A stretch of 64,000 nt of DNA from Parcubacteria group bacterium (lineage in GTDB: Bacteria; Patescibacteriota; Patescibacteriia; Buchananbacterales; UBA6539): the NCBI GenBank assembly GCA_002687175.1, contig NYZP01000001.1, positions 78,236-142,235 on the forward strand. The letters run 5' to 3'. The notes under the pieces were generated by a model that was given only the letters and a program-made list of their open reading frames with translations, was not told where the DNA came from and did not search any database. Made by a program: the position numbers and the translations under genes. Positions within the stretch are counted from its first letter, which is position 1. The number at the start of each line of letters is the position of its first letter. Positions 1 through 64,000 of this stretch are shown here, piece by piece.

Positions 1-1078
1 TGAAAAAATAGGTGACGTGGGAATGCTTTTCTTTTTCCGTAATATAAAGCTGTTTATACTTTTTAAGGGCAATAGTTAAGGTGCCCGTTAGATCTTCGGC
101 CGGATAAGCAGTGAGGATTGATCCTAGGTCCGGACCAAAATCTGTCATCGCCGTAAAGACTAAATCCTTTAAAATCTTACTTCGACGAAAACTGCCAGGA
201 TTTTGCTGATTAAAATTCTTTTGAACAAACGGTTTAGCTAATTGCCGGGCTCGATCAGACCGAAGATTGAAAAACAAAATAGCATCACCATTTTTTATTT
301 TGGCAATCGGCTTGCCACCTCGTTTAATAACATACGGCGGAATGAACTCATCGGTTTCTTCCCGGTTATAAGACTGGGTAATGGCCGCCTGGGGACTTTT
401 AGCGGTAATACCTTTGGCCAGCACCATTGCCTCGTAAGCTTTTTTTGTTCGAGACCATTCTTTTTTACGGTCCATGGCATAGAACCGACCCATGATCGTG
501 GCAATCCACTCGCCGGATCGTTTACCGTTACTTTCTTTATTTTTTAAAGTTCGCATTATAGCTTCAACTGATTTTAAAGCTGAATGAGGCGGTGAATCCC
601 GTCCATCGGTAAACAAATGGAGATAAACATTTTTAATTTTTTTGAGACGGGCCCAAGTTAGCAAAGCCAACAAATGATCAGGGTCACTATGAGCACTTTG
701 GCCATTAGAAATCATCCCCATAATATGAAGATCTGATTTATTATTAACCGTATGTTCGTAAGCGGCCTCAAAGGCTGGATTCTTAAAAAACTTTCCAGTG
801 TTAATATCCTTGGATATAAAAACAGAGTCCTGGTCAACAATTCGACCAGCACCAATGTTCATGTGCCCAGCTTCGGAATTACCAACTTGAGTTGGTGGCA
901 GACCCACTGCCTTGCCTGAAGCTTTTAATTTTGTTTTCGGATAACTCTGCCACAACTTATCAAAGACTGGGGTTTTAGCCAAAGCAATAGCATTGGCCGG
1001 ACTTTTTGGCGCCAGGCCCCAACCGTCAAGAATTAACAGCACCAGAGGCTTCTTTTTTTTAGTTTCTTTTTTGGGCAT
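1..1078 (-). CDS. gpmI: 2,3-bisphosphoglycerate-independent phosphoglycerate mutase (iPGM), 3' part; gene runs off the window start
   Basis: My own minus-strand translation from the ATG at 1076-1078 gives MPKKETKKKKPLVLLILDGWGLAPKSPANAI...GNSEAGHMNIGAGRIV...HLFTDGRDSPP...GRFYAMDRKKEW, with the diagnostic iPGM motifs. Not in the ORF track because it is truncated by the window edge. The plus and minus ORFs at 242-547 and 295-504 are shadows of it. Confidence 0.9.
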   Translation of the reverse strand, partial: MPKKETKKKKPLVLLILDGWGLAPKSPANAIALAKTPVFDKLWQSYPKTKLKASGKAVGLPPTQVGNSEAGHMNIGAGRIVDQDSVFISKDINTGKFFKNPAFEAAYEHTVNNKSDLHIMGMISNGQSAHSDPDHLLALLTWARLKKIKNVYLHLFTDGRDSPPHSALKSVEAIMRTLKNKESNGKRSGEWIATIMGRFYAMDRKKEWSRTKKAYEAMVLAKGITAKSPQAAITQSYNREETDEFIPPYVIKRGGKPIAKIKNGDAILFFNLRSDRARQLAKPFVQKNFNQQNPGSFRRSKILKDLVFTAMTDFGPDLGSILTAYPAEDLTGTLTIALKKYKQLYITEKEKHSHVTYFF

Positions 1079-1090
1079 TATTTTTTTAAT

Positions 1091-1184
1091 TTGTCATTCC
1101 CGCGAAAGCGGGAATCCAGGGTTTCCTTGTACAGCTCTGGATCCCGCATCGCGGTCGCCAAGGCGACCTTGTGCGGGATGACAA
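1091..1184. repeat. GC-rich palindromic REP/MITE-like element with terminal inverted repeats TTGTCATTCCCGC / GCGGGATGACAA and two internal hairpins; probably doubles as the eno terminator
   Basis: A ~94-bp GC-rich block in an AT-rich spacer between gpmI and eno. It contains the hairpins cccgcGAAAgcggg and ggtcgccAAggcgacc, and its ends are inverted repeats. Confidence 0.55.
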
Positions 1185-1191
1185 AGTATTG

Positions 1192-2457
1192 TCATTTTTT
1201 TAATTCAGCCTCAATTTCTAATAACCGATTATACTTTACTACCCGTTCACTTCTCGACAGTGAACCAGTTTTTATGAATTCAGAATTAACCGCCACCGCT
1301 AAGTCAGCGATAGTAGTGTCGGTCGTTTCGCCAGATCGATGTGAAATTGATGTTTTATATTTGTTCTTTTTAGCTAATTTAATAGTGTCGATTGTTTCAG
1401 TTAAGCTACCTATTTGATTAAGTTTAATCAAGATAGCATTACCAACTTTCTTTTTAATCCCTTGTCTTAACCGTTTAACATTAGTGACAAATAAATCATC
1501 GCCAACCAGAACTGTTTTTTTACCCAATACTTTAGTCAGGCTTATCCAGTTTTCCCAATCATCCTCATCCAAACCATCTTCCAAAGAAATCATCGGATAT
1601 TTCTCGATCCATTGTTTTTCCAACTCGATCATTTCTTCGGCCGTCCTTTTTTTCTTGTCAGCTTTCATATCATAAATTTTTTCCTGATCGTCATAAAATT
1701 CTGAAGCCGCAGCATCAATCGCAATTTTAACTTGCCGCCCCGGAATATATTTAGCTTTTTTAATCGCCTGCATAATTACCTGAAATGCTTTTTCATTACC
1801 GGCTAGGGCAGGAGCATAACCACCCTCATCCCCTTTTAAAGTATTAAAACCTTTAGTTTTTAAAATTTTTCCTAGGGCGTGAAAAATTTCTGAGCCACAA
1901 CGTAACCGCTCTTTAAATTTTGCTTGCAACGGCACAATCATGAACTCCTGAATATCAAGTGTCCAGTCAGCATGAGCTCCACCGTTAATGACATTCATGG
2001 TTGGTATTGGTAATTTATAACCTTGATATTTTAAGTTAAAGACTTTTCGAATATGTTTATATAATGGTAAATCATTGGCTTCCGCCGCAGCATGAACATT
2101 AGCCAAGGACACGGCTAAAATGGCATTAGCTCCAAGCTTTGATTTATTTTCTGTACCATCAAGTTCCAGCATTATCTTATCAATTTTTCTTTGACTGTTA
2201 GGATCTAAACCCTTTAAGGCTGGAGCAATTATCTTATTGACGTTTTCCACGGCTTTTAAAACTCCTTTGCCGTAATAACGTTTTTTATCTCCATCTCTTA
2301 ATTCCAAAGCTTCATGAACTCCGGTGGAAGCACCGGACGGCACAGAGGCGACACCAGTAATACCATTATCTAAAGTAACATAGGCTCGTACTGTCGGATT
2401 ACCACGGGAACCCAAAATTTCCATTGCTTTAACTGATTTTATTTTTGATTTTGCCAT
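1192..2457 (-). CDS. eno: enolase (phosphopyruvate hydratase)
   Basis: 421 aa. N-terminus reads [53 protein letters not shown], a full-length classic enolase signature. CAT start at 2455-2457 verified. Confidence 0.95.
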
Positions 2458-2471
2458 ATTTTTTATATTTT

Positions 2472-2990
2472 CTAATTAATAACTTTAACAATGTCATCGC
2501 TGTCATATGAATTATTACCAAGACCATTAGGTCCGTAAGATCCCACCACTACAACCCAGCCATGCTCGGGGTGATCATAGTCAGTGTCAAAAAAATATTC
2601 ATTACCCCAAGGATCCACTGGTATCATAACCATATAAGGTCCATCCCAATTATCATAGGAGCTGTCATTGTCATCCTGGGTTATTCCGGCAACACCAGAA
2701 GATATATTATTGGTGCAACCATCAGCACAAATTTCATTATTACTACCAGCCGGTGTTCCATTTGTCATTATGCCAATAGCTTGGTGCCCCGGCCACTCTT
2801 CAGTATCATTCTCTAGCAGTTGTATAGCTTTAAATATTTGATTCACTTCACTTTGTGCTTTAGTTATCATTGCTTTTGATCTAGTGGCATTAACTGCCGT
2901 CGTAGCCAAAGTTGATAAAATCCCAATAATCGCAATTGTTACCAACAGTTCTATAAGAGTGAATCCCTCACTTTTGTTATAAAACTTCAT
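2472..2990 (-). CDS. type IV pilin / T2SS pseudopilin (GspG/PulG-like) with prepilin cleavage-methylation N-terminus
   Basis: N-terminus [20 protein letters not shown] is the class III signal peptide (G at -1, F at +1, E at +5). The DPWGNEY motif resembles GspG DPWGNPY. Confidence 0.7.
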
Positions 2991-3756
2991 AAGTTACCGT
3001 GACATTAACCGTAATATCCTGGCTACCTGGTTCAATATCAGGAGCCGCGCCACCAATGCCGATATCCATTGCTTTGGCTTCGGCAAACATTGGCATAGGA
3101 TAATCATAACCACCACCACTTTCGTTAAATGATACTAAACGACCCAGTTTAACCCCAGCCACTTTGGCTAACGCTTCGGCCTTTTCTTTGGCATTGGCTA
3201 AGGCTTCTTCTCTGGCTTGTTGTCTTAAATCTTCTGGATCATCAATAGTAAAACTCAGTCCGCTAACCTGATTTGCTCCAGCACTACCGGCCAGACTTAG
3301 CACTTCACCAATTTTATCCAGATCTCTTATTTTAACACTTACATTTTGGCTCACTTGATAGCCACGTAAAGTTTGTTGTCTATTAATATAATCATAACGA
3401 GGGTAAATACTGTAATTAGTTGTCTTTATATCCTCTTTGTCTATATCTAAATCTTTCAGTTGGTTAATAAGTTTGTTCATTTTTTCGGTGTTATCTTGCT
3501 GAGCTTTGGCAACGTCTTGATCTTCAGTTTGATAACCCAGGGAGACTTGAGTAATGTCTGGGGTGGCCGTGACTCCTCCTTCACCAGAGATGGTGATGGT
3601 ATAAAGCTGGGTGTCGCTTTTTCCGATATACTGATGGGTAGAAAATGCGTTCCAGGTTAAGACTGCTAAAAATAAAATTAAAATAGCCAGCAGTAAAATA
3701 AATAAAACGCCAACTGGCTTTTTGTGTTCTGATGAAATATGATTTTCCATATGCAT
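2977..3756 (-). CDS. SIMPL/DUF541 family periplasmic protein (26-kDa periplasmic immunogenic protein-like), N-terminal TM anchor
   Basis: 259 aa with an N-terminal hydrophobic helix. Coiled KAQQDNTEKMNKLINQLKDL and the C-terminal VTVTYEV pattern are typical of SIMPL domain proteins. Confidence 0.6.
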   Translation of the reverse strand: MHMENHISSEHKKPVGVLFILLLAILILFLAVLTWNAFSTHQYIGKSDTQLYTITISGEGGVTATPDITQVSLGYQTEDQDVAKAQQDNTEKMNKLINQLKDLDIDKEDIKTTNYSIYPRYDYINRQQTLRGYQVSQNVSVKIRDLDKIGEVLSLAGSAGANQVSGLSFTIDDPEDLRQQAREEALANAKEKAEALAKVAGVKLGRLVSFNESGGGYDYPMPMFAEAKAMDIGIGGAAPDIEPGSQDITVNVTVTYEVL

Positions 3757-3760
3757 AAAG

Positions 3761-4987
3761 TTATTTTTTAATGTGTTTTAAGGCTGGTAATTCTTTACCG
3801 GCTAAAAATTCCATACTGGCACCTCCGCCAGTGGAAATATGATTAAATTTTTTCTCTAGTCTATATTTAGAAGCCACAATCTCCGTGTCTCCGCCACCGA
3901 TAACTGTTGTGGCTGACGATTTAGCCACAGCCTGTGAAATCTTTTTAGTACCATTACTAAACTTATCGACTTCAAATACTCCCATCGGACCATTAAAAAA
4001 AATGGTCTTGGCAGTCTTTATATGCTCCTGATAATTTTTAATGGTCTTTGGGCCGATATCTAAAAATTTCCAACGCTGGTTAATCGCGTCCTTATCAGTA
4101 AAATCAACAACTTCCACCAAAGAGTGTTTGTCAATCTTATTTCCGGCTACTAAATCAACTGGTAACACAATCTTTGACTTATTACGTTTATAAATCTTAC
4201 GGGCTAAGGTGACGTAATTAACTTTTTTACGTCTAGCTTTATCAACAAAGACATCTTCAATGAAGGAATTACCAATTGGTACTCTCAAAGCTTTTAAAAA
4301 AACATTTGCCAGACCACCACCAATTAAAACTTTGTCAGCAATTTTAACTAATTTTTTTAAAGTATTAATCTTATCAGAAATCTTTGCACCTCCTAAGACA
4401 ATCACCAGTGGTCTTTTTGGCTTTTTACTAATTCTGGATAAAGCCTTAATCTCCTTGTCCAATAAAAATCCAGCATAGGTCGGAATCAACTTAGTAATAC
4501 CTGTGGTTGATGAATGAACACGGTGGGCATGACCGAAAGCGTCAAAACAAATTAGATCTAAACCATGAACTAACAAGGCCGAAAACATTTTATTCTCGGC
4601 CATCTCTTCCGGATAAAATCTAACATTCTCTAACATTAAAATTTCTCCAGATTCCATGGCTTCAATTTTTGAAAAAACTTTTGGTCCAACACAGTCATCT
4701 AACTTTTTGACTGGTTGGTTAATTAATTTTGACAATGTTTTGGCCACCGGGTCCATCTTATATTTTTCAACCACTTTGCCATCGGGCCGACTTAACCATG
4801 ATAAAATAACAATCTTACAACTGTTTTTCAAAAGATAATTTATTGTTGGAATTGTTTCGGTAATTCGTCTGTCGTCGGACACTTTCCAACCTTGGCCAGA
4901 CTTTTTCAAAGGGACATCGTAAGCGACTCGTAATAAAACTTTTTTTCCCTTTAATTTCTTAACTTCCCGGATTGATTTTAGCTTCAT
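3761..4987 (-). CDS. pgk: phosphoglycerate kinase
   Basis: 408 aa. VLLRVAYDVPL N-terminal motif, KIVILSWLSRPDGK, and C-terminal ISTGGGASMEFLAGKELPAL. Confidence 0.95.
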   Translation of the reverse strand: MKLKSIREVKKLKGKKVLLRVAYDVPLKKSGQGWKVSDDRRITETIPTINYLLKNSCKIVILSWLSRPDGKVVEKYKMDPVAKTLSKLINQPVKKLDDCVGPKVFSKIEAMESGEILMLENVRFYPEEMAENKMFSALLVHGLDLICFDAFGHAHRVHSSTTGITKLIPTYAGFLLDKEIKALSRISKKPKRPLVIVLGGAKISDKINTLKKLVKIADKVLIGGGLANVFLKALRVPIGNSFIEDVFVDKARRKKVNYVTLARKIYKRNKSKIVLPVDLVAGNKIDKHSLVEVVDFTDKDAINQRWKFLDIGPKTIKNYQEHIKTAKTIFFNGPMGVFEVDKFSNGTKKISQAVAKSSATTVIGGGDTEIVASKYRLEKKFNHISTGGGASMEFLAGKELPALKHIKK

Positions 4988-5117
4988 AACAGCTAAATTA
5001 TAACATAAAATAAAAAACCCTGCACCAAGTACAATAATATAGAAAAATGCAAGAAAAATTATTGTTCATTGACTCGCTCATCACAATAGTCAAGAACTAA
5101 AATTTTGGGATATACAA

Positions 5118-5147
5118 TATAGCCCTGGCCTTAAGGCCTGGGCTATA
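5118..5147 (-). terminator. near-perfect 13-bp-arm palindrome TATAGCCCTGGCC TTAA GGCCTGGGCTATA immediately downstream of the CNNM gene; probable terminator/attenuator
   Basis: A hairpin seen directly in the sequence, adjacent to the stop at 5149. The U-tract is weak, so confidence is moderate. Confidence 0.4.
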
Positions 5148-5148
5148 T

Positions 5149-6381
5149 TTATGATTTTATAATTCTAACCTTTTCAATTTTCTTGGGAGTGGCTTTTTCC
5201 ACCACCATTTTAAAATTGTTAAACTCTACTTCTTCACCAGCTTTAGGAATTCGACCAAACTTATCCAAAATTATTTCCGAAATAAAACGATGTTCACTGC
5301 CGGGGATTTTAATGTTAAAAAAATGGTTCACTTCCATAGCTTCAGTTTGAGCATCAACTAAAATTACATTCTTATCAAGCCGCTTAATCAAAAACTCATT
5401 AACATCAGACTCATCCATAATTTCTCCGACTATTTCCTCTAACAAATCTTCCAAGGTGACTAAGCCAGCAGTTGACCCACGCTCATCAAGAACAATCGCA
5501 ATATGATTATGTTGTCTTTGGAAATCTTTAAAGATATCATCAATCTTTCTTTGCTTAGGAATAAAGTATGGCTTACGGGCTATTTTTTTTAAAAGAGTTT
5601 TATTGTTACCTTTACTTAACTCCCGCAATACATCAGGCAAATAAATAACACCAACAATGCTGTCAATTGATTTTTGATAAACCGGAATTCTGGAATAATG
5701 AGAATTGTTAATTTTTTTAACTGCTTGTTCAATTGTAGAATTAATTGGCAGACCAAAGATATCTTCCCGAACCGACATCACGTCTGCGGCGTTAATGTCG
5801 TTAAACTCAAGTACTCGTTTAATCATCTCTTTCTCTTTATGCTCCACCACTCCCTCTTCAACACCAATCTCCGCTAGAGCCCTTAGCTCTTCTTCACTGA
5901 CCGTTGGTAGTTCTTTGCCTTTGGTAAAAATTTTTAGAGCAAACTTATTAAAAAATTCAAACACAATGGAAATTGGACGCAAGATAATGTCCAGCACTGC
6001 CAAAATTGGCGCCACCCCTATAGCAAAACTTTCGGCATGAGCAGTAGCAAAACCTTTTGGTCCAATTTCCCCGAAAACTAAAATCACCACCGTTAAAATT
6101 CCGGTGGCAATGGCTGGCCCTAATGATCCAAAAAGTTCAAATGCTAATACTGTTGCTAAAGCCGATGCAGCTATATTAACTAAGTTGTTGCCAATCAAAA
6201 TATTTATTAATAACCGCTGGGGATTAGCTTTTAGTTTAGAAAGTTTCTTGGCTTTTTTGCCATTTCTCTTTTCTAAAGATTTAAGCTTAGCTGGTGATAA
6301 AGAAAAAATAGCTATTTCCGAAGCCGAAAAAAAACCGGACAGTAAAATTAAAAAAACTAAAAATAAAATTTGATTAAGCAT
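5149..6381 (-). CDS. CNNM/HlyC/CorC-family transporter (DUF21 membrane domain + CBS pair + CorC_HlyC domain)
   Basis: 410 aa. N-terminal DUF21 TM helices (FSASEIAIFSLS), a central CBS pair, and a C-terminal transporter-associated domain. Confidence 0.8.
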   Translation of the reverse strand: MLNQILFLVFLILLSGFFSASEIAIFSLSPAKLKSLEKRNGKKAKKLSKLKANPQRLLINILIGNNLVNIAASALATVLAFELFGSLGPAIATGILTVVILVFGEIGPKGFATAHAESFAIGVAPILAVLDIILRPISIVFEFFNKFALKIFTKGKELPTVSEEELRALAEIGVEEGVVEHKEKEMIKRVLEFNDINAADVMSVREDIFGLPINSTIEQAVKKINNSHYSRIPVYQKSIDSIVGVIYLPDVLRELSKGNNKTLLKKIARKPYFIPKQRKIDDIFKDFQRQHNHIAIVLDERGSTAGLVTLEDLLEEIVGEIMDESDVNEFLIKRLDKNVILVDAQTEAMEVNHFFNIKIPGSEHRFISEIILDKFGRIPKAGEEVEFNNFKMVVEKATPKKIEKVRIIKS

Positions 6382-6383
6382 AG

Positions 6384-6767
6384 TTATTCGGCAATAGTAA
6401 ATTGTTCATAAACTACCTGATTCTGATCATCCCCCTTTTGATAAACAACGGCAAACCAGTATGTTCCCGGTTGCATGCCCTCAATATCAGCAAAAAATTT
6501 CTGACTACATCTTTCTGTGGTTTCGTTACCTTCAAGACTTAGAGTAAAAGTACTATCTTTTTTATCGAGAACACCTTTAAAACTTTCAACATCACAGCTA
6601 AAATCGGCAAAGGGTACTTCTACTTTTAAACCATTAGCGGTTGGCTCCAGTTTTGATTCAGTTACAATTTCATTAGTAAAACCATATTGCATGGCAAAAT
6701 TTTCTTTAAGCTGGCAAGCAGATAAGGTAACCGCTGATAAAATTGTTATCATTAATAATTTCTTCAT
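6384..6767 (-). CDS. hypothetical lipoprotein
   Basis: Signal peptide with lipobox LSAC. 127 aa, no recognisable domain. Confidence 0.5.
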   Translation of the reverse strand: MKKLLMITILSAVTLSACQLKENFAMQYGFTNEIVTESKLEPTANGLKVEVPFADFSCDVESFKGVLDKKDSTFTLSLEGNETTERCSQKFFADIEGMQPGTYWFAVVYQKGDDQNQVVYEQFTIAE

Positions 6768-6794
6768 AACTACTAATATTATAGCAAAAAATAG

Positions 6795-7271
6795 CTAAAT
6801 ACCCAATTTGAGTTTTAAGTCGTTTAGCCTTAAATAAAATCCCTTAGTGTGAATGGAATTAAGCCTTAAATGATAAGTGTCATAGTGATGCAACCATTCA
6901 TGGAGCAAAGTATCAACAAATGTTTTAGGAGCTAGAATTTGTCCCCGAACGGCGGTTAAATTTTGAATATAGATATATTTTCCTCGATAGTAGCCATACT
7001 GCTTATAAACTACTCTGCCGCCACTATGTTTATGGTATTGATTAGTGTCCGATATTTTTAGTTTTACAATATCGATTCTGGCACAATCACATAGCTCATC
7101 TAATAATTGTTCACCTCTCTTTTGTCGACTGGCGGTGGTACTGGAGTTTAACAAAAACTGAGTCAACTTCAAAGACTGTTGATTAACTGAAAACTTAACA
7201 ACTGTAATTTTATTACTTTTTTTATAATTAGCATCAGGTCTCATAATACTCATTATAATAAATATTACCAA
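6795..7271 (-). CDS. SprT-like/DUF45-like putative zinc metallopeptidase (HExxH)
   Basis: TLLHEWLHHYDTYH ... IHTKGFY matches the SprT/YgjP layout HExxH-x5-H ... H-x2-F. 158 aa. Confidence 0.35.
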   Translation of the reverse strand: MVIFIIMSIMRPDANYKKSNKITVVKFSVNQQSLKLTQFLLNSSTTASRQKRGEQLLDELCDCARIDIVKLKISDTNQYHKHSGGRVVYKQYGYYRGKYIYIQNLTAVRGQILAPKTFVDTLLHEWLHHYDTYHLRLNSIHTKGFYLRLNDLKLKLGI

Positions 7272-7306
7272 AAGAAAAAAGACGGAGACTAATTTAATAA
7301 TCTCCG
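7270..7306 (-). terminator. Rho-independent terminator downstream of the Cys-rich gene
   Basis: On the minus strand, hairpin CGGAGA-loop-TCTCCG followed by TCTTTTTTCTTTTGG. Confidence 0.5.
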
Positions 7307-7319
7307 CCTAATGCCACAG

Positions 7320-7865
7320 TCAGGAAATTACCTCCTGACAAGCTGGACACCACTTGACCCAGTCATCTTGTCCAGACCAGTGAGTTATAATCAGGCCCTT
7401 CTTCCTGGCAACTGAGCTTTCCCCCCACTCAACTAAAGTACCAGAACACTTAGGACAAATATTAGCATTCTGTCTTATTTTAGATTGTCCAGAGACTCTA
7501 CTATTCTTGCGGATAGTTACTGAACCATAACTATTAGCAACATCTGTCAATTCTTTACATGCAAAACAATCACAATCTGAACTATAAACATGTGTATCTC
7601 TTGTCCAGGTAGAATAGGCCCAGTAGTTGCAGTGTTTACACCACAGACCATATTCTAGACCAAACTCAATGGCCGCTGCAGTTGGTGCTATACCAGCCTG
7701 AACATCCCTTACTATCACCATTGCTTGTTGACCACAGCCTGGGCAAACTTTATTAGCACAGCCATCATTATGCTCTCCTAATAGTAAGCCTGACTCAAGA
7801 CATATTTTACAATCACACTCTGGATCATTACGTCGATGATTCACAACTACTTCTTTTTGACACAT
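7320..7865 (-). CDS. cysteine-rich multi-zinc-ribbon protein (at least 7 CxxC pairs), function unknown
   Basis: 181 aa. CDCKIC, CPGCG, CKHCNYW, CDCFAC, CPKCSG and CPAC motifs. Slightly elevated GC. Confidence 0.5.
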   Translation of the reverse strand: MCQKEVVVNHRRNDPECDCKICLESGLLLGEHNDGCANKVCPGCGQQAMVIVRDVQAGIAPTAAAIEFGLEYGLWCKHCNYWAYSTWTRDTHVYSSDCDCFACKELTDVANSYGSVTIRKNSRVSGQSKIRQNANICPKCSGTLVEWGESSVARKKGLIITHWSGQDDWVKWCPACQEVIS

Positions 7866-7910
7866 GATTTAATCTCCTTACGTCAAAGAACGTTGGCTTT
7901 TGTCACCAAT

Positions 7911-7938
7911 AACAAAAAACCCCGCCAGAGGCGGGGTC
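7911..7938 (-). terminator. Rho-independent terminator (CCCCGCC-AGAG-GCGGGG + U-tract on minus strand)
   Basis: The minus strand reads ACCCCGCCTCTGGCGGGGTTTTTTGTT. It belongs to the CCCGCC-N3-4-GGCGGG hairpin family also seen at 18709, 41196 and 55010. Confidence 0.6.
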
Positions 7939-8114
7939 AGTAGATATTAAAAAATAAAAATATCAAATCACCTCGACTCTGGCGAAGTAATTTGATAATG
8001 AGTTGAAAATTGTTTTGCAAATTTATTCATAATATTAATAAATTATCACAGTTAATAAAAACTGTCAAATTAAAGAAAAAAGCGGAAACTTGTTAGGTAA
8101 CCGCCAAATTAAAA

Positions 8115-8351
8115 CTAAACCATTAAAAATGAACCTTCCGAAACAAATATATCTTTAAGGCCTTCTTTTCCCAAGGCGGTAAGAACTTCTTTTTCTTTTC
8201 CCTTAGGAATAAAAGCTGAAGCGATAAAATCGCTACTACCAATTTTATTTTTATAACCTGTACACTTCCCTCCAAACTTTTTTACTATTCGACTAAAAGT
8301 TGAAAGTCCAAATTTAGCTGGAACCTCACAATAAATATGAAAGTAATTCAA
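8115..8351 (-). pseudogene. degenerate C-terminal fragment of an IS200/IS605-type (Y1 HuH) transposase TnpA
   Basis: NYFHIYCEVPAKFGLSTFSRIVKKFGGK aligns to the Y1_Tnp core DHVHLLVSIPPKLSVSKLVRKLKGRSS, but the HuH motif is degenerate (HIY) and the catalytic Tyr position reads D. There is no ATG: it starts at TTG two codons after an in-frame stop. The N-terminal half is absent. Confidence 0.35.
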
Positions 8352-8399
8352 TGATCATTCCTTCACAGGTTTATTGGGATAAAGAACAGAAAAAAAGAT

Positions 8400-8800
8400 C
8401 AGGAGAGGAAGAGAAGGGCCCCCGATCTCGGCTGCGGTATTATTGAGTGAATTTGCCGCGTATTGGTGTGGCTAGGTTGTGAAGTTAGGCTTCATCACCC
8501 ATCGGCCTCGGAACACTACTTCGGTACTGCCTTCGGCTTCCGATCTTCTTCATTCGTTGGTGTTCTCGATGGTCGTGCTTCCGCGAATGGCCGCGAAAGC
8601 GAAACAGAGTTCCTTCATGATATACTCCTTTCAGGAGGTTTTGAACCGAAGCTCTAATCATGAACTGAGTATACTCATCCCTTCTTCTTGTTTCCGTCAC
8701 CGGGAAAAATTGTCTTCCTGACAGCCTAGCTGCCTCCTCAATTCCCCTATCGGAAAGAGTCAAGTCAAATAGATTTACACGCCTTAAAAAAATGTTATCA
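8400..8800. ncRNA. candidate structured non-coding RNA (unclassified), ~50% GC
   Basis: No ORF over 110 aa in any frame. The region is dense in UUCG-type (cttcgg x3) and GNRA-type (gcgaaagc) tetraloop hairpins. It is bracketed by the gap terminator at 8826-8850 and the TnpA fragment. I could not match the RNase P, tmRNA or SRP conserved boxes by eye. Confidence 0.25.
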
Positions 8801-8825
8801 TAAAAAAATTTATTTATCAAGAATC

Positions 8826-8850
8826 AAAAACCCCCACCAAACTGGTGGGG
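8826..8850 (-). terminator. Rho-independent (bidirectional) terminator downstream of gap
   Basis: CCCCCACC-AAAC-TGGTGGGGGG, flanked by a T-run on both strands. Confidence 0.65.
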
Positions 8851-8868
8851 GGTTAATTTTTATAAAAA

Positions 8869-9891
8869 TTATTTAGTCAACCGACCAACTTGCTCTGCCA
8901 TTTCGGTCAGTCTTAAACTATAAGCGTATTCATTGTCATACCAAGCCAAAATTTTAACTAAATTTCCGCCAACCACTCTGGTAAACTCTAAATCAACAGT
9001 AGCCGAATATGGATTACCAATATAATCTGAGGATACTAAAGGTTTAGACGAGACCGCTAAAATATTTTTGTAAAGTGGATGTTTAGTAGCTGTTTTAAAT
9101 TCATCATTAATTTGTTTAACCGTCACTTTTTTGCGCTTTAGAACTGCCGTAATGTCGGACAATGACCCGGTAATGGTTGGGACCCGAATGGCAATACCGT
9201 CAAACATGTTTTTTACTCCGGGCACCACTTTAGTGGTGGCTTCGGCTGCACCAGTGGTAGTAGGAATCATGTTAAGTGCCGCTGCTCTGGTTCTTCTCAA
9301 ATCCTTATTTGGACCATCAACTAAATTTTGGGTTGAGGTATAGGAGTGAATAGTGGTCATCAAAGCTTTTTCGACTCCAAATTTAGATTCTAAAACTTGA
9401 ATCACTGGTGAAATACAATTAGTGGTACAAGAAGCCATAGAAACAATATCGTCACAACTATCTTTCTTAACACAGTCACCAGTATGCTTAGTGCCATAAA
9501 CTAAAGTCTGAGTATTGTCTTTAGCCGGGGCGGAAATGATAATTCGTTTAGCTCCAGCTTTTAGGTGTCCGCTGGCATCTTTCTTGGTTTTAAATCTCCC
9601 GGTACATTCCAGCAACACCTCAACGGCAAATTTCTTCCAAGGTAATTTAGCTGGTTCAGCTTCATGAAATACTAAATATTCTTTGCCATCAATTTTAATA
9701 CCATTTTTAGTGGGCAGAACTTTTCGATGATACAAGCCATAGGCGGTGTCATACTGTAATAAATGGGCCAATAACTTATTATCCATTAAATCGTTAAGCG
9801 CCACCACCTCTAAATTTTTATTTTCTAAAGCTGCTTTAAAAGTCGCCCGGCCAATCCGACCAAAACCATTAATTGCAATTTTTGTTACCAT
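8869..9891 (-). CDS. gap: glyceraldehyde-3-phosphate dehydrogenase
   Basis: INGFGRIGR Rossmann motif and the active site ASCTTNC. 340 aa. Confidence 0.95.
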   Translation of the reverse strand: MVTKIAINGFGRIGRATFKAALENKNLEVVALNDLMDNKLLAHLLQYDTAYGLYHRKVLPTKNGIKIDGKEYLVFHEAEPAKLPWKKFAVEVLLECTGRFKTKKDASGHLKAGAKRIIISAPAKDNTQTLVYGTKHTGDCVKKDSCDDIVSMASCTTNCISPVIQVLESKFGVEKALMTTIHSYTSTQNLVDGPNKDLRRTRAAALNMIPTTTGAAEATTKVVPGVKNMFDGIAIRVPTITGSLSDITAVLKRKKVTVKQINDEFKTATKHPLYKNILAVSSKPLVSSDYIGNPYSATVDLEFTRVVGGNLVKILAWYDNEYAYSLRLTEMAEQVGRLTK

Positions 9892-10000
9892 AAAATATAT
9901 TTTGATTTATAAACTAATCTAATTATAACCTAAATTATTAAAAAATAAAATGCTAAAGAACCGAAAACTCCTATATTCATAGATTAAATGATACTGCGAT

Positions 10001-10123
10001 GTTCTTATGGGTGGGGTCTGGGGCCGTCCTGAGCCCAAGGCGAGGGCTCTGCGAGTAAATCAACGAGCTTGGCGAATAAAGGCTCCAGGATTTTTTGGGT
10101 ACTTTTTTCTAAAAAAAGTACCT
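10001..10123 (+). repeat. ~122-bp GC-rich repeat element, copy A. Contains the GGGGCCGTCCTGAGCCC core and a terminal palindrome GGGTACTTTTTTCTAAAAAAAGTACCC.
   Basis: ~92% identical to the reverse complement of 18416-18536 in a direct base-by-base comparison. Confidence 0.75.
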
Positions 10124-10188
10124 CACCTGAGGTATCCTGAGTATACTAAAACATAAAAAAATAATTCTACATAAGCACAAATAAAAAA

Positions 10189-10647
10189 TTAAAGACTGAC
10201 TATCTCTAGCTCAAATGACTCAATCACTTCCGAACCAAAAGTACCATAATCAAACTGTAAGTCAAACGTTCCAACTTTCTCAATTTTTAACCACCATTCA
10301 TCAGTAAATTGACCATCTAGAATTGTAGGGTCAGCGATACCAATTAATTGATGATCGGTAAGCATAATGTACCCACCAGTAGTTGGGCTTATCACTGACC
10401 ATTGATTACCACTATCAGCTTCACCACTTAGCTTAAGATAGATAACATCACCTGGCGTGGTCGTGGCAGTTTGGCCATTCAACTCGGTAACGTCGATCAC
10501 CAGTCCAGTTTCTGGAACACCAGCCGTATTAAATTCATCAACATCAACTGGTTGTTCCTTCTTACCACAAGCCGATAAAAAAATTGCCAGCCCAAAAACA
10601 ACAAGTAAAAGTAAAATTTTTCTGTTCATATTATTTAAAAAATTCAT
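10189..10647 (-). CDS. hypothetical lipoprotein
   Basis: Signal peptide with lipobox LSACGKK. 152 aa. Confidence 0.5.
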   Translation of the reverse strand: MNFLNNMNRKILLLLVVFGLAIFLSACGKKEQPVDVDEFNTAGVPETGLVIDVTELNGQTATTTPGDVIYLKLSGEADSGNQWSVISPTTGGYIMLTDHQLIGIADPTILDGQFTDEWWLKIEKVGTFDLQFDYGTFGSEVIESFELEIVSL

Positions 10648-10648
10648 A

Positions 10649-11455
10649 TTAACTAATTTCCTTGACGCTTACTTCAAGCCGATTGCGACCTTGCCCCTCC
10701 AGTTCAATATCAACCGTTTGTTTTAAAGTGTGCCAGCCTATTACTTTTCCAGAGCCTTTTTGAGTTTTAACCGCCGAGCCGATAGCTGGAAAAATCTTAG
10801 ACAATTCTTCATAGTTCTCATCCTCATACCTCATGCAGCATTTAAGCCGGCCACACTGGCCGGACAGACGATCAGAACCACGGTGAGATACTTGTTGTCG
10901 ATCAGTCATGTCAGAAGTCACCCCACCTAATTTTTTAAGACTAGTTTGGCAACATAAAGTTTTACCACATGAGCCAAGGTCACCAGAAATTTTTGCCTCA
11001 TCACGTACACCAATTTGCTGTAACCGAACAGACTGTTTATAATGATTGGTTAAATCCTTAACCAAAATTCGAAAGTCAACTCGACCATCAGTGACAAAAG
11101 GAAAGATTAACCGACTTTTATCTAAAGAAAAATGGGCATCAATAACTTTCATCGGTAAATCATGACGGACAACTATTTTTTTACAATATGCTAAAACTGA
11201 GTCTTTATCCTTATTCAGCCCTAAAAAAATTTCCAGATCATTGGTGTTGGCTTTACGGACTGATGACGAGGATTCAATTTCGCCTTTATTTGATAATTCT
11301 TCGGTAGTGACTTTTTGCAAACCAACAACCGTAGCCATATCAGAACCGAATTCATTCTTCACCACTACTTTCTCGCCCAACTGTAATTCAAAATCTTCAA
11401 CCTGATGGTCTATAACTTTATCCCATTCGGCGATTTTAGTTTGAACAATTAGCAT
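10649..11455 (-). CDS. PSP1 C-terminal domain protein (RicT/YaaT-like)
   Basis: LRQIGVRDEAKISGDLGSCGKTLCC ... SGQCGRLKCCMRYE matches the PSP1 domain double-Cys signature of YaaT/RicT. Confidence 0.7.
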   Translation of the reverse strand: MLIVQTKIAEWDKVIDHQVEDFELQLGEKVVVKNEFGSDMATVVGLQKVTTEELSNKGEIESSSSVRKANTNDLEIFLGLNKDKDSVLAYCKKIVVRHDLPMKVIDAHFSLDKSRLIFPFVTDGRVDFRILVKDLTNHYKQSVRLQQIGVRDEAKISGDLGSCGKTLCCQTSLKKLGGVTSDMTDRQQVSHRGSDRLSGQCGRLKCCMRYEDENYEELSKIFPAIGSAVKTQKGSGKVIGWHTLKQTVDIELEGQGRNRLEVSVKEIS

Positions 11456-11490
11456 ACATTTAATTGCCTGGCTAGAACTATTTTTTAACC

Positions 11491-12273
11491 TTAAATCTGG
11501 TATCGAGAAAATTTGACCACTTCAATATTATCCCCACTCTCATTGATAATATCTTGTACCTTTTTTTTATCATCTTTGATAAAAGTTTGATTAAGCAAAC
11601 AAACTTCTTGATAGAATTTTGACAGTTTACCCGGGATAATTTTCTCCCACATTTCTGCGGGCTTACCTTCACTCTTTAATTGCTCCCGGTAAATATCTTT
11701 TTCTTTATCAATTTCATCCGCTGGAATGTCCTCGGGTTTAATGTATCTAGGCGACATGGCGGTAATTTGCATTGCCAAATCATTAGCTAGTTCTTGGCTA
11801 CCACTGGATAAAGCAATCACCGCGGCAACTTTTTTATTAGAGTGAATATATGTTCCAATCACTTCACCCTCAACAATTTCCGCCACTCTTAAAACAAGAT
11901 TCTCACCAATTTTTACGGTTAGCTCATCTTTGATTTTAGCTTCGGCTGATTTTTTAAAATCATCAACTGTTGATTCTAATAACTCTTTAGAAAATTCATT
12001 AACTGTCTTAATAAACTCCTCGTCCCTGGCGGCGAAATCGGTTTCACTGGCCAAAGCAACAGTAGCCACTTTATGATCAGCTAATGATTGAGCAATCACG
12101 CCTTCATTAGTGTCTCGGTCAGATTTTTTATTTGCTTTAATCGCTCCTCGTTTTCGTAAAATAGCAACGGCCTGATCAATATCATTATCGGCTTCTTCAA
12201 GCGCTTCCTTGCAATCGGCAATACCAGCACCAGTGACGTTTCTAAGTTGTGTAAGTAATTTTGTATCAATCAT
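11491..12273 (-). CDS. tsf: elongation factor Ts
   Basis: LRNVTGAGIADCKEALEEADNDIDQAVAILRKRG UBA-like N-terminus. 260 aa. Confidence 0.9.
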   Translation of the reverse strand: MIDTKLLTQLRNVTGAGIADCKEALEEADNDIDQAVAILRKRGAIKANKKSDRDTNEGVIAQSLADHKVATVALASETDFAARDEEFIKTVNEFSKELLESTVDDFKKSAEAKIKDELTVKIGENLVLRVAEIVEGEVIGTYIHSNKKVAAVIALSSGSQELANDLAMQITAMSPRYIKPEDIPADEIDKEKDIYREQLKSEGKPAEMWEKIIPGKLSKFYQEVCLLNQTFIKDDKKKVQDIINESGDNIEVVKFSRYQI

Positions 12274-12275
12274 AT

Positions 12276-13169
12276 TTATTTTTTTTCTTCCTTTTTAGCT
12301 GTTGTTTCTTTTTCTGCTTTCTCTGTCTGTTTATTCTTTTCAGCCTGCTCGGCCTTGGCTTCTTTCTCTGCTTTTGCATCTTTCTCTGCCTTTGCATCTT
12401 TCTCTGCCTTTTCAGCCTGCTCGGCCTTGGCTTTCTTTTCCTCTTTTTCTGCGGCAATAGCTTCAATCTCTTGAATTTTTCCCTTTTCACTTAAGCCTTC
12501 ACTAACCGCTTCGGCAATTAAGCTGGTGATTAAGTCAATTGATTTAACTGCATCATCGTTTGCCGGAATAACGTAATTAACTTTTTCCGGATTAACATTA
12601 GTGTCACACATCGCAATCACTGGAATATTTTTCTTAACCGCTTCAGCTACTGCTGTTTTTTCTTTTTTAATATCACAAACAAAAACGGCATCAGGTACCT
12701 TACTCATTTCCTCAATACCACCAACCATCTTATTTAATTTATCAATTTCGCGATCAAATTCTAATTTTTCCTTTTTAGTATATTTATCCAGTTCACCGGA
12801 AGCTCTTTTCTTTTTCAAATCGGTAAATCTTTTAATCACTCGTGAAATCTCCAAGTAATTAGTAAAGGTGCCACCTAACCAACGTTCAATAATATACGGC
12901 ATCTCTACTTCTTGGGCGTACTTTGTAATAATTGGTTGAGCTTGTTTTTTTGTGCCCAAAAATAAAATAGTGCCACCATTGGCAACTATTTTTTTTACAA
13001 AATCCAAAGCTTCTTTAAGCTTTTCTTGAGTAACTTCTAGATTAATGATATGAAACCCACTTTTAGAGGTAAAAATATAGGGTATCATTCTAGGGTGACG
13101 CTTAGCATGTTGATGGCCAAAATGGACACCAGATTTAAGCATCGTTAAAAGTTCTGGAATTTTTGTCAT
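12276..13169 (-). CDS. rpsB: 30S ribosomal protein S2 with a ~70-aa K/E/A-rich repetitive C-terminal extension
   Basis: HFGHQHAKRHPRM and LEISRVIKRF ... FVCDI are the S2 core. The tail is AEKDAKAEKDAKAEKEAKAEQAEK, encoded by DNA-level tandem repeats at 12300-12470. Confidence 0.9.
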   Translation of the reverse strand: MTKIPELLTMLKSGVHFGHQHAKRHPRMIPYIFTSKSGFHIINLEVTQEKLKEALDFVKKIVANGGTILFLGTKKQAQPIITKYAQEVEMPYIIERWLGGTFTNYLEISRVIKRFTDLKKKRASGELDKYTKKEKLEFDREIDKLNKMVGGIEEMSKVPDAVFVCDIKKEKTAVAEAVKKNIPVIAMCDTNVNPEKVNYVIPANDDAVKSIDLITSLIAEAVSEGLSEKGKIQEIEAIAAEKEEKKAKAEQAEKAEKDAKAEKDAKAEKEAKAEQAEKNKQTEKAEKETTAKKEEKK

Positions 13170-13380
13170 AAATTGTTTCCTTTTATATCACGTCCTGAAA
13201 AAATTAATTTTTAGGCCGGATCCTCTACTACTTTATAGTTATGACTCACTTTATTAAGCAAGCAGGATATAACTAAATGTGTGATTAAGTAGTATGTGTG
13301 ATTAATTAGTCCCTTTAATATAGACGATTAGCTATAAAATGTCAAGTATTTGATAAAATTAATTAAAGACAAAATTAAAG

Positions 13381-13405
13381 GGCGAGAACATTGTGTTCTC
13401 GCCCC
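13381..13405 (-). terminator. Rho-independent terminator downstream of the high-GC gene
   Basis: GGGCGAGAAC-ATTGT-GTTCTCGCCC, followed on the minus strand by TTTAATTTTGTCTTT. Confidence 0.5.
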
Positions 13406-13435
13406 TACTGCTTTCGAGCTTTCCCGAGATTGCTC

Positions 13436-14428
13436 TCAGGTCAAGCTACGCTTTTGGTGGTTAGTCTTTCGGTTTGTCGCGGCCGGCGGTGGCGCGACGG
13501 CCTGCTCGCTTGCCTCCATCTTCTGACCGAGGAATAACTTCCTCCTCGCAGGCGATGACCGGCGCGGATTCATCGCCTTCGGCCGGGGTTCTTCGTTGGC
13601 GGACTCGAGGCGGGCTTTGATCTCCCGCAACTGGTCAGTCATCTGTCCTTCAACCACCTCGGCTTCCGGTTGCAGACTTCCAACAATCGAACCGTCGGGC
13701 ATTGTCTTCCGAACATTGAAGCTACCATCGGCCAGAATATCGATCGTCGCCTGGAGGATCTTTTCCGTCGGCTCCCGAATGATCAGCGCCGTCGACAACT
13801 TGTGCTGCGGTCCGCTGATGACCACAAACGTGGTGACACCACGACGATAGTCATGCTCGAAACGAACGCGTCCGTCAGACTTGCTTCTCTTGGCCTGCGG
13901 AAAAAACTCGACGCTTCCCTTAGTGACAGTTGCTTCGGGCCAGGTCCAAGTGTACAAATTGAGCGAGATGTCCTTCTGCTCTTTGGACGGATTGCTCAAC
14001 ACCACCTCGGTATCGGTGCCAATCCCGACAATCTGCACTTTGGCCCTTCCGAGAAAAGCTGCAGCCATATATTTCTTACTAGCCGTAACTTTTTCCTCGC
14101 AGCCTTTAATGACATCGTCTAAGAGCTTTGGGTCACCGTTGTCGTCCTCATCCAACTGCTGGTACGCCTTACGGTAAGTTTCAAGGTTAGCCCGGGCGTC
14201 GTTCAGCGCGTTAAAGGCATCAATGACCGTCGTACGACAGTCTTTGACCGGCATTGCCCCCAGCGTATTAACGACCAGACATGCTTGTTCACTTTCCGTG
14301 CCGACCGACAGATCTTCTAGATCTGTTAGCGGCGTTGCCACCTTGACCGAATTCAAGGTTTCAAAAACCCTTTTTGGCGGACCTGATGGTTTCTGGCTGC
14401 GGTTTCTTTCGCCACGCTGTGAAGACAT
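13436..14428 (-). CDS. hypothetical protein, high-GC (~55%) foreign-looking gene
   Basis: Start reassigned to the ATG at 14428, which has a strong SD (AAGGAGGAGG, 5 nt spacer). 330 aa with no recognisable domain. GC is clearly above the flanks. Confidence 0.6.
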   Translation of the reverse strand: MSSQRGERNRSQKPSGPPKRVFETLNSVKVATPLTDLEDLSVGTESEQACLVVNTLGAMPVKDCRTTVIDAFNALNDARANLETYRKAYQQLDEDDNGDPKLLDDVIKGCEEKVTASKKYMAAAFLGRAKVQIVGIGTDTEVVLSNPSKEQKDISLNLYTWTWPEATVTKGSVEFFPQAKRSKSDGRVRFEHDYRRGVTTFVVISGPQHKLSTALIIREPTEKILQATIDILADGSFNVRKTMPDGSIVGSLQPEAEVVEGQMTDQLREIKARLESANEEPRPKAMNPRRSSPARRKLFLGQKMEASEQAVAPPPAATNRKTNHQKRSLT

Positions 14429-14695
14429 AATGCCTCCTCCTTTTTTGACCCACATTAGGGTCTGTCTAAGAACATTCTATCCCGGCACACAAGCGGCCAA
14501 AATAGGTTAACAAAGTAACAATATATCATAGCATATCTTTACAAATATGTCAATAGCAAACAAAATTAAACCTTTAGACTAATACTTAATTGACATTATC
14601 TAATTAAAGCTATAAAATACTCTTAGTTTTTAACAAAAAACAACTTGTCGCCCTTTTGATTAATAGGATCATTTGATCTTTGGAGGATAGAACCA

Positions 14696-15007
14696 ATGTG
14701 TCAGAATCATACAGATTCCGCCGGCCAATCAGTCATCATTGATCTGCCTGGCCGAATTACCAAAAATAGATGTACTAAATGTGAAAAGGATTTAAGCTAT
14801 CTCTTTGCTGACATCAGAAATCGTTCAATTGACCCACCAGAACATTGCCCAGCATGCGGATCTCCTTTAGCGGGAAGGATTACCGAAATTGTCTGGCGTT
14901 GTGGTCATTGTGATGAAAGAATTGTTGACCCCGTCAAACAAAAATCCTGCACCAAGTGTGGCAAAAATCTTAATTTTTCTCCCCCGGAAAACACCCCAGA
15001 GGAGTGA
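14696..15007 (+). CDS. small multi-zinc-ribbon protein (3 CxxC pairs)
   Basis: CTKCEK, CPACG, CGHCDE and CTKCGK. The SD GGAGGA sits 8 nt upstream. Confidence 0.5.
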   Translation: MCQNHTDSAGQSVIIDLPGRITKNRCTKCEKDLSYLFADIRNRSIDPPEHCPACGSPLAGRITEIVWRCGHCDERIVDPVKQKSCTKCGKNLNFSPPENTPEE

Positions 15008-15073
15008 TCCTATAAATTCGAAAAAAGCAAAGAGGCTTATTACTCGGTACAAGCCTCTTTTTCTTTTAAAAAA

Positions 15074-15940
15074 TTATTCAACGCGCATATAAGAAGTAAT
15101 ATCTAAGATATCAACTTCCGGCAATACCTGTATTTCATTAATTGTCGGCAATGATTCATACCAACGCATTTCAACTGTTCTGGTCTCGCCCGATAAAAAT
15201 TGATCCAAGGTGGTATAATTAGCAGCCACTATTTTTTGACCGCTTAGCAAAACAATATAAATTCCGGTTTGCCAATAACTAAAGCCGCTCTTGTTTGACA
15301 CCTCAAAATTTAAAGTGCTAATTGGTAATTCACCTTTAATACCGGATTCACGAGCTGCTTTGAAATCAGTTTCACCAACCACAAATCTTAATCTTGGTTC
15401 AGCAAATTCGTTAAAACCAAGATAGCGCCGCCATTTAACATCAGCTATCCTTAAAACCGGATTTCCTGACAACACTTCTTGACCAAAGATGGCCACAAAT
15501 TTTGTTTCGTTTGGATAAACGAAACTTCTTTTTTCCGCGATAACCTTACCGCCGGATATTAATTGAAACAATACGTCAGTCGCCACCCATTTTTCATTAC
15601 TATTTTGCACTTGAGCTATAAAATCAAAACGCTTTTCACGACCATCAACCGCATCAAAACTGACAATCTTTAACTCTCTTGGTTTATTGACCTCATGAAA
15701 ATACTCATAATTAATAGCGTCCGTAGTTAAAAGTGATAATGTTTGTTCTAACTCTTTATCTTCCACAAATAAAATAATTGAAGCCCGAAATATACTAAAA
15801 CCAAACAAAGCCACAATTAAAGCAACCAGCAGAGCTACTAATAGCCTTCGTAATTGTAATTTATGAGTTACGTACCAATAGCTAATTTTAAGCTGAAAGT
15901 TACTAACTTTATTTGGTTGATTAAGATTTTCCGTTGTCAT
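15074..15940 (-). CDS. membrane-anchored hypothetical protein (single N-terminal TM)
   Basis: 288 aa with the hydrophobic segment LLVALLVALIVALFGFSIF. No recognisable domain. Confidence 0.5.
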   Translation of the reverse strand: MTTENLNQPNKVSNFQLKISYWYVTHKLQLRRLLVALLVALIVALFGFSIFRASIILFVEDKELEQTLSLLTTDAINYEYFHEVNKPRELKIVSFDAVDGREKRFDFIAQVQNSNEKWVATDVLFQLISGGKVIAEKRSFVYPNETKFVAIFGQEVLSGNPVLRIADVKWRRYLGFNEFAEPRLRFVVGETDFKAARESGIKGELPISTLNFEVSNKSGFSYWQTGIYIVLLSGQKIVAANYTTLDQFLSGETRTVEMRWYESLPTINEIQVLPEVDILDITSYMRVE

Positions 15941-16192
15941 AGTAAAATAGAAAAAAATAACAAATATATTATACCATAATTAGGCAAAATTATGAACACA
16001 ATACTATCTTATTTAGCCATAAAGAAATACTGAATCAGACTTGAAAAAATGCACAGATTTGCTATAATATACATATAGAATAATGGCTAAATATACGATC
16101 AATATTTTAGACTAATTATAGGCTAAGCTCGCCTTTGGCAAGAAATACCTATAATTTTATTGGTTCCAAATTAGCTTTATTACTTACATTAA

Positions 16193-18292
<2,100 letters not shown>

Positions 18293-18415
18293 ATTAAAGA
18301 GTTTATTTTTGCCTCTAAAAATTCGACATAGAATGTTTTGATGCACTCAGAGTACCTTAGGCCTCTCAGCTCTAAAAATGACTTTAGGTCATCCCGAGCA
18401 CAGCGAAGGGCGGGT

Positions 18416-18536
18416 AAGGTACTTTTTTAGAAAAAGTACCCAAAAAGCCTGGGGCCTTTATTCGCTAAACTCGTTGATTTAGTCGCAGAGTCCTCGCCTC
18501 GGGCTCAGGACGGCCCCAGACCCCACCCACAAGAAC
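18416..18536 (-). repeat. ~122-bp GC-rich repeat element, copy B (inverted relative to copy A)
   Basis: The reverse complement aligns to 10001-10123 with ~9 mismatches and 2 one-base indels. Confidence 0.75.
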
Positions 18537-18596
18537 AACTCAGTGGCATTAATTCTATAGAAATAAAATCATTAAAGTAAATATAACAAAGGAATA

Positions 18597-18722
18597 GGGG
18601 GTTTGGGGACGGCGCCTTAGCGCCATTTTAGATACGGCAGAGAGTTAATCAACGTGATAGCGATTCGCCGTCCCCAAAACTTTTGGATACTTTTGGTTAC
18701 AAAAGTATCCCGCCTCTGGCGG
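18597..18722. repeat. cluster of GC-rich palindromic units (BIME/REP-like)
   Basis: Three units: TTTGGGGACGGCG ... CGCCGTCCCCAAA (13-bp arms, ~51-nt loop); GGATACTTTTG-GTTA-CAAAAGTATCC; and CCCGCCTCTGGCGG. Confidence 0.55.
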
Positions 18723-18881
18723 AACAACAGCACAGAGGCAGAAGATAGACAATAAAAATTCCTTTGGCGAATACGGTTTTTATTTAGTAAGAAAACGTTA
18801 CTGTTACCGTCGTATATTTAAAATAAACTAATTTTGTGATAGAATTAAATACGTTATTTAACTTAAAAAATAATTAAAAAT

Positions 18882-20723
18882 ATGAAAAAACCATTCACAA
18901 ATTTTATTAAATTAAATAGCAAGTTTGTTGTAGTTATAATGTTACTAACGGCTTTTAGTACATCATCGGTCGGTGCCGAAACTTTGGTTACTGATGAAGA
19001 ATTAGCCACCGATACCGTTGATCAAAGTGGTGACATTGGTTCAACTGATACTTTAGAATTTACCCTAGAAGCTCGTTGGGGTTTTGTTCAGGGCAATTCC
19101 GAAGATGATAAAACTGAAAAAGATTATAGTGGCTACATCAAAACTAATAATACCGCCGTGGCTAAAATTCGTTTAAATAACACTGCCTTATTTGAAAATA
19201 ATGATTCAATTCAATCAAAAGAAAATCCTGTTTCTTGGAGCTCCACAATTTTTGGTCACTGGGACGGAGTATCGGTAAATGTGAGAGCTAAGGCTGATGC
19301 CAATATAACGGTTAAAATTCCTCGAGGTGACATCACTAAAACTGCGCGGGAATGGTACCGCTTAACGGAAAAAGAAATTTTAAAAATTGGCGGAGACCAA
19401 ATGTTGGTTGTTAAGTCACATCCGAAAAAAAGGAGAAGACATGCTGTATTTATCTGGTGGGGTCGTACAAAAAATATAACTGGTGAAGATCTAAATAGTT
19501 GCGAGGATCATACTTACAGCAGTTGTCCCCTACAATGTGGCCGAATATGTTTACAAAGTTGTAACGAAGACAGCACAATCTGTACTGCTGACTGTGAAGG
19601 TGCCGGTAGTTGTTTCCGACCTAATACCGATGGCGTAAATTTTTCAGGAACTTTGAAGACTGATTCTGACATCAATATAAAATTGAAAAAGACCATGCGT
19701 TTCGAGGATAATGATGAGATTGTATCCCATGATCGTAACCAAATTAGCTGGACATCTCAGATCACTACTGGTCGTGATGGTCTCTATACCTTAATGCTGC
19801 CTCATTCAAATGTTGCCCTTAACTCCAATTTTTCAGTTAACTTTACCAACATTTTTGAAGATGATAACTGGTTCAAAAGATTTACCTTGGCCGATGTTAA
19901 GAATGGTGTCAGAGAAACAATTAAGGTTAATGACGTTGACTACGTCTTGGTGATTGGCTACAAAACAATTGCCAATAAATTAGTCCGCTCTAAAAGAAGC
20001 GGTGAACACTTTTTAATTAAAAATAATATTAGGCATTCTGCAGACGATACAGATATTTTAACTGCCAATGGCTACGCTGAAGAAGAAGCCGAAGTTATTG
20101 ATGATGATGAACTTGAAAGTTACGAACTGGGTGATGATCTAAGTTATCCTGATGGCACTGTTGTTGAAGCGGGAAATAAAACTTATGTCATCTCAAATGG
20201 CGTAAAACGGTTATTAGCTAATAACCGTGCCAAAGATGGTATTCCTTGGGCCAGACAAATTACTAAGCAACTAAAGCTCGGCAAGCTAGAAGCGATTACT
20301 TCCGGCCCAGCCGTTGAATCAGAAGATGAAATTACTGATAACACTTTAGTAAAAGTTGATGGTGACTCGGCTGTTTGGCGAATCCGTGGTGGCAAAAGAC
20401 AAGTTTTTAACCACGTCAGAATCTTTAATCTTCATCGATTAGATATCGCCAAAGTTAAAACAATCACTCCAGAGAAACTTCAAAAATTCACCTGGTCTCC
20501 ACCAGTGGAATTCCCTGATGGTTCGCTGGTTAAAATTCCCACTGATCCTAAAGTCTATTTATTAAAAAATGGTATTAGACACTGGATTGAAACCGAAGGT
20601 GATTTAAAAGGCTTGGGACACAAATTTTCTGATATCGTTGACATGTCGCCAACCGAAATAGTCAACTATCCAGCCGGTGATCCAGTGATATCCGATGAAG
20701 TTACCGTGGTAACAGAATTTTAA
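18882..20723 (+). CDS. secreted hypothetical protein with a cysteine-rich central module
   Basis: Signal peptide VVVIMLLTAFSTSSVGA. The Cys cluster CEDHTYSSCPLQCGRICLQSCNEDSTICTADCEGAGSC. 613 aa. Confidence 0.6.
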   Translation: MKKPFTNFIKLNSKFVVVIMLLTAFSTSSVGAETLVTDEELATDTVDQSGDIGSTDTLEFTLEARWGFVQGNSEDDKTEKDYSGYIKTNNTAVAKIRLNNTALFENNDSIQSKENPVSWSSTIFGHWDGVSVNVRAKADANITVKIPRGDITKTAREWYRLTEKEILKIGGDQMLVVKSHPKKRRRHAVFIWWGRTKNITGEDLNSCEDHTYSSCPLQCGRICLQSCNEDSTICTADCEGAGSCFRPNTDGVNFSGTLKTDSDINIKLKKTMRFEDNDEIVSHDRNQISWTSQITTGRDGLYTLMLPHSNVALNSNFSVNFTNIFEDDNWFKRFTLADVKNGVRETIKVNDVDYVLVIGYKTIANKLVRSKRSGEHFLIKNNIRHSADDTDILTANGYAEEEAEVIDDDELESYELGDDLSYPDGTVVEAGNKTYVISNGVKRLLANNRAKDGIPWARQITKQLKLGKLEAITSGPAVESEDEITDNTLVKVDGDSAVWRIRGGKRQVFNHVRIFNLHRLDIAKVKTITPEKLQKFTWSPPVEFPDGSLVKIPTDPKVYLLKNGIRHWIETEGDLKGLGHKFSDIVDMSPTEIVNYPAGDPVISDEVTVVTEF

Positions 20724-20736
20724 TTTAACAAAAGAA

Positions 20737-20762
20737 AAAAGGTCCGGACAAAACGGGCCTTT
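20737..20762. terminator. bidirectional terminator between convergent genes
   Basis: GGTCCG-GACAAAA-CGGGCC hairpin flanked by A-runs and T-runs. Confidence 0.4.
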
Positions 20763-20797
20763 TGGTTTGACTAAAGATCTGATAAAACCAAACTGAG

Positions 20798-21070
20798 TTA
20801 AGATGTATCGAGAGCTTCGACAAAAGCGTCGGCCTCAGTTCTGGTGATTGTTGGTACAGTAGGTATAGCTTCGATATCTACTGCATAATCTCCGACGCAT
20901 TCTTCGAAAGGACTGCGACCATTAATGATGGTTTGGTACCACTGATGGCCACGTGGTTCACAAGAGACTTTGACAACAATAAAGTTGGTATATATTGGCC
21001 ACTCAAGACGTGAATAGCCATGTCCTGAACATTCAGGACACTGAAACTTCAGACATAGCCTTTCCATCAT
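20798..21070 (-). CDS. small hypothetical protein (start reassigned to ATGATG at 21070)
   Basis: The ORF-track start is a TTG. An in-frame ATG pair follows with SD AAAGGGGA 5 nt upstream. 90 aa containing CPEC ... C. Confidence 0.45.
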   Translation of the reverse strand: MMERLCLKFQCPECSGHGYSRLEWPIYTNFIVVKVSCEPRGHQWYQTIINGRSPFEECVGDYAVDIEAIPTVPTITRTEADAFVEALDTS

Positions 21071-21258
21071 TAATCCCCTTTGTTGAGGGCTAAGTAAACC
21101 AAAACTAATTAACATAACTCTATCATTCTTGATCAGTAAATACAATGATCATCTCTCCTTGACTTTATAATAGACCTATGGTAATATATATTCATAAATT
21201 AAACGAGCCCGGAAAGGGCTTTTTAAATTACTTTATTTAAAGTAAATTCACCTCAAAT

Positions 21259-21447
21259 ATGAATATTTTAAGCCATTTATTTAACTACATTAAAGCCTCT
21301 CAACAAGAATTGAAGAAAGTTGTTTGGCCAACAAAAAAAGAAGTTATCCACCACACTGTTTTAGTAATAGTAATCAGTTTGGGTGTGGCTGCTTTTTTAG
21401 GTCTAGCCGACTATTTCCTAACAATTATTGTCGGGACTATTTTGTAA
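21259..21447 (+). CDS. secE: preprotein translocase subunit SecE
   Basis: 62 aa with KKVVWPTKKEV followed by a single TM. It sits in the canonical secE-nusG-rplK-rplA position. Confidence 0.75.
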   Translation: MNILSHLFNYIKASQQELKKVVWPTKKEVIHHTVLVIVISLGVAAFLGLADYFLTIIVGTIL

Positions 21448-21451
21448 CAAT

Positions 21452-21997
21452 ATGCCAAAACAGACATTACAACAGGGCCGACGTTGGTATGTTATCCATA
21501 CCTACTCCGGCTATGAAGAAAACGTTAAAAGAAATTTAGCTCAAAGAATTGAATCCATGGACATGGAAGGCAAAATTTTTAGCATTTTGATTCCAACTGA
21601 AAAAAAAATTAAGATTAAAAACGGTAAACGTAAAGTAGTTACCGAGAAAATCTTCCCTGGTTATGTATTGGTAGAAATGGTGGTTGATGATAATTCCTGG
21701 TATGTTGTTCGAAACACACCAAATGTTACTGGATTCATTGGTTCAGGCACTACCCCAACACCAATTTCTGACACTGAAATTAAAAGTCTTCAAAAACGAA
21801 TGGGTGTTGAAGAACCTACCTTTAAAATTGACGTTACCGTTGGTACCGCTGTTAAAATTGTCGATGGACCATTTAAGGGCTACGAAGGTAAAGTTGATAA
21901 AATTGACGAGGATCGAGGCAAAATTAAAGTTCTGGTTAATATATTTGGCCGGGAAACTCCGGTGGAACTTGACTTTTTACAAGTTAAGAAACTATAA
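21452..21997 (+). CDS. nusG: transcription termination/antitermination factor NusG
   Basis: RRWYVIHTYSGYEENVKRNL NGN domain and a C-terminal KOW (GPFKGYEGKV). Start taken at the internal ATG at 21452. Confidence 0.9.
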   Translation: MPKQTLQQGRRWYVIHTYSGYEENVKRNLAQRIESMDMEGKIFSILIPTEKKIKIKNGKRKVVTEKIFPGYVLVEMVVDDNSWYVVRNTPNVTGFIGSGTTPTPISDTEIKSLQKRMGVEEPTFKIDVTVGTAVKIVDGPFKGYEGKVDKIDEDRGKIKVLVNIFGRETPVELDFLQVKKL

Positions 21998-22021
21998 TAC
22001 TATTCTAATAGATAAACTACT

Positions 22022-22447
22022 ATGGCAAAAAAAGTTAAAACAGTTATAAAGTTACAAATTCCTGGCGGTCAAGCAAACCCCGCTCCACCAGTTGGCCCAG
22101 CTTTGGGACAGCATGGTTTGAATATTTCTGAATTTTGTCAAAAATTTAATGAGGCAACTAAAGACAAACAAGGTGAACTAACACCGATAGAAATTACTGT
22201 TTACGAAGATCGAACATATACTTTTATTACCAAGGCTCCCCCAGCAGCTGAACTTCTTAAAAAAGCTGCCAACATTAAAAAAGGGTCAGGAGAATCTTTA
22301 AAGAAAAAATCCGGAAAAGTGACCAAAGCACAAATTCAAGAAATTGCTGAAAAGAAAATGCCGGATCTAAATGCTAAAGACATTGAAGGTGCTATGAGAA
22401 TTATTGAAGGCACTGCCAGACAAATGGGGCTGGAAGTAAAAAATTAA
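22022..22447 (+). CDS. rplK: 50S ribosomal protein L11
   Basis: [26 protein letters not shown]. Confidence 0.95.
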
Positions 22448-22460
22448 TTAATAAATTTGC

Positions 22461-22499
22461 AGGACCCCGTCCTGAAATCGTTTCAGGATCCCGGGGGTT
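22461..22499. repeat. REP-like hairpin GGACCCCGTCCTGAAA-TCG-TTTCAGGATCCCGGGGG of the CCGTCCTGA family
   Basis: Shares its core with 41075-41136, 10018-10035 and 18500-18520. Confidence 0.5.
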
Positions 22500-22518
22500 T
22501 GTACTGCGAAAGGAAATT

Positions 22519-23199
22519 ATGAAACGTTCTAAGAAATATCTAGAGGTCTCAAAAAAAATTGATAGCGACAAAGCTTATCCAATTGATAAAGCAATTAAAC
22601 TGGTTAAAGAAACCAATCTTTCAAAATTTGATGGTTCAGTTGAAACTCACATTAAACTGGGTATTGACCCTAAAAAAAGTGAGCAACAAGTTCGTGGAGC
22701 AATTACTTTACCAAACGGTACCGGTAAAACTAAAATTATTGCCGCTTTTGTCGCTCCCGACAAAGAAAAAGAAGCCAAAGAAGCCGGAGCAGATATTATT
22801 GGCGGGGAAGATCTAATTGCTGACATTAAAAAATCTGGAAAAATTGAGTTTGAAGTAGCCTTAGCTTCACCAGACATGATGCCTAAACTGGCAGTGATCG
22901 CTAAAATACTTGGACCAAGAGGTTTAATGCCATCCCCTAAGAATGAAACTATCACTACTAATATTAAAAAAACCATCAACGAATTAAAACAAGGTAAAAT
23001 AAACTTTAAGAATGATGATACCGCTAACATTCATCAAATCATCGGTAAAGTTTCATTTGATGAACAAAAATTAATTGAAAACTATAAAGCTTTTATGGAA
23101 GCCTTGACCAAAGCTAAGCCCTCTTCAGCTAAAGGTATTTACCTTAAAAATATCAGTATTTCCTCAACCATGGGTCCGGGCGTCAAAGTAGAAATTTAA
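22519..23199 (+). CDS. rplA: 50S ribosomal protein L1
   Basis: 226 aa with a typical L1 layout. Confidence 0.95.
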   Translation: MKRSKKYLEVSKKIDSDKAYPIDKAIKLVKETNLSKFDGSVETHIKLGIDPKKSEQQVRGAITLPNGTGKTKIIAAFVAPDKEKEAKEAGADIIGGEDLIADIKKSGKIEFEVALASPDMMPKLAVIAKILGPRGLMPSPKNETITTNIKKTINELKQGKINFKNDDTANIHQIIGKVSFDEQKLIENYKAFMEALTKAKPSSAKGIYLKNISISSTMGPGVKVEI

Positions 23200-23217
23200 A
23201 TTAAAGTAAATATATTT

Positions 23218-23246
23218 CCCCACCTTAATTGGTGGGGATTTTTTTA
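23218..23246 (+). terminator. Rho-independent terminator after rplA
   Basis: CCCCACC-TTAATT-GGTGGGG followed by ATTTTTTTAT. Confidence 0.65.
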
Positions 23247-23296
23247 TAAAAAAAGTCACCATATTTTTAAATATTGATGACTTGATAGCTGACAAG

Positions 23297-23497
23297 CTAC
23301 AAACTTGATTTGCTACGAAATGGTAAACGATCTCCGCAAATAGAACAATATATTGCACCTGGTACATGAAGCCTACGATCACATTTATTACAAAGTGATA
23401 TTTTAATGGAAACTAAATCTTTTCCACATTGAGTACAATATCTATCAGCTGGATCATTGGTTTTATTTTCACAATCACAAAAAAAACATCCAAGCAT
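23297..23497 (-). CDS. small double-zinc-ribbon protein
   Basis: 66 aa with CDC, CTQCG, CNKC and CSICG. Confidence 0.4.
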   Translation of the reverse strand: MLGCFFCDCENKTNDPADRYCTQCGKDLVSIKISLCNKCDRRLHVPGAIYCSICGDRLPFRSKSSL

Positions 23498-23810
23498 GAT
23501 TGATCACCATGTAAATGTTTGTCCGCTTAGGATCAAAGAGCAATACCTTATGTTATTAATAAACTGTAATTTTGTCAAATAACCAGCAAGTTTGCCCAAG
23601 TTTGCCAAAAACCCTTAAAATCTGTTAAAATATATGAGTTATTGGCGACGTAGAGCGAGTGAAATAAAAAGTCAAAGACTTTTTATTTCAGAGCCGAGGA
23701 GTCAAAAAGAGTACAATACTACACCTCAAGATTATAGAAGGTGTTAGTAAATGAACGGGGTTTACTAAGTAGCTTAATTCCCTTTATTAGTCCTAAAAAT
23801 TTCAAAAATT

Positions 23811-24347
23811 ATGGCTGAAGAAAGAAAACATTATCGTCCTTCCTGGGATGATTATTTTATGGCAATTGCCAAAATTATTGCCGCCCGCGGCACTTGCGAT
23901 CGACTTTATGCCGGCTCGGTTTTGGTTAAAGATAATCGAATTATTTCTACAGGTTACAACGGTTCACCTCCTTCATCACCTCATTGTGCTGACGTTGGTC
24001 ATTTATTAGAAGAAGGGCACTGCGTTCGAACCATTCATGGTGAACATAATGCAATTTTACAAGCCGCAGTCCAAGGCAGTACCAGTACAGCTGGGTCGAC
24101 CATGTACAGTAAATATAATCCATGCATCCACTGTACCAAGTACGTAATTGCTGCTGGTATCAAAAGAGTTGTTATCGGAAAGATTTACCGAAATGCTAAA
24201 GCAGTTGACATGTTGAAAGAAGCTGGCATCCAAGTTGATGTTTACCAAGAAAACCAAGAGTGGAATGATGAATTAACTAAACTATTTTCCGAGGATATTA
24301 CCGACAGGACAAATGAAGGTGATGTAAATATGGAGGTTTCTAAATAA
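23811..24347 (+). CDS. dCMP deaminase (cytidine/deoxycytidylate deaminase family)
   Basis: HAEHNAILQAA and PCIHCTKYVIAAGIKRVV zinc-binding motifs. Confidence 0.85.
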   Translation: MAEERKHYRPSWDDYFMAIAKIIAARGTCDRLYAGSVLVKDNRIISTGYNGSPPSSPHCADVGHLLEEGHCVRTIHGEHNAILQAAVQGSTSTAGSTMYSKYNPCIHCTKYVIAAGIKRVVIGKIYRNAKAVDMLKEAGIQVDVYQENQEWNDELTKLFSEDITDRTNEGDVNMEVSK

Positions 24348-24910
24348 TGGGAAAAGTTATTTTAGGCTTAGTTGGTGAATTAGCCGCCGGTAAAGGAACA
24401 ATTGTTGATTATCTTAAAAAGAAACATCAGGCTGTTTCTTTTCGTTATTCCGATCCGTTAAGAGAAACCCTTGAGTTGTATGATGTTGAAATAACCAGAG
24501 ATAATATGCAATCATTATCCACTTTTTTAAGACAAAACTATAGCGAAAGCATTTTAGCAGATTCAATTTTAAAAAAGATAAAAAGTTCTGACCATCATCT
24601 TATTGTTATTGATGGCGTGCGTCGGTTCACTGATTTTGAAAATCTGACCAAACTGCCTAACTTTCATTTAGTTTACGTTACGGCTGAACCAAAAACTCGT
24701 TACGATCGGTATATTAAAAGAGATGAAAATGTTGGTGATAACACCTTTAGTTTTGAGGACTTTTCGGAAAAAGAAAAAGCCGAGGCTGACAAACAAGTGC
24801 CAGCAGTCGGGAAAAAAGCCGATTTTAAAATTGACAACAATGGAGATTTTGAATCTTTACATCAACAGGTTGAGGATATATGGAAAAAAATAGATGAAGG
24901 TAAAAATTAA
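24347..24910 (+). CDS. P-loop (deoxy)nucleoside-monophosphate kinase-like protein (T4 Dnk-like)
   Basis: Walker A GELAAGKGT. Translationally coupled to the upstream gene (TAATG overlap). The kinase family assignment is inference from context and N-terminal similarity. Confidence 0.5.
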   Translation: MGKVILGLVGELAAGKGTIVDYLKKKHQAVSFRYSDPLRETLELYDVEITRDNMQSLSTFLRQNYSESILADSILKKIKSSDHHLIVIDGVRRFTDFENLTKLPNFHLVYVTAEPKTRYDRYIKRDENVGDNTFSFEDFSEKEKAEADKQVPAVGKKADFKIDNNGDFESLHQQVEDIWKKIDEGKN

Positions 24911-25316
24911 AAAATTAAATACTGAAGCAGTTATCCCCTCGTATGCTCATCCGGGAGATGTCGGGCTGGATCTCTATGCTTTAGACGATTATAGTTTACA
25001 ACCAGGAGAAAGAAAAATTTTTGATCTTGGTTTTGCTTTGGAGTTTGAAACTGGTTATGTGGCCTTTGTAAAAGATAAAAGTAGTTTACCAAAAAATGGT
25101 GGTGTTCATACTATGGCTGGAGTATATGATGCTGGTTACCGTGGTGAATACAATGTTAACCTGATTAACCTTGGCAATGAAATTTATCAAATTAATAAGG
25201 GAGATAAAATTGCTCAATTAGTTATTATGCCAGTTATCAAAGCAGATTTAGAAGAAACCGAAAATTTATCTAACACCAGTCGCGGTGAAGGTCGCTTTGG
25301 CTCAACCGGAAAGTAA
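24894..25316 (+). CDS. dut: dUTP diphosphatase
   Basis: All five dUTPase motifs: PGDVGLDL, DKSSL, GVYDAGYRGE, KIAQLV and RGEGRFGSTG. Confidence 0.9.
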   Translation: MKVKIKKLNTEAVIPSYAHPGDVGLDLYALDDYSLQPGERKIFDLGFALEFETGYVAFVKDKSSLPKNGGVHTMAGVYDAGYRGEYNVNLINLGNEIYQINKGDKIAQLVIMPVIKADLEETENLSNTSRGEGRFGSTGK

Positions 25317-25331
25317 ATATAAAATAAATAC

Positions 25332-27692
25332 ATGGAAGATAAAAATATAACAATTATTGCAGCTATTGCAATCATTATTTTTCTAATAATAATTGGCGCA
25401 TTTTTTCTTTTTCACTACTTACCCAGATCTGGCCAACCACAAATTGAACCACTGGTTGAAGCCAACCAAAATCTTACTGGTGAAGTAGGAATAGCTCCTT
25501 CATTACCAACTTCTGACGACACCTTAACCGCTGAACAAATTACTGAATTATCACAATCTCGTTTAGAAAAAGAAAAACAGTTTATCTCTTCATTTTGGCA
25601 ACTAATTAGTACTCCGTACACACCGGCAGTAGCTCCCTATCAATTATCATTAGATAACATAAAAGAAGAAGTGGTAAATTATCGTGACTTTTCACGAAGA
25701 ATAGATTTGGACTCAGCTTTAACCAAGCTAACGGAAAATAATTTTGTGGTTATTGATAATCCTTTTGATCCTCAGGTTACTGATTGGCAAAGTAATTATA
25801 AAAACTTAAAGGATGAAAATTTACCAATATTTATAAGTTCTGATTCAATTGTTGGTGTGTATCAAGATACTTTACAAATTATCTATAAAGAAATTGAGCA
25901 AGAAATATTTTATCCTTCACTCTGGGAATTGTTAGAAAAAATGTATAACAAAACGAAGAAAAGATATGAAGCTAAACGTTTACAATTTGGTATTGAAACT
26001 GACACCCTGACCGAAGCCAACCGCCTTGAACTGGCATATTTAACAGTAGCTTTAAAACTTCTGCAACCAGAAGAAAGTCAAATTAAAGAATCGTTAACCG
26101 CCGACAAAAAATTCTTTTCCAGTTTTGAAGGAAGCCTTTATAAAATTGATGTGCCTGAATATTTAGTTGACCAGGTTAATCAAGAAATCAGTTTGATTTC
26201 TGCCAAAAAGCAGAGCAGTAAATCACCAATTTTTTTGTACGATAACGATTATCAAGAATACAATATTCCCGCGCAGTACCAAACTTCTGAGATTTTAAAA
26301 AATTACTATTTAGCAATTACTTGGTTAAAAGAATCATTCTTTCCTCTCTGGTTTACCGCCGATGACTGTGCCGACTGTCTTTTAGACCAACAGGATCATC
26401 GTATAAACTTTATTGCTTCATTGTTGCTGAGTAATGATCTGGCCAGTGATCAAAACTTAAAAAATAGCTGGGCAAATATTTATAAATCAATTTCTTTTTT
26501 CAAGGGACTAGAGTCAAATTTAACTTACTTAGATTATAATCAAGCAGCGATAAATGTGTTTGATGTAGACTTAAATTTTGATGATATTTTTGCAACAGAC
26601 CAGGAGACTACCAACCAAAATATTATCAATTTACAAAATGAAATAAATAATTTTGAATTTCCAGCTGTCCTCGGCGGCTCAAAAGAAAATAAAGAAAAAG
26701 TTGGTCTAAAACTGTTACGGGATTACCATTTACTGGAAACAAGTTTATTTGACTCGTTGACTGGTACGGAAATTGGTAATCACCGGACTGTTGGACCAAG
26801 AGAAGAACTACCTTTTACCGCTTGCAATAATCAAGGAGATATTAATCGATGTATCGTAACTGGCTTAGACCTCTTTAACCTGCTAGATAACCAAGCCGCC
26901 AGGCAAGTACTGACTGAGTCTCTGGATGACAACTATCCGTCTTACTTGTCGAGAATAAATAATTTTGTTGATCAGGTAATGAAATTTGATCAAAACACTT
27001 GGCACGATAATTCCTATCTGGCGATGTTATCGGCTTTACAAAATCTCAATGACCAGGACCGTACTGCCTGGCCATCTTTTATGAACAGCGAGGCCTGGAG
27101 TAAAAAATCTTTAAGTACCGGTTTAGCTACCTGGTCACTGACTCATAGAGAAATTAATTTCGAAAAACAGGCATTTGAAGAAATTTTGGGTGATGGTTTT
27201 GGTAACTATTTCCCCTATGGTTATATTGAACCGCAAGTTGAGCTATACAATGAACTGCTGGCTAATGTTAACATGGTGATGAATGGATTTTTGAGTTTAG
27301 AAATAATTTCACCAATCGGTAAGCCATTTCAACGATTAGAAGCTTTAAAAAATATTTTAGAAAAGTCCAGTGCTATTGCTCAAAAAGAATTGGAAAATCA
27401 AACCTTGGAAGCGACTGATTATGACTTCATTAATAGCTATGCCAGACAACTAAATATAATTTTTGGAGATATTAAAAAGGAAAACATTCAAAATTTTTAT
27501 TCTTTTGAGCATATCGTAGATAAAAATAATATCTTAATTGAAAAAATTAATGGCTTTGATTATATCGTAGTTATTTATCCTAATGAGCAAGGACGGTTAT
27601 TCTTGGCTATTGGTCCGGTTTTTAATTATGCCGAAACCAAATTCAAAAGGATAGAACCATCTTCAATTTGGCAGGAAGCATTTAAACTTTAA
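25332..27692 (+). CDS. large N-terminally membrane-anchored hypothetical protein embedded in the thymidylate cluster
   Basis: 786 aa with one N-terminal TM (IIAAIAIIIFLIIIGAFFLF). No recognisable domain. Confidence 0.55.
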   Translation: MEDKNITIIAAIAIIIFLIIIGAFFLFHYLPRSGQPQIEPLVEANQNLTGEVGIAPSLPTSDDTLTAEQITELSQSRLEKEKQFISSFWQLISTPYTPAVAPYQLSLDNIKEEVVNYRDFSRRIDLDSALTKLTENNFVVIDNPFDPQVTDWQSNYKNLKDENLPIFISSDSIVGVYQDTLQIIYKEIEQEIFYPSLWELLEKMYNKTKKRYEAKRLQFGIETDTLTEANRLELAYLTVALKLLQPEESQIKESLTADKKFFSSFEGSLYKIDVPEYLVDQVNQEISLISAKKQSSKSPIFLYDNDYQEYNIPAQYQTSEILKNYYLAITWLKESFFPLWFTADDCADCLLDQQDHRINFIASLLLSNDLASDQNLKNSWANIYKSISFFKGLESNLTYLDYNQAAINVFDVDLNFDDIFATDQETTNQNIINLQNEINNFEFPAVLGGSKENKEKVGLKLLRDYHLLETSLFDSLTGTEIGNHRTVGPREELPFTACNNQGDINRCIVTGLDLFNLLDNQAARQVLTESLDDNYPSYLSRINNFVDQVMKFDQNTWHDNSYLAMLSALQNLNDQDRTAWPSFMNSEAWSKKSLSTGLATWSLTHREINFEKQAFEEILGDGFGNYFPYGYIEPQVELYNELLANVNMVMNGFLSLEIISPIGKPFQRLEALKNILEKSSAIAQKELENQTLEATDYDFINSYARQLNIIFGDIKKENIQNFYSFEHIVDKNNILIEKINGFDYIVVIYPNEQGRLFLAIGPVFNYAETKFKRIEPSSIWQEAFKL

Positions 27693-27695
27693 ATT

Positions 27696-28568
27696 ATGAA
27701 AGCTTATCTGGATATTGTACAAAAAGTTTTAGACGTTGGCATAAAAAAAATGCCTCGCCAAGGAATTGAAGCCTTGACCATGGCTGGCGCAATGTTTGAG
27801 CATGATATGTCTAAAGGATTTCCTCTTTTAACTACTAAAAAAGTTCCCTTAAGATTAGTGGCTAGTGAATTAGAATTTTTCATCAAAGGTATTACTGATA
27901 AGCAGTGGTTACTGGATCGCAATAATCATATCTGGGATGAATGGGCCAATCCTAAAAAAGCTCCCTATGGACATGATGAGCAATCAAAAAAACGGATGCT
28001 AGAGGAACGTGACTTAGGAGCAATTTATGGTTTTCAATGGCGTCATTTTAATGCTCAATATGACAGCTACGACTCAGATTACACGGACAAAGGCGTTGAT
28101 CAACTCAAACGTGTTATTGAAATGCTTAAAAAAAATCCTGATGACCGCCGAATGATTGTGTCGGCCTGGAATCCAATTATGCTGGGTGAAATGGCATTAC
28201 CGCCATGTCATTATCTTTATCAAGTCACTGTCATTGATGGGAGGCTAAACTTAATGTGGAATCAACGCTCTGTTGATATAATGTTGGGCTTGCCATTTAA
28301 TATCGCCAGTTATGCTCTACTGTTACACTTAATAGCCAAAGAAACTGGCTTTAAAGAAGGTAGATTAGTCGGCTTTCTTGGTGATGTTCATCTGTTTGTT
28401 AACCATGTTGAGGGGGCAAAAGAGCAATTATCTCGCGATTCAAATAAATATCCCCTACCAAAAATTGCCACGGAAGATTTTAAATCAATTTTTGACTGGA
28501 ACTATGAACAAACAAAATTAATTGATTACGAAAGCTACCCCCGAATTAAATTTGATATAGCTGTATAA
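27696..28568 (+). CDS. thyA: thymidylate synthase
   Basis: Catalytic LPPCHYLYQ and the dUMP-binding DIMLGLPFNIASYALL. Confidence 0.95.
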   Translation: MKAYLDIVQKVLDVGIKKMPRQGIEALTMAGAMFEHDMSKGFPLLTTKKVPLRLVASELEFFIKGITDKQWLLDRNNHIWDEWANPKKAPYGHDEQSKKRMLEERDLGAIYGFQWRHFNAQYDSYDSDYTDKGVDQLKRVIEMLKKNPDDRRMIVSAWNPIMLGEMALPPCHYLYQVTVIDGRLNLMWNQRSVDIMLGLPFNIASYALLLHLIAKETGFKEGRLVGFLGDVHLFVNHVEGAKEQLSRDSNKYPLPKIATEDFKSIFDWNYEQTKLIDYESYPRIKFDIAV

Positions 28569-28570
28569 CC

Positions 28571-29089
28571 ATGAAACTAATAATTATGATGGCAATGACC
28601 GTTGACGGTATAATTGCTAAAAATAAATCACACAATGCTGACTGGACCTCCAAGGCTGATAAAAAAGCCTTTATTGCCGAAACCAAAAAACATGGTGCCA
28701 TCATCATGGGAGACACTACTTTTGTTGCCATGGGTCAAAAATCTTTACCTGGTCGTTTAAATTTAATACTAAGCATGGAACCAGAAAAGTACCAGGATAA
28801 AATAGTAGCTAACCAACTAGAATTTATTAAAGCCTCACCGGAAGATGTAGTAAAAAATTTAGCAGACCGTGGCTTTGAATCAGCTATTTTAGGTGGCGGT
28901 GCTAGAACTAATTCTTATTTTTTAAAAGCTGGCTTAGTTGACGAAATTTTGATTACAATAGAACCGAAAATATTTGGCGGCGGGCTAAACTTTACTGAAG
29001 GTGAAGAGTTTGATCTTGATTTAAAACTGTTGGAAGTTAATAAGCTAGGAGATGAGGCTCTACAACTAAGGTATAAAATTTTGAAATAA
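28571..29089 (+). CDS. folA: dihydrofolate reductase (DHFR/RibD_C family)
   Basis: MAMTVDGIIA ... AIIMGDTTFVAMGQKSLPGRLNLILS. Directly follows thyA. Confidence 0.7.
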   Translation: MKLIIMMAMTVDGIIAKNKSHNADWTSKADKKAFIAETKKHGAIIMGDTTFVAMGQKSLPGRLNLILSMEPEKYQDKIVANQLEFIKASPEDVVKNLADRGFESAILGGGARTNSYFLKAGLVDEILITIEPKIFGGGLNFTEGEEFDLDLKLLEVNKLGDEALQLRYKILK

Positions 29090-29154
29090 AAAAAGACGAC
29101 AGTCGTAACTATCGCCAAATGAACTGATATTGCCACCAAAAACTTTGTATTCAG

Positions 29155-29439
29155 TTAATGTTCGGTCATTTCTGCCGCGAACAAAACCAAAGCAAGTATA
29201 GTGAAAATAATAAGGATGGCTGTTGAGAAAAAACTCCAGCCTAATGATAGAGCACCTTGCCATCGTAGAGCAAATGCCAACCACAACGATAGAACTCCAA
29301 CGCATCCAATACAAGGTGTTGCGAGACCCAGGAAGCATAATAAATCACTCTCATCAACTTCATGCCCGCATTTGTATGCCCTGAAATAAAATAGTGCATA
29401 CATCGTCATCATCCCGATCAGAAAATATACAGTCAACAT
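29155..29439 (-). CDS. small two-TM membrane protein (paralog 1)
   Basis: Start reassigned to the CAT at 29437-29439 with SD GGAGGAAA. ~94 aa. Confidence 0.45.
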   Translation of the reverse strand: MLTVYFLIGMMTMYALFYFRAYKCGHEVDESDLLCFLGLATPCIGCVGVLSLWLAFALRWQGALSLGWSFFSTAILIIFTILALVLFAAEMTEH

Positions 29440-29494
29440 GACATTTCCTCCGTCTGGTTGAGGCACGTTAAGCAATCGACCAATGTGATCAATT

Positions 29495-29842
29495 TTAATC
29501 ACAAAACAGACATTCCGTCTTACGTTGATCTTCAACAGTAGCCTCCCTACTTCTGCTACCTGTATAATCAAGAAACAAAGCATTATTAACTACGAGCAGT
29601 TGAACAAAGACTTGCAAAATTATCGCAGGAACCATGGTCTGCTCAAATGAGACATCTGGCACCCAACCTTGAGTGTATGATACCCACACAAAAATGATCC
29701 CAGCCACCCCAATTAATGGAGTAATCCAAGCCAATAACAAATTAACAATGTCATTGCTTATCTCTCCAGAATCATCCATCCGCATGTAATACAGAAAGTA
29801 GCACAGCACCATCAAGACAATAAATCCAAGTGTCGACATCAC
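29495..29842 (-). CDS. small two-TM membrane protein (paralog 2); exact start uncertain by +/-1 codon
   Basis: Sequence similarity to the neighbour at 29155-29439 (YFLIGMMTMYALFYFRAY...LATPCIGCVGVLSLW versus YFLYYMRM...ITPLIGVAGIIFVW). Confidence 0.4.
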   Translation of the reverse strand: MMSTLGFIVLMVLCYFLYYMRMDDSGEISNDIVNLLLAWITPLIGVAGIIFVWVSYTQGWVPDVSFEQTMVPAIILQVFVQLLVVNNALFLDYTGSRSREATVEDQRKTECLFCD

Positions 29843-29931
29843 ATCACCTCCTTCATGGATTGAGACACATGATTAGTTAACCTCCAATTATTAAATATTA
29901 AATCACTTATTTTTTAAAGTCAACTTACTTT

Positions 29932-30579
29932 ATGTCAGGAAAACTAATTGTCATCGACGGTATCGACGGCTCGGGTAAAGCTACCCAGACCGATATTTTA
30001 GTTAAAAAGCTGAAGCAAAAAGGTCAGGCAGTTGAAACTGTTGATTTTCCTCAGTACACCCAAAACTTCTTTGGTGGTATGGTTAGAAAGTATCTAGATG
30101 GTCAATTTGGAATACCAACCGAGGTTGATCCATATTTAGCTTCCATACTCTATGCCGGTGATCGTTTTGAATCTTCCCAAAAAATTAAAGATTGGTTAGC
30201 CGCTGATAAGCTGGTAGTACTGGACAGATATTATACTTCAAATTTTATTCATCAAACTACCAAAATGGCCGAAGGTGAGATTGATGACTTCATTAGTTGG
30301 GAGCATAAATTAGAATTTGAAATTTTTAAAATACCAGAACCAGACTTAGTAATATACTTACATGTTGAACCTAAAATAGCCTATCAACTGGTCAGTAAAC
30401 GAGGTAGTGGCCACGACGGTCATGACACTCTTGACCACATGAGAAAAGCCGAACAACGGTCTACCTTGCTTGCTGATAAACTTAATTGGACAACTGTTAA
30501 GTGTTCGGACGGAAAAAAACCACTGGCGATAGAAAAAATATCCCAAAAAATTTTTAAAGAAGTGAAAAAAATTATTTAA
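29932..30579 (+). CDS. tmk: thymidylate kinase
   Basis: LIVIDGIDGSGKATQ P-loop and the DRY motif. Confidence 0.9.
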   Translation: MSGKLIVIDGIDGSGKATQTDILVKKLKQKGQAVETVDFPQYTQNFFGGMVRKYLDGQFGIPTEVDPYLASILYAGDRFESSQKIKDWLAADKLVVLDRYYTSNFIHQTTKMAEGEIDDFISWEHKLEFEIFKIPEPDLVIYLHVEPKIAYQLVSKRGSGHDGHDTLDHMRKAEQRSTLLADKLNWTTVKCSDGKKPLAIEKISQKIFKEVKKII

Positions 30580-30736
30580 ATTACTAGATACTGTCGACGA
30601 AGATTAAATACTCTCTTTATTTATTAGAAATAATGTGATACTCTGTATGAGTAAATTTAATTATAAAAAGTTAAAAAACTAAAAAATTTACCCCGTAAAA
30701 TTCCAGAGTAATTTGTACGGGGCTACAGCCTAAAAT

Positions 30737-32269
30737 ATGAATCTAACGCCTATCATTGGATTAGAGATCCATGTACAACTCAGAACCAAGTCAAAAATGT
30801 TTTGTACTTGTGACAATACTGGAGAAAATAAACCGGCAAACACCACGGTCTGTCCCATTTGTATGGGCCATCCTGGAACGCTACCGGTAATGAATCGTCA
30901 AGCCGTGGAATGGTCAGTAATGTCGGCCTTAGCGATTAACTGTCAAATTCCTAAACTTTCTAAATTTGATCGAAAAAGTTATTTTTATCCTGATCTACCA
31001 AAGGCTTATCAAATCTCGCAATTCGATCAGCCAATTGGTGTCAAAGGTTATTTGATTGTAAACAGTAAAGAGGGAAATCGTCGAGTTGATATTACCAGAC
31101 TTCATCTGGAAGAAGATGCAGCCAAAAATTTACATTCAGCTGATGGAAAAAATACCTTAGTTGATTATAATCGCTCCGGTACTCCCTTGATGGAGATAGT
31201 AACTGAACCGGATTTAAGAAATGCTGCCGAAGCCAAAACGTTTATGCAGGAATTAAGATTGATTATGCGTTACCTGGGAGTATCTAATGCTGACATGGAA
31301 AAAGGGCATCTTCGTTGTGATGCTAATATCTCCTTAACTGATCAAGACCCTAATAATATTGTTATTGATAAACTTAAACCCAAAACCGAAATTAAGAATA
31401 TAAACTCCTTCAAGGCTGTAGAGAAAGCCATCGATTATGAAATTAAAAGACAAACTCAACTTTGGAGAGATGGCAGTCCTCCAGACCAACTTTCTACTCG
31501 TGGCTGGAATGAAACTAAATCAATAACCGAAAATCAAAGAATTAAGGAAGAAGCTTCAGACTATCGGTACTTCCCTGAACCAGATCTACCTCCTTTAAAC
31601 TTTAATCCGGAAGTTAAAAACACTATTGATGTCAAAACTATTAAAGCCAGCTTGATTGAGCTACCTCAGGCTAGACGCCAAAGATTTATTAATGAATATG
31701 AAGTAGCTTCAGACAATGCCAAGGTTATGACCGATGATAAAGCTTTGGCGGACTTTTTTGAACAATCAATGTCTGAACTGCGAGCCTGGTTGGTTGCTCT
31801 TGGGGAAGAAGAAGGCACTGAAGATGAAATTTGGCAAAAAGGCAAAGCCAAGCTTTCTAAGCTAACCGGTAACTGGTTGTTGAATAAACTTTTAGCAATT
31901 TTACATAAAGAGAATAAAACCATAGCAAAAGCAGAAGTGACCCCAGAAAATTTTGCCGAGTTTATTACCATGATACATCAAAATAAAGTTAACTCCACAA
32001 TTGCCCAAAAAATCTTGGAATTAATGATATTGACAGGAAAAGATCCATCAGTAATAATAGAAGAAGAAGACTTAACTGGTGGTACTGACGAAGGAGAACT
32101 TGATTCAATCATTGATAAAATAATTACTGAAAATCCTAAACAAGTTGAACAATATAAAGCCGGAAAAGAAACAGTTATTCAATATTTCATTGGTCAGACC
32201 ATGAGGGCTACTAAGGGTCAGGCCGACCCTCAAACACTTAAAGATACTTTAATAAATAAACTAAAATAA
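30737..32269 (+). CDS. gatB: Asp/Glu-tRNA(Asn/Gln) amidotransferase subunit B
   Basis: IGLEIHVQL ... MGHPGTLPV and the C-terminal YKAGKE. Confidence 0.95.
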   Translation: MNLTPIIGLEIHVQLRTKSKMFCTCDNTGENKPANTTVCPICMGHPGTLPVMNRQAVEWSVMSALAINCQIPKLSKFDRKSYFYPDLPKAYQISQFDQPIGVKGYLIVNSKEGNRRVDITRLHLEEDAAKNLHSADGKNTLVDYNRSGTPLMEIVTEPDLRNAAEAKTFMQELRLIMRYLGVSNADMEKGHLRCDANISLTDQDPNNIVIDKLKPKTEIKNINSFKAVEKAIDYEIKRQTQLWRDGSPPDQLSTRGWNETKSITENQRIKEEASDYRYFPEPDLPPLNFNPEVKNTIDVKTIKASLIELPQARRQRFINEYEVASDNAKVMTDDKALADFFEQSMSELRAWLVALGEEEGTEDEIWQKGKAKLSKLTGNWLLNKLLAILHKENKTIAKAEVTPENFAEFITMIHQNKVNSTIAQKILELMILTGKDPSVIIEEEDLTGGTDEGELDSIIDKIITENPKQVEQYKAGKETVIQYFIGQTMRATKGQADPQTLKDTLINKLK

Positions 32270-32270
32270 T

Positions 32271-32627
32271 ATGGTAAATATTGAGGGAAGAGGGGGCTCA
32301 TCTGTCGAAGCTGACGCCAGCTGGAAGGCTGAGGAGGGAGAAAGAGAATCATTAACTGACAGAGAACAAAGAGCTATAGGTAGACCTGCTGATATTTTTG
32401 CAAGTGGAGAGGATTTATCTAAACTCTTAGAAGATAATGGAAGTATAGAAGCACGACTTTCTGATGGTGCCAGAAAACTTAGAGATAATCCAGATATAGA
32501 ATTTAAAGGTGTAAAATTTAGTGAGTTAGCAAGTGATCAGCAACAGTTTATAGAAAATGCAATAACTGCAGCTAACGAGTATCAGACTGAGATGGAAGAA
32601 AGATTAGGACTCGAGAAAACCATGTAA
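32271..32627 (+). CDS. hypothetical acidic protein
   Basis: 118 aa, slightly GC-elevated, no recognisable domain. Confidence 0.4.
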   Translation: MVNIEGRGGSSVEADASWKAEEGERESLTDREQRAIGRPADIFASGEDLSKLLEDNGSIEARLSDGARKLRDNPDIEFKGVKFSELASDQQQFIENAITAANEYQTEMEERLGLEKTM

Positions 32628-32643
32628 TAAATTTATTAAAAAA

Positions 32644-32668
32644 CGGGGTGTCGGCCCCGTTTTTTTAT
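32644..32668. terminator. bidirectional Rho-independent terminator between convergent genes
   Basis: CGGGGTGTCGGCCCCG followed by TTTTTTTATTT. Confidence 0.6.
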
Positions 32669-34797
32669 TTATCTAAAAATTGCTTAACTTTTGTCTTGGC
32701 CGGACTTGACTGTTTAAGCCAAACTACGTCATCATTTTTTCTAAACCAAGTCATCTGCCTTTTAGCGAAATCATGAATTGAATTTTTAAGTCCTTCGACT
32801 AATTCTTCTTCAGAAATTTTATCTTGCAAGAAATTAGACACCCAACGATATTCTAATCCAAAATCATTAAGCCTCTGCCAACTGACACCTTGTTGTCTTA
32901 ACTTTTTAACTTCGTCAATCATCCCCTCTTGATTTATTCTGGCTACTAAGCGCTGATCAATCTTTTGATGTAAAATATCCTTAGGGAAGGTAACCCCTAG
33001 CTGTAAAAAATTGTATGGTGGTTTTTTATTATCTTCTTGTTCAGATTTAGGAATTCCAGTTTGGTAAAAAATTTCTAAGGCACGCTGAACTCGACGTCGA
33101 TTCTTTTGATCAATTACTTTATAAGTTTCCGGGTCTATTTTTTTTAGAAGACTTAGTAGTTGCTTTAATGATAGCTTATTTAAATCTATTTTTGGAATTT
33201 GGAATTTGGAATTTGGAATTTCTAAATTATAACCCTCCGTTAAGGCTGAGATATACAAACCAGTTCCCCCGCAAATAATTGGCAATTTACCACGTTTTAA
33301 AATTACGTTAACTTTTTCAAAGGCTAATTTTTGCCAATCCGCTACATTAAACTGACTTTTGGGTGAAACCACATCAATCAAGTGGTATGGTATCTTGCCG
33401 TACTCTCCTAGATCCTTACCAGTGCCAATATCCATTCCTTGATAAACTTGACGAGAATCAGCTGAAATAATTTCACCGTCATATTTTTTGGCTAGCTCAA
33501 CAGCTAACTTGGTTTTTCCAGAAGCAGTAGTACCTAAAACCACTACCACCTTCGGTAACTCCCCGCTTAGCCCCCAGGCATAACAACTGGTAATCTTAAT
33601 AAATATTAATTCACCTGTTCGGTCTATGTCTGATGCAAACTTAATATTTTTATAACTATTAGTCTTGCCAAAGCAAAAACCATCTTTGTAATTATCAACT
33701 AAAACTTCAACTGTTAGACCAACTAATTTTTTGTTATGCGTTAGTGCGGTTTTTTTTAAGATAATATTTAAAGCTTTCTCTCGCCTTTTCTTTTCGTCTT
33801 TTGTAACGTTATCTTTTAGCTCAGCTGCTTTGGTATGAGATCTTTGAGAATATTGTGACAGAAATGCCATATCAAATTTTATATCTTTAAATAACTGCAT
33901 CGTACCGGCAAATTGCTTTTTAGTCTCACCGGGAAAACCGACAATGATATCAGTAGAAACGGCAATACCCGGTATTGCTTTTCTAATTTTTGTGATAATT
34001 TTTTTATACTGTCCGACCGTGTAAAATCGTTTCATTATTTTCAGCATCTTATTATCTCCTGATTGTATTGGTAAATGTAAATAAGGAATAATATGTTCTC
34101 CTGTGGCCATTACTTTAATTAACTTGTCGGTCATAAATTTAGGATGACTACTAGAAAAGCTCAACCAAAAATGGCCAGAAATTGCATCCACTTGTTGTAA
34201 TAATTTTGAAAAATCTGTCTGGTTATGTTTATAACTATTAACTGTCTGTCCTATTAAAATAATCTCTTTATAACCTCGAGCAATTAAATGTTTACATTCT
34301 TTAATAATATTTTTTGGAGACCTTGAAACTTCTCTACCTCGAACATAAGGTACTACACAAAAAGAACAAAATTGATTACAACCCATCATAATTGGTACAT
34401 AGGCCTGGAAACTTGACTGGTAGCTGGGATGAATTTCTGAATAGTCTGCTGGCAGACGTAAAACTTTTTTGGCTAATATGCTTGGTAATTTAGGTAGGTC
34501 AGTTATCGGAAAAACCAGATCAAAAAATTTAGACATCTTAACTTTATCAGATTCCAAAATACAGCCAGACAAAGCCGTGATAAGTGGTTTATTTTTTTTA
34601 ATTTTGCTAAATTTTTTCTCTAACCCATAAATCCGATCAATAGCAGTTTGGCGGATTGAGCAAGCTAAAACTACTACCAAATCAGCTTGATTATCATCAG
34701 TAGTTTTTTGGTAGCCTAAATTTTCTAAAACGGTGGTTACCTTTTCATTATCAGCCACGTTAAACTGACAGCCAAAAGTGATTATTTTGTATTTCAT
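32665..34797 (-). CDS. fused tRNA-modifying enzyme: N-terminal MiaB-type methylthiotransferase (MTTase-N + radical SAM + TRAM) joined to a C-terminal MiaA tRNA dimethylallyltransferase
   Basis: A single 710-aa ORF. The MiaB part has FGCQFNVADNEK and CNQFCSFCVVPYVRG. The MiaA part has VVVLGTTASGKTKLAVELAKKYDGEIISADSRQVYQGMDIGTGK. Confidence 0.85.
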   Translation of the reverse strand: MKYKIITFGCQFNVADNEKVTTVLENLGYQKTTDDNQADLVVVLACSIRQTAIDRIYGLEKKFSKIKKNKPLITALSGCILESDKVKMSKFFDLVFPITDLPKLPSILAKKVLRLPADYSEIHPSYQSSFQAYVPIMMGCNQFCSFCVVPYVRGREVSRSPKNIIKECKHLIARGYKEIILIGQTVNSYKHNQTDFSKLLQQVDAISGHFWLSFSSSHPKFMTDKLIKVMATGEHIIPYLHLPIQSGDNKMLKIMKRFYTVGQYKKIITKIRKAIPGIAVSTDIIVGFPGETKKQFAGTMQLFKDIKFDMAFLSQYSQRSHTKAAELKDNVTKDEKKRREKALNIILKKTALTHNKKLVGLTVEVLVDNYKDGFCFGKTNSYKNIKFASDIDRTGELIFIKITSCYAWGLSGELPKVVVVLGTTASGKTKLAVELAKKYDGEIISADSRQVYQGMDIGTGKDLGEYGKIPYHLIDVVSPKSQFNVADWQKLAFEKVNVILKRGKLPIICGGTGLYISALTEGYNLEIPNSKFQIPKIDLNKLSLKQLLSLLKKIDPETYKVIDQKNRRRVQRALEIFYQTGIPKSEQEDNKKPPYNFLQLGVTFPKDILHQKIDQRLVARINQEGMIDEVKKLRQQGVSWQRLNDFGLEYRWVSNFLQDKISEEELVEGLKNSIHDFAKRQMTWFRKNDDVVWLKQSSPAKTKVKQFLDK
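33194..33221. repeat. tandem heptanucleotide repeat (GGAATTT)x4 inside the miaB-miaA CDS
   Basis: Read directly in the sequence. It encodes EIPNSKFQIPKI within the MiaA part. Confidence 0.8.
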
Positions 34798-34960
34798 GAT
34801 AGTCTATAGAATATCATATAATATTGACTATTTCAAGCTAATTTATTGACAAAATACTAATTTTATGTTAGTCTTAAAAGTCTAAAAAAGACAGCAAAAC
34901 AAAGAAATTTCAGTCCATGGTGGACTAAATGCAACTTGAAAATTTACGAGGAGAGAAACG

Positions 34961-36763
34961 ATGAAGAGATTGATTGTGATGGCGATGCTTTTAACGTTGG
35001 TTAGCTCGTCCTGCGCAGCTCAACGAGGGCACTGGAAACCAACGACCAGACAGTACCGGTCTCCGCAAGGGTTTGTTCAGGTCTCTCTTGGAGGCGTTGA
35101 ACAAACTGTAGTGGCCGGTAGTAGAAACATTCGGCTAACCTGGCTAAACTTTTCCAATCACTATGATTGGGGTCAAGACATTACCTCTATTCGGTTAAGA
35201 GTGGAAACCGATGGTGATGTAGTTAATTGGTTGCACGACTTTAGTCTGTATACCGACGACGGCAGACAACTCAGAACAACTAATGATCCTGACGCTGATA
35301 TCGCGGCCGGGGTTGACCGAGAGTACGGCTGGGTCCAATTTGATCTTGACCCTGATGGTATTCCACAGTTTATTGATAGTGATGGTAAGTTGTCACTGTA
35401 CGTTACATTTGGTGTCAGCCCGGGTATCAATGACAACACCTCGATCAAAGCTGTTCTTCATCTCCGGCAGATCACCTTTAAGCCTGTAGACAGACGTCCA
35501 GCCAGGATCACTCCGGCCCGCAGATTAGTAGGCCCGGTGGTTACTGTCCTTGAAAAAGGTCATCTGTCCATTAGCAAAAAAGTGGATACTCCAAATCATT
35601 CTCTGCTGCCGGGATCAACAAATGGCATCACTGCTATGCGGCTCAACCTACTGGCGATTCATGAGAACATTTGGTTGGAGACCTTGCCTGTATACTTTGG
35701 CAAGCTCAATGATGGTGGACCAGATCAGGTGAGGCTCCTTTCTATCTATCGAGATGCAGAATTGATTATCCAGAATGAGCCTACCATGATGGATAATGTG
35801 TCCGATGCGGTATTCGATTATTTACGCCGAACCGGGCGTGATGATATAATTGCCCGCATCGAAGCAGGTTACATACCTACCAATGCCAGTGGTGGTATCG
35901 ACTTGGGATCAAGATCTATCTTCTTACCGCAAGATGAGGTTGTGACTTTAACAATAAAAGTTGACACCTCTGACTCTAACCAACGTCTTGGTTCAATTGG
36001 TGAATCTGGCCAGGGTTTCAATCTTTATATCCCTGGAGAAGAGATTATCGCTAAAGGTGAATTGTCCGGTAGAACAGTTGAGGTAGTCGATGAGGCTTCC
36101 TCCAGCGACTTTCACCTGTTTAGGTCGGTACCATACGTCGCCACCAACGATCTGCTTTCGTCTGGCGGAGTTCCGGGAGGAACAATTGCTGCGGGAATTG
36201 AGCAAATAAAACCGCTCTACGCCTTTGGCATCACCGCTGACTCGTCTGGTGATCTCGGCTTAGGAAGGTTGTCATTTGCCGTTCGGGCAGACAACGTCGG
36301 CTTAGGCAATCTTCAGGTGATTGATCAATTGGGCCAGGTCATTGGCGAGGGATTCGTGGCGGAAAATCCAGACGGAGAATTTATCCTCGATGACGATACG
36401 GTTGTCGTGGTTGATTTCTTCGAGCCTTATACGGTTCCGGCCGGGACAACAAAGGTTCTGACATTAGTCGCCGATATTGAGTGCACTCAAGCTAATGGCT
36501 GTGCTAGCTCAAATAGCGAGGGTAGTGTGTTGTCAGTCCAACTACTCGGTGATCCTGCCTTTCCTGAACTACTCCCTGGGACCTATAACGAAGTCGCCGG
36601 CCAAAGTTGGTTCATCTGGACTGACTTTACCTGGACTCCCGTATTGCAAATTGCCCACGAAGATGTTCTTACTATGCCGCAATGGACTAACGGCTATCGA
36701 GTGATGACTTTTATCGGCAACACTCTGCCGCCAAGGTCCACACCTGTGACTTTCTTACGCTAA
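34961..36763 (+). CDS. large secreted protein (possible lipoprotein), high-GC island gene 1
   Basis: Signal peptide MAMLLTLVSSSCAAQ. 600 aa at ~50% GC, with no recognisable catalytic motifs. Confidence 0.6.
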   Translation: MKRLIVMAMLLTLVSSSCAAQRGHWKPTTRQYRSPQGFVQVSLGGVEQTVVAGSRNIRLTWLNFSNHYDWGQDITSIRLRVETDGDVVNWLHDFSLYTDDGRQLRTTNDPDADIAAGVDREYGWVQFDLDPDGIPQFIDSDGKLSLYVTFGVSPGINDNTSIKAVLHLRQITFKPVDRRPARITPARRLVGPVVTVLEKGHLSISKKVDTPNHSLLPGSTNGITAMRLNLLAIHENIWLETLPVYFGKLNDGGPDQVRLLSIYRDAELIIQNEPTMMDNVSDAVFDYLRRTGRDDIIARIEAGYIPTNASGGIDLGSRSIFLPQDEVVTLTIKVDTSDSNQRLGSIGESGQGFNLYIPGEEIIAKGELSGRTVEVVDEASSSDFHLFRSVPYVATNDLLSSGGVPGGTIAAGIEQIKPLYAFGITADSSGDLGLGRLSFAVRADNVGLGNLQVIDQLGQVIGEGFVAENPDGEFILDDDTVVVVDFFEPYTVPAGTTKVLTLVADIECTQANGCASSNSEGSVLSVQLLGDPAFPELLPGTYNEVAGQSWFIWTDFTWTPVLQIAHEDVLTMPQWTNGYRVMTFIGNTLPPRSTPVTFLR

Positions 36764-36788
36764 CAAGTGTAGAAGTCCAAGGCTAACA

Positions 36789-36834
36789 AAACCCCCTGGT
36801 TTGCATAATGTCAAACTGTGGGGTTCTTTTTTTA
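36789..36834 (+). terminator. Rho-independent terminator
   Basis: AACCCCCTGGTTTG ... CAAACTGTGGGGTT followed by CTTTTTTTAT. Confidence 0.55.
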
Positions 36835-36980
36835 TAAAAGTAAAATTTTATATATCTTGACTAAACAGTAATTTTTTAGCTATTATGTGATTATCTTGGC
36901 TTTGTGGCCAAGACAAGAGCTCCTTGAAATTTTTTTGCTCAGAAATGAGCCTCAAACCCCACTTTAACAGGAGAACGCTA

Positions 36981-38645
36981 ATGAACAGCAGAATGAGTAG
37001 TAATATGATGTGCGCTGGAATTGCAACGATCGCGATCGTAACACTTTTGCTATCCAACGCTCAAGCCGAAGACTATGCAATGGATGAAGGTAACAAAATA
37101 CAGTTGTTAAATGTCAGTCTCTGGCTTGATCAACCTAGCTGGGATCCTACTGGCCAAACCTTGGCTTGGTTACAACAAGAATCATCTGGTGCGTGGGTAT
37201 TTGAATTGTGGATTTCCGATTTAACCAATCCCGGAAATGAGGTAAGATTTGTTCAAGCAACCGAGGAAATTCGGAATTCACCAATTGCTTGGTCACCAAA
37301 TAGCCAGTTCATTCTCTACACCACCAAAGCCTTGCAAACTAATCCGCTGCTAGACAGGCCTTCAATTGGTAGGGCTAGCGCCATAACACCTGATACTTTT
37401 GACAATGGTTTTATACGTCCTGACGATTTTGGTTTTGCCAATGATTGTTATGACGTTAGAGATCCGTCTATTGTTTTAACCTCTTCCGGTTATAAACTAA
37501 TAGTGTCAATTATATCTTGGTGCGATGGACCAGTTTATTCCGAAGGAATCTTCGCCATGGATATTAATGATTCGGCTGTACCGAATCTGGCTTCGGTGGT
37601 GAAAATTCTTAATACGTCCAATCTGTTTGTAAATTCAGTATTATCACCTGATGGTGACACCTTGCTGGTTGAACAGCCTTGGACGCCTACAAGTCGTCGC
37701 CTTTTCGCGATTGAAGGGATCGCTGATGTTCTTAGCGGATCAACTCAGCCAATTACTGGTATAGGGGCTAATCCACTCGTTCATCTTCTGAACCCAGAAG
37801 ATACTTACGCTACTAATCCTCAAGCATCGCAAGACGGATCATTAATTTTCTACACCGTTGATATTACTGGTACTTTCGATGAGTCTGACCCAGGTACTTA
37901 CGCAAGTTCTGACCATGACATTGCAGTTGTCAAACGTGAGGATGCGATTGTTGATATTCCAAATCCTAGGTTTCTGAATAGTGATGGTCATCAAAAAGCC
38001 CTTCATTCTGCAGATGGTGGCACAAGATTCGCTTTTGTAGACGTCAACTTTACAACGGGAGTATCGTTGAACCTAGGGACTCTGAATATATCAACAACGA
38101 TCTTTGTGGATCAATCTGGGGTGTCTGCAGAAGAGATCATTCTTGAAGATGGATCTGGATTGAGGCTTGTTTTGCCAGCCGGCACGACAATTGGCGGCAT
38201 TGCTATTCCGGGCGATGGCTTAATTACCATTACGGTCTACACGCCGATAACCCCGTTTCAGGAATTAGCCTTGGCAGACCTCGCAGGTGTAAAATTGACC
38301 AGGTTGTTCGGTCCCAACGGGATTACCATTACTCCACCACAAGGATCAACGGCTACTCTGACTGTTCGCTACACTGATGCCGAGATTCTTGGCTTGGACG
38401 AGTCAAATCTCAATATCGTCGAGTATGGTAATGGGCCACCTCTTACCTTAACGGTAGTTTCTCGAGACTTGGTTAACAACACTCTAACCGTTGAAATCAC
38501 TGGCTTCTCCAAGTTCGCATTGGCTGATGGTTTTATTAGGCCCCCTGGTGTAGGTATGCCGATTTCCCCTTGGTCAATGGCAATTTTGATCCTGGTGATC
38601 ATCGTATTCAGTGCTGTGTTAATCAAACAAAAATCACCTGCTTAG
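36981..38645 (+). CDS. secreted WD40/TolB-like beta-propeller protein with a C-terminal hydrophobic anchor and basic tail (sortase/exosortase-type sorting-signal-like); high-GC island gene 2
   Basis: Start at the ATG at 36981, with SD AGGAGAA. Signal peptide IATIAIVTLLLSNAQA. Repeated IAWSPNSQFILYT, VLSPDGDTLLVE and ASQDGSLIFYTV blades. C-terminus PISPWSMAILILVIIVFSAVLIKQKSPA. Confidence 0.6.
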   Translation: MNSRMSSNMMCAGIATIAIVTLLLSNAQAEDYAMDEGNKIQLLNVSLWLDQPSWDPTGQTLAWLQQESSGAWVFELWISDLTNPGNEVRFVQATEEIRNSPIAWSPNSQFILYTTKALQTNPLLDRPSIGRASAITPDTFDNGFIRPDDFGFANDCYDVRDPSIVLTSSGYKLIVSIISWCDGPVYSEGIFAMDINDSAVPNLASVVKILNTSNLFVNSVLSPDGDTLLVEQPWTPTSRRLFAIEGIADVLSGSTQPITGIGANPLVHLLNPEDTYATNPQASQDGSLIFYTVDITGTFDESDPGTYASSDHDIAVVKREDAIVDIPNPRFLNSDGHQKALHSADGGTRFAFVDVNFTTGVSLNLGTLNISTTIFVDQSGVSAEEIILEDGSGLRLVLPAGTTIGGIAIPGDGLITITVYTPITPFQELALADLAGVKLTRLFGPNGITITPPQGSTATLTVRYTDAEILGLDESNLNIVEYGNGPPLTLTVVSRDLVNNTLTVEITGFSKFALADGFIRPPGVGMPISPWSMAILILVIIVFSAVLIKQKSPA

Positions 38646-38689
38646 CAGGCGATTAATGCTCCTTAGTTACATCCCCTCTCCTTGATTTA

Positions 38690-40459
38690 TCAGGAGAGGT
38701 TTTTTTTATCCTTGATTTCCTTTAAAATTTTAGAAATAAATTTCTGGCGATCTATTACTTCAACTTCTTTTTGTCCTCGAATACGAACATTTAAATCTTT
38801 ACTCTTTACTTCTTTCTCACCAATTACTAGCATGTAACGAATTTTTTGTTTTTCTGCCTTACGGATTTTATTACCAACTGTTTCATCTAAATCATCAACC
38901 CACACCCTAATTCCATGTTCTTTAAGCTCATCAGCTAATTTGTTGGCGTCTTTAATAAAACCTTCACTAACCGGTACTATTTGTACTTGAACTGGTGCTA
39001 ACCACAAAGGAAAAGCACCACCATAATGTTCTATTAATATAGCCATAAACCGCTCAAACGATCCGGCAATGGCCCTATGGATTAAAACAGGCCTGACTCG
39101 ATCACCACTTTCGTCTGTATATTCAAGTTTAAATCTGTTAGGCATATTAAAGTCAAGCTGAATAGTCGCCAGCTGCCACTTACGACCAATAGCATCTTTA
39201 GCTTCAAAATCAATCTTGGGCCCATAAAAAGCGGCTTCACCTTCTATTTCTTCAAAAGTTTTTACGCGCTTTTTTAAAATACTTCTTAATTTTGCCTCGG
39301 CTTCTTTCCATACCTTTGGCTCACCAATATACTTATCTGGTTGTTTAGGATCTGATAAAGATAGCCTAGGAATAATTTCCATACCAACTACTTGATAAAA
39401 CTGTTCAATAATATCATAAATCAAATTAGCTTCCTCTTCTATCTGATCTGGGCGGCAAAAAACATGAGCATCATCAATAGTGATTGATCGTACTCTGGTT
39501 AAACCGTGCAATTGACCAGCTTTTTCATCACGATACATTGAAGTAATTTCAAAATATCTTAATGGTAATTCACGATAACTACGCTGGCGAGACGCATAAA
39601 TTTGAGTGTGGTGAGGGCAATTCATCGGCTTTAATACAAAAGCTTCTTCACCTTTTGACGAAACGTGAAAAATATCATCACTAAACTTATCCCAATGCCC
39701 TGAAACTTGATATAACTCTTTTTTAGCTAAGTGTGGTATCCATACACGCTGAAAACCTTTAGGCTCTTGCAAATCGATTAGGTACTGGTCTAAGGCATTT
39801 CTAATAATAGTACCGCGTGGCGTAAACATTGGCAGTCCGCCACCAACTAACTCAGAAAACGTAAACAGATCCAACTCTTGTCCCAATTTACGGTGGTCAT
39901 TTTCCTCGGCTTTTTTAAGTTGTTCTAAATGATTTTTAAGCTCCGCTTCATTATTAAAAGCCACTCCATAGATACGTTGAAGCATCTTATTCTTTTCATC
40001 ACCCTTCCAGTAAGCTCCAGCAACTTTTAAAAGTTTGATTGCCCCAATCTCTTTTGTTGACTTGGCATGATTGCCAGCACAAAGATCAATATATTTCTCT
40101 TTACCATCAATGGCAATCATTTTATTAAAACCAACCTTTTTGTCACCACGCTTTTTAAAATCATTAACTAATTCAACTTTATAAGGTTGTTTAATTGATT
40201 TAAGAAATTTTAAGGCCTCATCAATGGTCATTTCTGACTGTTCGAACTTTTGATTCTGTTTAATAATATGTCTCATCTTTTTTTCAATCTTGGCTAAATC
40301 TGTTTGGGCAAAAGTTTTACTGCCAAGATCTATATCATAATAAAAACCGTCCTCAATTGCCGGTCCGATCGCTAACTTGGCATCAGGAAAAAGCTCAAGT
40401 ACTGCTTGGGCTAATACATGAGAAGAAGAGTGTCTAATTTTTTTTAGCTTTTCGTCCAT
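38690..40459 (-). CDS. thrS: threonyl-tRNA synthetase lacking the N-terminal TGS domain
   Basis: Begins at RHSSSHVLAQAV (second additional domain). Class II core and C-terminal anticodon-binding domain are present. 589 aa. Confidence 0.9.
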   Translation of the reverse strand: MDEKLKKIRHSSSHVLAQAVLELFPDAKLAIGPAIEDGFYYDIDLGSKTFAQTDLAKIEKKMRHIIKQNQKFEQSEMTIDEALKFLKSIKQPYKVELVNDFKKRGDKKVGFNKMIAIDGKEKYIDLCAGNHAKSTKEIGAIKLLKVAGAYWKGDEKNKMLQRIYGVAFNNEAELKNHLEQLKKAEENDHRKLGQELDLFTFSELVGGGLPMFTPRGTIIRNALDQYLIDLQEPKGFQRVWIPHLAKKELYQVSGHWDKFSDDIFHVSSKGEEAFVLKPMNCPHHTQIYASRQRSYRELPLRYFEITSMYRDEKAGQLHGLTRVRSITIDDAHVFCRPDQIEEEANLIYDIIEQFYQVVGMEIIPRLSLSDPKQPDKYIGEPKVWKEAEAKLRSILKKRVKTFEEIEGEAAFYGPKIDFEAKDAIGRKWQLATIQLDFNMPNRFKLEYTDESGDRVRPVLIHRAIAGSFERFMAILIEHYGGAFPLWLAPVQVQIVPVSEGFIKDANKLADELKEHGIRVWVDDLDETVGNKIRKAEKQKIRYMLVIGEKEVKSKDLNVRIRGQKEVEVIDRQKFISKILKEIKDKKNLS

Positions 40460-41036
40460 AAGATTTTTTCTTGGATTTATTATTTTTTTGTTTCTTTTTT
40501 AAATACTCATTTTTTAGAATTCCCATCCAGATCACATTATGATAATGTCCGTCTCTTAAAACTTGATCTCGAAATTCTCCTTCTTTTCTAAAGCCCACCT
40601 TTTTATAAGACTTATGCCCTCTAATATTATAAGCTAAATGTTGTAAATAAATACGATGAAGTTTTAATTTTTTGAAACCATACTCAATAACTAATTTTGC
40701 CGCTTCGGTGCCTAACCCTTGTCCCCAATATTTCTTGTCCCCAATCATGATACCAAAAGTGGCACGGTTACTATTACTTCTCAAATCTCTTAAGGCAATA
40801 GAGCCAATATGTACCCCCTCTTTAGTCTCAATGGCTAGATCTAGTGTTTCTTTATCTTTTTGATGATCCTTGATCCACTGACGTTCTTCTTTTAGAGTTG
40901 GAACCGGCTGGTCATAAATACCTAAAAATTTTGCAACCTCTTGATCTTTTAACCATTTACAAAAATTTGGAGCATCTTTCAATGACAACGGCCTTAAGAT
41001 TATATTATCTCCCTTTAATGTGATGTTACTTGCCAT
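40434..41036 (-). CDS. GNAT family N-acetyltransferase (RimJ/RimL-like)
   Basis: 200 aa GNAT fold. Its 3' end overlaps the thrS start by 26 nt. Confidence 0.7.
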   Translation of the reverse strand: MASNITLKGDNIILRPLSLKDAPNFCKWLKDQEVAKFLGIYDQPVPTLKEERQWIKDHQKDKETLDLAIETKEGVHIGSIALRDLRSNSNRATFGIMIGDKKYWGQGLGTEAAKLVIEYGFKKLKLHRIYLQHLAYNIRGHKSYKKVGFRKEGEFRDQVLRDGHYHNVIWMGILKNEYLKKKQKNNKSKKKSYGRKAKKN

Positions 41037-41074
41037 AATTTAAAACAAAAAAACCAACCAGAATATTTCTGCTT

Positions 41075-41136
41075 GGGCCCCGTCCTGAACCATGTCCTGA
41101 GCTTGTTTCAGGATCTATTCAAGATCTGGGGGGTTC
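41075..41136. repeat. REP-like element of the CCGTCCTGA family (expanded copy)
   Basis: GGGCCCCGTCCTGAAC ... TTTCAGGATC ... TGGGGGGTTCC. This equals the 22461 unit plus two insertions. Confidence 0.5.
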
Positions 41137-41614
41137 CACCCAAATTCTTGTTGCTAATTATCTAGCTAACAACAAGCACTTAATTTGATTGCTTGCCCGC
41201 CAAAGCGAAGCGTAGGCGGGACCTAGAGATTTAGTCTCTTACGTACAAGAGATCCTTTTGACCAAGGAGTACGAATGGTAGTTGTACCAATCACCTTTAG
41301 GTAAATTAATAATAAATCTTTTTATAGATGTTGTCAAGAATAAAAAAATGACGGGAAAGCTCATTATGAGAATCCCGTCCCATGGACTGCTCCAGACAGC
41401 TAAACAGAGCTCAGCCTGACTACGCCACACATTAGTGTGCGTAAATATAAATAAGTGCAAAAACTTGGTAAAAATGGTGGAGACTTTCCGAAGAAAGTCC
41501 CCACCCCAATGAGCACAAAATAATGAGCTTTGCTCTACTTAGCCTGGCGCCGGGCGACCACTCGCTACGGCAGCATGCTTGAGCATTACTCAAAATTGTG
41601 ACAAATGAACAGAA

Positions 41615-42523
41615 CTACTTGTTGACCTTTTTCCAGTCAGTGATCGCGAAGCGACCGAAATGTCCACGTTTGGCTGGCCGGAAATCGCACAAGCCGACTT
41701 TTTTGCCGGCGGTGGTTATCAGTTCCGCCACCTTGCCTTCGTCGATCTCGCCCAAATCGATAGTCATGGTGTATCTGAAGCTCCAAATATCAAACCGCGG
41801 CCGAACAATACAGACCGCAATGTTGTTTTGGGCCAAAACACCACGACGGCAGTCGGTTATCCAACCTTCACCGTCTTGGGTATTTTCCTCTTGCAGATCA
41901 GTCAACGGAAATTCCGGTTCCAGAATCTCCAAGAAACTGTAGAGAGTAGTCGTACTGGCCGTCGATATCTGCTTTTTGCCGTTCTTAACGCTTCGGCCGG
42001 CTTCTACCAGGCAAGCCAAAAAGTTAACCGAGGGCATTACTACCGGCCCCAGATCTCCTTCTTTCACGGGTACAAAGTTCTGTGCCCGGTAAACTCTGGT
42101 CCGGGCAACGTCTGATGCCGGACCATCTTTCTTGACTGGCGGATGAACGCCGGTCCGCAAACCTTCGAGTGTCGCGTCGGTCAACGGGTTCATTAACAAC
42201 GGCGACGAACCTTTGATTGTAACCTCAATGGTTTCAGTCTTGATTTGCGCCGAGGTAAAAACAAACGGCGCCTTTACCGGTTCCGTCGCGGCATCTTTGC
42301 TGTTACCGTTTCCCGCCGTTTTTTTTGCGGCTGCCTTGCTGGCGGCCGACGTTTTGGCAGCGGCTTTCTTCTTTGCCGCTCGCCTTTTTGGCGGTGCTGC
42401 AGTTCCTACTCCTCCATTACCTTCATTTTTGTCTTTTCCCGCAACCAAATCTCCTTTTTCGTTTTTGTGATCAAGTTTATTATTAAATTGATCACCCGTG
42501 TTTTGCCATGTCAAAAGGACCAT
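41615..42523 (-). CDS. hypothetical protein with a histone-H1-like K/A-rich N-terminal tail and a ~200-aa unknown C-terminal domain; high-GC island gene
   Basis: PPKRRAAKKKAAAKTSAASKAAAKKTAG. ~52% GC. No recognisable domain. Confidence 0.55.
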   Translation of the reverse strand: MVLLTWQNTGDQFNNKLDHKNEKGDLVAGKDKNEGNGGVGTAAPPKRRAAKKKAAAKTSAASKAAAKKTAGNGNSKDAATEPVKAPFVFTSAQIKTETIEVTIKGSSPLLMNPLTDATLEGLRTGVHPPVKKDGPASDVARTRVYRAQNFVPVKEGDLGPVVMPSVNFLACLVEAGRSVKNGKKQISTASTTTLYSFLEILEPEFPLTDLQEENTQDGEGWITDCRRGVLAQNNIAVCIVRPRFDIWSFRYTMTIDLGEIDEGKVAELITTAGKKVGLCDFRPAKRGHFGRFAITDWKKVNK

Positions 42524-42541
42524 CCAATTGACAATAGACCA

Positions 42542-42568
42542 AAAAACTTAACATAATGTTAAGTTTTT
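42542..42568. promoter_or_regulatory. perfect 13-1-13 AT-rich palindrome AAAAACTTAACAT-A-ATGTTAAGTTTTT; operator-like and/or weak bidirectional terminator
   Basis: Seen directly. It lies 19 nt upstream of the high-GC gene start and downstream of the 42646-43782 gene. Confidence 0.4.
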
Positions 42569-42645
42569 GTCGATACTAAAAAACTCGAGACATTACTATC
42601 TCAAGCCACAATCTAACTACCTTAAATTTTGAATTTTTTCCCTAT

Positions 42646-43782
42646 TTATTGAGCAATTTCAACCTTAATTTTACCCTGAAACTGAGGGGTCTTTTTTAGC
42701 CAAACTGGCTGAAATCTGACTTCAACCGATTTCACTTGAGGAAATTGTGAAAAATATGACTTTATTTCTTCCTCGGTTTTACCAGTCAGTAAACTTTTAT
42801 CTAAAAATCCTGAGGTATCGCTACCAATCGAGTTAGCTTCCAAATTTACTTTCACTGTAGCCTCATTACTCTCAAAACTGTAACTTTCAACCAAATAAGA
42901 AAAGCTGGTTGGGTCTAAATCAATCAACTGCTGTTCCTCTGGCATTTCTGTCTTGATTCTTTCCCTGGCTAAATTAATAAGCTTGCTCTCATCAAAAACC
43001 ACGATTGCTGCTTCTATTTTAAGAGTAGTTTTAAATTCCGCTGCTTCCTCGTTAACTTCAGTATCGTGGCCAGATTCAATAACTTTTGCTGAAACTAATT
43101 TTGGCCACAGGGTTTCATGATTTTCTAGTTGCTGATTTACCTCGGACAAAGCTTTCTGATACAACTGATCTCGTAAATCGTTTTCCGCTTTGTCTAAGTC
43201 TTCTTGAGTCACCACCGCAACCTCGATGTCTATCTTATCTAAACTGCTTTCCACTTGGGCATAAATTTTTTCTTGGAGGGGACCCCACAACCCAGGAATT
43301 ATTAAACGGGTTGGCTCAATTTTTTTAAAAGCATCGTAGTCATCGGCATAGACCTGAACTTTAATTTTTTCACCTGGGGCAACTGTAATATCTTTGTTAA
43401 GACGAACTAACACGGTATCTGGATCATCGGCTGCAGCTAATCTGGTGGTCGTAATCAATTTTTGTTCCTTACTATAATCATTAGTAATTACAACTTCACC
43501 AACAACATTGGAATCAACGGAACGCGACCCAGTGGCTTCAGTCGACAGATCACCTTCTACCACAACTAATTTTAATTTCCCCGGCACTGCCTCTCCTTCT
43601 TCTAATGAAGGAATGATAGTGGGTTCTTTGACATCAAAGACAAATTCCCGGCTAATTTTTTCGCTATCCATAGTGATAATGATGGTAACTTTAGCCCAAA
43701 TCAAGTAAAAAGCCGCACCAAATACGACAATGGATAAAATTAAAAATATTAACCCAATTTTAAGAAATGATCTTGGCAACAT
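42646..43782 (-). CDS. membrane-anchored hypothetical protein
   Basis: 378 aa with one N-terminal TM (IGLIFLILSIVVFGAAFYLIWA). Confidence 0.5.
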   Translation of the reverse strand: MLPRSFLKIGLIFLILSIVVFGAAFYLIWAKVTIIITMDSEKISREFVFDVKEPTIIPSLEEGEAVPGKLKLVVVEGDLSTEATGSRSVDSNVVGEVVITNDYSKEQKLITTTRLAAADDPDTVLVRLNKDITVAPGEKIKVQVYADDYDAFKKIEPTRLIIPGLWGPLQEKIYAQVESSLDKIDIEVAVVTQEDLDKAENDLRDQLYQKALSEVNQQLENHETLWPKLVSAKVIESGHDTEVNEEAAEFKTTLKIEAAIVVFDESKLINLARERIKTEMPEEQQLIDLDPTSFSYLVESYSFESNEATVKVNLEANSIGSDTSGFLDKSLLTGKTEEEIKSYFSQFPQVKSVEVRFQPVWLKKTPQFQGKIKVEIAQ

Positions 43783-43824
43783 ATTATCTGGCTTTATAAT
43801 ACAAAAAAAATGAAAAATTTACAA

Positions 43825-46800
43825 TCAAATAGCCTCTTCTACTTTGAAAGAATTAGCTCCTAAAATAGTTTCTATTTCTTTCTGGATTCCTTGATTATTA
43901 TCGACTAAAAAATTAGTAATGATTTTTTTAAAGCCTTGATTGTCCTTAATGACTAAGACCACTTTGTATTTTCCTGGGTTACCATTAAAAACTTCTTTCA
44001 ACTTTTCGTTCAAGTCACTGCTAGTTGTTCTTGGTAACAAAACAAATGCATTACCTTTTACTAAAATTTCTTGTTTGACTTCTTTCTTAGCAAATGATTT
44101 TTTCCAATGACCATTTCGCCCACGATCAACAAATTGATCAAGCTCACTCATGATTTCTGAAACATTATCTAGGCTAAGTTCTTTTGCTAAATTACAAATT
44201 AATTTTGTTTCACCATCTTTGTCAGACAACCGAGCATTAACCCCAATAATTTTATCCTCTTCCCAAACTTCTGGATTAGCCTTAAGGATGCTGGGAAAAA
44301 CCAAAACTTCAACTCCAGCCGTATTATCTTCTATTCTAACAAACAACATTGGTTCGCCTTTTTTAGTGATTATTTTTTTAACTTTTGTAATGACCCCGGC
44401 TACTTTTAAAACTTGCTCGCCATAATCAAAATCACCGCTTAAATCGTTAATGTTAACCACCTTGCCTTGAAGATATGGCTGAAATTCGGTCAACGGATGA
44501 GCGGAGACATAAAGACCTAAAATTTCCTTCTCCCAATTAAGTTTTTGCTTATCATCAGCTGGGTCAATATGATCTAATCTTAATTTTGGAATAGCTGTTT
44601 CTGTTGCCATCATGCCAAACAGGCTTGATTGGTTACTGTCTGCTTCAGCGTTAATGCTTTTGATAAACACCAATAGCTTGTCCATATTGTATAGCAACTT
44701 GTTGCGCTCACCTAAATTATCCATCGCTCCACATTTGATTAGCGCTTCCAGTGATTTTTTATTTAAATCCTTGGTCTTTACCCGACTTAATAAATCTTCA
44801 AGAGCTTTAAAAGGTCCATTTTCTCGTCGCTCTTTAATAATTTCCTTAATTATATTTGATCCTAAATTTTTAACAGCACTGAGCCCAAAACGAATTTTTT
44901 TACTTTCCTTATCTTTTTTAACTTCTAATGAGTCATAAACAACGGTAAAAGTTGAAAAACTCTCATTAACATCTGGTGCTAAAACTTCAATGCCCATCTG
45001 GCGACACTCTTCTACCTCAATGGCGATCCGGTCAACATTGCCATAGTCGGCAGTTAATAGTGAGGCCATAAATTCTGATGGATAACGTGCTTTGAGGTAA
45101 GCAGTTTGGTAAGCGATCATTGCATAACAAGCCGCGTGAGAACGATTAAAGCCGTAACGAGCAAAAGGTAAAACATAATCCCAAATTTGTTTAGCCACGG
45201 TTGATTCAATACCATTTGTTACCATACCAGAAATTACTTTTTCTTCTTGCTCATGAAGTAGCTTAGCAATTTTCTTACCAACTGCTTTTCGTAAAACATC
45301 GGCTTCACTATAAGAAAATCCGGCCAGCTCTCTGGCAATTTCCATTAACTGCTCTTGATACACAATAATTCCGTAAGTTTTTTCTAATATTGGTTTCATC
45401 CGCTCATCCAGGTAATACACTTTTTGTAAACCATGTTTGGATTTTATGTAGTCTGGAATAAACTCCATTGGACCTGGACGATAAAGTGAAACCATCACAA
45501 TAATATCTTCCAGTTCAGTCGGCACTAACTGTTTCAGATAACGCCTCATGCCAGAACTTTCCAATTGAAATACCCCTGTAGTCTCAACCCGTTGCAGTAA
45601 CTCAAAAGTTTTCTTATCATCAAGAGGAATTGCATCAATGTCAATATCAATACCTCTGGCTTTCTTTAAAATATCTAAAGTATTTTCAATAATCGTTAAA
45701 TTCTTAAGACCCAGCATATCAATTTTTAACAGACCTAAGTCTTCAACGGCATGCATACCATATTGAGTAACAATTTCATTTTCATGCTGAGTTGATTGCT
45801 GCATCGGAACATAATTATCCATCGGTTTGGGTGTAACTACGATGCCGCAGGCATGGGTTGAAGCATGACGAATTGAACCTTCCAGCTTTTTAGCAATTTC
45901 AATTAACCGCTTACCGTCTGGGTCAACCATAATTTCCTTAAACTCAGGAACGGTGTTAATCGCATCGTCCAAATTCATAAACATCGGAATCATCTTGGCA
46001 ACCTTATCACAATAAGTGTAAGGCAAATCCATCACCCGACCAACGTCTCTGATCGCCGCCCGAGCGGCCATAGTACCAAAAGTTATAATTTGGGCAACAT
46101 GATCCTTACCATATTTTTGGGACACATAATCAATAACCTCATCGCGACGGGTATCAGCAAAATCGGTATCAATATCAGGCATTGATATTCTCTCCGGATT
46201 CAAAAATCTCTCAAAAATTAAATCGTACTTTAACGGATCAATATTAGTGATGCTGGTTAAATAAGCCACTAAACTACCGGCGGCTGAACCTCGACCAGGA
46301 CCAACTACAATATTTTGACTCTTGGCCCAATTTATAAAATCGGCCACAATTAAAAAATATGACGCAAAACCAGTTTTGGCAATAATACCAAGTTCATACT
46401 CTAATCTTTTTTTAATTTCAGGAGTAATTTTATCACCATACCGTTGTTTTAAACCTTGCTGACACATCTCTTTTAGATAATCAATGTCTGTGGTATTTTT
46501 CGGAACTTCGAAAGTAGGTAACAAAGTCTTGCCTAATTCCAATTCAACATTACATTTCTCGGCTAATTTTAAAGTATTAGAGAGAAATTCTGGATGATCT
46601 TTCCACTCTTCTCTCACTTGATCTGGAGATTTCATTGAAAAATCTTCTCCTATATAAGACATCCGGTCAGTATCTGATAATATCTTTTTAGTTTGAATAC
46701 AAAGTAACACGTCCTGAGCATTATCATCATCAGCATTTAAATAATGAACATCATTAGTGGTAATAACGGGGATGCTTAATTTTTTACCCAGCTCAATAAT

Positions 46801-47367
46801 TTTTTGATTGGCAATACCTTGATTACCAATACTTGGATGTTCCTGAACTTCCAAATAATAGTTTCCTTCCCCAAAAATTTTTAAGTACCGCTTAGCTGTT
46901 TCCTCGGCTCCTTTATCATCATTGTTTAAAATATTTTTTGAAATCTCACCCTGCAAACAGGCTGACGAACATATCAGTCCCTCACTATACTTTTCTAGAA
47001 GTGCAAAATCTACTCTTGGTTTATAATAAAAACCATCCAGGTGAGCGATGGTTGTTAGCTTAATTAAATTTTTATAGCCTACTTCGTTTCGGGCTAATAA
47101 TATCAAATGATAAGGACTGTCATCAATTTTTGGTCTTTTGTCTTTGTGCCCGTGTCTGGCAACATAGGCTTCCACCCCGAGAATTGGCTTTATACCGGTC
47201 TTTACTGCTTGCTGATAAAATTCTATTAAACCATACATTACTCCATGATCAGTTAAGGCCACGGCTGGCATGCCAAAATCTTTAGCTTTGTTGACTAAAT
47301 GATCAATCTTAGTAAGACCATCAAGCAAAGAATAATGGGAATGGTTGTGCAAATGGACAAAAGACAT
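43825..47367 (-). CDS. dnaE: DNA polymerase III alpha subunit
   Basis: PHP domain HLHNHSHYSLLDG, a polymerase core and an OB fold. 1180 aa. Confidence 0.95.
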   Translation of the reverse strand: MSFVHLHNHSHYSLLDGLTKIDHLVNKAKDFGMPAVALTDHGVMYGLIEFYQQAVKTGIKPILGVEAYVARHGHKDKRPKIDDSPYHLILLARNEVGYKNLIKLTTIAHLDGFYYKPRVDFALLEKYSEGLICSSACLQGEISKNILNNDDKGAEETAKRYLKIFGEGNYYLEVQEHPSIGNQGIANQKIIELGKKLSIPVITTNDVHYLNADDDNAQDVLLCIQTKKILSDTDRMSYIGEDFSMKSPDQVREEWKDHPEFLSNTLKLAEKCNVELELGKTLLPTFEVPKNTTDIDYLKEMCQQGLKQRYGDKITPEIKKRLEYELGIIAKTGFASYFLIVADFINWAKSQNIVVGPGRGSAAGSLVAYLTSITNIDPLKYDLIFERFLNPERISMPDIDTDFADTRRDEVIDYVSQKYGKDHVAQIITFGTMAARAAIRDVGRVMDLPYTYCDKVAKMIPMFMNLDDAINTVPEFKEIMVDPDGKRLIEIAKKLEGSIRHASTHACGIVVTPKPMDNYVPMQQSTQHENEIVTQYGMHAVEDLGLLKIDMLGLKNLTIIENTLDILKKARGIDIDIDAIPLDDKKTFELLQRVETTGVFQLESSGMRRYLKQLVPTELEDIIVMVSLYRPGPMEFIPDYIKSKHGLQKVYYLDERMKPILEKTYGIIVYQEQLMEIARELAGFSYSEADVLRKAVGKKIAKLLHEQEEKVISGMVTNGIESTVAKQIWDYVLPFARYGFNRSHAACYAMIAYQTAYLKARYPSEFMASLLTADYGNVDRIAIEVEECRQMGIEVLAPDVNESFSTFTVVYDSLEVKKDKESKKIRFGLSAVKNLGSNIIKEIIKERRENGPFKALEDLLSRVKTKDLNKKSLEALIKCGAMDNLGERNKLLYNMDKLLVFIKSINAEADSNQSSLFGMMATETAIPKLRLDHIDPADDKQKLNWEKEILGLYVSAHPLTEFQPYLQGKVVNINDLSGDFDYGEQVLKVAGVITKVKKIITKKGEPMLFVRIEDNTAGVEVLVFPSILKANPEVWEEDKIIGVNARLSDKDGETKLICNLAKELSLDNVSEIMSELDQFVDRGRNGHWKKSFAKKEVKQEILVKGNAFVLLPRTTSSDLNEKLKEVFNGNPGKYKVVLVIKDNQGFKKIITNFLVDNNQGIQKEIETILGANSFKVEEAI

Positions 47368-47454
47368 AATTTTGTGTTTAGGAAGTCTGACGAATCAATA
47401 ACTCCCAAGGGAAGTAAACTCCCCTCCTAAATTAAAGTATAAATATTATACTAC

Positions 47455-47757
47455 TTATTTCTTCTTTTTCCTACTTTTCTTTGCCTTACTCTTTTGGTCA
47501 ACAAAAAAACCGGCTAACTTAATTGCTGAATCAGAAAGTAGGGCCATGTGATTTGAACCTTTTTCCAGTTTATCTTTAACCAGTTTCAAAATATTATCAA
47601 CCAATTCTAGCTTTTCACGAATACTGACGGTCATCTTGCTCACATTACGCAGCATCATTACCACATAAAAAATTGCCCAACAAGTAAACAAGGTAAACAA
47701 GGCAATGCTTGCAGCGATAACAACAAGTAGTAAATCTTTTGATGTTTCTAAAAGCAT
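47455..47757 (-). CDS. small membrane protein with a lysine-rich C-terminus
   Basis: 100 aa with one TM. Confidence 0.4.
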   Translation of the reverse strand: MLLETSKDLLLVVIAASIALFTLFTCWAIFYVVMMLRNVSKMTVSIREKLELVDNILKLVKDKLEKGSNHMALLSDSAIKLAGFFVDQKSKAKKSRKKKK

Positions 47758-47774
47758 ATTTTAATTAATAATTT

Positions 47775-50180
47775 CTATCTTAATTTAGCTTCGAAAGTTT
47801 TCTCTAACTTCTTAGCCACCTTCTTAACTATATCATCAACCTCTTCTGACTTCAATGTTTTATCACCACTTCGAAAAATCATTCTTAAAGCTAAACTTTT
47901 TTTACCTTTACCTAGTGACTGATCAATAAAGGTACTTAGATACTGGACATTAACTATTAATTTATCAGCTTTTACAACCAAACTACTTACTTCCTCCCAG
48001 CTCAATTTTTGATCAACCACCAAGGCAATATCCCGACTAACGCTGGGGAACTCGGGAATCGGTTCAAAAGTTTTGACCGCTGAAGCTTTTTTAATTAAGG
48101 TGTTAAAATCTATATCAATAACTGCGACATCTCTTTTAATGCCAAATTTTTCTGCAATATTGCGTTTAAAAATACCAAACTGACCCAGGTAATCTTTTCC
48201 CAGATATATATCAAAGGCCAGTTCCTTTTCCCAAAGTGGACATTTTGAATCGGTTAAATTAAACTGTCTGTTTGATAACTTTAGTTTACTAATCAACAAT
48301 TCAACAATTCCTTTAGCCGTTAAAAAAACGTTGTCACCGGAAATAGCCGCTGTTAATTTTAATAGTTCCTGGGGCAAATTATTGTCTTGACTGACATAAA
48401 CACTACTTAGCTCAAATGATTTTTGAGCTGGAAACTTTTTAATATTATCGGCAATATTTTGCAAAACTTGGGGTAGTAGAGTTGTCCTCATATATTCCAT
48501 GTCTTCATTCAAGGGATTGTAAATCTTAATTGCCTCTTTAACTGAAAATTTTACCTTTTGTAATTGCTCTTTAGAAACCATTGAATAATTATAACTTTCG
48601 GAGAATCCTAAGCTAACAAAAAAATCTTTAATTTTATCTTCCCAGTAAAAAATTTGATTTGTCTTTTCAACCGGAATAACCCCAGCTGGTAATTCCACTG
48701 GTAGATTATGGTAACCAAAAATTCTGGCAATTTCTTCGATAATATCATGTTCTAGCTTAACGTCATTAGCTCGCCAGAATGGCACTGTAATATTTAGGAT
48801 TTTGCTACCACTAACCTTAAAATCTAACGATTCGAGAATACTGATAACCTGGTCGGTAGCAATATCTACACCAAGATAATTTTTAATAACTGTTGGATCA
48901 AATTTAATAGTGGTTGGTTTATAAGTCGTTGGATAAACATCAATCAGTGGACCAGCCACTTTACCACCAGCTATTTTTTTGGTTAGTTCAACCGCTTTTA
49001 AAATTGCCGGGAATGTTGCTTCCGGATGAAGGCCTTTCTCAAACAGATTGGACGAATCAGAATGTAAATTTAAATCTCTAGCAGACTGTCGAGTCAATAC
49101 TGGATCAAAAGTTGCTGCTTCAAAGACAATGGTTTTAGTCTTGTCGGAAACCGCTGACTTTTCACCACCCATAATGCCAGCAATGGCAATCGGTATATTA
49201 CCGTCAGCAATTACTAAATGATTGTTATTTAATTTATAGACATTACCATCTAACGCTAAAACCTTCTCGCCTTGTTTAGCTTTACGAACTACTATTTTTT
49301 TATCCCTTCCTCCAGAGGCGGATCCGCCTTTGGCGGAAATTTTAGCATAGTCAAAAACGTGCATTGGTTGTCCCAGCTCTAATAAAATATAATTCGTAAT
49401 ATCCACTAAATTATTAATTGGTCTCTTGCCGGCAGAGAGTAAACGCTGTTGTAGCCACAATGGTGAAGGGCCAACTTTAACGTCTGTCATAACAATAGCA
49501 TTATAGCGAGAACAAAGTTTTTGTTCGACTACCTCTACTGATAAACCAATTTCTTTTTCAAAATCTAATTTTGGTTCAGCAATCTTATACTTTAACTTGG
49601 TGCCTAAAACCGCAGCCGCCTCCCGAGCTAGACCAACTATGGACATCGCATCAGGTCGATTGGAAGTTACTTCAATGTCCATGATATTATCATCAAGATC
49701 CAAAATATCCTCTAGGGGCTTACCAAGAGGGGTTTTGTTGGGTAATATCATGATTCCTTGATGATCATCTCCCAAGCCAAGTTCTTTTTGGGAACAAATC
49801 ATACCCTTACTTTGGACGCCTCTAATTTTGGCATTTTTTACCCTAAAAAAGGTGCCTTCTTCATCAGATTTAGGATTTTGTACCCTCGCTCCTTCAACTG
49901 CTAAAGGTACTATTTGACCCACGGCAATATTTTGGGCTCCGCAAACTACGGTTGGTTTTAATCTACCAGCTTCTAATTTAACCAGTTGTAATCTATCGGC
50001 ATCCGGGTGTGGCTTAATTTCTAAAATTTTAGCAGTGATTACTTTTTTAAATTTTGGTTTAACTTTTTCAATCTTATCAATGGTCTGACTTTTTAAAGAA
50101 AATTCCTTAACAAACTCTTTAACTGATTTGTCAGTTTTTATATACTCCTTGAGCCAATTGTAGGAAATGTTTAAATTCAT
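47775..50180 (-). CDS. pheT: phenylalanyl-tRNA synthetase beta subunit
   Basis: 801 aa. tRNA-binding N-terminus, and B3/B4 and B5 domains. Confidence 0.95.
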   Translation of the reverse strand: MNLNISYNWLKEYIKTDKSVKEFVKEFSLKSQTIDKIEKVKPKFKKVITAKILEIKPHPDADRLQLVKLEAGRLKPTVVCGAQNIAVGQIVPLAVEGARVQNPKSDEEGTFFRVKNAKIRGVQSKGMICSQKELGLGDDHQGIMILPNKTPLGKPLEDILDLDDNIMDIEVTSNRPDAMSIVGLAREAAAVLGTKLKYKIAEPKLDFEKEIGLSVEVVEQKLCSRYNAIVMTDVKVGPSPLWLQQRLLSAGKRPINNLVDITNYILLELGQPMHVFDYAKISAKGGSASGGRDKKIVVRKAKQGEKVLALDGNVYKLNNNHLVIADGNIPIAIAGIMGGEKSAVSDKTKTIVFEAATFDPVLTRQSARDLNLHSDSSNLFEKGLHPEATFPAILKAVELTKKIAGGKVAGPLIDVYPTTYKPTTIKFDPTVIKNYLGVDIATDQVISILESLDFKVSGSKILNITVPFWRANDVKLEHDIIEEIARIFGYHNLPVELPAGVIPVEKTNQIFYWEDKIKDFFVSLGFSESYNYSMVSKEQLQKVKFSVKEAIKIYNPLNEDMEYMRTTLLPQVLQNIADNIKKFPAQKSFELSSVYVSQDNNLPQELLKLTAAISGDNVFLTAKGIVELLISKLKLSNRQFNLTDSKCPLWEKELAFDIYLGKDYLGQFGIFKRNIAEKFGIKRDVAVIDIDFNTLIKKASAVKTFEPIPEFPSVSRDIALVVDQKLSWEEVSSLVVKADKLIVNVQYLSTFIDQSLGKGKKSLALRMIFRSGDKTLKSEEVDDIVKKVAKKLEKTFEAKLR

Positions 50181-51212
50181 TTAAAATTGATTTAAAAATC
50201 TTAAATCGTTTTGATAAATCATCCTGATGTCGGGAATACTTAGACCGGCCTTCATCATGTAACTGCGCTCCACTCCCCAACCAAAAGCAAAACCAGAATA
50301 TTTTTTAGGATCAATCTTTCCCGCTTTTAAAACGTTAGGGTGGATCATGCCAGAACCACCAAGCTCCAACCACCCAGATTTACAAACTTTACATCCCCGA
50401 CCTTTGCAGAGACCACAAGATACATCAACTTCAAAACTTGGTTCGGTAAACTGAAAATGAAATGGCCTGATTCTTGCTTTTCGATCTGGACCAAAAAACT
50501 GTTTTACAAAATAATCTAAAGTCCCTTTCAGGTGGGCAATAGTAATATTTTTATCGATAAATAGTCCGTCGAACTGATGAAACATCGGTACATGAGAAAC
50601 GTCAATTTGTCGACGGTAACATTTAGTAATATTAATCGCCCTAATGGGCATTTTCTTTTTTTCCATTTCTCGAACATCGCCAGAGGTTGAGTGAGGTGTT
50701 AAAATCCGTTGTCCTTTTGGTCCAATTGGTTTAGGGTCAATAAAAAAAGTTTCCCACTCATCACGAGCCGGATGTTCGGCTGGCATATTTAAAGATTCAA
50801 AAGCATACCAATCCCATTCCACTTCCGGGTGTCGCTGACGAGTAAAGCCAATCCGTTCAAAAATTTCAACAATTTCTCGAATCGCTTGAGTAACTAAATG
50901 AAGATGGCCCTGAGGAAATTCCACACCTGGCAGTGTGATGTCTAGATCAACGACTGCTTCCTTTTGTCCTCTTAGTGACTGCTTAGCTTGGTTAATTTTG
51001 TTGGCAACTTCCGATTTAAATTGATTTGCCAATTGACCAATTTCTTTGCGTTGATCTTTTGGAACTTTTTTGAGATTACGTAAAATATTGGTTAACTCAC
51101 CAGCCTTACGTCCTAAATATTTAATCTCCAGTTTATCTAACTCAAGCAAGTCGGCAATTTTCTCGACTTCTTGACTAAACTGTTCCTTTAATTGTTGGAT
51201 TTTGTCTTTCAT
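50181..51212 (-). CDS. pheS: phenylalanyl-tRNA synthetase alpha subunit
   Basis: FDGLFIDKN and GFAFGWGVERSYMM class II motifs. Confidence 0.95.
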   Translation of the reverse strand: MKDKIQQLKEQFSQEVEKIADLLELDKLEIKYLGRKAGELTNILRNLKKVPKDQRKEIGQLANQFKSEVANKINQAKQSLRGQKEAVVDLDITLPGVEFPQGHLHLVTQAIREIVEIFERIGFTRQRHPEVEWDWYAFESLNMPAEHPARDEWETFFIDPKPIGPKGQRILTPHSTSGDVREMEKKKMPIRAINITKCYRRQIDVSHVPMFHQFDGLFIDKNITIAHLKGTLDYFVKQFFGPDRKARIRPFHFQFTEPSFEVDVSCGLCKGRGCKVCKSGWLELGGSGMIHPNVLKAGKIDPKKYSGFAFGWGVERSYMMKAGLSIPDIRMIYQNDLRFLNQF

Positions 51213-51591
51213 AAACTTTTTTTTGTGATGAGATAAAGAAAAATTCTAAAGCCGTCAAAATTAATATCAATAATAATATATTCCACCACCGTAATAAACC
51301 CTGACTCCTTAAAAATAACCAACCAATAATTAAAGTGGAAAATAAAATGGCTTGACGAATAGATGTTTTTAATCGTGAATAAACTAACTGTCGTCTAAAA
51401 AGTCTCGCTTTGATCGTATCGCTAATTATAAAAATTATACCGCTTAAAGTTAAAAAAAAGCTTAGATAAAATAAACTAAAGCCAAAAAAATTTGTATATT
51501 CTGGATCTAGATAAAAAATGATCATTGCCCAACTTAAAGAGGCAATCACCGTTCCCAGAACTATTAAAACCACGAAAACTCTCTGACTCAT
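51175..51591 (-). CDS. polytopic small membrane protein
   Basis: 138 aa with 4 predicted TM helices. Its 3' end overlaps the pheS start. Confidence 0.45.
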   Translation of the reverse strand: MSQRVFVVLIVLGTVIASLSWAMIIFYLDPEYTNFFGFSLFYLSFFLTLSGIIFIISDTIKARLFRRQLVYSRLKTSIRQAILFSTLIIGWLFLRSQGLLRWWNILLLILILTALEFFFISSQKKVYERQNPTIKGTV

Positions 51592-51650
51592 GAGTAAATT
51601 ATAACAAAATATGGTTTATTTGCCAACATTTTCTATCATAACAAACTGAT

Positions 51651-51947
51651 CTAAATGATAAATTTTAAATGTACAACTACCTTCGCTCGATAAGGACGAT
51701 TAAGCTCCTCTAAAATTATCCGTTCTTTAGTTTTAATCTTTTCCGCCAAGACTGATGACAAACAAGCCACTGACAATGTTCCATCCTCTACCATCAAGGG
51801 TTTAATCTTTTTCCTAACGGCCTCGCCAAAGATTGATTCAATAACACCATTAAATTCATCTAGAATTTTAAAAGCCTCCAGGTTTTTACTAATTCCCGCT
51901 TTTTTGATTGATTTATCTAATAAATTTTTCAGGTTGATTAAAGCCAT
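51651..51947 (-). CDS. DUF721/DciA-like protein
   Basis: Start at the internal ATG (MALINLKNLL). The pattern L..LLkk.g...kl.ea.il..w..ivGe.i...t.p..i..GtL.v matches DUF721 (YaaB/DciA). Confidence 0.5.
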   Translation of the reverse strand: MALINLKNLLDKSIKKAGISKNLEAFKILDEFNGVIESIFGEAVRKKIKPLMVEDGTLSVACLSSVLAEKIKTKERIILEELNRPYRAKVVVHLKFII

Positions 51948-51948
51948 A

Positions 51949-54900
51949 CTAAAACGCCCAATATTCACAAATATTTCTAAAATCACACCACTTGCAAAGT
52001 TGACTTGGTTTAGGTGGAAATTTTCCTTTTCTAATTTCTTGAATAGTTTTGATAATTTTTTTCTTCATCGCTTCTAAATCTTTGTCTGACCCCAGAAACG
52101 AAACTTTGTTCCCAGCTTCAACATAATAAAATGTTAAATTATTAACTTTCTCGCCTAACACCTGTTCGGCTGCTAATTGATAAATTAACAGTTGCTCCTT
52201 GTCTTCAGTTTTAAAAGTTTTTTGCGTCCGACCCTGGCCTGTCTTGTAATCAATGATTTCAATGCCATCATCAAGTTTATCAATACGATCAATCACTCCT
52301 CTAATTGAAAACTCCTGTCCGTCGGTTTCCAATTTTAGATTAAATGGTCGCTCTAAAAATTTAGGGACGGGAATATCTTTTTCAATCTCTTTATAAAATT
52401 CAGTTAAAGCCTTTTTACCTTTTTGTTTGTAGTCATCGTGATCTTTACGATTGGCATACCAATCATCAATCCAAGTATTTTCATAGATGTCTAATAACTC
52501 ATCTAAGCTCACTTGCGGTTTATCGGTATCAAGTGGTTGGTTACTAAATAAGTCAATCTGCTCGACACCAGTTTTTTGCCGAACTAAATCAAAAAATTGT
52601 TGCAGTGTGGCGTGAATTGTTTTACCAAAAGAAAAAACTGATTTACCACGAATTGGTACTCGTAAAATATGAGCAAAACGATATTGGTAAGGACAGTTCT
52701 CAAACGCCCTCAGCTGGGTAAAAGAAAACCGACTGGGAATAGCCTTTTCCAATTCTTCATCAGTAATTTCAGACCCAACTTTTTTTGTTTGTTCAATAAT
52801 TAATTCATCTTCGTTCTTAACTTCTTTTCCATCTTGGATTTTAAGGCCCATGCCAGATAACTCAGTTAAAAATTGAGATATTTTTTTTCGTCGTTGTCCG
52901 CCAACATCAGCCGCTGTGGTAAAAAATAGTCCCTGCTTGGCTCTGGTCATTGCCACGTAAAACAATCGTCGCTCTTCTTGCAAATGAACATTACCTTCTG
53001 GCAAAATTTCTTTGACCAATTTATCAGGTAACTCAATTGGATCCTTGCGATCACCGGTCGGAAAACGTCGATCAACTACGTTAACAATGAATACGTACTT
53101 AAATTCTAAACCCTTAGCTGAATGGACTGTCATAATTTTTACGCTGTCTGGCCCTTCTTCTAAATTATTTTGCAAAGCACCAGCTTCACCAGCTTCTAGC
53201 TCCAGCTCGATAAGCTCTAAAAATTGTTTAACTGATTTGTTGTCAGTAGATTTTTCAAAATCTGTTATCTTTTTATAAAACTGATTTAAATGACTTACCG
53301 CTAAAGATGACTCAACGCTATCCTCTCTAGTTAAATCCTGTAAATAGTTTGTATCTTCAAGTATCGCCACGACCACTTCACCAACTGATTTTTCAAAAAT
53401 CATTTTACTGTGTTTTTCAAGATTGCTTAAAATATTTTTAAGCTTGCCACGGGTTTCTTCCTGAGTATTTGGTAGAGCTGCCGCCTGTTTTACTGATTGA
53501 AAAATTGAAATTCCTTTACGAGATGCCCAATAATTCAGAGTATTAATATCAGAATGCTCCAGTCCAAAAACGGAAAATCCTAGAACTCGGTACATTGCCG
53601 CACTTTCTCGATAATTATCCAGTAGTTTTAAGTAGGCTAAAAGGTCTAAAATTACTCCTTTAGAATAAAGTCCTCGAGAAGCGTAAAATTGATAGGGAAT
53701 TTGAGTTTGCGATATCGCTCCGACAAAATAATTTGCTACTTCATTGGTTCTGGCCAGAATAGCAAAATCACGCCAAGATATTTTTTTATCTTTTTCTTTC
53801 AAGTCGACAATATTCTGCAAGACTCCCCTGACTTCATCATCAATGGTTTCAAAAGCTAAATGTGAAATCACTCCTTTATCTTCAGTCTGGGCTAATAATT
53901 TTTTACTAAATTTCTTGTTTTTACCACTGGCTTTCAATTTTACTTCTAGTCGATCAGGGTTGTTCTGTTGAATAAATTTATAAGACAGGTCAAGGATGCC
54001 TTGGGTAGAGCGATAATTTTTAGTTAAAAATATTTCATCAGCTTTAGGGTAGTCTTTTTTAAATTCTAAAATATTTGATACCGAAGCCCCTCGAAATTTA
54101 TAAATTGACTGATCATCGTCACCGACTACCGTAATATTATTGTTTGGCTCAGCCAGAAGTTTAACCAGTTCATATTGGGCGTAGTTAGTGTCTTGAAACT
54201 CATCAACTAAAATATATTTAAACTGCTTACGGTATTTAGCGAGTACTCCTGGGCGTTCTTTAAAAAGCTTCAAGCAGTAATTAACCAGATCGCCAAAATC
54301 CAAAGCATTGTTTTCTAACAACAACTGCTGATAAATATGGTAAGCGTTGGAAACTTCTTCGGCTTTTTTAATTTCCTGAGTCAACAGTTCCTTCTTTTCT
54401 TTTTTAGATAATGTTTTGACTTCTTCGGGATCGATAAAATTAGCAACATACTCGGCCGAGTCAATGTTGAGTTTTAAATCTTCGGCATATTTTAAATATT
54501 CCTCCGGCCCAACCACTTCATCTTTAGCTCGAGAAAACAGTTTAACCAGAGCGTGAATAAATTTAGTGGGGTTACCTAATGGCTTATAATGATCCAGGTT
54601 AAACTTGTCTAAATTTTGGCGGACTAACAGCCACTGCTGGGTTTGATTTAAAAGTTTAAAATCATTAGGAATACCAATTTCTAAAGCATGGTCCTTAAGT
54701 AATTTTTGGGCGAAGGAGTGAAAAGTGGAAATCCAAAGATCTACGTAACCCATTGGTAACAGTTTATCCACTCGTTCCTCCATTTCCCCAGCGGCTTTGT
54801 CCGTAAAAGTTAGAGCTAAAATTTGATCACCTTTAGCTTTTTTTTGTTCAATCAATAAAGCAATTCGTTGAGCAATCACAGTTGTTTTACCGGTGCCGGC

Positions 54901-54984
54901 TCCGGCCACGATCAAAAGAGGTCCTTTGTCATGGACCACGGCTTTTTTTTGTTCAGGATTTAACTTGTCCGAATAGTCAGTCAT
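51949..54984 (-). CDS. UvrD/PcrA-family helicase with a C-terminal PD-(D/E)XK (Cas4/AddB-like, Cys-containing) nuclease domain
   Basis: IVAGAGTGKTTV Walker A and UvrD motifs. C-terminal IDYKTGQ ... QLCKWCDFRNIC. Confidence 0.85.
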   Translation of the reverse strand: MTDYSDKLNPEQKKAVVHDKGPLLIVAGAGTGKTTVIAQRIALLIEQKKAKGDQILALTFTDKAAGEMEERVDKLLPMGYVDLWISTFHSFAQKLLKDHALEIGIPNDFKLLNQTQQWLLVRQNLDKFNLDHYKPLGNPTKFIHALVKLFSRAKDEVVGPEEYLKYAEDLKLNIDSAEYVANFIDPEEVKTLSKKEKKELLTQEIKKAEEVSNAYHIYQQLLLENNALDFGDLVNYCLKLFKERPGVLAKYRKQFKYILVDEFQDTNYAQYELVKLLAEPNNNITVVGDDDQSIYKFRGASVSNILEFKKDYPKADEIFLTKNYRSTQGILDLSYKFIQQNNPDRLEVKLKASGKNKKFSKKLLAQTEDKGVISHLAFETIDDEVRGVLQNIVDLKEKDKKISWRDFAILARTNEVANYFVGAISQTQIPYQFYASRGLYSKGVILDLLAYLKLLDNYRESAAMYRVLGFSVFGLEHSDINTLNYWASRKGISIFQSVKQAAALPNTQEETRGKLKNILSNLEKHSKMIFEKSVGEVVVAILEDTNYLQDLTREDSVESSLAVSHLNQFYKKITDFEKSTDNKSVKQFLELIELELEAGEAGALQNNLEEGPDSVKIMTVHSAKGLEFKYVFIVNVVDRRFPTGDRKDPIELPDKLVKEILPEGNVHLQEERRLFYVAMTRAKQGLFFTTAADVGGQRRKKISQFLTELSGMGLKIQDGKEVKNEDELIIEQTKKVGSEITDEELEKAIPSRFSFTQLRAFENCPYQYRFAHILRVPIRGKSVFSFGKTIHATLQQFFDLVRQKTGVEQIDLFSNQPLDTDKPQVSLDELLDIYENTWIDDWYANRKDHDDYKQKGKKALTEFYKEIEKDIPVPKFLERPFNLKLETDGQEFSIRGVIDRIDKLDDGIEIIDYKTGQGRTQKTFKTEDKEQLLIYQLAAEQVLGEKVNNLTFYYVEAGNKVSFLGSDKDLEAMKKKIIKTIQEIRKGKFPPKPSQLCKWCDFRNICEYWAF

Positions 54985-55102
54985 GAAGACATTTTATCAT
55001 AATTGTTTAAAGCCCGCCAAAGGCGGGTCCTCCTTCCTGATCGTCCTCTGGCGGTTGACGAAAAAAAACCCGCTCTTGATTTCTCAAAAACGGGATGGAT
55101 GA

Positions 55103-55324
55103 CTAACGAACAACTGAATTGTCAAAAGGACATTCCGGGCATTTACTGCCCCCATAACGACGGCGAGTCTGATGACAACCGTGTTTATTTGGCCGTTGAC
55201 CAAAAGGACATTTTTTCTCTTCTGTCTTAGTGGCAGCAGCCACGGCCGTGCTGGTAGCAACTGGTTTCTTAGCCGCTGCCTGTTTTTTCTTTTTATTCTT
55301 GTTTTTTGGAGAATTGTCTCCCAT
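55103..55324 (-). CDS. small basic Cys/His-rich protein (questionable)
   Basis: 73 aa, K-rich N-terminus, CPFG ... HGCH ... CPEC. High GC. It overlaps a plus-strand ORF, so the strand is uncertain. Confidence 0.25.
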   Translation of the reverse strand: MGDNSPKNKNKKKKQAAAKKPVATSTAVAAATKTEEKKCPFGQRPNKHGCHQTRRRYGGSKCPECPFDNSVVR

Positions 55325-55338
55325 AGACCCTCCTTACT

Positions 55339-56172
55339 CTAAGCCGCGATTCCCAGCTCTTCAGTCATCACTCGCTCAACCTCTTTAACCGGATCTTCAG
55401 CCCCGAGAACCTGGCGGCCCATCACTAGGTGATCAGCGCCATCATCTCTGGCTTCTCGTGGTGTGGCAACTCGTTTCTGGTCACCTTTAGCCGCCCCAGG
55501 AGAACGAACGCCTGGTACAACAAACGTCATTTCCGGGTATATCCGTTTCAACTCTTTGACTTCTTCTGGCGAACATACCAGTCCATGGGCACCAGCCTCC
55601 TTGGCGATTCTTGCCAAAGCCATGACTTGATCCCAAGGCTTACGGACGTATACTTCCTCGCAAGTTGCTTCGTCAAACGATGTAAGAACAGTAACTGCCA
55701 AAACTTTCGTTGACGTTCCCTCAAGAGTCTTAACTGCCTCCTCCATCATCGCCTTGCTTCCCGAAGCATGAACCGTTACTGCCCAAGGTTTGTGGACCCG
55801 AATTCGCTTACAGGTGTTCGCGATCGTATTCTTGATATCATGAAGCTTGAGATCCAACATCACCCTTCCATACACTGACAGGTCAGGAAGGACGTTGTCG
55901 AAACCATTGGCGAAGGCGAAGTCATTGACCTTCAGAATACAGCCGGTTGTCCGAAGTTGGTCAAGTGTCGGTAGTATCTCTTCCCAGCTTTTGCCGTCCA
56001 AGGCAACAATGATCGGATTCTTCGCTTCCGCTTCCAAAGTACAGCGCTGCATCACACCCAAATTCTGGATCAGGCAACGCCTGACATCGTGAAGGGTCAT
56101 TCCTGCCCAAACCGGCAACTTAATTCCTTCTTGGGCAAACTTCTGTTGCCAGCCTTGCTGATGGTCGGCCAA
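55339..56172 (-). CDS. pyrF: orotidine-5'-phosphate decarboxylase domain, preceded in the same frame by the C-terminal part of a PyrE domain (UMP-synthase-like arrangement). It has no ATG: the ORF starts at a TTG immediately after an in-frame TGA.
   Basis: IIVALDG, LKVNDFAF, DLKLHDIKNT, VVPGVR and ADHLVMGRQV are OMPdecase motifs. The N-terminal LADHQQGWQQKFAQEGIKL matches the PyrE C-terminal motif LVDRQEGG..EKLAEEGIKL. Confidence 0.7.
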   Translation of the reverse strand: MADHQQGWQQKFAQEGIKLPVWAGMTLHDVRRCLIQNLGVMQRCTLEAEAKNPIIVALDGKSWEEILPTLDQLRTTGCILKVNDFAFANGFDNVLPDLSVYGRVMLDLKLHDIKNTIANTCKRIRVHKPWAVTVHASGSKAMMEEAVKTLEGTSTKVLAVTVLTSFDEATCEEVYVRKPWDQVMALARIAKEAGAHGLVCSPEEVKELKRIYPEMTFVVPGVRSPGAAKGDQKRVATPREARDDGADHLVMGRQVLGAEDPVKEVERVMTEELGIAA

Positions 56173-56652
56173 TCATGGGGCTTTAACATTCAAACCCATT
56201 TCCAGGCACTCCGTGTAGGGAGCAATTTTGCTGGCGCCATCAGTGATGACATCATCCATAATGACAACTTCATCACCACTACTGGGATGACCAATTACCT
56301 TGGCCTTGGTCACCCGCCCTTCCTTGGCCTGCTCACGAATAGTCAAGTAGGGCAGGCCGGTCAACATTGAAAGCGGACCAGCAAAACAGGAAACCGAGTC
56401 AGGGACTTCAACAAACCGACTGACTCCCAATTGCCGAAGTGGTGATTCATATAAACGAGCCAGGTAATCGATCGCCTCTGAATTATCTCTGGCATCACGT
56501 TCGTTGACATAGACGTCAGTCAAACCTCCGCTCTTCACGGGTAAACCTCGACCGTTATCAAACTTCAACAGTCCCCATTCTAACATTTGGCCGATAACGC
56601 CAGCCCGCTCTTCTGGGTAGAGCCATGGTGTTTGTGGAACAGTGTGCATCAC
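56173..56652 (-). CDS. pyrE: orotate phosphoribosyltransferase domain, truncated by an in-frame TGA at 56173-56175
   Basis: LKFDNGRGLPVKSGGLTDVYVN (F.L.SG..S.yY.d) and the PRPP loop VVIMDDVITDGASK. It is in the same frame as, and contiguous with, the pyrF ORF. Confidence 0.6.
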   Translation of the reverse strand: MMHTVPQTPWLYPEERAGVIGQMLEWGLLKFDNGRGLPVKSGGLTDVYVNERDARDNSEAIDYLARLYESPLRQLGVSRFVEVPDSVSCFAGPLSMLTGLPYLTIREQAKEGRVTKAKVIGHPSSGDEVVIMDDVITDGASKIAPYTECLEMGLNVKAP

Positions 56653-56679
56653 AATTTCTCCTTTCGTCTGTTTTCTGAA

Positions 56680-57324
56680 CTAAACAGTCACACCATTAAG
56701 TTCAGCCCAATTTTCTCTCGGCCTAACGGCCTTTGAACCTTCTTTACAATAAGGACACTCTACTTCATCCCACAAGGGAAGTTCACGGTTGATCAACGAA
56801 ATGATCTTCCGACCTTCAATCTCGGTCAGTCCTGAACGATTGACCAAGACCAAAATGTAGGGCAACACCACCGCACCATTGGCAGTTAAAGCAATGATAC
56901 TGTTTTTGGTGGTAGTGCCGGTGACTAGAACATCCCCAACCATCAGGATATATTCACCTTCGGTAACGGGAAAGCGACCAACCGACATTCCTTCATCGTG
57001 AACATGCTTGACCGTAAAACCGGTCTGCTTGTTCATTTGGCGTGCCAATTCGTAAGCCAAAACAACCGCTCCCATGGCTGAGCCCCAAACAGAATTGGGA
57101 TTGACTTTGCCGTCTTGTTGTAATCGCTCAAGCAAATCACCACAAACAGTTGTGCAAACGGATGTCTCGCGAGTGACCAGACGACCGTCAAAGAACCCCC
57201 CGCTGTGCTGACCGTTATTCATCTTGGCGTGAGGCCTTTCAGAACACGCCTCTCCCGCGTACCCCCAATAAGCATGGAGTCCTACAAGATACTCAATCCA
57301 ACCCTTTTGATCCAGCATAGCCAA
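56680..57324 (-). CDS. second PyrE-like type I phosphoribosyltransferase
   Basis: HAKMNNGQHSGGFFDGRL and the PRPP loop YILMVGDVLVTGTTTK. 214 aa, high GC. Confidence 0.55.
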   Translation of the reverse strand: MAMLDQKGWIEYLVGLHAYWGYAGEACSERPHAKMNNGQHSGGFFDGRLVTRETSVCTTVCGDLLERLQQDGKVNPNSVWGSAMGAVVLAYELARQMNKQTGFTVKHVHDEGMSVGRFPVTEGEYILMVGDVLVTGTTTKNSIIALTANGAVVLPYILVLVNRSGLTEIEGRKIISLINRELPLWDEVECPYCKEGSKAVRPRENWAELNGVTV

Positions 57325-57490
57325 ATCTCCTTCAAAAATTGAACTCTAATTAAAAAATTGAAAGGAACACCCCTCCAGTAAGCAGACCTTACTAATTATT
57401 AACAGCTTTGTCAGTGTAAGTTTTGACTTATTTTAGGTAAATTAGTTTAATTTCTAAGAATAATTACTAAAATTTAGTAATGGCCAACCC

Positions 57491-57518
57491 TTGACACATT
57501 CAAATTTCCGCCTATACT
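57491..57518 (+). promoter_or_regulatory. sigma70-type promoter TTGACA-N16-TATACT upstream of the V-ATPase operon
   Basis: Consensus hexamers read directly, ~105 nt upstream of the first operon gene. Confidence 0.45.
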
Positions 57519-57623
57519 AAAATTATGTGTTTTTAGCAATATTTTAGCTAAAATAAGCTAAAATTTACTCAAACTAAATATTAAATTTACAAAAATTTTT
57601 TTGTTTTAAAAACATTTAAAAAT

Positions 57624-57929
57624 ATGAATACTTTGGATCAAATCAAACAAACTGAAAATCAAGCTCAAAAAAATATTGAGCAAGCCAATAAGGACATTGA
57701 AAAACAAATTAATGATACTGGCATTAAAGGTGAGAACTCGCTTCAGGATTCGGAAAATCAACTGTCCAGCCAAATTGCCGAAGTAATTGGCCAAGCTAAA
57801 CAAGAAATTCAAACATTAAAATCAGCTAATGAACGTGACAAAAAAGATCAATTGCAAAAGCTGAGTGATATTGACAATAAAACTCTTGATCAAGCCGCCA
57901 AGGAAGTTATTAAGAATATAACTACCTAA
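57624..57929 (+). CDS. V/A-type ATPase peripheral stalk subunit G/H-like coiled-coil protein
   Basis: 101 aa, Q/K/E-rich all-helical. First gene of the operon, as in ntpF/atpG. Confidence 0.45.
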   Translation: MNTLDQIKQTENQAQKNIEQANKDIEKQINDTGIKGENSLQDSENQLSSQIAEVIGQAKQEIQTLKSANERDKKDQLQKLSDIDNKTLDQAAKEVIKNITT

Positions 57930-58048
57930 AATTTCTAAAGTCTAATTCGTAATGACGAATTAAATCTCAATAGTAAAAATTAAGACATTAGACATTAGAA
58001 TTTATACATTGATTAGAAATTATTAATTAAAAATTTAAAATTTAAAAA

Positions 58049-60019
58049 ATGGCCCTAGCCGAAGTTACAAAAATAAACATCATTGGACATCAAAAACATC
58101 AAGAAGATTTTTTAGAGGTGTTACAAAATTCTGGTTTTATTCAACTTGCTGATTATTCAGACGAAAATTTGGAAAAATCGAATCTTAATGAACAAATTTC
58201 CGAAGTTGATTATAAACTGGCCGGATTAAAATTTAGTTTAAATTTTTTACAATCTTTTGAAAAAAAGAAAAGTTTATCAGAAAAAATTAATTCCAGGATT
58301 AATTTAAACATATTGGAATTAGAGACCACTGTTCATAATTTTGACCTTGAACAAAAAGTGAAAGATGTTCAAAATATTGAATCAAACATTAATCAAGCAC
58401 ATAATTTAAAAGACAAACTAACTTTAGAACTAAACCAAATTAGTCCCTGGAATAAAATAAATTTTATTCCAACGATTAATGAAAACGCAAAATACCATTT
58501 CAAATTTTTAAGTTCAAACCCAAAGGTTTTTATTAACTTACAGACAAAAATAAAGTCCAACTTTCCTCTAGTAGCTTTAGAAAAAATTGATACAATTGGT
58601 AAAGCTAAAAAAGAAGAAATTTTAAGTGTTGTATTTTTTCAACATGATGTTGAGGAAAAAATTATTGAGCTTTTAAGTAAACTGGATATTAAAATTATTG
58701 ATCTACCAAATCTTGATAAAACTGTTAACGACCGAATCAAAGAAATAAATCAAGAAATCAGTAAGGCCGATGATGACTTAGCTAAATTTAAACTACAAGC
58801 GGAAAAAGTAGCCCTCGACCAAGAAGAATTAAAAATTTCGTTTGATTATTTTACTTGGCAAAAAGAGAAATTAGTTAATCTGGCTAAAGCTGGTAATACT
58901 CAACAAACATTTTTCTTAAGCGGTTGGATTAATAAAAAATCAATCAAACCTCTAGAAAAACAACTGGACAAAATAGCTGATGATTTTGTCATTGAAGAAC
59001 AATCTATAAAAAAAGATGAAGTGGTTCCAGTTATTTTTAACAACAAACTGGCCAAAGATTTTGAATCAATTACCAGCCTCTACGGCTCGCCACAAGGTAA
59101 TGAACCTGATCCCACCCCATTTCTCGCCCCATTCTTTATTTTATTTTTTGGTATGGCAATGACTGATGCTGGCTATGGCTTAATCATGGCCTTGGGTATT
59201 TTGGCAGCTATTAAATATTTAAAAATTCCTCAAGCTAAGCAAAAACTCTTACGAGTATTAATGTGGGGTGGGGTAGCAACATTTGTTTTAGGGGCCTTAA
59301 CTGGTGGCTGGTTCAGTATTGAACTGGCAATCTTACCACCAGCTATTGCCAGTGCTTTAGGATTTTTGAAAGTGATTGATCCAATTGCTAATCCCCTTTT
59401 AATTTTCTATATTTCCTTAGGTTTAGGGGTAACTCAGGTGCTAACTGGACTGGCCATAGATACCTATTGGAAAATAAAAAGTAAACATGTTTTAAAAGCT
59501 GTCACTGGCAGTGGGGCCTGGATGTTGGCAATTATTGCTGGTCTAATTTTCGCTGGCGGGTCAATGGGAGTTTTACCGGCCGTTTTCAGTCAAGTTGGAA
59601 AATGGTTAATCTTTCTGGCGATTGGTTTAATTGTTTATGGTGGAACCAAAAATACCAAAAATGTAATTTTAAAACCAGGACTAGGAATATTATCTTTATA
59701 TGGTGCAGTTGGTTACTTCTCGGACATTCTGTCTTACTCTCGTTTGTTGGCGCTGGGACTTACCACTACCATTATTGGCACCGTGGTCAATATAATTGCT
59801 GGATTGGTATTTGCCATTCCCTACGTTGGTTGGTTAGCTTCCTTAATAATTTTAGTTGGTGGTCACTTATTCAATTTAGCAATTAATGCCTTAGGGGCTT
59901 TTATCCATTCAGCTCGTTTGCAGTTTATTGAATTTTTTCCAAAATTTTTGGAAGGTGGTGGAGAGCCATTCGAACCATTCAAAAAAGAATCTAAATATAT
60001 AAATTTAACTAATAATTAA
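58049..60019 (+). CDS. atpI: V/A-type ATPase subunit I (a)
   Basis: 656 aa. Hydrophilic N-terminal half plus a C-terminal polytopic half containing the conserved Arg in LSYSRLLALGL. Confidence 0.85.
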   Translation: MALAEVTKINIIGHQKHQEDFLEVLQNSGFIQLADYSDENLEKSNLNEQISEVDYKLAGLKFSLNFLQSFEKKKSLSEKINSRINLNILELETTVHNFDLEQKVKDVQNIESNINQAHNLKDKLTLELNQISPWNKINFIPTINENAKYHFKFLSSNPKVFINLQTKIKSNFPLVALEKIDTIGKAKKEEILSVVFFQHDVEEKIIELLSKLDIKIIDLPNLDKTVNDRIKEINQEISKADDDLAKFKLQAEKVALDQEELKISFDYFTWQKEKLVNLAKAGNTQQTFFLSGWINKKSIKPLEKQLDKIADDFVIEEQSIKKDEVVPVIFNNKLAKDFESITSLYGSPQGNEPDPTPFLAPFFILFFGMAMTDAGYGLIMALGILAAIKYLKIPQAKQKLLRVLMWGGVATFVLGALTGGWFSIELAILPPAIASALGFLKVIDPIANPLLIFYISLGLGVTQVLTGLAIDTYWKIKSKHVLKAVTGSGAWMLAIIAGLIFAGGSMGVLPAVFSQVGKWLIFLAIGLIVYGGTKNTKNVILKPGLGILSLYGAVGYFSDILSYSRLLALGLTTTIIGTVVNIIAGLVFAIPYVGWLASLIILVGGHLFNLAINALGAFIHSARLQFIEFFPKFLEGGGEPFEPFKKESKYINLTNN

Positions 60020-60502
<483 letters not shown>

Positions 60503-60629
60503 AATCAATTTTTAATTTATAATTTTGAATTTTAAATCAATTTTTAATAACTTAATTTTTAAAATTAAAAAATTTAAAATTCATTCGAAATTAAAAATTT
60601 AAAATTAATAATTCAAAATTATTAAAATT

Positions 60630-61205
60630 ATGGCTTTAGATGATATTAAAAAAGCTATTTTAGCAGAAGCTGATACTGTTGTAGAAAAGGCTAAAACTGA
60701 AGGCAATCAAAAAATTGCTAAAGTTCAAGCTGACTGGAGTAAAAAAATTGATAACAAAAAGCAAACAATTTTAGCTTCCGCCCAACGAAAAGCCAATCAA
60801 AAAGTTCAACAAACTCAGTTCAAGATTCAGGCTCAAGTACAAACCGAGGTACTTAATCAAAAACAGATACTAATTGACAAAGTATACCAATTAGCTCTAC
60901 AAAAATTAAACAACCTGGATAATGATAAATATGTTGAACTGATGGAAAAATTAATTAATAAGCTACCAGCAGACGAAGGTGAATTGATCTCGGTCAAAGA
61001 TAAAGAAAGTTTATTAGCTAAGGCCTCTCATAAAAGTAATAAAAAATTTACTGTATCAAAAGAAACAGTGAGTGGCAGTGGTGGTTTTATTTTCCGTTCA
61101 AAAGATCTAGAAATCAATGATACTTTTGCTACGTTGGTTAATAATTCTAAAGATGAAACTATTTTGTCAGTTTCTAATTTACTATTTAATGAAAATAGAG
61201 AGTAA
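60630..61205 (+). CDS. atpE: V/A-type ATPase subunit E
   Basis: 191 aa. Coiled-coil N-terminus plus a globular C-terminus, in the canonical operon position. Confidence 0.7.
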   Translation: MALDDIKKAILAEADTVVEKAKTEGNQKIAKVQADWSKKIDNKKQTILASAQRKANQKVQQTQFKIQAQVQTEVLNQKQILIDKVYQLALQKLNNLDNDKYVELMEKLINKLPADEGELISVKDKESLLAKASHKSNKKFTVSKETVSGSGGFIFRSKDLEINDTFATLVNNSKDETILSVSNLLFNENRE

Positions 61206-61208
61206 GTT

Positions 61209-62201
61209 ATGCCCCAAGCCGGATACAACTATGCCTCCGCCAAAATAAGAGCCTTGGAACCAGCAATTTTGGATGTTACGGACATGGAAAGAATGGCTGA
61301 TGCTCCTGATTTTGCTACCGCCTTCAAAGTCTTAAATGACACTGACTACGCTGATAATTTATTAGATGTTGATGCTTTGGAATATCGTCAGGCTTTAAAA
61401 GATGATTATCGTCAACTTTACGATCTACTTAAAGACATTACGCCAAATAATGATCTATTTAAACTAATCTTTATTGAACGTGACATTGTCAATATTAAAC
61501 TCTTGTTTAAGGCTAAATTTTTTGAGGTTGAGGTTGATGCCATGCTAAGAGACAACACTATTTATCAATCTAGTCACTTGAAAGAATTTATTTTTGATAA
61601 AAAAGATAGTGGTCTAGATCAAGATATTAAAGATTTAATCAACAATGTAGAAAAAATTATTGATGAGTCCAGTCGGCCGGATTTTATTGATTCAATAATA
61701 ACTAAGGAATACTTTAGGCTAATAAAAAAAATAGCTAAAAAAATTAACAACCAGTTAGTTGATCAGTTGATCATCAGTCAAATAAACAATGCCAATATCT
61801 TAACTTGGCTACGAGCCAAAAGATTGGGCTTGGCTAAGGAACGACTTGCTGAAAAATTGGTTACCGGTGGTAATATTGATCCAAAAAAACTTATTGATCA
61901 ATATTCTGAAGAAGTTAAAAATATCAGAACTTTAATAAATGTTTATTATGACAAGCAAGTAATTGAGGCTCTTGATAACTACGCCGAGAATAATTTACTG
62001 TTTGAATTTGAAAAAGCTTTAGAAGATTATAAAACAAGAGTTGTCCAGAAAACTCAGCGCATTGCCGCTGGTCCAGAAGTAATTTACGCCTATCACCTAG
62101 CTAAACAAAATGCCGTCGCTAACATTAGGATAATTTTAACTGGTAAATTAAATAATATTTCGGGCGAAGAAATTAAAAAAACTCTTAGACTTGTTAAATA
62201 A
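61209..62201 (+). CDS. atpC: V/A-type ATPase subunit C (d)
   Basis: 330 aa all-helical, in the canonical operon position. Confidence 0.7.
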   Translation: MPQAGYNYASAKIRALEPAILDVTDMERMADAPDFATAFKVLNDTDYADNLLDVDALEYRQALKDDYRQLYDLLKDITPNNDLFKLIFIERDIVNIKLLFKAKFFEVEVDAMLRDNTIYQSSHLKEFIFDKKDSGLDQDIKDLINNVEKIIDESSRPDFIDSIITKEYFRLIKKIAKKINNQLVDQLIISQINNANILTWLRAKRLGLAKERLAEKLVTGGNIDPKKLIDQYSEEVKNIRTLINVYYDKQVIEALDNYAENNLLFEFEKALEDYKTRVVQKTQRIAAGPEVIYAYHLAKQNAVANIRIILTGKLNNISGEEIKKTLRLVK

Positions 62202-62526
62202 TATGAAACTAAAAATTGCAATAATTGGTAGTGGTGATGCGGTTGCTGGTTTTAAAGCAGTCGGCGTTGATGCCATGCCCGTTAAAACTACAGAAGAAGC
62301 CGAGGCTAAAGTAAAGGAAGTTTATGATTCCACGGAATATGCAACCTTGTTTATCACTGAAGACTGGATTGATCAAATAAAAGATTTTTTAGACGAACTA
62401 CCAGCCAAGGCCTTGCCAGCTATTGTGGCAATTCCGTCGCAAGCTGGTTCAACCGGTGCTGGGTTGGATAATTTAAAAAAAATTGTTGAGCAAGCAGTTG
62501 GCTCAGATATTTTATCAAATGAATAA
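62191..62526 (+). CDS. atpF: V/A-type ATPase subunit F
   Basis: 111 aa, starting KIAIIGSGDAVAGFKAVGVDA. Confidence 0.75.
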   Translation: MLNNMKLKIAIIGSGDAVAGFKAVGVDAMPVKTTEEAEAKVKEVYDSTEYATLFITEDWIDQIKDFLDELPAKALPAIVAIPSQAGSTGAGLDNLKKIVEQAVGSDILSNE

Positions 62527-62551
62527 GTAATAAAAATAACTAAAAATAATT

Positions 62552-64000
62552 ATGAGCGAAAAAGCAGGAAAAATAATAAAGGTTGCCGGGCCATTGGTCG
62601 TGGCTTCTGGCATGAAAGGGGCGAAGATGTATGAAGTGGTTCAAGTTTCAGACCAAAAATTAATTGGCGAAATTATTGAGCTTAAAGATGATACTGCCTC
62701 AATTCAAGTTTACGAAGAAACCTCCGGCCTTGGACCCGGCGAGCCAGTTTACCAAACTGGTAAACCATTATCAGTTGAATTAGGACCGGGACTTTTAAAA
62801 TCAATCTATGATGGCATTCAACGTCCATTAAACTTGATCCGTGAACAAGCCGGTGACTACATTACTCGAGGAGTTGAAGTGCCTTCGTTAGATCGTGAAA
62901 AAACCTGGAAGTTCACTCCGGTAGTCAAAGATGGTGATGAAGTCTCAGAAGGTGATATTTTAGGGGAAGTTCCCGAATCAGCAACTATTGTTCATAAAGT
63001 AATGGTACCACCAGGCGTTACCGGCAAAGTAGAAAATATAAAAGCTGGAGATTTTAATATTGTTGAACCAATCGCAAAAGTTGGTGGCAAAAATGTGGCC
63101 ATGCTCCAAGTTTGGCCAATTCGTAAACCTCGTCCAGTTAAACAAAAATTGGTGCCAACCGAACCATTAATTACTGGTCAAAGATCAATTGATACTTTTT
63201 TTCCAGTGGTCAAAGGCGGAGCCGCTTGTATTCCAGGACCATTTGGCTCTGGCAAAACCGTCACCCAGCATCAATTAGCAAAATGGGCTGATGCGGACAT
63301 AATTATCTTTATTGGTTGCGGTGAACGGGGAAATGAAATGACCGAAGTGCTGATTGAATTCCCTGAATTAATTGACCCTAAATCTGGCAAAGCCTTGATG
63401 GAACGAACTGTCTTGATTGCCAACACTTCAAATATGCCAGTAGCCGCTCGTGAAGCTTCTATTTATACTGGAATGACTTTAGCGGAATATTACCGTGACA
63501 TGGGCTATAATGTTGCTCTGATGGCCGACTCAACCTCGCGTTGGGCTGAAGCCTTACGTGAAATGTCTGGTCGACTTGAAGAAATGCCTGGTGAGGAAGG
63601 TTATCCAGCCTATCTTGGTTCACGAACCGCTTCTTTTTACGAACGGGCTGGTTATATTAAATGTTTGGGTAGTGATGACAGTAAAGAGCGAATCGGATCA
63701 TTAACCGCCATTGGTGCGGTCTCCCCTCCTGGTGGAGACTTATCTGAACCAGTTACTCAAAATACCTTACGTGTGGTAAAGGTTTTCTGGGGACTTGATG
63801 CTGCCTTAGCTTACCGTCGTCATTTTCCAGCTATTAACTGGTTAACCAGCTACTCGCTATATATTAAAGATATTGAAGATTATACTAAGAAAAATTATGG
63901 TTCTGATTGGCCAGATATGGTTAGAGAGTCTTTGAACTTACTCCAGGAAGAAGCTAAGCTAGAAGAAATCGTCAGACTGGTTGGTGTTGAGTCGTTATCG
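62552..64000 (+). CDS. atpA: V/A-type ATPase catalytic subunit A, 5' part (runs off the window end)
   Basis: ATG at 62552. [11 protein letters not shown] ... P-loop GPFGSGKT ... [14 protein letters not shown]. Not in the ORF track because it is truncated. Confidence 0.9.

Follow-up and report, generated by a model that had tools for sequence, protein, structure and literature searches.

The enzymes MiaA and MiaB and the ms2i6A37 pathway of tRNA modification are textbook knowledge. MiaB from Bacteroides uniformis (PDB 7MJV-7MJZ) shows the three-domain layout of a methylthiotransferase (MTTase), with UPF0004, radical-SAM, and TRAM domains, and MiaA from E. coli (2ZM5, 3FOZ) and B. halodurans (2QGN, 3EXA) contains a P-loop, a DSxQxY motif, and a helical insertion domain. 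The pathway relationship from MiaA to MiaB is established, and i6A is an absolute prerequisite for the action of MiaB (PMC2952846). In MTTases, the RNA is presumably clamped by the TRAM domain (PMC2952846). Separate miaB and miaA genes lie next to each other in many Patescibacteria and Actinomycetota, miaB preceding miaA. A precedent for a fusion of this kind is MnmC of E. coli, an experimentally characterised bifunctional enzyme of tRNA mnm5s2U34. Like the protein described here, MnmC combines two consecutive tRNA-modification activities on one nucleotide, has unfused versions in other bacteria, and carries the module for the second reaction N-terminal to that for the first, but it differs in chemistry, in folds, and in the tRNA position modified (34 there, 37 here). 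The relationship of fused and unfused MnmC1-MnmC2 appears in the references of PMC5372745.

In the window (the whole 64-kb stretch of DNA that was analysed), both MiaB and MiaA are encoded by a single gene, miaBA. Its 710-aa product is very probably a genuine bifunctional tRNA-modification enzyme, which makes i6A37 and then ms2i6A37 and which was fused from an abutting or overlapping miaB-miaA pair. The N-terminal half has the three-domain layout of B. uniformis MiaB and all six cluster Cys, but it lacks its own stop codon, and its TRAM strand continues into the MiaA module. The C-terminal half resembles the solved MiaA proteins over the whole profile, with P-loop, DSxQxY motif, and helical insertion domain all represented, but has neither its own start codon nor a free N-terminus, and its strand beta-1 lies two residues past the end of MiaB. 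Compared with split miaB-miaA pairs (L003, L009, L030, L037, L041), the genes, their order and strand, and the W-x-L-x-G-E C-terminus of TRAM are the same, whereas one polypeptide is made here and two are made there.

The miaBA gene and its two modules

The initial annotation had described one uninterrupted ORF of 710 aa in which a complete MiaB precedes a complete MiaA. The ORF listing of the window confirmed this frame, with an ATG start and a stop codon after residue 710 (Table 1), and the product was identical to GenBank MAF13384.1 ('hypothetical protein CMI53_00620', Parcubacteria group bacterium). The sequence motifs quoted for the two halves, FGCQFNVADNEK, CNQFCSFC, GTTASGKTKLAVELAK, and DSRQVYQGMDIGTGK, were all located within the ORF, and Pfam detected UPF0004, Radical_SAM, and IPPT in it with E-values well outside the range of chance.

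Table 1. Positions of miaBA, its domains and motifs, and flanking signals in the window
Feature	Position	Strand	Basis
Fused miaB-miaA gene	32665..34797	-	ORF listing and exact database match
Promoter-like site TTGAAA, 17-nt spacer, TG-TATTCT	34808..34836	-	Consensus match only
MTTase N-terminal domain UPF0004, residues 2-91	34525..34794	-	Pfam PF00919, 1e-17
Radical-SAM core, residues 135-302	33892..34395	-	Pfam PF04055, 4e-27
TRAM-like beta-barrel, residues ~357-414	33556..33729	-	TIGR01574 end, AF2 strands, Foldseek
Fusion junction L414-P415-K416, no linker	33550..33558	-	Alignment, AF2, codon comparison
MiaA module, residues 417-697	32707..33549	-	TIGR00174 and IPPT
P-loop GTTASGKT (GxTxxGK[ST]), residues 422-429	33511-33534	-	Motif
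DSRQVYQGMDIGTGK (DSxQ(V/I)Y motif), residues 447-461	33415-33459	-	Motif
Terminator-like hairpin AAAAAACGGGG-TGTC-GGCCCCGTTTTTT	32638..32665		Consensus scan

Residues 2-414 matched the MiaB equivalog TIGR01574 of NCBIfam with 383.6 bits (cutoff 355.3) over positions 1-436 of the 437 in the profile. Assignment of this half to MtaB, the ms2t6A methylthiotransferase, or to RimO was rejected, as the scores for TIGR01579 (285.4 bits, cutoff 357.05) and TIGR01125 (240.3 bits, cutoff 357) were both too low. Three Cys of the UPF0004 domain, C10, C46, and C79, serve as ligands of the auxiliary [4Fe-4S] cluster. Among 40 fused homologs, C46 and C79 never vary, and C10 is absent only where the gene calls are truncated at the N-terminus. 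The CNQFCSFC cluster motif (CxxxCxxC) of the radical-SAM core lies at 34357-34380, and its C140, C144, and C147 are likewise invariant in these homologs. The identity to MiaB 7MJV/7MJZ was 33-34%, and Foldseek aligned 436 columns to 7MJZ with a TM of 0.86.

A TRAM domain had also been proposed. The Pfam TRAM model gave no match to the 710-aa protein at E<=0.01; nevertheless, the TRAM fold is present, since TIGR01574 was aligned to the end of its profile, the AF2 model contains a block of five strands within residues 362-413 (362-371, 374-379, 384-388, 397-406, and 409-413), and the Foldseek alignment to 7MJZ supports it. The barrel ends in a conserved W-G-L-x-G-E-L, and many fused homologs carry a precomputed PF01938 match.

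The MiaA module matched the equivalog TIGR00174 with 240.4 bits (NCBIfam, cutoff 148.65) over profile positions 1-286 of 288, and Pfam IPPT matched residues 450-687 with 4e-66 over positions 1-242 of 243. Together with the Pfam matches in the N-terminal half, the domain search thus supported both halves. G422, T424, G427, K428, D447, S448, and Q450 are invariant in the 40 fused homologs. The catalytic Asp of the DSxQ motif is presumably the general base, as assigned after E. coli MiaA. Foldseek matched this module to tRNA-bound E. coli MiaA (3FOZ, 2ZM5) with a TM of 0.84-0.86 over ~305 columns, which cover the core and the helical insertion domain, by which MiaA grips the anticodon stem-loop. 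Both halves also match solved MiaB and MiaA entries at the sequence level. The proposal of two complete enzymes in one polypeptide is therefore upheld by scores above both equivalog cutoffs, by the retained catalytic residues, and by the solved folds.

It is likely that miaBA is monocistronic because the gene stands alone on its strand. The promoter-like site lies ~10 nt upstream of the ATG, although such matches were not enriched relative to shuffled sequence. The hairpin, with an A-run and a T-run at its flanks, separates miaBA from the convergent ORF118 and would probably function as a bidirectional terminator. An internal start that would give free MiaA was considered for an SD-like GGGGAG and the GTG codons that follow it by 9 nt at the junction, but was dismissed as not conserved, because the fused relative L081 (66% identical) has GTT there. 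Within the 64-kb window, we found no second miaA or miaB, no genes encoding sources of DMAPP, Fe-S clusters, or reductant, and no tRNA genes that might supply A36-A37-A38 substrates.

Distribution and origin of the fused form

The initial annotation had not known this architecture as a standard one. It is unusual in comparison with model organisms only, and the fused MiaB-MiaA form is frequent in Patescibacteria. The best 120 database clusters, which are 43-66% identical and stem from many independent assemblies in NCBI, JGI, ENA, and Logan, were fused throughout with MiaB preceding MiaA, both among the 23 closest (56-66% identity) and among the ~100 more distant ones. When representatives at 50% identity were searched, 21 of the top 150 contained both halves, again always in this order, the search being otherwise dominated by stand-alone MiaB and MiaA. 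In the relative P0004, an identical fused gene was present in independent JGI/NCBI and ENA assemblies with conserved synteny. Among Actinomycetota, every full-length match consisted of two genes and no fusion was found. The protein is thus a Rosetta-stone fusion, whose parts are separate proteins in other genomes and serve one pathway (PMC2952846), as the initial annotation had proposed.

The split loci show how the fusion arose. The stop codon of miaB and the start codon of miaA overlap as ATGA in L003, L009, and L014, and the two genes overlap by ~14-30 nt in L006 and L030. These short overlaps in the Patescibacteria pairs imply translational coupling, and a single base change in the ATGA overlap is sufficient to fuse the genes. 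In the tree, fused and split forms alternate and require at least 5 transitions (range 3-6 in 100 distance-based bootstraps), which implies 3-6 fusion or fission events. Judging from these sequence comparisons, the fusion arose by loss of the stop codon in an ancestral abutting or overlapping, translationally coupled miaB-miaA pair. The domain order, which had been noted as inverted relative to the reactions, is real, but it is the ancestral gene order, miaB then miaA, and no design feature, which explains why it is the reverse of the reaction order. At the same locus in the syntenic relative L005, only a stand-alone MiaA is encoded. In the window, gatB is followed by a small ORF, which showed no homology to the ORF at the corresponding place in L005 (E = 36). 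The repeated fusion and fission and the MiaA alone in L005 indicate that the modules are separable, and therefore the advantage of the fusion may be small.

TRAM was cleanly deleted, with MiaA retained, in 7 of the 120 fused clusters, and TRAM-less split miaB abutting miaA was found in L014 and L046. This is a difference from characterised MiaB, and we know of no description of TRAM-less forms among characterised MTTases. Since the TRAM-less fused forms keep MiaA, the MiaA module may help to hold the tRNA, which hints at a contribution of this module to tRNA binding.

The junction and the readings of the fusion

The junction had been expected near 33540-33640, and it was placed within that interval (Table 1). 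The final TRAM strand passes directly into strand beta-1 of MiaA. The AF2 model of the 710-aa protein had a pLDDT of 88.8 and a pTM of 0.84, and the residue blocks covering 401-430 had pLDDT values of 95, 96, and 89; the fused protein is thus apparently a rigid two-module body with a fixed inter-module arrangement, as far as the model goes. Residues W408-T424 were identical in L081 in spite of the overall identity of 66%; 11 of the 17 codons differ synonymously and none non-synonymously, a pattern that shows the junction to be under purifying selection. The zero-linker junction is common to the close relatives included in the alignment, and the linker length ranges from 0 to ~17 residues between fused clades.

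In the proposed mechanism, the MiaA module would use DMAPP to add the dimethylallyl group at N6 of A37 in tRNAs reading UNN codons, giving i6A37, and the MiaB module, a radical-SAM methylthiotransferase with two [4Fe-4S] clusters, would add the 2-methylthio group to give ms2i6A37. Because one and the same flipped-out A37 is required in either active site, the anticodon loop would have to move out of the MiaA pocket and dock again in that of MiaB. Being fused, the two modules are made 1:1, and the second site sits together with the first on one apparently rigid body, so that the tRNA might be handed off by proximity. We infer both catalytic activities, together with any kinetic benefit or channelling that the fusion might bring.

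Several other explanations were weighed against this bifunctional enzyme. Since split and fused forms differ by a single frame change at the ATGA overlap, a 1-nt error could mimic a fusion, and the initial annotation had raised the possibility of a chimeric contig or of two adjacent genes joined through an error such as a frameshift in sequencing or assembly. However, the identical protein is on record from NCBI, ENA, Tara, and MetaClust sources and on 3 contigs, the junction is in frame in more than 120 independent clusters from the closest to the most distant, it evolves only by synonymous change relative to L081, and synteny and base composition are unbroken across miaBA; we give an artefact hardly any credence. 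It is also highly improbable that one module is a catalytically dead passenger, with the MiaA half serving only as a binder of the anticodon loop or the MiaB half being inactive in oxic seawater. The fused relatives P0055 and P0061, which carry N instead of the otherwise invariant Thr of the P-loop, would fit such a loss, as would the RNA-binding role of the MiaA half suggested by the TRAM-less variants. Nonetheless, the catalytic motifs of the window protein are intact in both modules and invariant across the 40 homologs, both halves exceed their equivalog cutoffs, and MiaB depends on i6A (PMC2952846) while the window offers no second miaA.

The most serious competitor, though in our view still doubtful, is that genome compaction yielded the fusion as a near-neutral by-product. 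The modules would then work independently, with no hand-off or cooperative tRNA binding, and would gain only equimolar co-expression, which an overlapping operon already gives. The interleaving of split and fused forms in the tree, the variable linker, the single base change by which an ATGA overlap is fused, and the stand-alone MiaA of L005 are all in line with such a history. On the other hand, the modules are predicted to be held in a fixed arrangement rather than as beads on a string, the zero-linker junction is kept with synonymous change alone at 66% overall identity, and the loss of TRAM, in fused proteins as well as in split miaB abutting miaA, would be hard to understand if MiaB bound tRNA alone. 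The opposite extreme is a rigid two-site machine in which the MiaA module clamps the tRNA for both reactions while A37 moves out of the prenyl-transfer pocket and into that of the radical-SAM module. The clamp would make TRAM dispensable and would thereby account for the TRAM-less forms, both fused and operon-coupled, but we consider this machine unlikely. If it were true, separate MiaA and MiaB in organisms with overlapping operons would work as a physical complex, and tRNA would be naturally channelled between successive modification enzymes.

Significance for tRNA modification in Patescibacteria

In the searchable literature, which covers only a minority of subscription-journal papers, we found no report of MiaB and MiaA being fused. 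In the databases, fused proteins are named MiaB only by PGAP and either MiaB or MiaA by IMG, and the record for the window protein reads "hypothetical protein". Because of this systematic annotation gap, MiaA will be miscounted when the tRNA modifications of Patescibacteria are inventoried from genomes.

No new chemistry is revealed by the fusion. It provides independent comparative evidence for a tight coupling of the i6A and ms2 steps, in a series that begins with the operon and proceeds through overlapping and then fused genes to the loss of TRAM, and it offers a compact natural single-chain system for probing the hand-off of tRNA between successive modification enzymes. It also indicates that very reduced genomes keep, and even consolidate, an anticodon-loop modification that is costly in Fe-S clusters and SAM.

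Reading frame and modules of the fused gene

The initial annotation described an uninterrupted ORF that joins a MiaB to a MiaA. This ORF (miaBA) was confirmed, and all the motifs quoted for it are present. Pfam assigned UPF0004 (residues 2-91), Radical_SAM (135-302), and IPPT (450-687), and the NCBIfam equivalog cutoffs were passed for both MiaB (TIGR01574, residues 2-414, profile positions 1-436 of 437, 383.6 bits against a cutoff of 355.3) and MiaA (TIGR00174, residues 417-697, 240.4 bits against 148.65). The scores for the sister methylthiotransferase models MtaB and RimO were below their cutoffs. The TRAM domain, which had also been claimed, was not significantly matched by the Pfam TRAM model, but the AF2 model has a five-strand block at residues 362-413 and Foldseek aligned the model with MiaB 7MJZ over 436 columns (TM 0.86). 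The TRAM fold is thus present. The MiaA half was aligned with tRNA-bound E. coli MiaA (3FOZ, 2ZM5; TM 0.84-0.86). The nearest solved chains by sequence were 7MJV for the MiaB half (3e-70, residues 4-413) and 2QGN for the MiaA half (2e-59, residues 416-696), and no PDB chain spanning both halves was found. Within their families, both halves are unremarkable.

It is essentially excluded that two genes were merged by an assembly or sequencing artefact. The same protein sequence is deposited as GenBank MAF13384.1 ('hypothetical protein CMI53_00620', Parcubacteria group bacterium) and also occurs in records from ENA, Tara, and MetaClust; three contigs carry it, the longest of 242 kb. UPF0004, Radical_SAM, and IPPT were present together in all of the 120 best database clusters (NCBI, JGI, ENA, and Logan; 43-66% identity, 634-776 aa), and an alignment of 40 of these revealed that the cluster-binding cysteines, the MiaA P-loop residues G422, T424, G427, and K428, as well as D447, S448, and Q450 are invariant. 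Base composition is unbroken along the gene. P0004, a relative with 66% identity, was recovered as one and the same 710-aa gene from JGI/NCBI (922-kb contig) and from ENA, whose assemblies are independent. Its junction peptide W408-T424 (WGLSGELPKVVVVLGTT) is unchanged from that of the window while 11 of the 17 codons differ synonymously, which is direct evidence that translation continues in frame across the junction and that purifying selection acts there. Internal initiation at GTG codons of the junction, which would yield free MiaA, was rejected as a possibility, since these codons are GTT at the locus of P0004 (L081).

Locus, gene order, and fusion

The window is ordinary housekeeping DNA, and no tRNA genes were found within its 64 kb. 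The hairpin downstream of miaBA is likely to be a bidirectional intrinsic terminator. No Shine-Dalgarno sequence is visible ahead of the ATG (34798-34836), and the transcript may have little or no leader.

Coordinates of features in the window and at compared loci
Feature	Sequence	Position	Strand	Description
miaBA ORF	window	32665-34797	minus	single unbroken ORF, ATG start, 710 aa
12-bp GC-rich hairpin, A-run and T-run flanks	window	32638-32665		lies exactly where miaBA and the convergent ORF118/gatB unit meet
Promoter-like TTGAAA-17-(TG)TATTCT	window	34798-34836		ends ~10 nt upstream of the miaBA ATG; consensus match only
118-aa acidic ORF, candidate gene	window	32271-32627	plus	begins 2 nt past the gatB stop
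Two large ORFs (600 and 573 aa)	window	34961-38645	plus	hydrophobic signal-like N-termini
V/A-type ATPase subunits	window	58049-60019, 61209-62201		V_ATPase_I-like; AC39/C subunit; in a bacterial genome
Lone MiaA, 300 aa	L005	3992-4894		59% identical to the window MiaA half
P0117, fused TRAM-less MiaB-MiaA	L083	5001-6923
TRAM-less split miaB	L014	2-979		overlaps or abuts miaA
TRAM-less split miaB	L046	3233-4366		overlaps or abuts miaA

The two large ORFs have nearly no Pfam signal (a weak PD40 repeat only) and a GC content of 45-52% against 33-37% in the flanks; L081 has just one 150-aa ORF between ThrRS and miaBA. This region looks like an inserted island for secreted or surface proteins. The 118-aa ORF has no Pfam match and a strong local GC skew (+0.36), and only ~60 nt lie at its position in L081. 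An ORF of 116 aa at the corresponding position in L005 is not homologous to it (E = 36).

One genome per GTDB species was scanned, and 80 loci of more than 600 matches, which give no frequency estimate, were classified by the position of both halves and stop-to-stop ORFs. One of them is fused: L002, from a complete Candidatus Nealsonbacteria genome (CP179889.1). In many other Patescibacteria, separate miaB is directly followed by miaA (e.g. L003, L006, L009, L014, L030, L046), with an ATGA stop/start overlap in L003, L009, and L014 and overlaps of ~14-30 nt in L006 and L030. In these split pairs, which have the sequence features of classic translationally coupled genes, SD-like GGAG/GAGG coincides with the conserved G-E codons at the C-terminal end of TRAM. 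A single frame change would convert such an overlapping pair into a fusion. The domain order, noted initially as inverted relative to the reaction order, is thus simply the ancestral gene order. Actinomycetota share this order (e.g. L024, L041, L052): the gap is 29-67 nt in Solirubrobacterales (L037, L040, L055, L059, L067 with relatives), ~170-320 nt in Arthrobacter, Rothia, Bifidobacterium, and Microbacteriaceae, and ~2 kb in Streptomyces. The order is therefore either older than the Patescibacteria fusions or convergent.

In an NJ tree of the concatenated halves, split loci are nested within fused clades, with a minimum of 5 fused/split transitions by Fitch parsimony (3-6 over 100 bootstraps), and the linker between the modules varies from 0 to ~17 residues among clades. 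The synteny ThrRS ... miaBA -> <- gatB <- tmk is deeply conserved, being shared by the window, L081, and the distant L083. At the same syntenic locus, L005 has a lone miaA (ThrRS ... miaA -> <- small ORF <- gatB <- tmk), where the MiaB module has been deleted; the MiaA module is thus autonomous. The L005 MAG is labelled 'uncultured Gammaproteobacteria', probably wrongly given its Parcubacteria-like synteny.

Predicted action and loss of TRAM

MiaA forms i6A37 from DMAPP. For the MiaB conversion to ms2i6A37, i6A is absolutely required (PMC2952846). Since both modules are intact, the fused protein would be expected to carry out the two steps in succession. The anticodon loop would have to leave one pocket and enter the other, since a flipped-out A37 is the substrate of each enzyme, and the fusion would ensure equimolar modules and hold the second site nearby. 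The AF2 model (pLDDT 88.8, pTM 0.84; pLDDT 95, 96, and 89 for residue blocks across 401-430) predicts a single rigid body, in which the last TRAM strand (409-413) continues straight into MiaA strand beta-1 (416-422).

TRAM was precisely deleted in 7 of the 120 fused clusters (P0047, P0055, P0061, P0087, P0091, P0107, P0117) and in several 50%-identity representatives; in these the post-radical-SAM helix is followed by the MiaA P-loop strand. We know of no TRAM-less MTTases described so far. Since TRAM is considered to clamp the RNA in MTTases (PMC2952846), its loss beside MiaA suggests that MiaA can provide tRNA binding. P0055 and P0061 have GPNASGKT or GQNASGKT as their MiaA P-loop, where Asn replaces a Thr that is invariant in the 40-sequence alignment; prenyl transfer may be impaired in both.

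Because fusion and fission were repeated and the modules are separable, it is plausible, though less likely than not, that the fusion is neutral and the modules act independently. The rigid model and the TRAM loss hint at more than co-expression. That one module is a catalytically dead passenger is very improbable for the window protein because all its motifs are intact. In MnmC, which has been characterised, two successive tRNA-modification activities are fused. It is the closest analogue in kind to the predicted two-step miaBA protein, with the second-step module likewise N-terminal. PMC5372745 lists references to MnmC1/MnmC2 in both the fused and the unfused form.

Spread and naming of the fused family

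The 1.84 billion representatives at 50% identity were searched exhaustively, and the top 150 were classified. Both halves were present in 21, MiaB preceding MiaA every time, and the others were stand-alone MiaB (122) or MiaA (7). The fusion thus defines a real family that is widespread yet compact. The fusion was undescribed in searchable full text and in i6A/tRNA-sulfur reviews, a coverage outside which most subscription-journal papers fall. It is a correctly identified, real, and mildly interesting Rosetta-stone case, less unusual than assumed initially, and the TRAM-less derivatives are a more surprising lead than the fusion itself. The many fused proteins in public databases are named MiaB only (PGAP), MiaB or MiaA (IMG; 'tRNA dimethylallyltransferase' or a MiaB name among P0001-P0120), or 'hypothetical protein'. 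As a result, inventories made from annotation overlook one of their two functions.

Follow-up and report, generated by a model that had tools for sequence, protein, structure and literature searches.

The 64-kb stretch of DNA analyzed in this work (the window) includes a pyrimidine gene block in which all the genes are located on the minus strand, as determined from the ORF list and by reading of the sequence. The G+C content at 55-57 kb is 0.496 and 0.487 versus approximately 0.36 in the flanks, and the three enzyme ORFs have a GC3 of 0.48-0.52 versus about 0.29 for the host genes. A first-pass annotation had described the block as compositionally distinct, which holds at synonymous sites, and had considered the host CPR-like, which agrees with the name 'Parcubacteria group bacterium' given to the MAG by NCBI. 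The organization of the block is best explained as one operon of a marine Parcubacteria consisting of a leader, a PRTase gene that we named geneA, a PyrE-PyrF fusion, a 73-amino acid ORF, and a terminator.

A candidate promoter of the operon (57414-57386) consists of CTGACA (57414-57409) and TAAGGT (57391-57386) separated by a 17-nucleotide spacer. A consensus promoter scan gave no match at this location, where the -10 hexamer is weak, and the block is kept in the relatives L088/L089 (TTGACA-17-TAATGT) and L082. In the 5′ leader of geneA a hairpin followed by a T-run (57377-57359), detected as a terminator-like match, may act as an attenuator. An equivalent hairpin and T-run are found upstream of the geneA homologues in the same relatives, and the leader matched no family in an Rfam scan (E≤1).

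The ORF list places the start of geneA at a TTG (57324), and the ATG at 57318 agrees with the start of the homologues. From this ATG the gene (57318-56680) is an intact ORF encoding a PRTase-like protein of 212 amino acids, as had been annotated. Comparison to the model TIGR01367 (pyrE_Therm) gave an E value of 5e-24 and 84.9 bits, under the cut-off of 150.25, and a profile of the geneA family matched the PDB entry 4paw, an OPRTase, over nearly the full length (E 5e-21), with the His motif and the C-terminal CPLC in common. The Helicobacter-type OPRTase 4paw and the Thermus-type TIGR01367 are the closest known relatives of geneA, which differs from them in its score below the equivalog cut-off and in having Gly for the PRPP-loop Glu, so that the acidic pair is not intact: the loop reads MVGDV where xxEDV is expected (GD, not ED). 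Glu occupies this position in 22 of 22 relatives and its replacement by Gly is unique among the 23 sequences. geneA can thus be considered a homologue of the H. pylori/Thermus-type OPRTases, and the 4paw match and the adjacency to pyrF, which is seen in three genomes, suggest that it functions as an OPRTase. The enzyme may be weakened by the Glu to Gly change, in which case nothing in the window would supply OPRT activity.

The fusion gene is found as two ORFs in the same frame: an OPRT-like N-part (56649-56173) of 158 codons that ends in TGA (56175-56173), and a C-part (55339-56172 on the minus strand) of 277 codons that opens at a TTG (56172). When both are joined, the conceptual protein is 60-68% identical, with 97-100% query coverage, to more than 100 uninterrupted Patescibacteria proteins. 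The best 119 full-length matches were taken as the family comparison set; their lengths are 426-485 amino acids, most of them 430-446 and typically about 436. The family is present in 59 species-representative CPR genomes, and the window copy matches 118 of its 123 conserved columns. This homology to uninterrupted relatives confirms that an OPRT-then-OMPDC fusion has been cut by one in-frame TGA. Since it matches more than 100 intact proteins over its full length, the fusion is assigned on sequence grounds to a native CPR family and not to a eukaryote-like import, as its domain order had at first suggested. The family members, for example the proteins of Jorgensenbacteria GW2011_GWA1_48_11 (P0102) and Niyogibacteria (P0043), are collinear with the window copy, 58-68% identical to it, and have the linker and motifs in common; all of them are single uninterrupted ORFs including LVVLVDRQQGW, whereas the window copy has a deletion, a stop, and an Arg to His change.

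A profile of the N-terminal domain of the family matches the OPRT domains of the Leishmania (3qw4, E 2e-24) and human (2wns, E 1e-18) UMP synthases, eukaryotic-type domains that are the nearest to it in the PDB. The PRPP loop of the N-part is intact (DDVITDGASK; it reads VVIMDDVITDGASK), aligns to the human IIEDVVTSGSS, and has the hydrophobic residues, the two acidic residues, and the run of small residues typical of this loop, and the family motif VLVDRQQGW aligns with the human LLDREQGG. As had been claimed, the OPRT fold extends past the TGA into LADHQQGWQQKFAQEGIKL, the aligned stretch in intact relatives matching human OPRT. On the other hand, the N-part scored 28 bits versus a cut-off of 106.8 with the PyrE models (TIGR00336, NF010382), and the intact members P0003 and P0001 are also below the cut-offs (37-54 bits versus 107-208). 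The domain is, judging from its sequence, OPRT-like but divergent family-wide.

The C-part includes the strands and helices that end the OPRT fold and a linker (56172 to about 56017), followed by a complete OMP decarboxylase domain (56016-55372). It matches PF00215 (OMPdecase) between residues 53 and 267 (E 3e-42, 145.5 bits versus a cut-off of 27), the PyrF equivalog NF001273 (206.3 bits versus 193), and TIGR01740 (155.3 bits versus 92.3). The catalytic DxKxxD motif is retained (it reads MLDLKLHDIKNT), no mismatch is found in this half at columns conserved in at least 95% of the family, and the exact product is annotated as PyrF (NCBI MAF13399.1). The best PDB matches of this half are proteobacterial PyrF proteins (3ldv and 1eix, E ~1e-47), and it is of the E. 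coli and V. cholerae type.

The intact CPR proteins and eukaryotic UMPS have the same N-to-C order, OPRT then OMPDC in one polypeptide, and both include the PRPP loop and the (V/L)DR(Q/E)QG motif. They differ in that the CPR decarboxylase half is of the proteobacterial type, with no eukaryotic OMPDC among the best 60 PDB matches, and for this reason the CPR protein is probably an independent bacterial fusion; the window copy differs further in that its OPRT domain is broken. The same two enzymes are also fused in the bacterial PyrF-PyrE proteins (NF004034/PRK05500), which were seen in NC10/Methylomirabilota loci (L061-L074) as well. The domains of these proteins share 30-40% identity with their CPR counterparts, but their order is the opposite, with the decarboxylase first, and the CPR family is far under the NF004034 cut-off (28-43 bits versus 656).

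The operon continues with a 73-amino acid ORF (55324-55103) preceded by AAGGAGG and coding for a Lys/Ala-rich protein with a C-terminal Cys cluster, CPFG...C...CPEC. This protein had no Pfam or NCBIfam match; it is a singleton cluster present on 11 contigs, all of one population, and was not found beside the fusion gene in 80 other loci. An intrinsic terminator (55094-55069), an 11-pair stem followed by TTTTTTTT, closes the operon and marks where the GC-rich block ends on the low-coordinate side. Both the ORF and the terminator belong to the same unit, which adds to the first-pass annotation.

The TGA is located inside the most conserved motif of the family, for which the consensus is ALVVLVDRQQGW and the window copy has A-P*LADHQQGW. 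The sequence at 56178-56161 is CCA TGA TTG GCC GAC CAT (P * L A D H), in the place where the family has L-V-V-L-V-D-R, and within seven codons there are one lost codon, a Val to Pro change, a Val to stop change, and replacements of an invariant Val by Ala and of an invariant Arg by His. The stop had been thought to fall on a variable V/S-type position; this is not the case, because the homologues have Val (117 of 119) or Ile (2 of 119) at this site. The position of the Ala is Val, and that of the His is Arg, in all 119, and this Arg is also present in the OPRTase structures 2wns, 3qw4, 2yzk, and 2p1z. Comparison of the DNA with that of 50 relatives indicated that the lesion needs at least one 3-nucleotide deletion and at least four substitutions. 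Five mismatches to the 123 conserved columns are found in the window copy, three of them inside the lesion (p = 0.004). In an AF2 model the stop would fall inside core strand E154-163, the OPRT fold being predicted to run on to about residue 197. The window copy therefore lacks the single uninterrupted ORF with the invariant L-V-V-L-V-D-R-Q-Q-G-W, its type-I PRTase fold is incomplete and without the conserved Arg of the (V/L)DR(Q/E)xG motif, and it can be considered a disrupted family member.

Several paths to the lesion were considered. A second copy of the lesion 23-mer that could have templated a patch was not found in the window (up to 3 mismatches, both strands). A single deletion from a family-consistent ancestor would still need at least 2-3 substitutions in the first two codons in addition to the Val to Ala and Arg to His changes. 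A compensated frameshift (ATG ATT = M-I) and a small inversion, both examined by eye, restored the consensus only with several extra changes.

A sequencing or assembly artefact, the real gene being uninterrupted, was one of the options left open by the first-pass annotation, and the coverage of individual contigs is low (2.3x, 5.3x). The identical 23-mer is, however, found in five assemblies (ERZ11848503, Logan SRR5321589, ERZ5402418, ERZ909119 [Tara ERR594290], and the NCBI MAG) for which both the assemblers and the read sets differed. One of these assemblies has a SNP elsewhere, and the lesion alters several nucleotides and includes a 3-nucleotide deletion, unlike one miscalled base. Given the recurrence of this sequence in assemblies built on distinct sets of reads, we regard an error as having a negligible probability.

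Decoding of the TGA by readthrough, as selenocysteine, or through a code 4/25-type reassignment in the host or in a donor would yield a full-length bifunctional protein; the maintenance of the reading frame across the stop and the intact downstream part agree with this option. The genes of the window, however, use the standard genetic code: TGA ends ThrRS (9 residues after the anticodon-binding domain), DnaE, and four other ORFs, and no other in-frame TGA was found in a real gene within the 64 kb. Apart from one antisense shadow ORF, no TGA in the window other than that at 56175-56173 is flanked on each side by at least 100 open codons. A search of the window for tRNA genes found none. Folding of the 86 nucleotides around and after the TGA gave no stable or SECIS-like structure (z = -0.74), and the Rfam scan gave no match (E≤1). 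Furthermore, the homologues have Val or Ile at the stop site, never Cys, Trp, or Gly, and the stop is accompanied by a codon deletion and by the loss of an invariant Arg; because this Arg, two codons downstream, is also mutated, a read-through product would still be missing the orotate-site Arg. Recoding, also proposed initially, is thus very improbable, and the disruption is probably ordinary gene decay.

The sequence outside the lesion has not decayed. The N/C identity ratio is 0.944 while that of the family is 0.948 ± 0.038, and the N-part outside the lesion is conserved to the same degree as in any other member. This full conservation suggests that the lesion is recent; an undecayed N-part fits a very recent event, and continued selection on a split protein would fit too. 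No intact relative more than 70% identical to this allele was found, and for this reason the ancestral state and the timing are deduced from distant homologues. A functional gene fission, in which the 158-amino acid N-part and the 277-amino acid C-part reassemble non-covalently into an active OPRT-OMPDC complex, could account for the in-frame TTG directly after the TGA and for the lack of relaxed evolution of the N-part, and the whole OPRT fold is, according to the model, still encoded across both ORFs. The model also places the break midway along a buried core strand and not at the domain boundary, and the strand has one residue less and a Pro more. In addition, a His replaces the Arg that all 119 members and the solved OPRTases have, and no split at this place was seen in the best 120 matches or in 59 CPR genomes. 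We consequently judge this possibility quite unlikely. The homology, the columns affected, the clustering of the changes, and the conserved remainder make a recently inactivated fusion, another of the readings initially put forward, the best one.

Inactivation of the OPRT domain would leave PyrF, which is most likely still made on its own. The first-pass annotation had noted that the decarboxylase ORF starts from a TTG with no ATG, but the 277-amino acid ORF has an internal ATG at codon 25. Re-initiation at the TTG at 56172, which is not preceded by a Shine-Dalgarno sequence, is a weak candidate. A possible independent start is the TTG at 56118-56116, located 6 nucleotides after the Shine-Dalgarno-like GAAGGA (56130-56125), which would produce a 259-amino acid protein and was the start chosen by gene callers on three other contigs.

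It could also be that the orotate-to-UMP module is decaying as a whole, with both PRTases crippled (the Glu to Gly change in geneA; the stop and the Arg to His change in the fused domain), PyrF not yet hit, and the cell living on salvaged pyrimidines. The uniqueness of the geneA substitution agrees with such a process, and no PyrC or PyrD homologue was found in the 64-kb window, while PyrC- and PyrD-like genes adjoin the fusion in some other CPR genomes (L006, L015, L016, L022, L045, and L091). Decay of the family also recurs elsewhere, truncated or frameshifted copies being present in L056, L060, and L077. PyrF, however, has no mismatches at conserved columns, and geneA (7 deviations) does not deviate more than its two nearest relatives (8 and 6). 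In OPRTases, the second of the two acidic PRPP-loop residues generally matters more than the first. Both ORFs have a strong Shine-Dalgarno sequence and the leader is conserved. Decay of the whole module seems to us unlikely.

The locus L082 is syntenic with the window from the V-ATPase genes to UvrD (76% identical), and includes a geneA homologue (49% identical) followed by a type-2 PyrF. In L088/L089 a geneA homologue (66% identical) is followed by a third kind of PyrF with no extra PRTase domain. A geneA homologue was found upstream of the fusion in none of 80 genome loci. In 42 of 51 CPR genomes the fusion gene has a higher GC3 than the genes flanking it. The horizontal acquisition of the block, as originally suggested, stands in part: the pyrF-bearing gene differs among syntenic relatives, which is indicative of replacement, but geneA and the AT-rich leader are common to these relatives and the locus is GC3-rich there too, and therefore the block is not a simple recent one-off island. 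To look for a mobile vehicle, 50,697 phage and 72,556 plasmid records were searched by tblastn with an intact family member; the matches were to the PyrF half only, with no more than 42% identity. One contig in the 2.9 million of IMG/VR includes a 49% relative (L098).

Taken as a whole, we consider it probable that a recent compact lesion killed the OPRT domain of a native CPR PyrE-PyrF fusion, leaving PyrF intact and geneA as a probable substitute. The fusion would have arrived beside geneA with its OPRT domain already redundant, because the relatives consistently have geneA at this locus, paired with other, unrelated pyrF genes. The deletion of one codon and at least four substitutions within seven codons would then have occurred in the VLVDRQQGW motif, in the middle of a core β-strand, one substitution generating a genuine TGA stop and another changing to His the Arg conserved in all OPRTases. 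As the lesion combines a stop and an Arg to His change in a core strand and invariant motif, the domain is presumably dead, truncated at residue 158, the next ORF still encoding about 40 residues of its fold. PyrF would be made by re-initiation at the TTG after the TGA or from the Shine-Dalgarno-preceded TTG 18 codons on, any OPRT activity left would come from geneA, and the fused OPRT domain, probably redundant, would be in the process of being shed.

A broader model, which we put forward tentatively and regard as somewhat short of probable, is that the V-ATPase operon-UvrD/AddA-like helicase locus is a fixed slot in an AT-rich marine Parcubacteria lineage. In this slot a resident Helicobacter-type pyrE with its conserved leader hairpin would have been joined successively by three or more unrelated pyrF genes, the cassettes all staying GC3-rich. 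The window would represent the stage just after a CPR-wide PyrE-PyrF fusion entered and its redundant OPRT domain was knocked out, a domain loss or gene fission in progress, and thousands of CPR 'PyrF' proteins would be bifunctional UMP synthases moving horizontally among CPR.

The fusion type is common in CPR bacteria and no categorically new biology is involved; the tempting lead of stop-codon recoding in a CPR genome is removed for this window. The window can be considered a documented and datable example of domain loss after gene replacement. A full-text literature search found no paper describing a CPR PyrE-PyrF fusion, and the Patescibacteria proteins of about 436 amino acids are publicly annotated as 'orotidine-5'-phosphate decarboxylase'. 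Their N-terminal 200 residues are nonetheless a conserved OPRT-like domain that is below the cut-off of every curated model, and, going by their domain content, the family members would act as a bacterial UMP synthase converting orotate and PRPP to OMP and then to UMP. CPR are usually described as lacking nucleotide synthesis. Because the OPRT-like domain falls under the curated cut-offs, CPR reconstructions in which pyrE is scored as absent may be wrong. The fusion gene is compositionally foreign in most CPR genomes carrying it, which together with the pyrF swaps between close relatives suggests that the two final steps of UMP synthesis are frequently exchanged by lateral transfer among these organisms.

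The four minus-strand ORFs found within positions 55003-57330 form one unit, which ends at an intrinsic terminator (55094-55069, minus strand). The first gene, geneA, a homologue of the Helicobacter/Thermus-type OPRTases, encompasses nucleotides 57318-56680 and codes for 212 amino acids when counted from the ATG at which its homologues also start. It is followed by an OPRT-like ORF of 158 amino acids (56649-56173) with a terminal TGA at 56175-56173, and by a 277-codon ORF (56172-55339) whose opening TTG abuts that TGA with the frame unchanged. The last member is a 73-amino acid Cys-rich ORF (55324-55103) with the ribosome-binding site AAGGAGG. PyrE models match both PRTase-like ORFs, weakly; the 277-amino acid ORF matches PF00215 (E 3e-42) and NF001273 (206 bits, cut-off 193), and its product is a bona fide OMP decarboxylase. 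The first-pass annotation had described an OPRT/OMP decarboxylase pair split by an in-frame TGA, with a further PRTase upstream, and this was borne out by the ORF layout and the domain matches. The interval's start at 55003 had been set by an ORF at 55003-55230 (plus strand) that, like the other plus-strand ORFs listed at 55-57 kb, is an antisense shadow of the minus-strand genes.

On one side of the unit is a gene for a 1011-amino acid UvrD/PD-(D/E)XK helicase, and on the other is a V-type ATPase operon. This V/A-type operon is complete (58049-64000, plus strand; subunits I, c, E, C/AC39, F, A, B and D) and is also found beside the pyr unit of the related locus L082. The AT-rich geneA leader (57359-57414, minus strand) is kept across three relatives (seen also at 1-131 of L088 and at about 5900-6000 of L082), with, in this order, a TTGACA-like box, one of the form TAAGGT/TAATGT, and a hairpin followed by a T-run just where the transcript is predicted to begin. 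No Rfam match was found for the leader, whose hairpin may be a pyrimidine-responsive attenuator.

When the OPRT-like ORF and the 277-amino acid ORF were joined across the stop and the resulting 437-amino acid conceptual protein was used as query, all but one of the best 120 matches were single uninterrupted proteins of 426-485 amino acids (most of them 430-446), 58-68% identical to it over 97-100% of its length. The lone exception was the window's own 277-amino acid product, from Tara. Those matches whose source is named are all from Patescibacteria (Jorgensen-, Kaiser- and Niyogibacteria, Paceibacterota, Minisyncoccia) and are publicly annotated as 'orotidine-5'-phosphate decarboxylase' only; when species-representative genomes were scanned, the OPRT-PyrF architecture turned up in 59 CPR genomes. 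The window gene, itself from a CPR genome, belongs to this known kind of enzyme fusion as a disrupted member.

The N-terminal approximately 200 residues of this family are OPRT-like. Their profile matches 3qw4, the OPRT domain of the Leishmania UMP synthase, at E 2e-24 and 2wns, human OPRT, at E 1e-18; in addition, the PRPP loop aligns with human IIEDVVTSGSS and the family sequence VLVDRQQGW with human LLDREQGG. For the PyrF half the matches are to the proteobacterial type (3ldv, 1eix, E about 1e-47). The fusions of NC10/Methylomirabilota have the opposite domain order, PyrF then PyrE. Several CPR genomes carry E. coli-type dihydroorotase-like and dihydroorotate dehydrogenase-like genes beside the fusion, and taken together with the two domains these neighbors lead us to predict that the family works like a UMP synthase. 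A 'eukaryote-like' import does not agree with a large Patescibacteria family that has a proteobacterial-type PyrF half; the family is a native, independent bacterial fusion. The locus L091 (686-3299 and 14772-15479), whose genome encodes P0003, among the nearest intact fusions, has a PyrC-like, PyrD-like and PyrEF cluster adjoining TraC-like, VirB4/TraG-like and T4SS-pilin-like genes.

The most conserved stretch of the protein in the 119 full-length homologues, A-L-V-V-L-V-D-R-Q-Q-G-W, lies around the stop, and its version in the window is A-(gap)-P-*-L-A-D-H-Q-Q-G-W, where a repaired allele would read ...ALVVLVDRQQGW.... The residue replaced by the stop is Val in 117 and Ile in 2 of the 119 homologues, the next-but-one Val after it (119/119) is Ala, and the Arg of the motif, found in 119/119 homologues and in every aligned solved OPRTase, is His. 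The strand has one residue missing and contains a Pro. Whichever family-consistent ancestor is assumed, a stretch of 27 nt must have undergone one 3-nt deletion and four or more substitutions. When an intact member was modelled with AlphaFold (pLDDT 88.8), the site fell within the core strand E154-163; in that model the OPRT fold extends as far as about residue 197, and the PyrF barrel begins near residue 214. The rest of the gene is ordinary: among 123 columns with conservation of at least 95% it agrees with the family at 118, and of the five mismatches three fall in the lesion (permutation p = 0.004), whereas the PyrF half has none; its N/C identity ratio (0.944; family 0.948 +/- 0.038) ranks 63 of 119, so that relative to the family the N-terminal part has not diverged more than the C-terminal part. 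An old pseudogene is ruled out by this normal conservation everywhere outside the lesion, which instead argues that a recent and local event inactivated a gene that is otherwise typical of the family. The proposal of a recently inactivated fusion is thereby supported.

Two other explanations had been offered for the TGA. A sequencing error is ruled out by the recurrence of the lesion 23-mer in five assemblies, namely the ENA SPAdes contig ERZ11848503, a Logan contig of SRR5321589, ENA ERZ5402418 (which differs by one SNP at another site), a contig assembled with MEGAHIT from Tara run ERR594290, and the NCBI MAG carrying MAF13399.1, the surrounding DNA being 99.97-100% identical. Recoding or readthrough is likewise rejected, given the use of TGA as the stop of the threonyl-tRNA synthetase gene, 9 residues past its anticodon-binding domain, and of DnaE and four other ORFs in the window; the 64-kb window was checked for in-frame TGA codons and none was found in any other real gene. 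In addition, RNA folding after the stop was no better than that of shuffled sequence (z = -0.74), no Rfam family matched, the homologous residue is Val and never Cys, Trp or Gly, and a readthrough product would lack the invariant Arg and have a shortened, Pro-containing core strand.

The geneA family is small (35 matches). At E 5e-21 its profile aligns with that of a solved OPRTase, 4paw, and the two have the C-terminal CPLC in common. His30, His38, Cys188 and Cys191 are invariant in the family alignment and may form a His2Cys2 metal site. The locus L082 is syntenic with the window, in the order V-ATPase operon, small ORF, geneA, pyrF, small ORF and UvrD-like helicase gene, with 49% identity for geneA and 76% for the helicase; its pyrF codes for a 280-amino acid type-2 enzyme that is unrelated to that of the window, and no extra PRTase domain is present. 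The closest geneA, in L088/L089 (66% protein identity, and 71% DNA identity including the leader), is followed after 40 nt by a further, different stand-alone PyrF, only about 30% identical to that of the window. What stays constant at this locus as a functional unit is thus geneA together with a pyrF gene, while the pyrF partner has been replaced repeatedly.

The pyr block has a G+C content of 0.49 versus about 0.36 in the flanks, and its distinctness, claimed from overall composition, extends to synonymous sites (GC3 of 0.48-0.52 in the enzyme ORFs versus about 0.29 in host genes). The same is seen in the cassettes of L082 and L088 (0.44-0.51; L082 host 0.19-0.22), and in 42 of 51 CPR loci the GC3 of the fusion exceeds the median of the flanking ORFs, by more than 0.1 in 21. 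This family-wide anomaly suggests lateral mobility. The geneA homologues of other CPR lineages match their host composition. The GC3 excess is real and is not specific to this genome; together with the swapped pyrF genes it favors repeated lateral exchange among CPR over a single recent island. No near-identical donor of the fusion was found in the databases (best match 68% identical), and it was not found on known phages or plasmids. Among loci L002-L060, from 59 CPR genomes, no other gene within 10 kb on either side is, in many cases, as GC3-rich as the fusion. A 49% relative occurs at 8001-9276 of L098 (IMGVR_UViG_3300027887_000043), the sole such contig among 2.9 million in IMG/VR, which may be viral or a misclassified CPR contig. 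Four other ORFs in the window are GC3-rich, at 13436-14455 (minus strand, 339 amino acids, GC3 0.62), 34961-36763 (plus, 600 amino acids, 0.47), 36924-38645 (plus, 573 amino acids, 0.39) and 41615-42523 (minus, 302 amino acids, 0.54); they showed no Pfam domains except for one weak PD40 repeat, and this genome may thus have additional islands of foreign or ORFan genes.

In the lineage of the window, the replacement would have arrived as a PyrE-PyrF fusion with an OPRT domain duplicating the presumed function of geneA, and the lesion would have removed exactly that domain. Translation of PyrF could then re-initiate at the TTG next to the TGA or, alternatively, start from the TTG at 56118, which has GAAGGA upstream at a 6-nt spacing and was chosen as the start by gene callers on three other contigs. 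Decay of the whole orotate-to-UMP module is kept alive as a rival because codon 128 of geneA (56935-56937, minus strand) is GGG, coding for Gly, whereas the PRPP loop keeps its Glu in 22 of 22 relatives (LMVGDV versus xxxEDV); this replacement, explicable by a single A-to-G transition, may impair geneA. No PyrC or PyrD homologue was found within the window. Damaged copies of the fusion are present in other species-representative CPR genomes, namely in L056 (8430-9050, Sungbacteria; ending after the OPRT domain and linker, without the PyrF half), L060 (10001-10719; frameshift near residue 118) and L077 (7660-8327, Azambacteria; residues 183-391 deleted), and therefore decay of the fusion gene is not unusual in CPR.

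Beyond this allele, two results are useful: pyrF is replaced in cassette-like fashion beside a conserved pyrE, and a widespread CPR 'PyrF' family has an OPRT domain that its annotation lacks. The public annotation is incomplete because intact members score far under the curated PyrE cut-offs (37-54 bits versus 107-208 for the N-terminal domains of P0003 and P0001 in NCBIfam and Pfam scans). More than 100 intact Patescibacteria proteins of about 436 amino acids are labelled as OMP decarboxylase only, and at such scores pathway reconstructions miss their OPRT-like domain.
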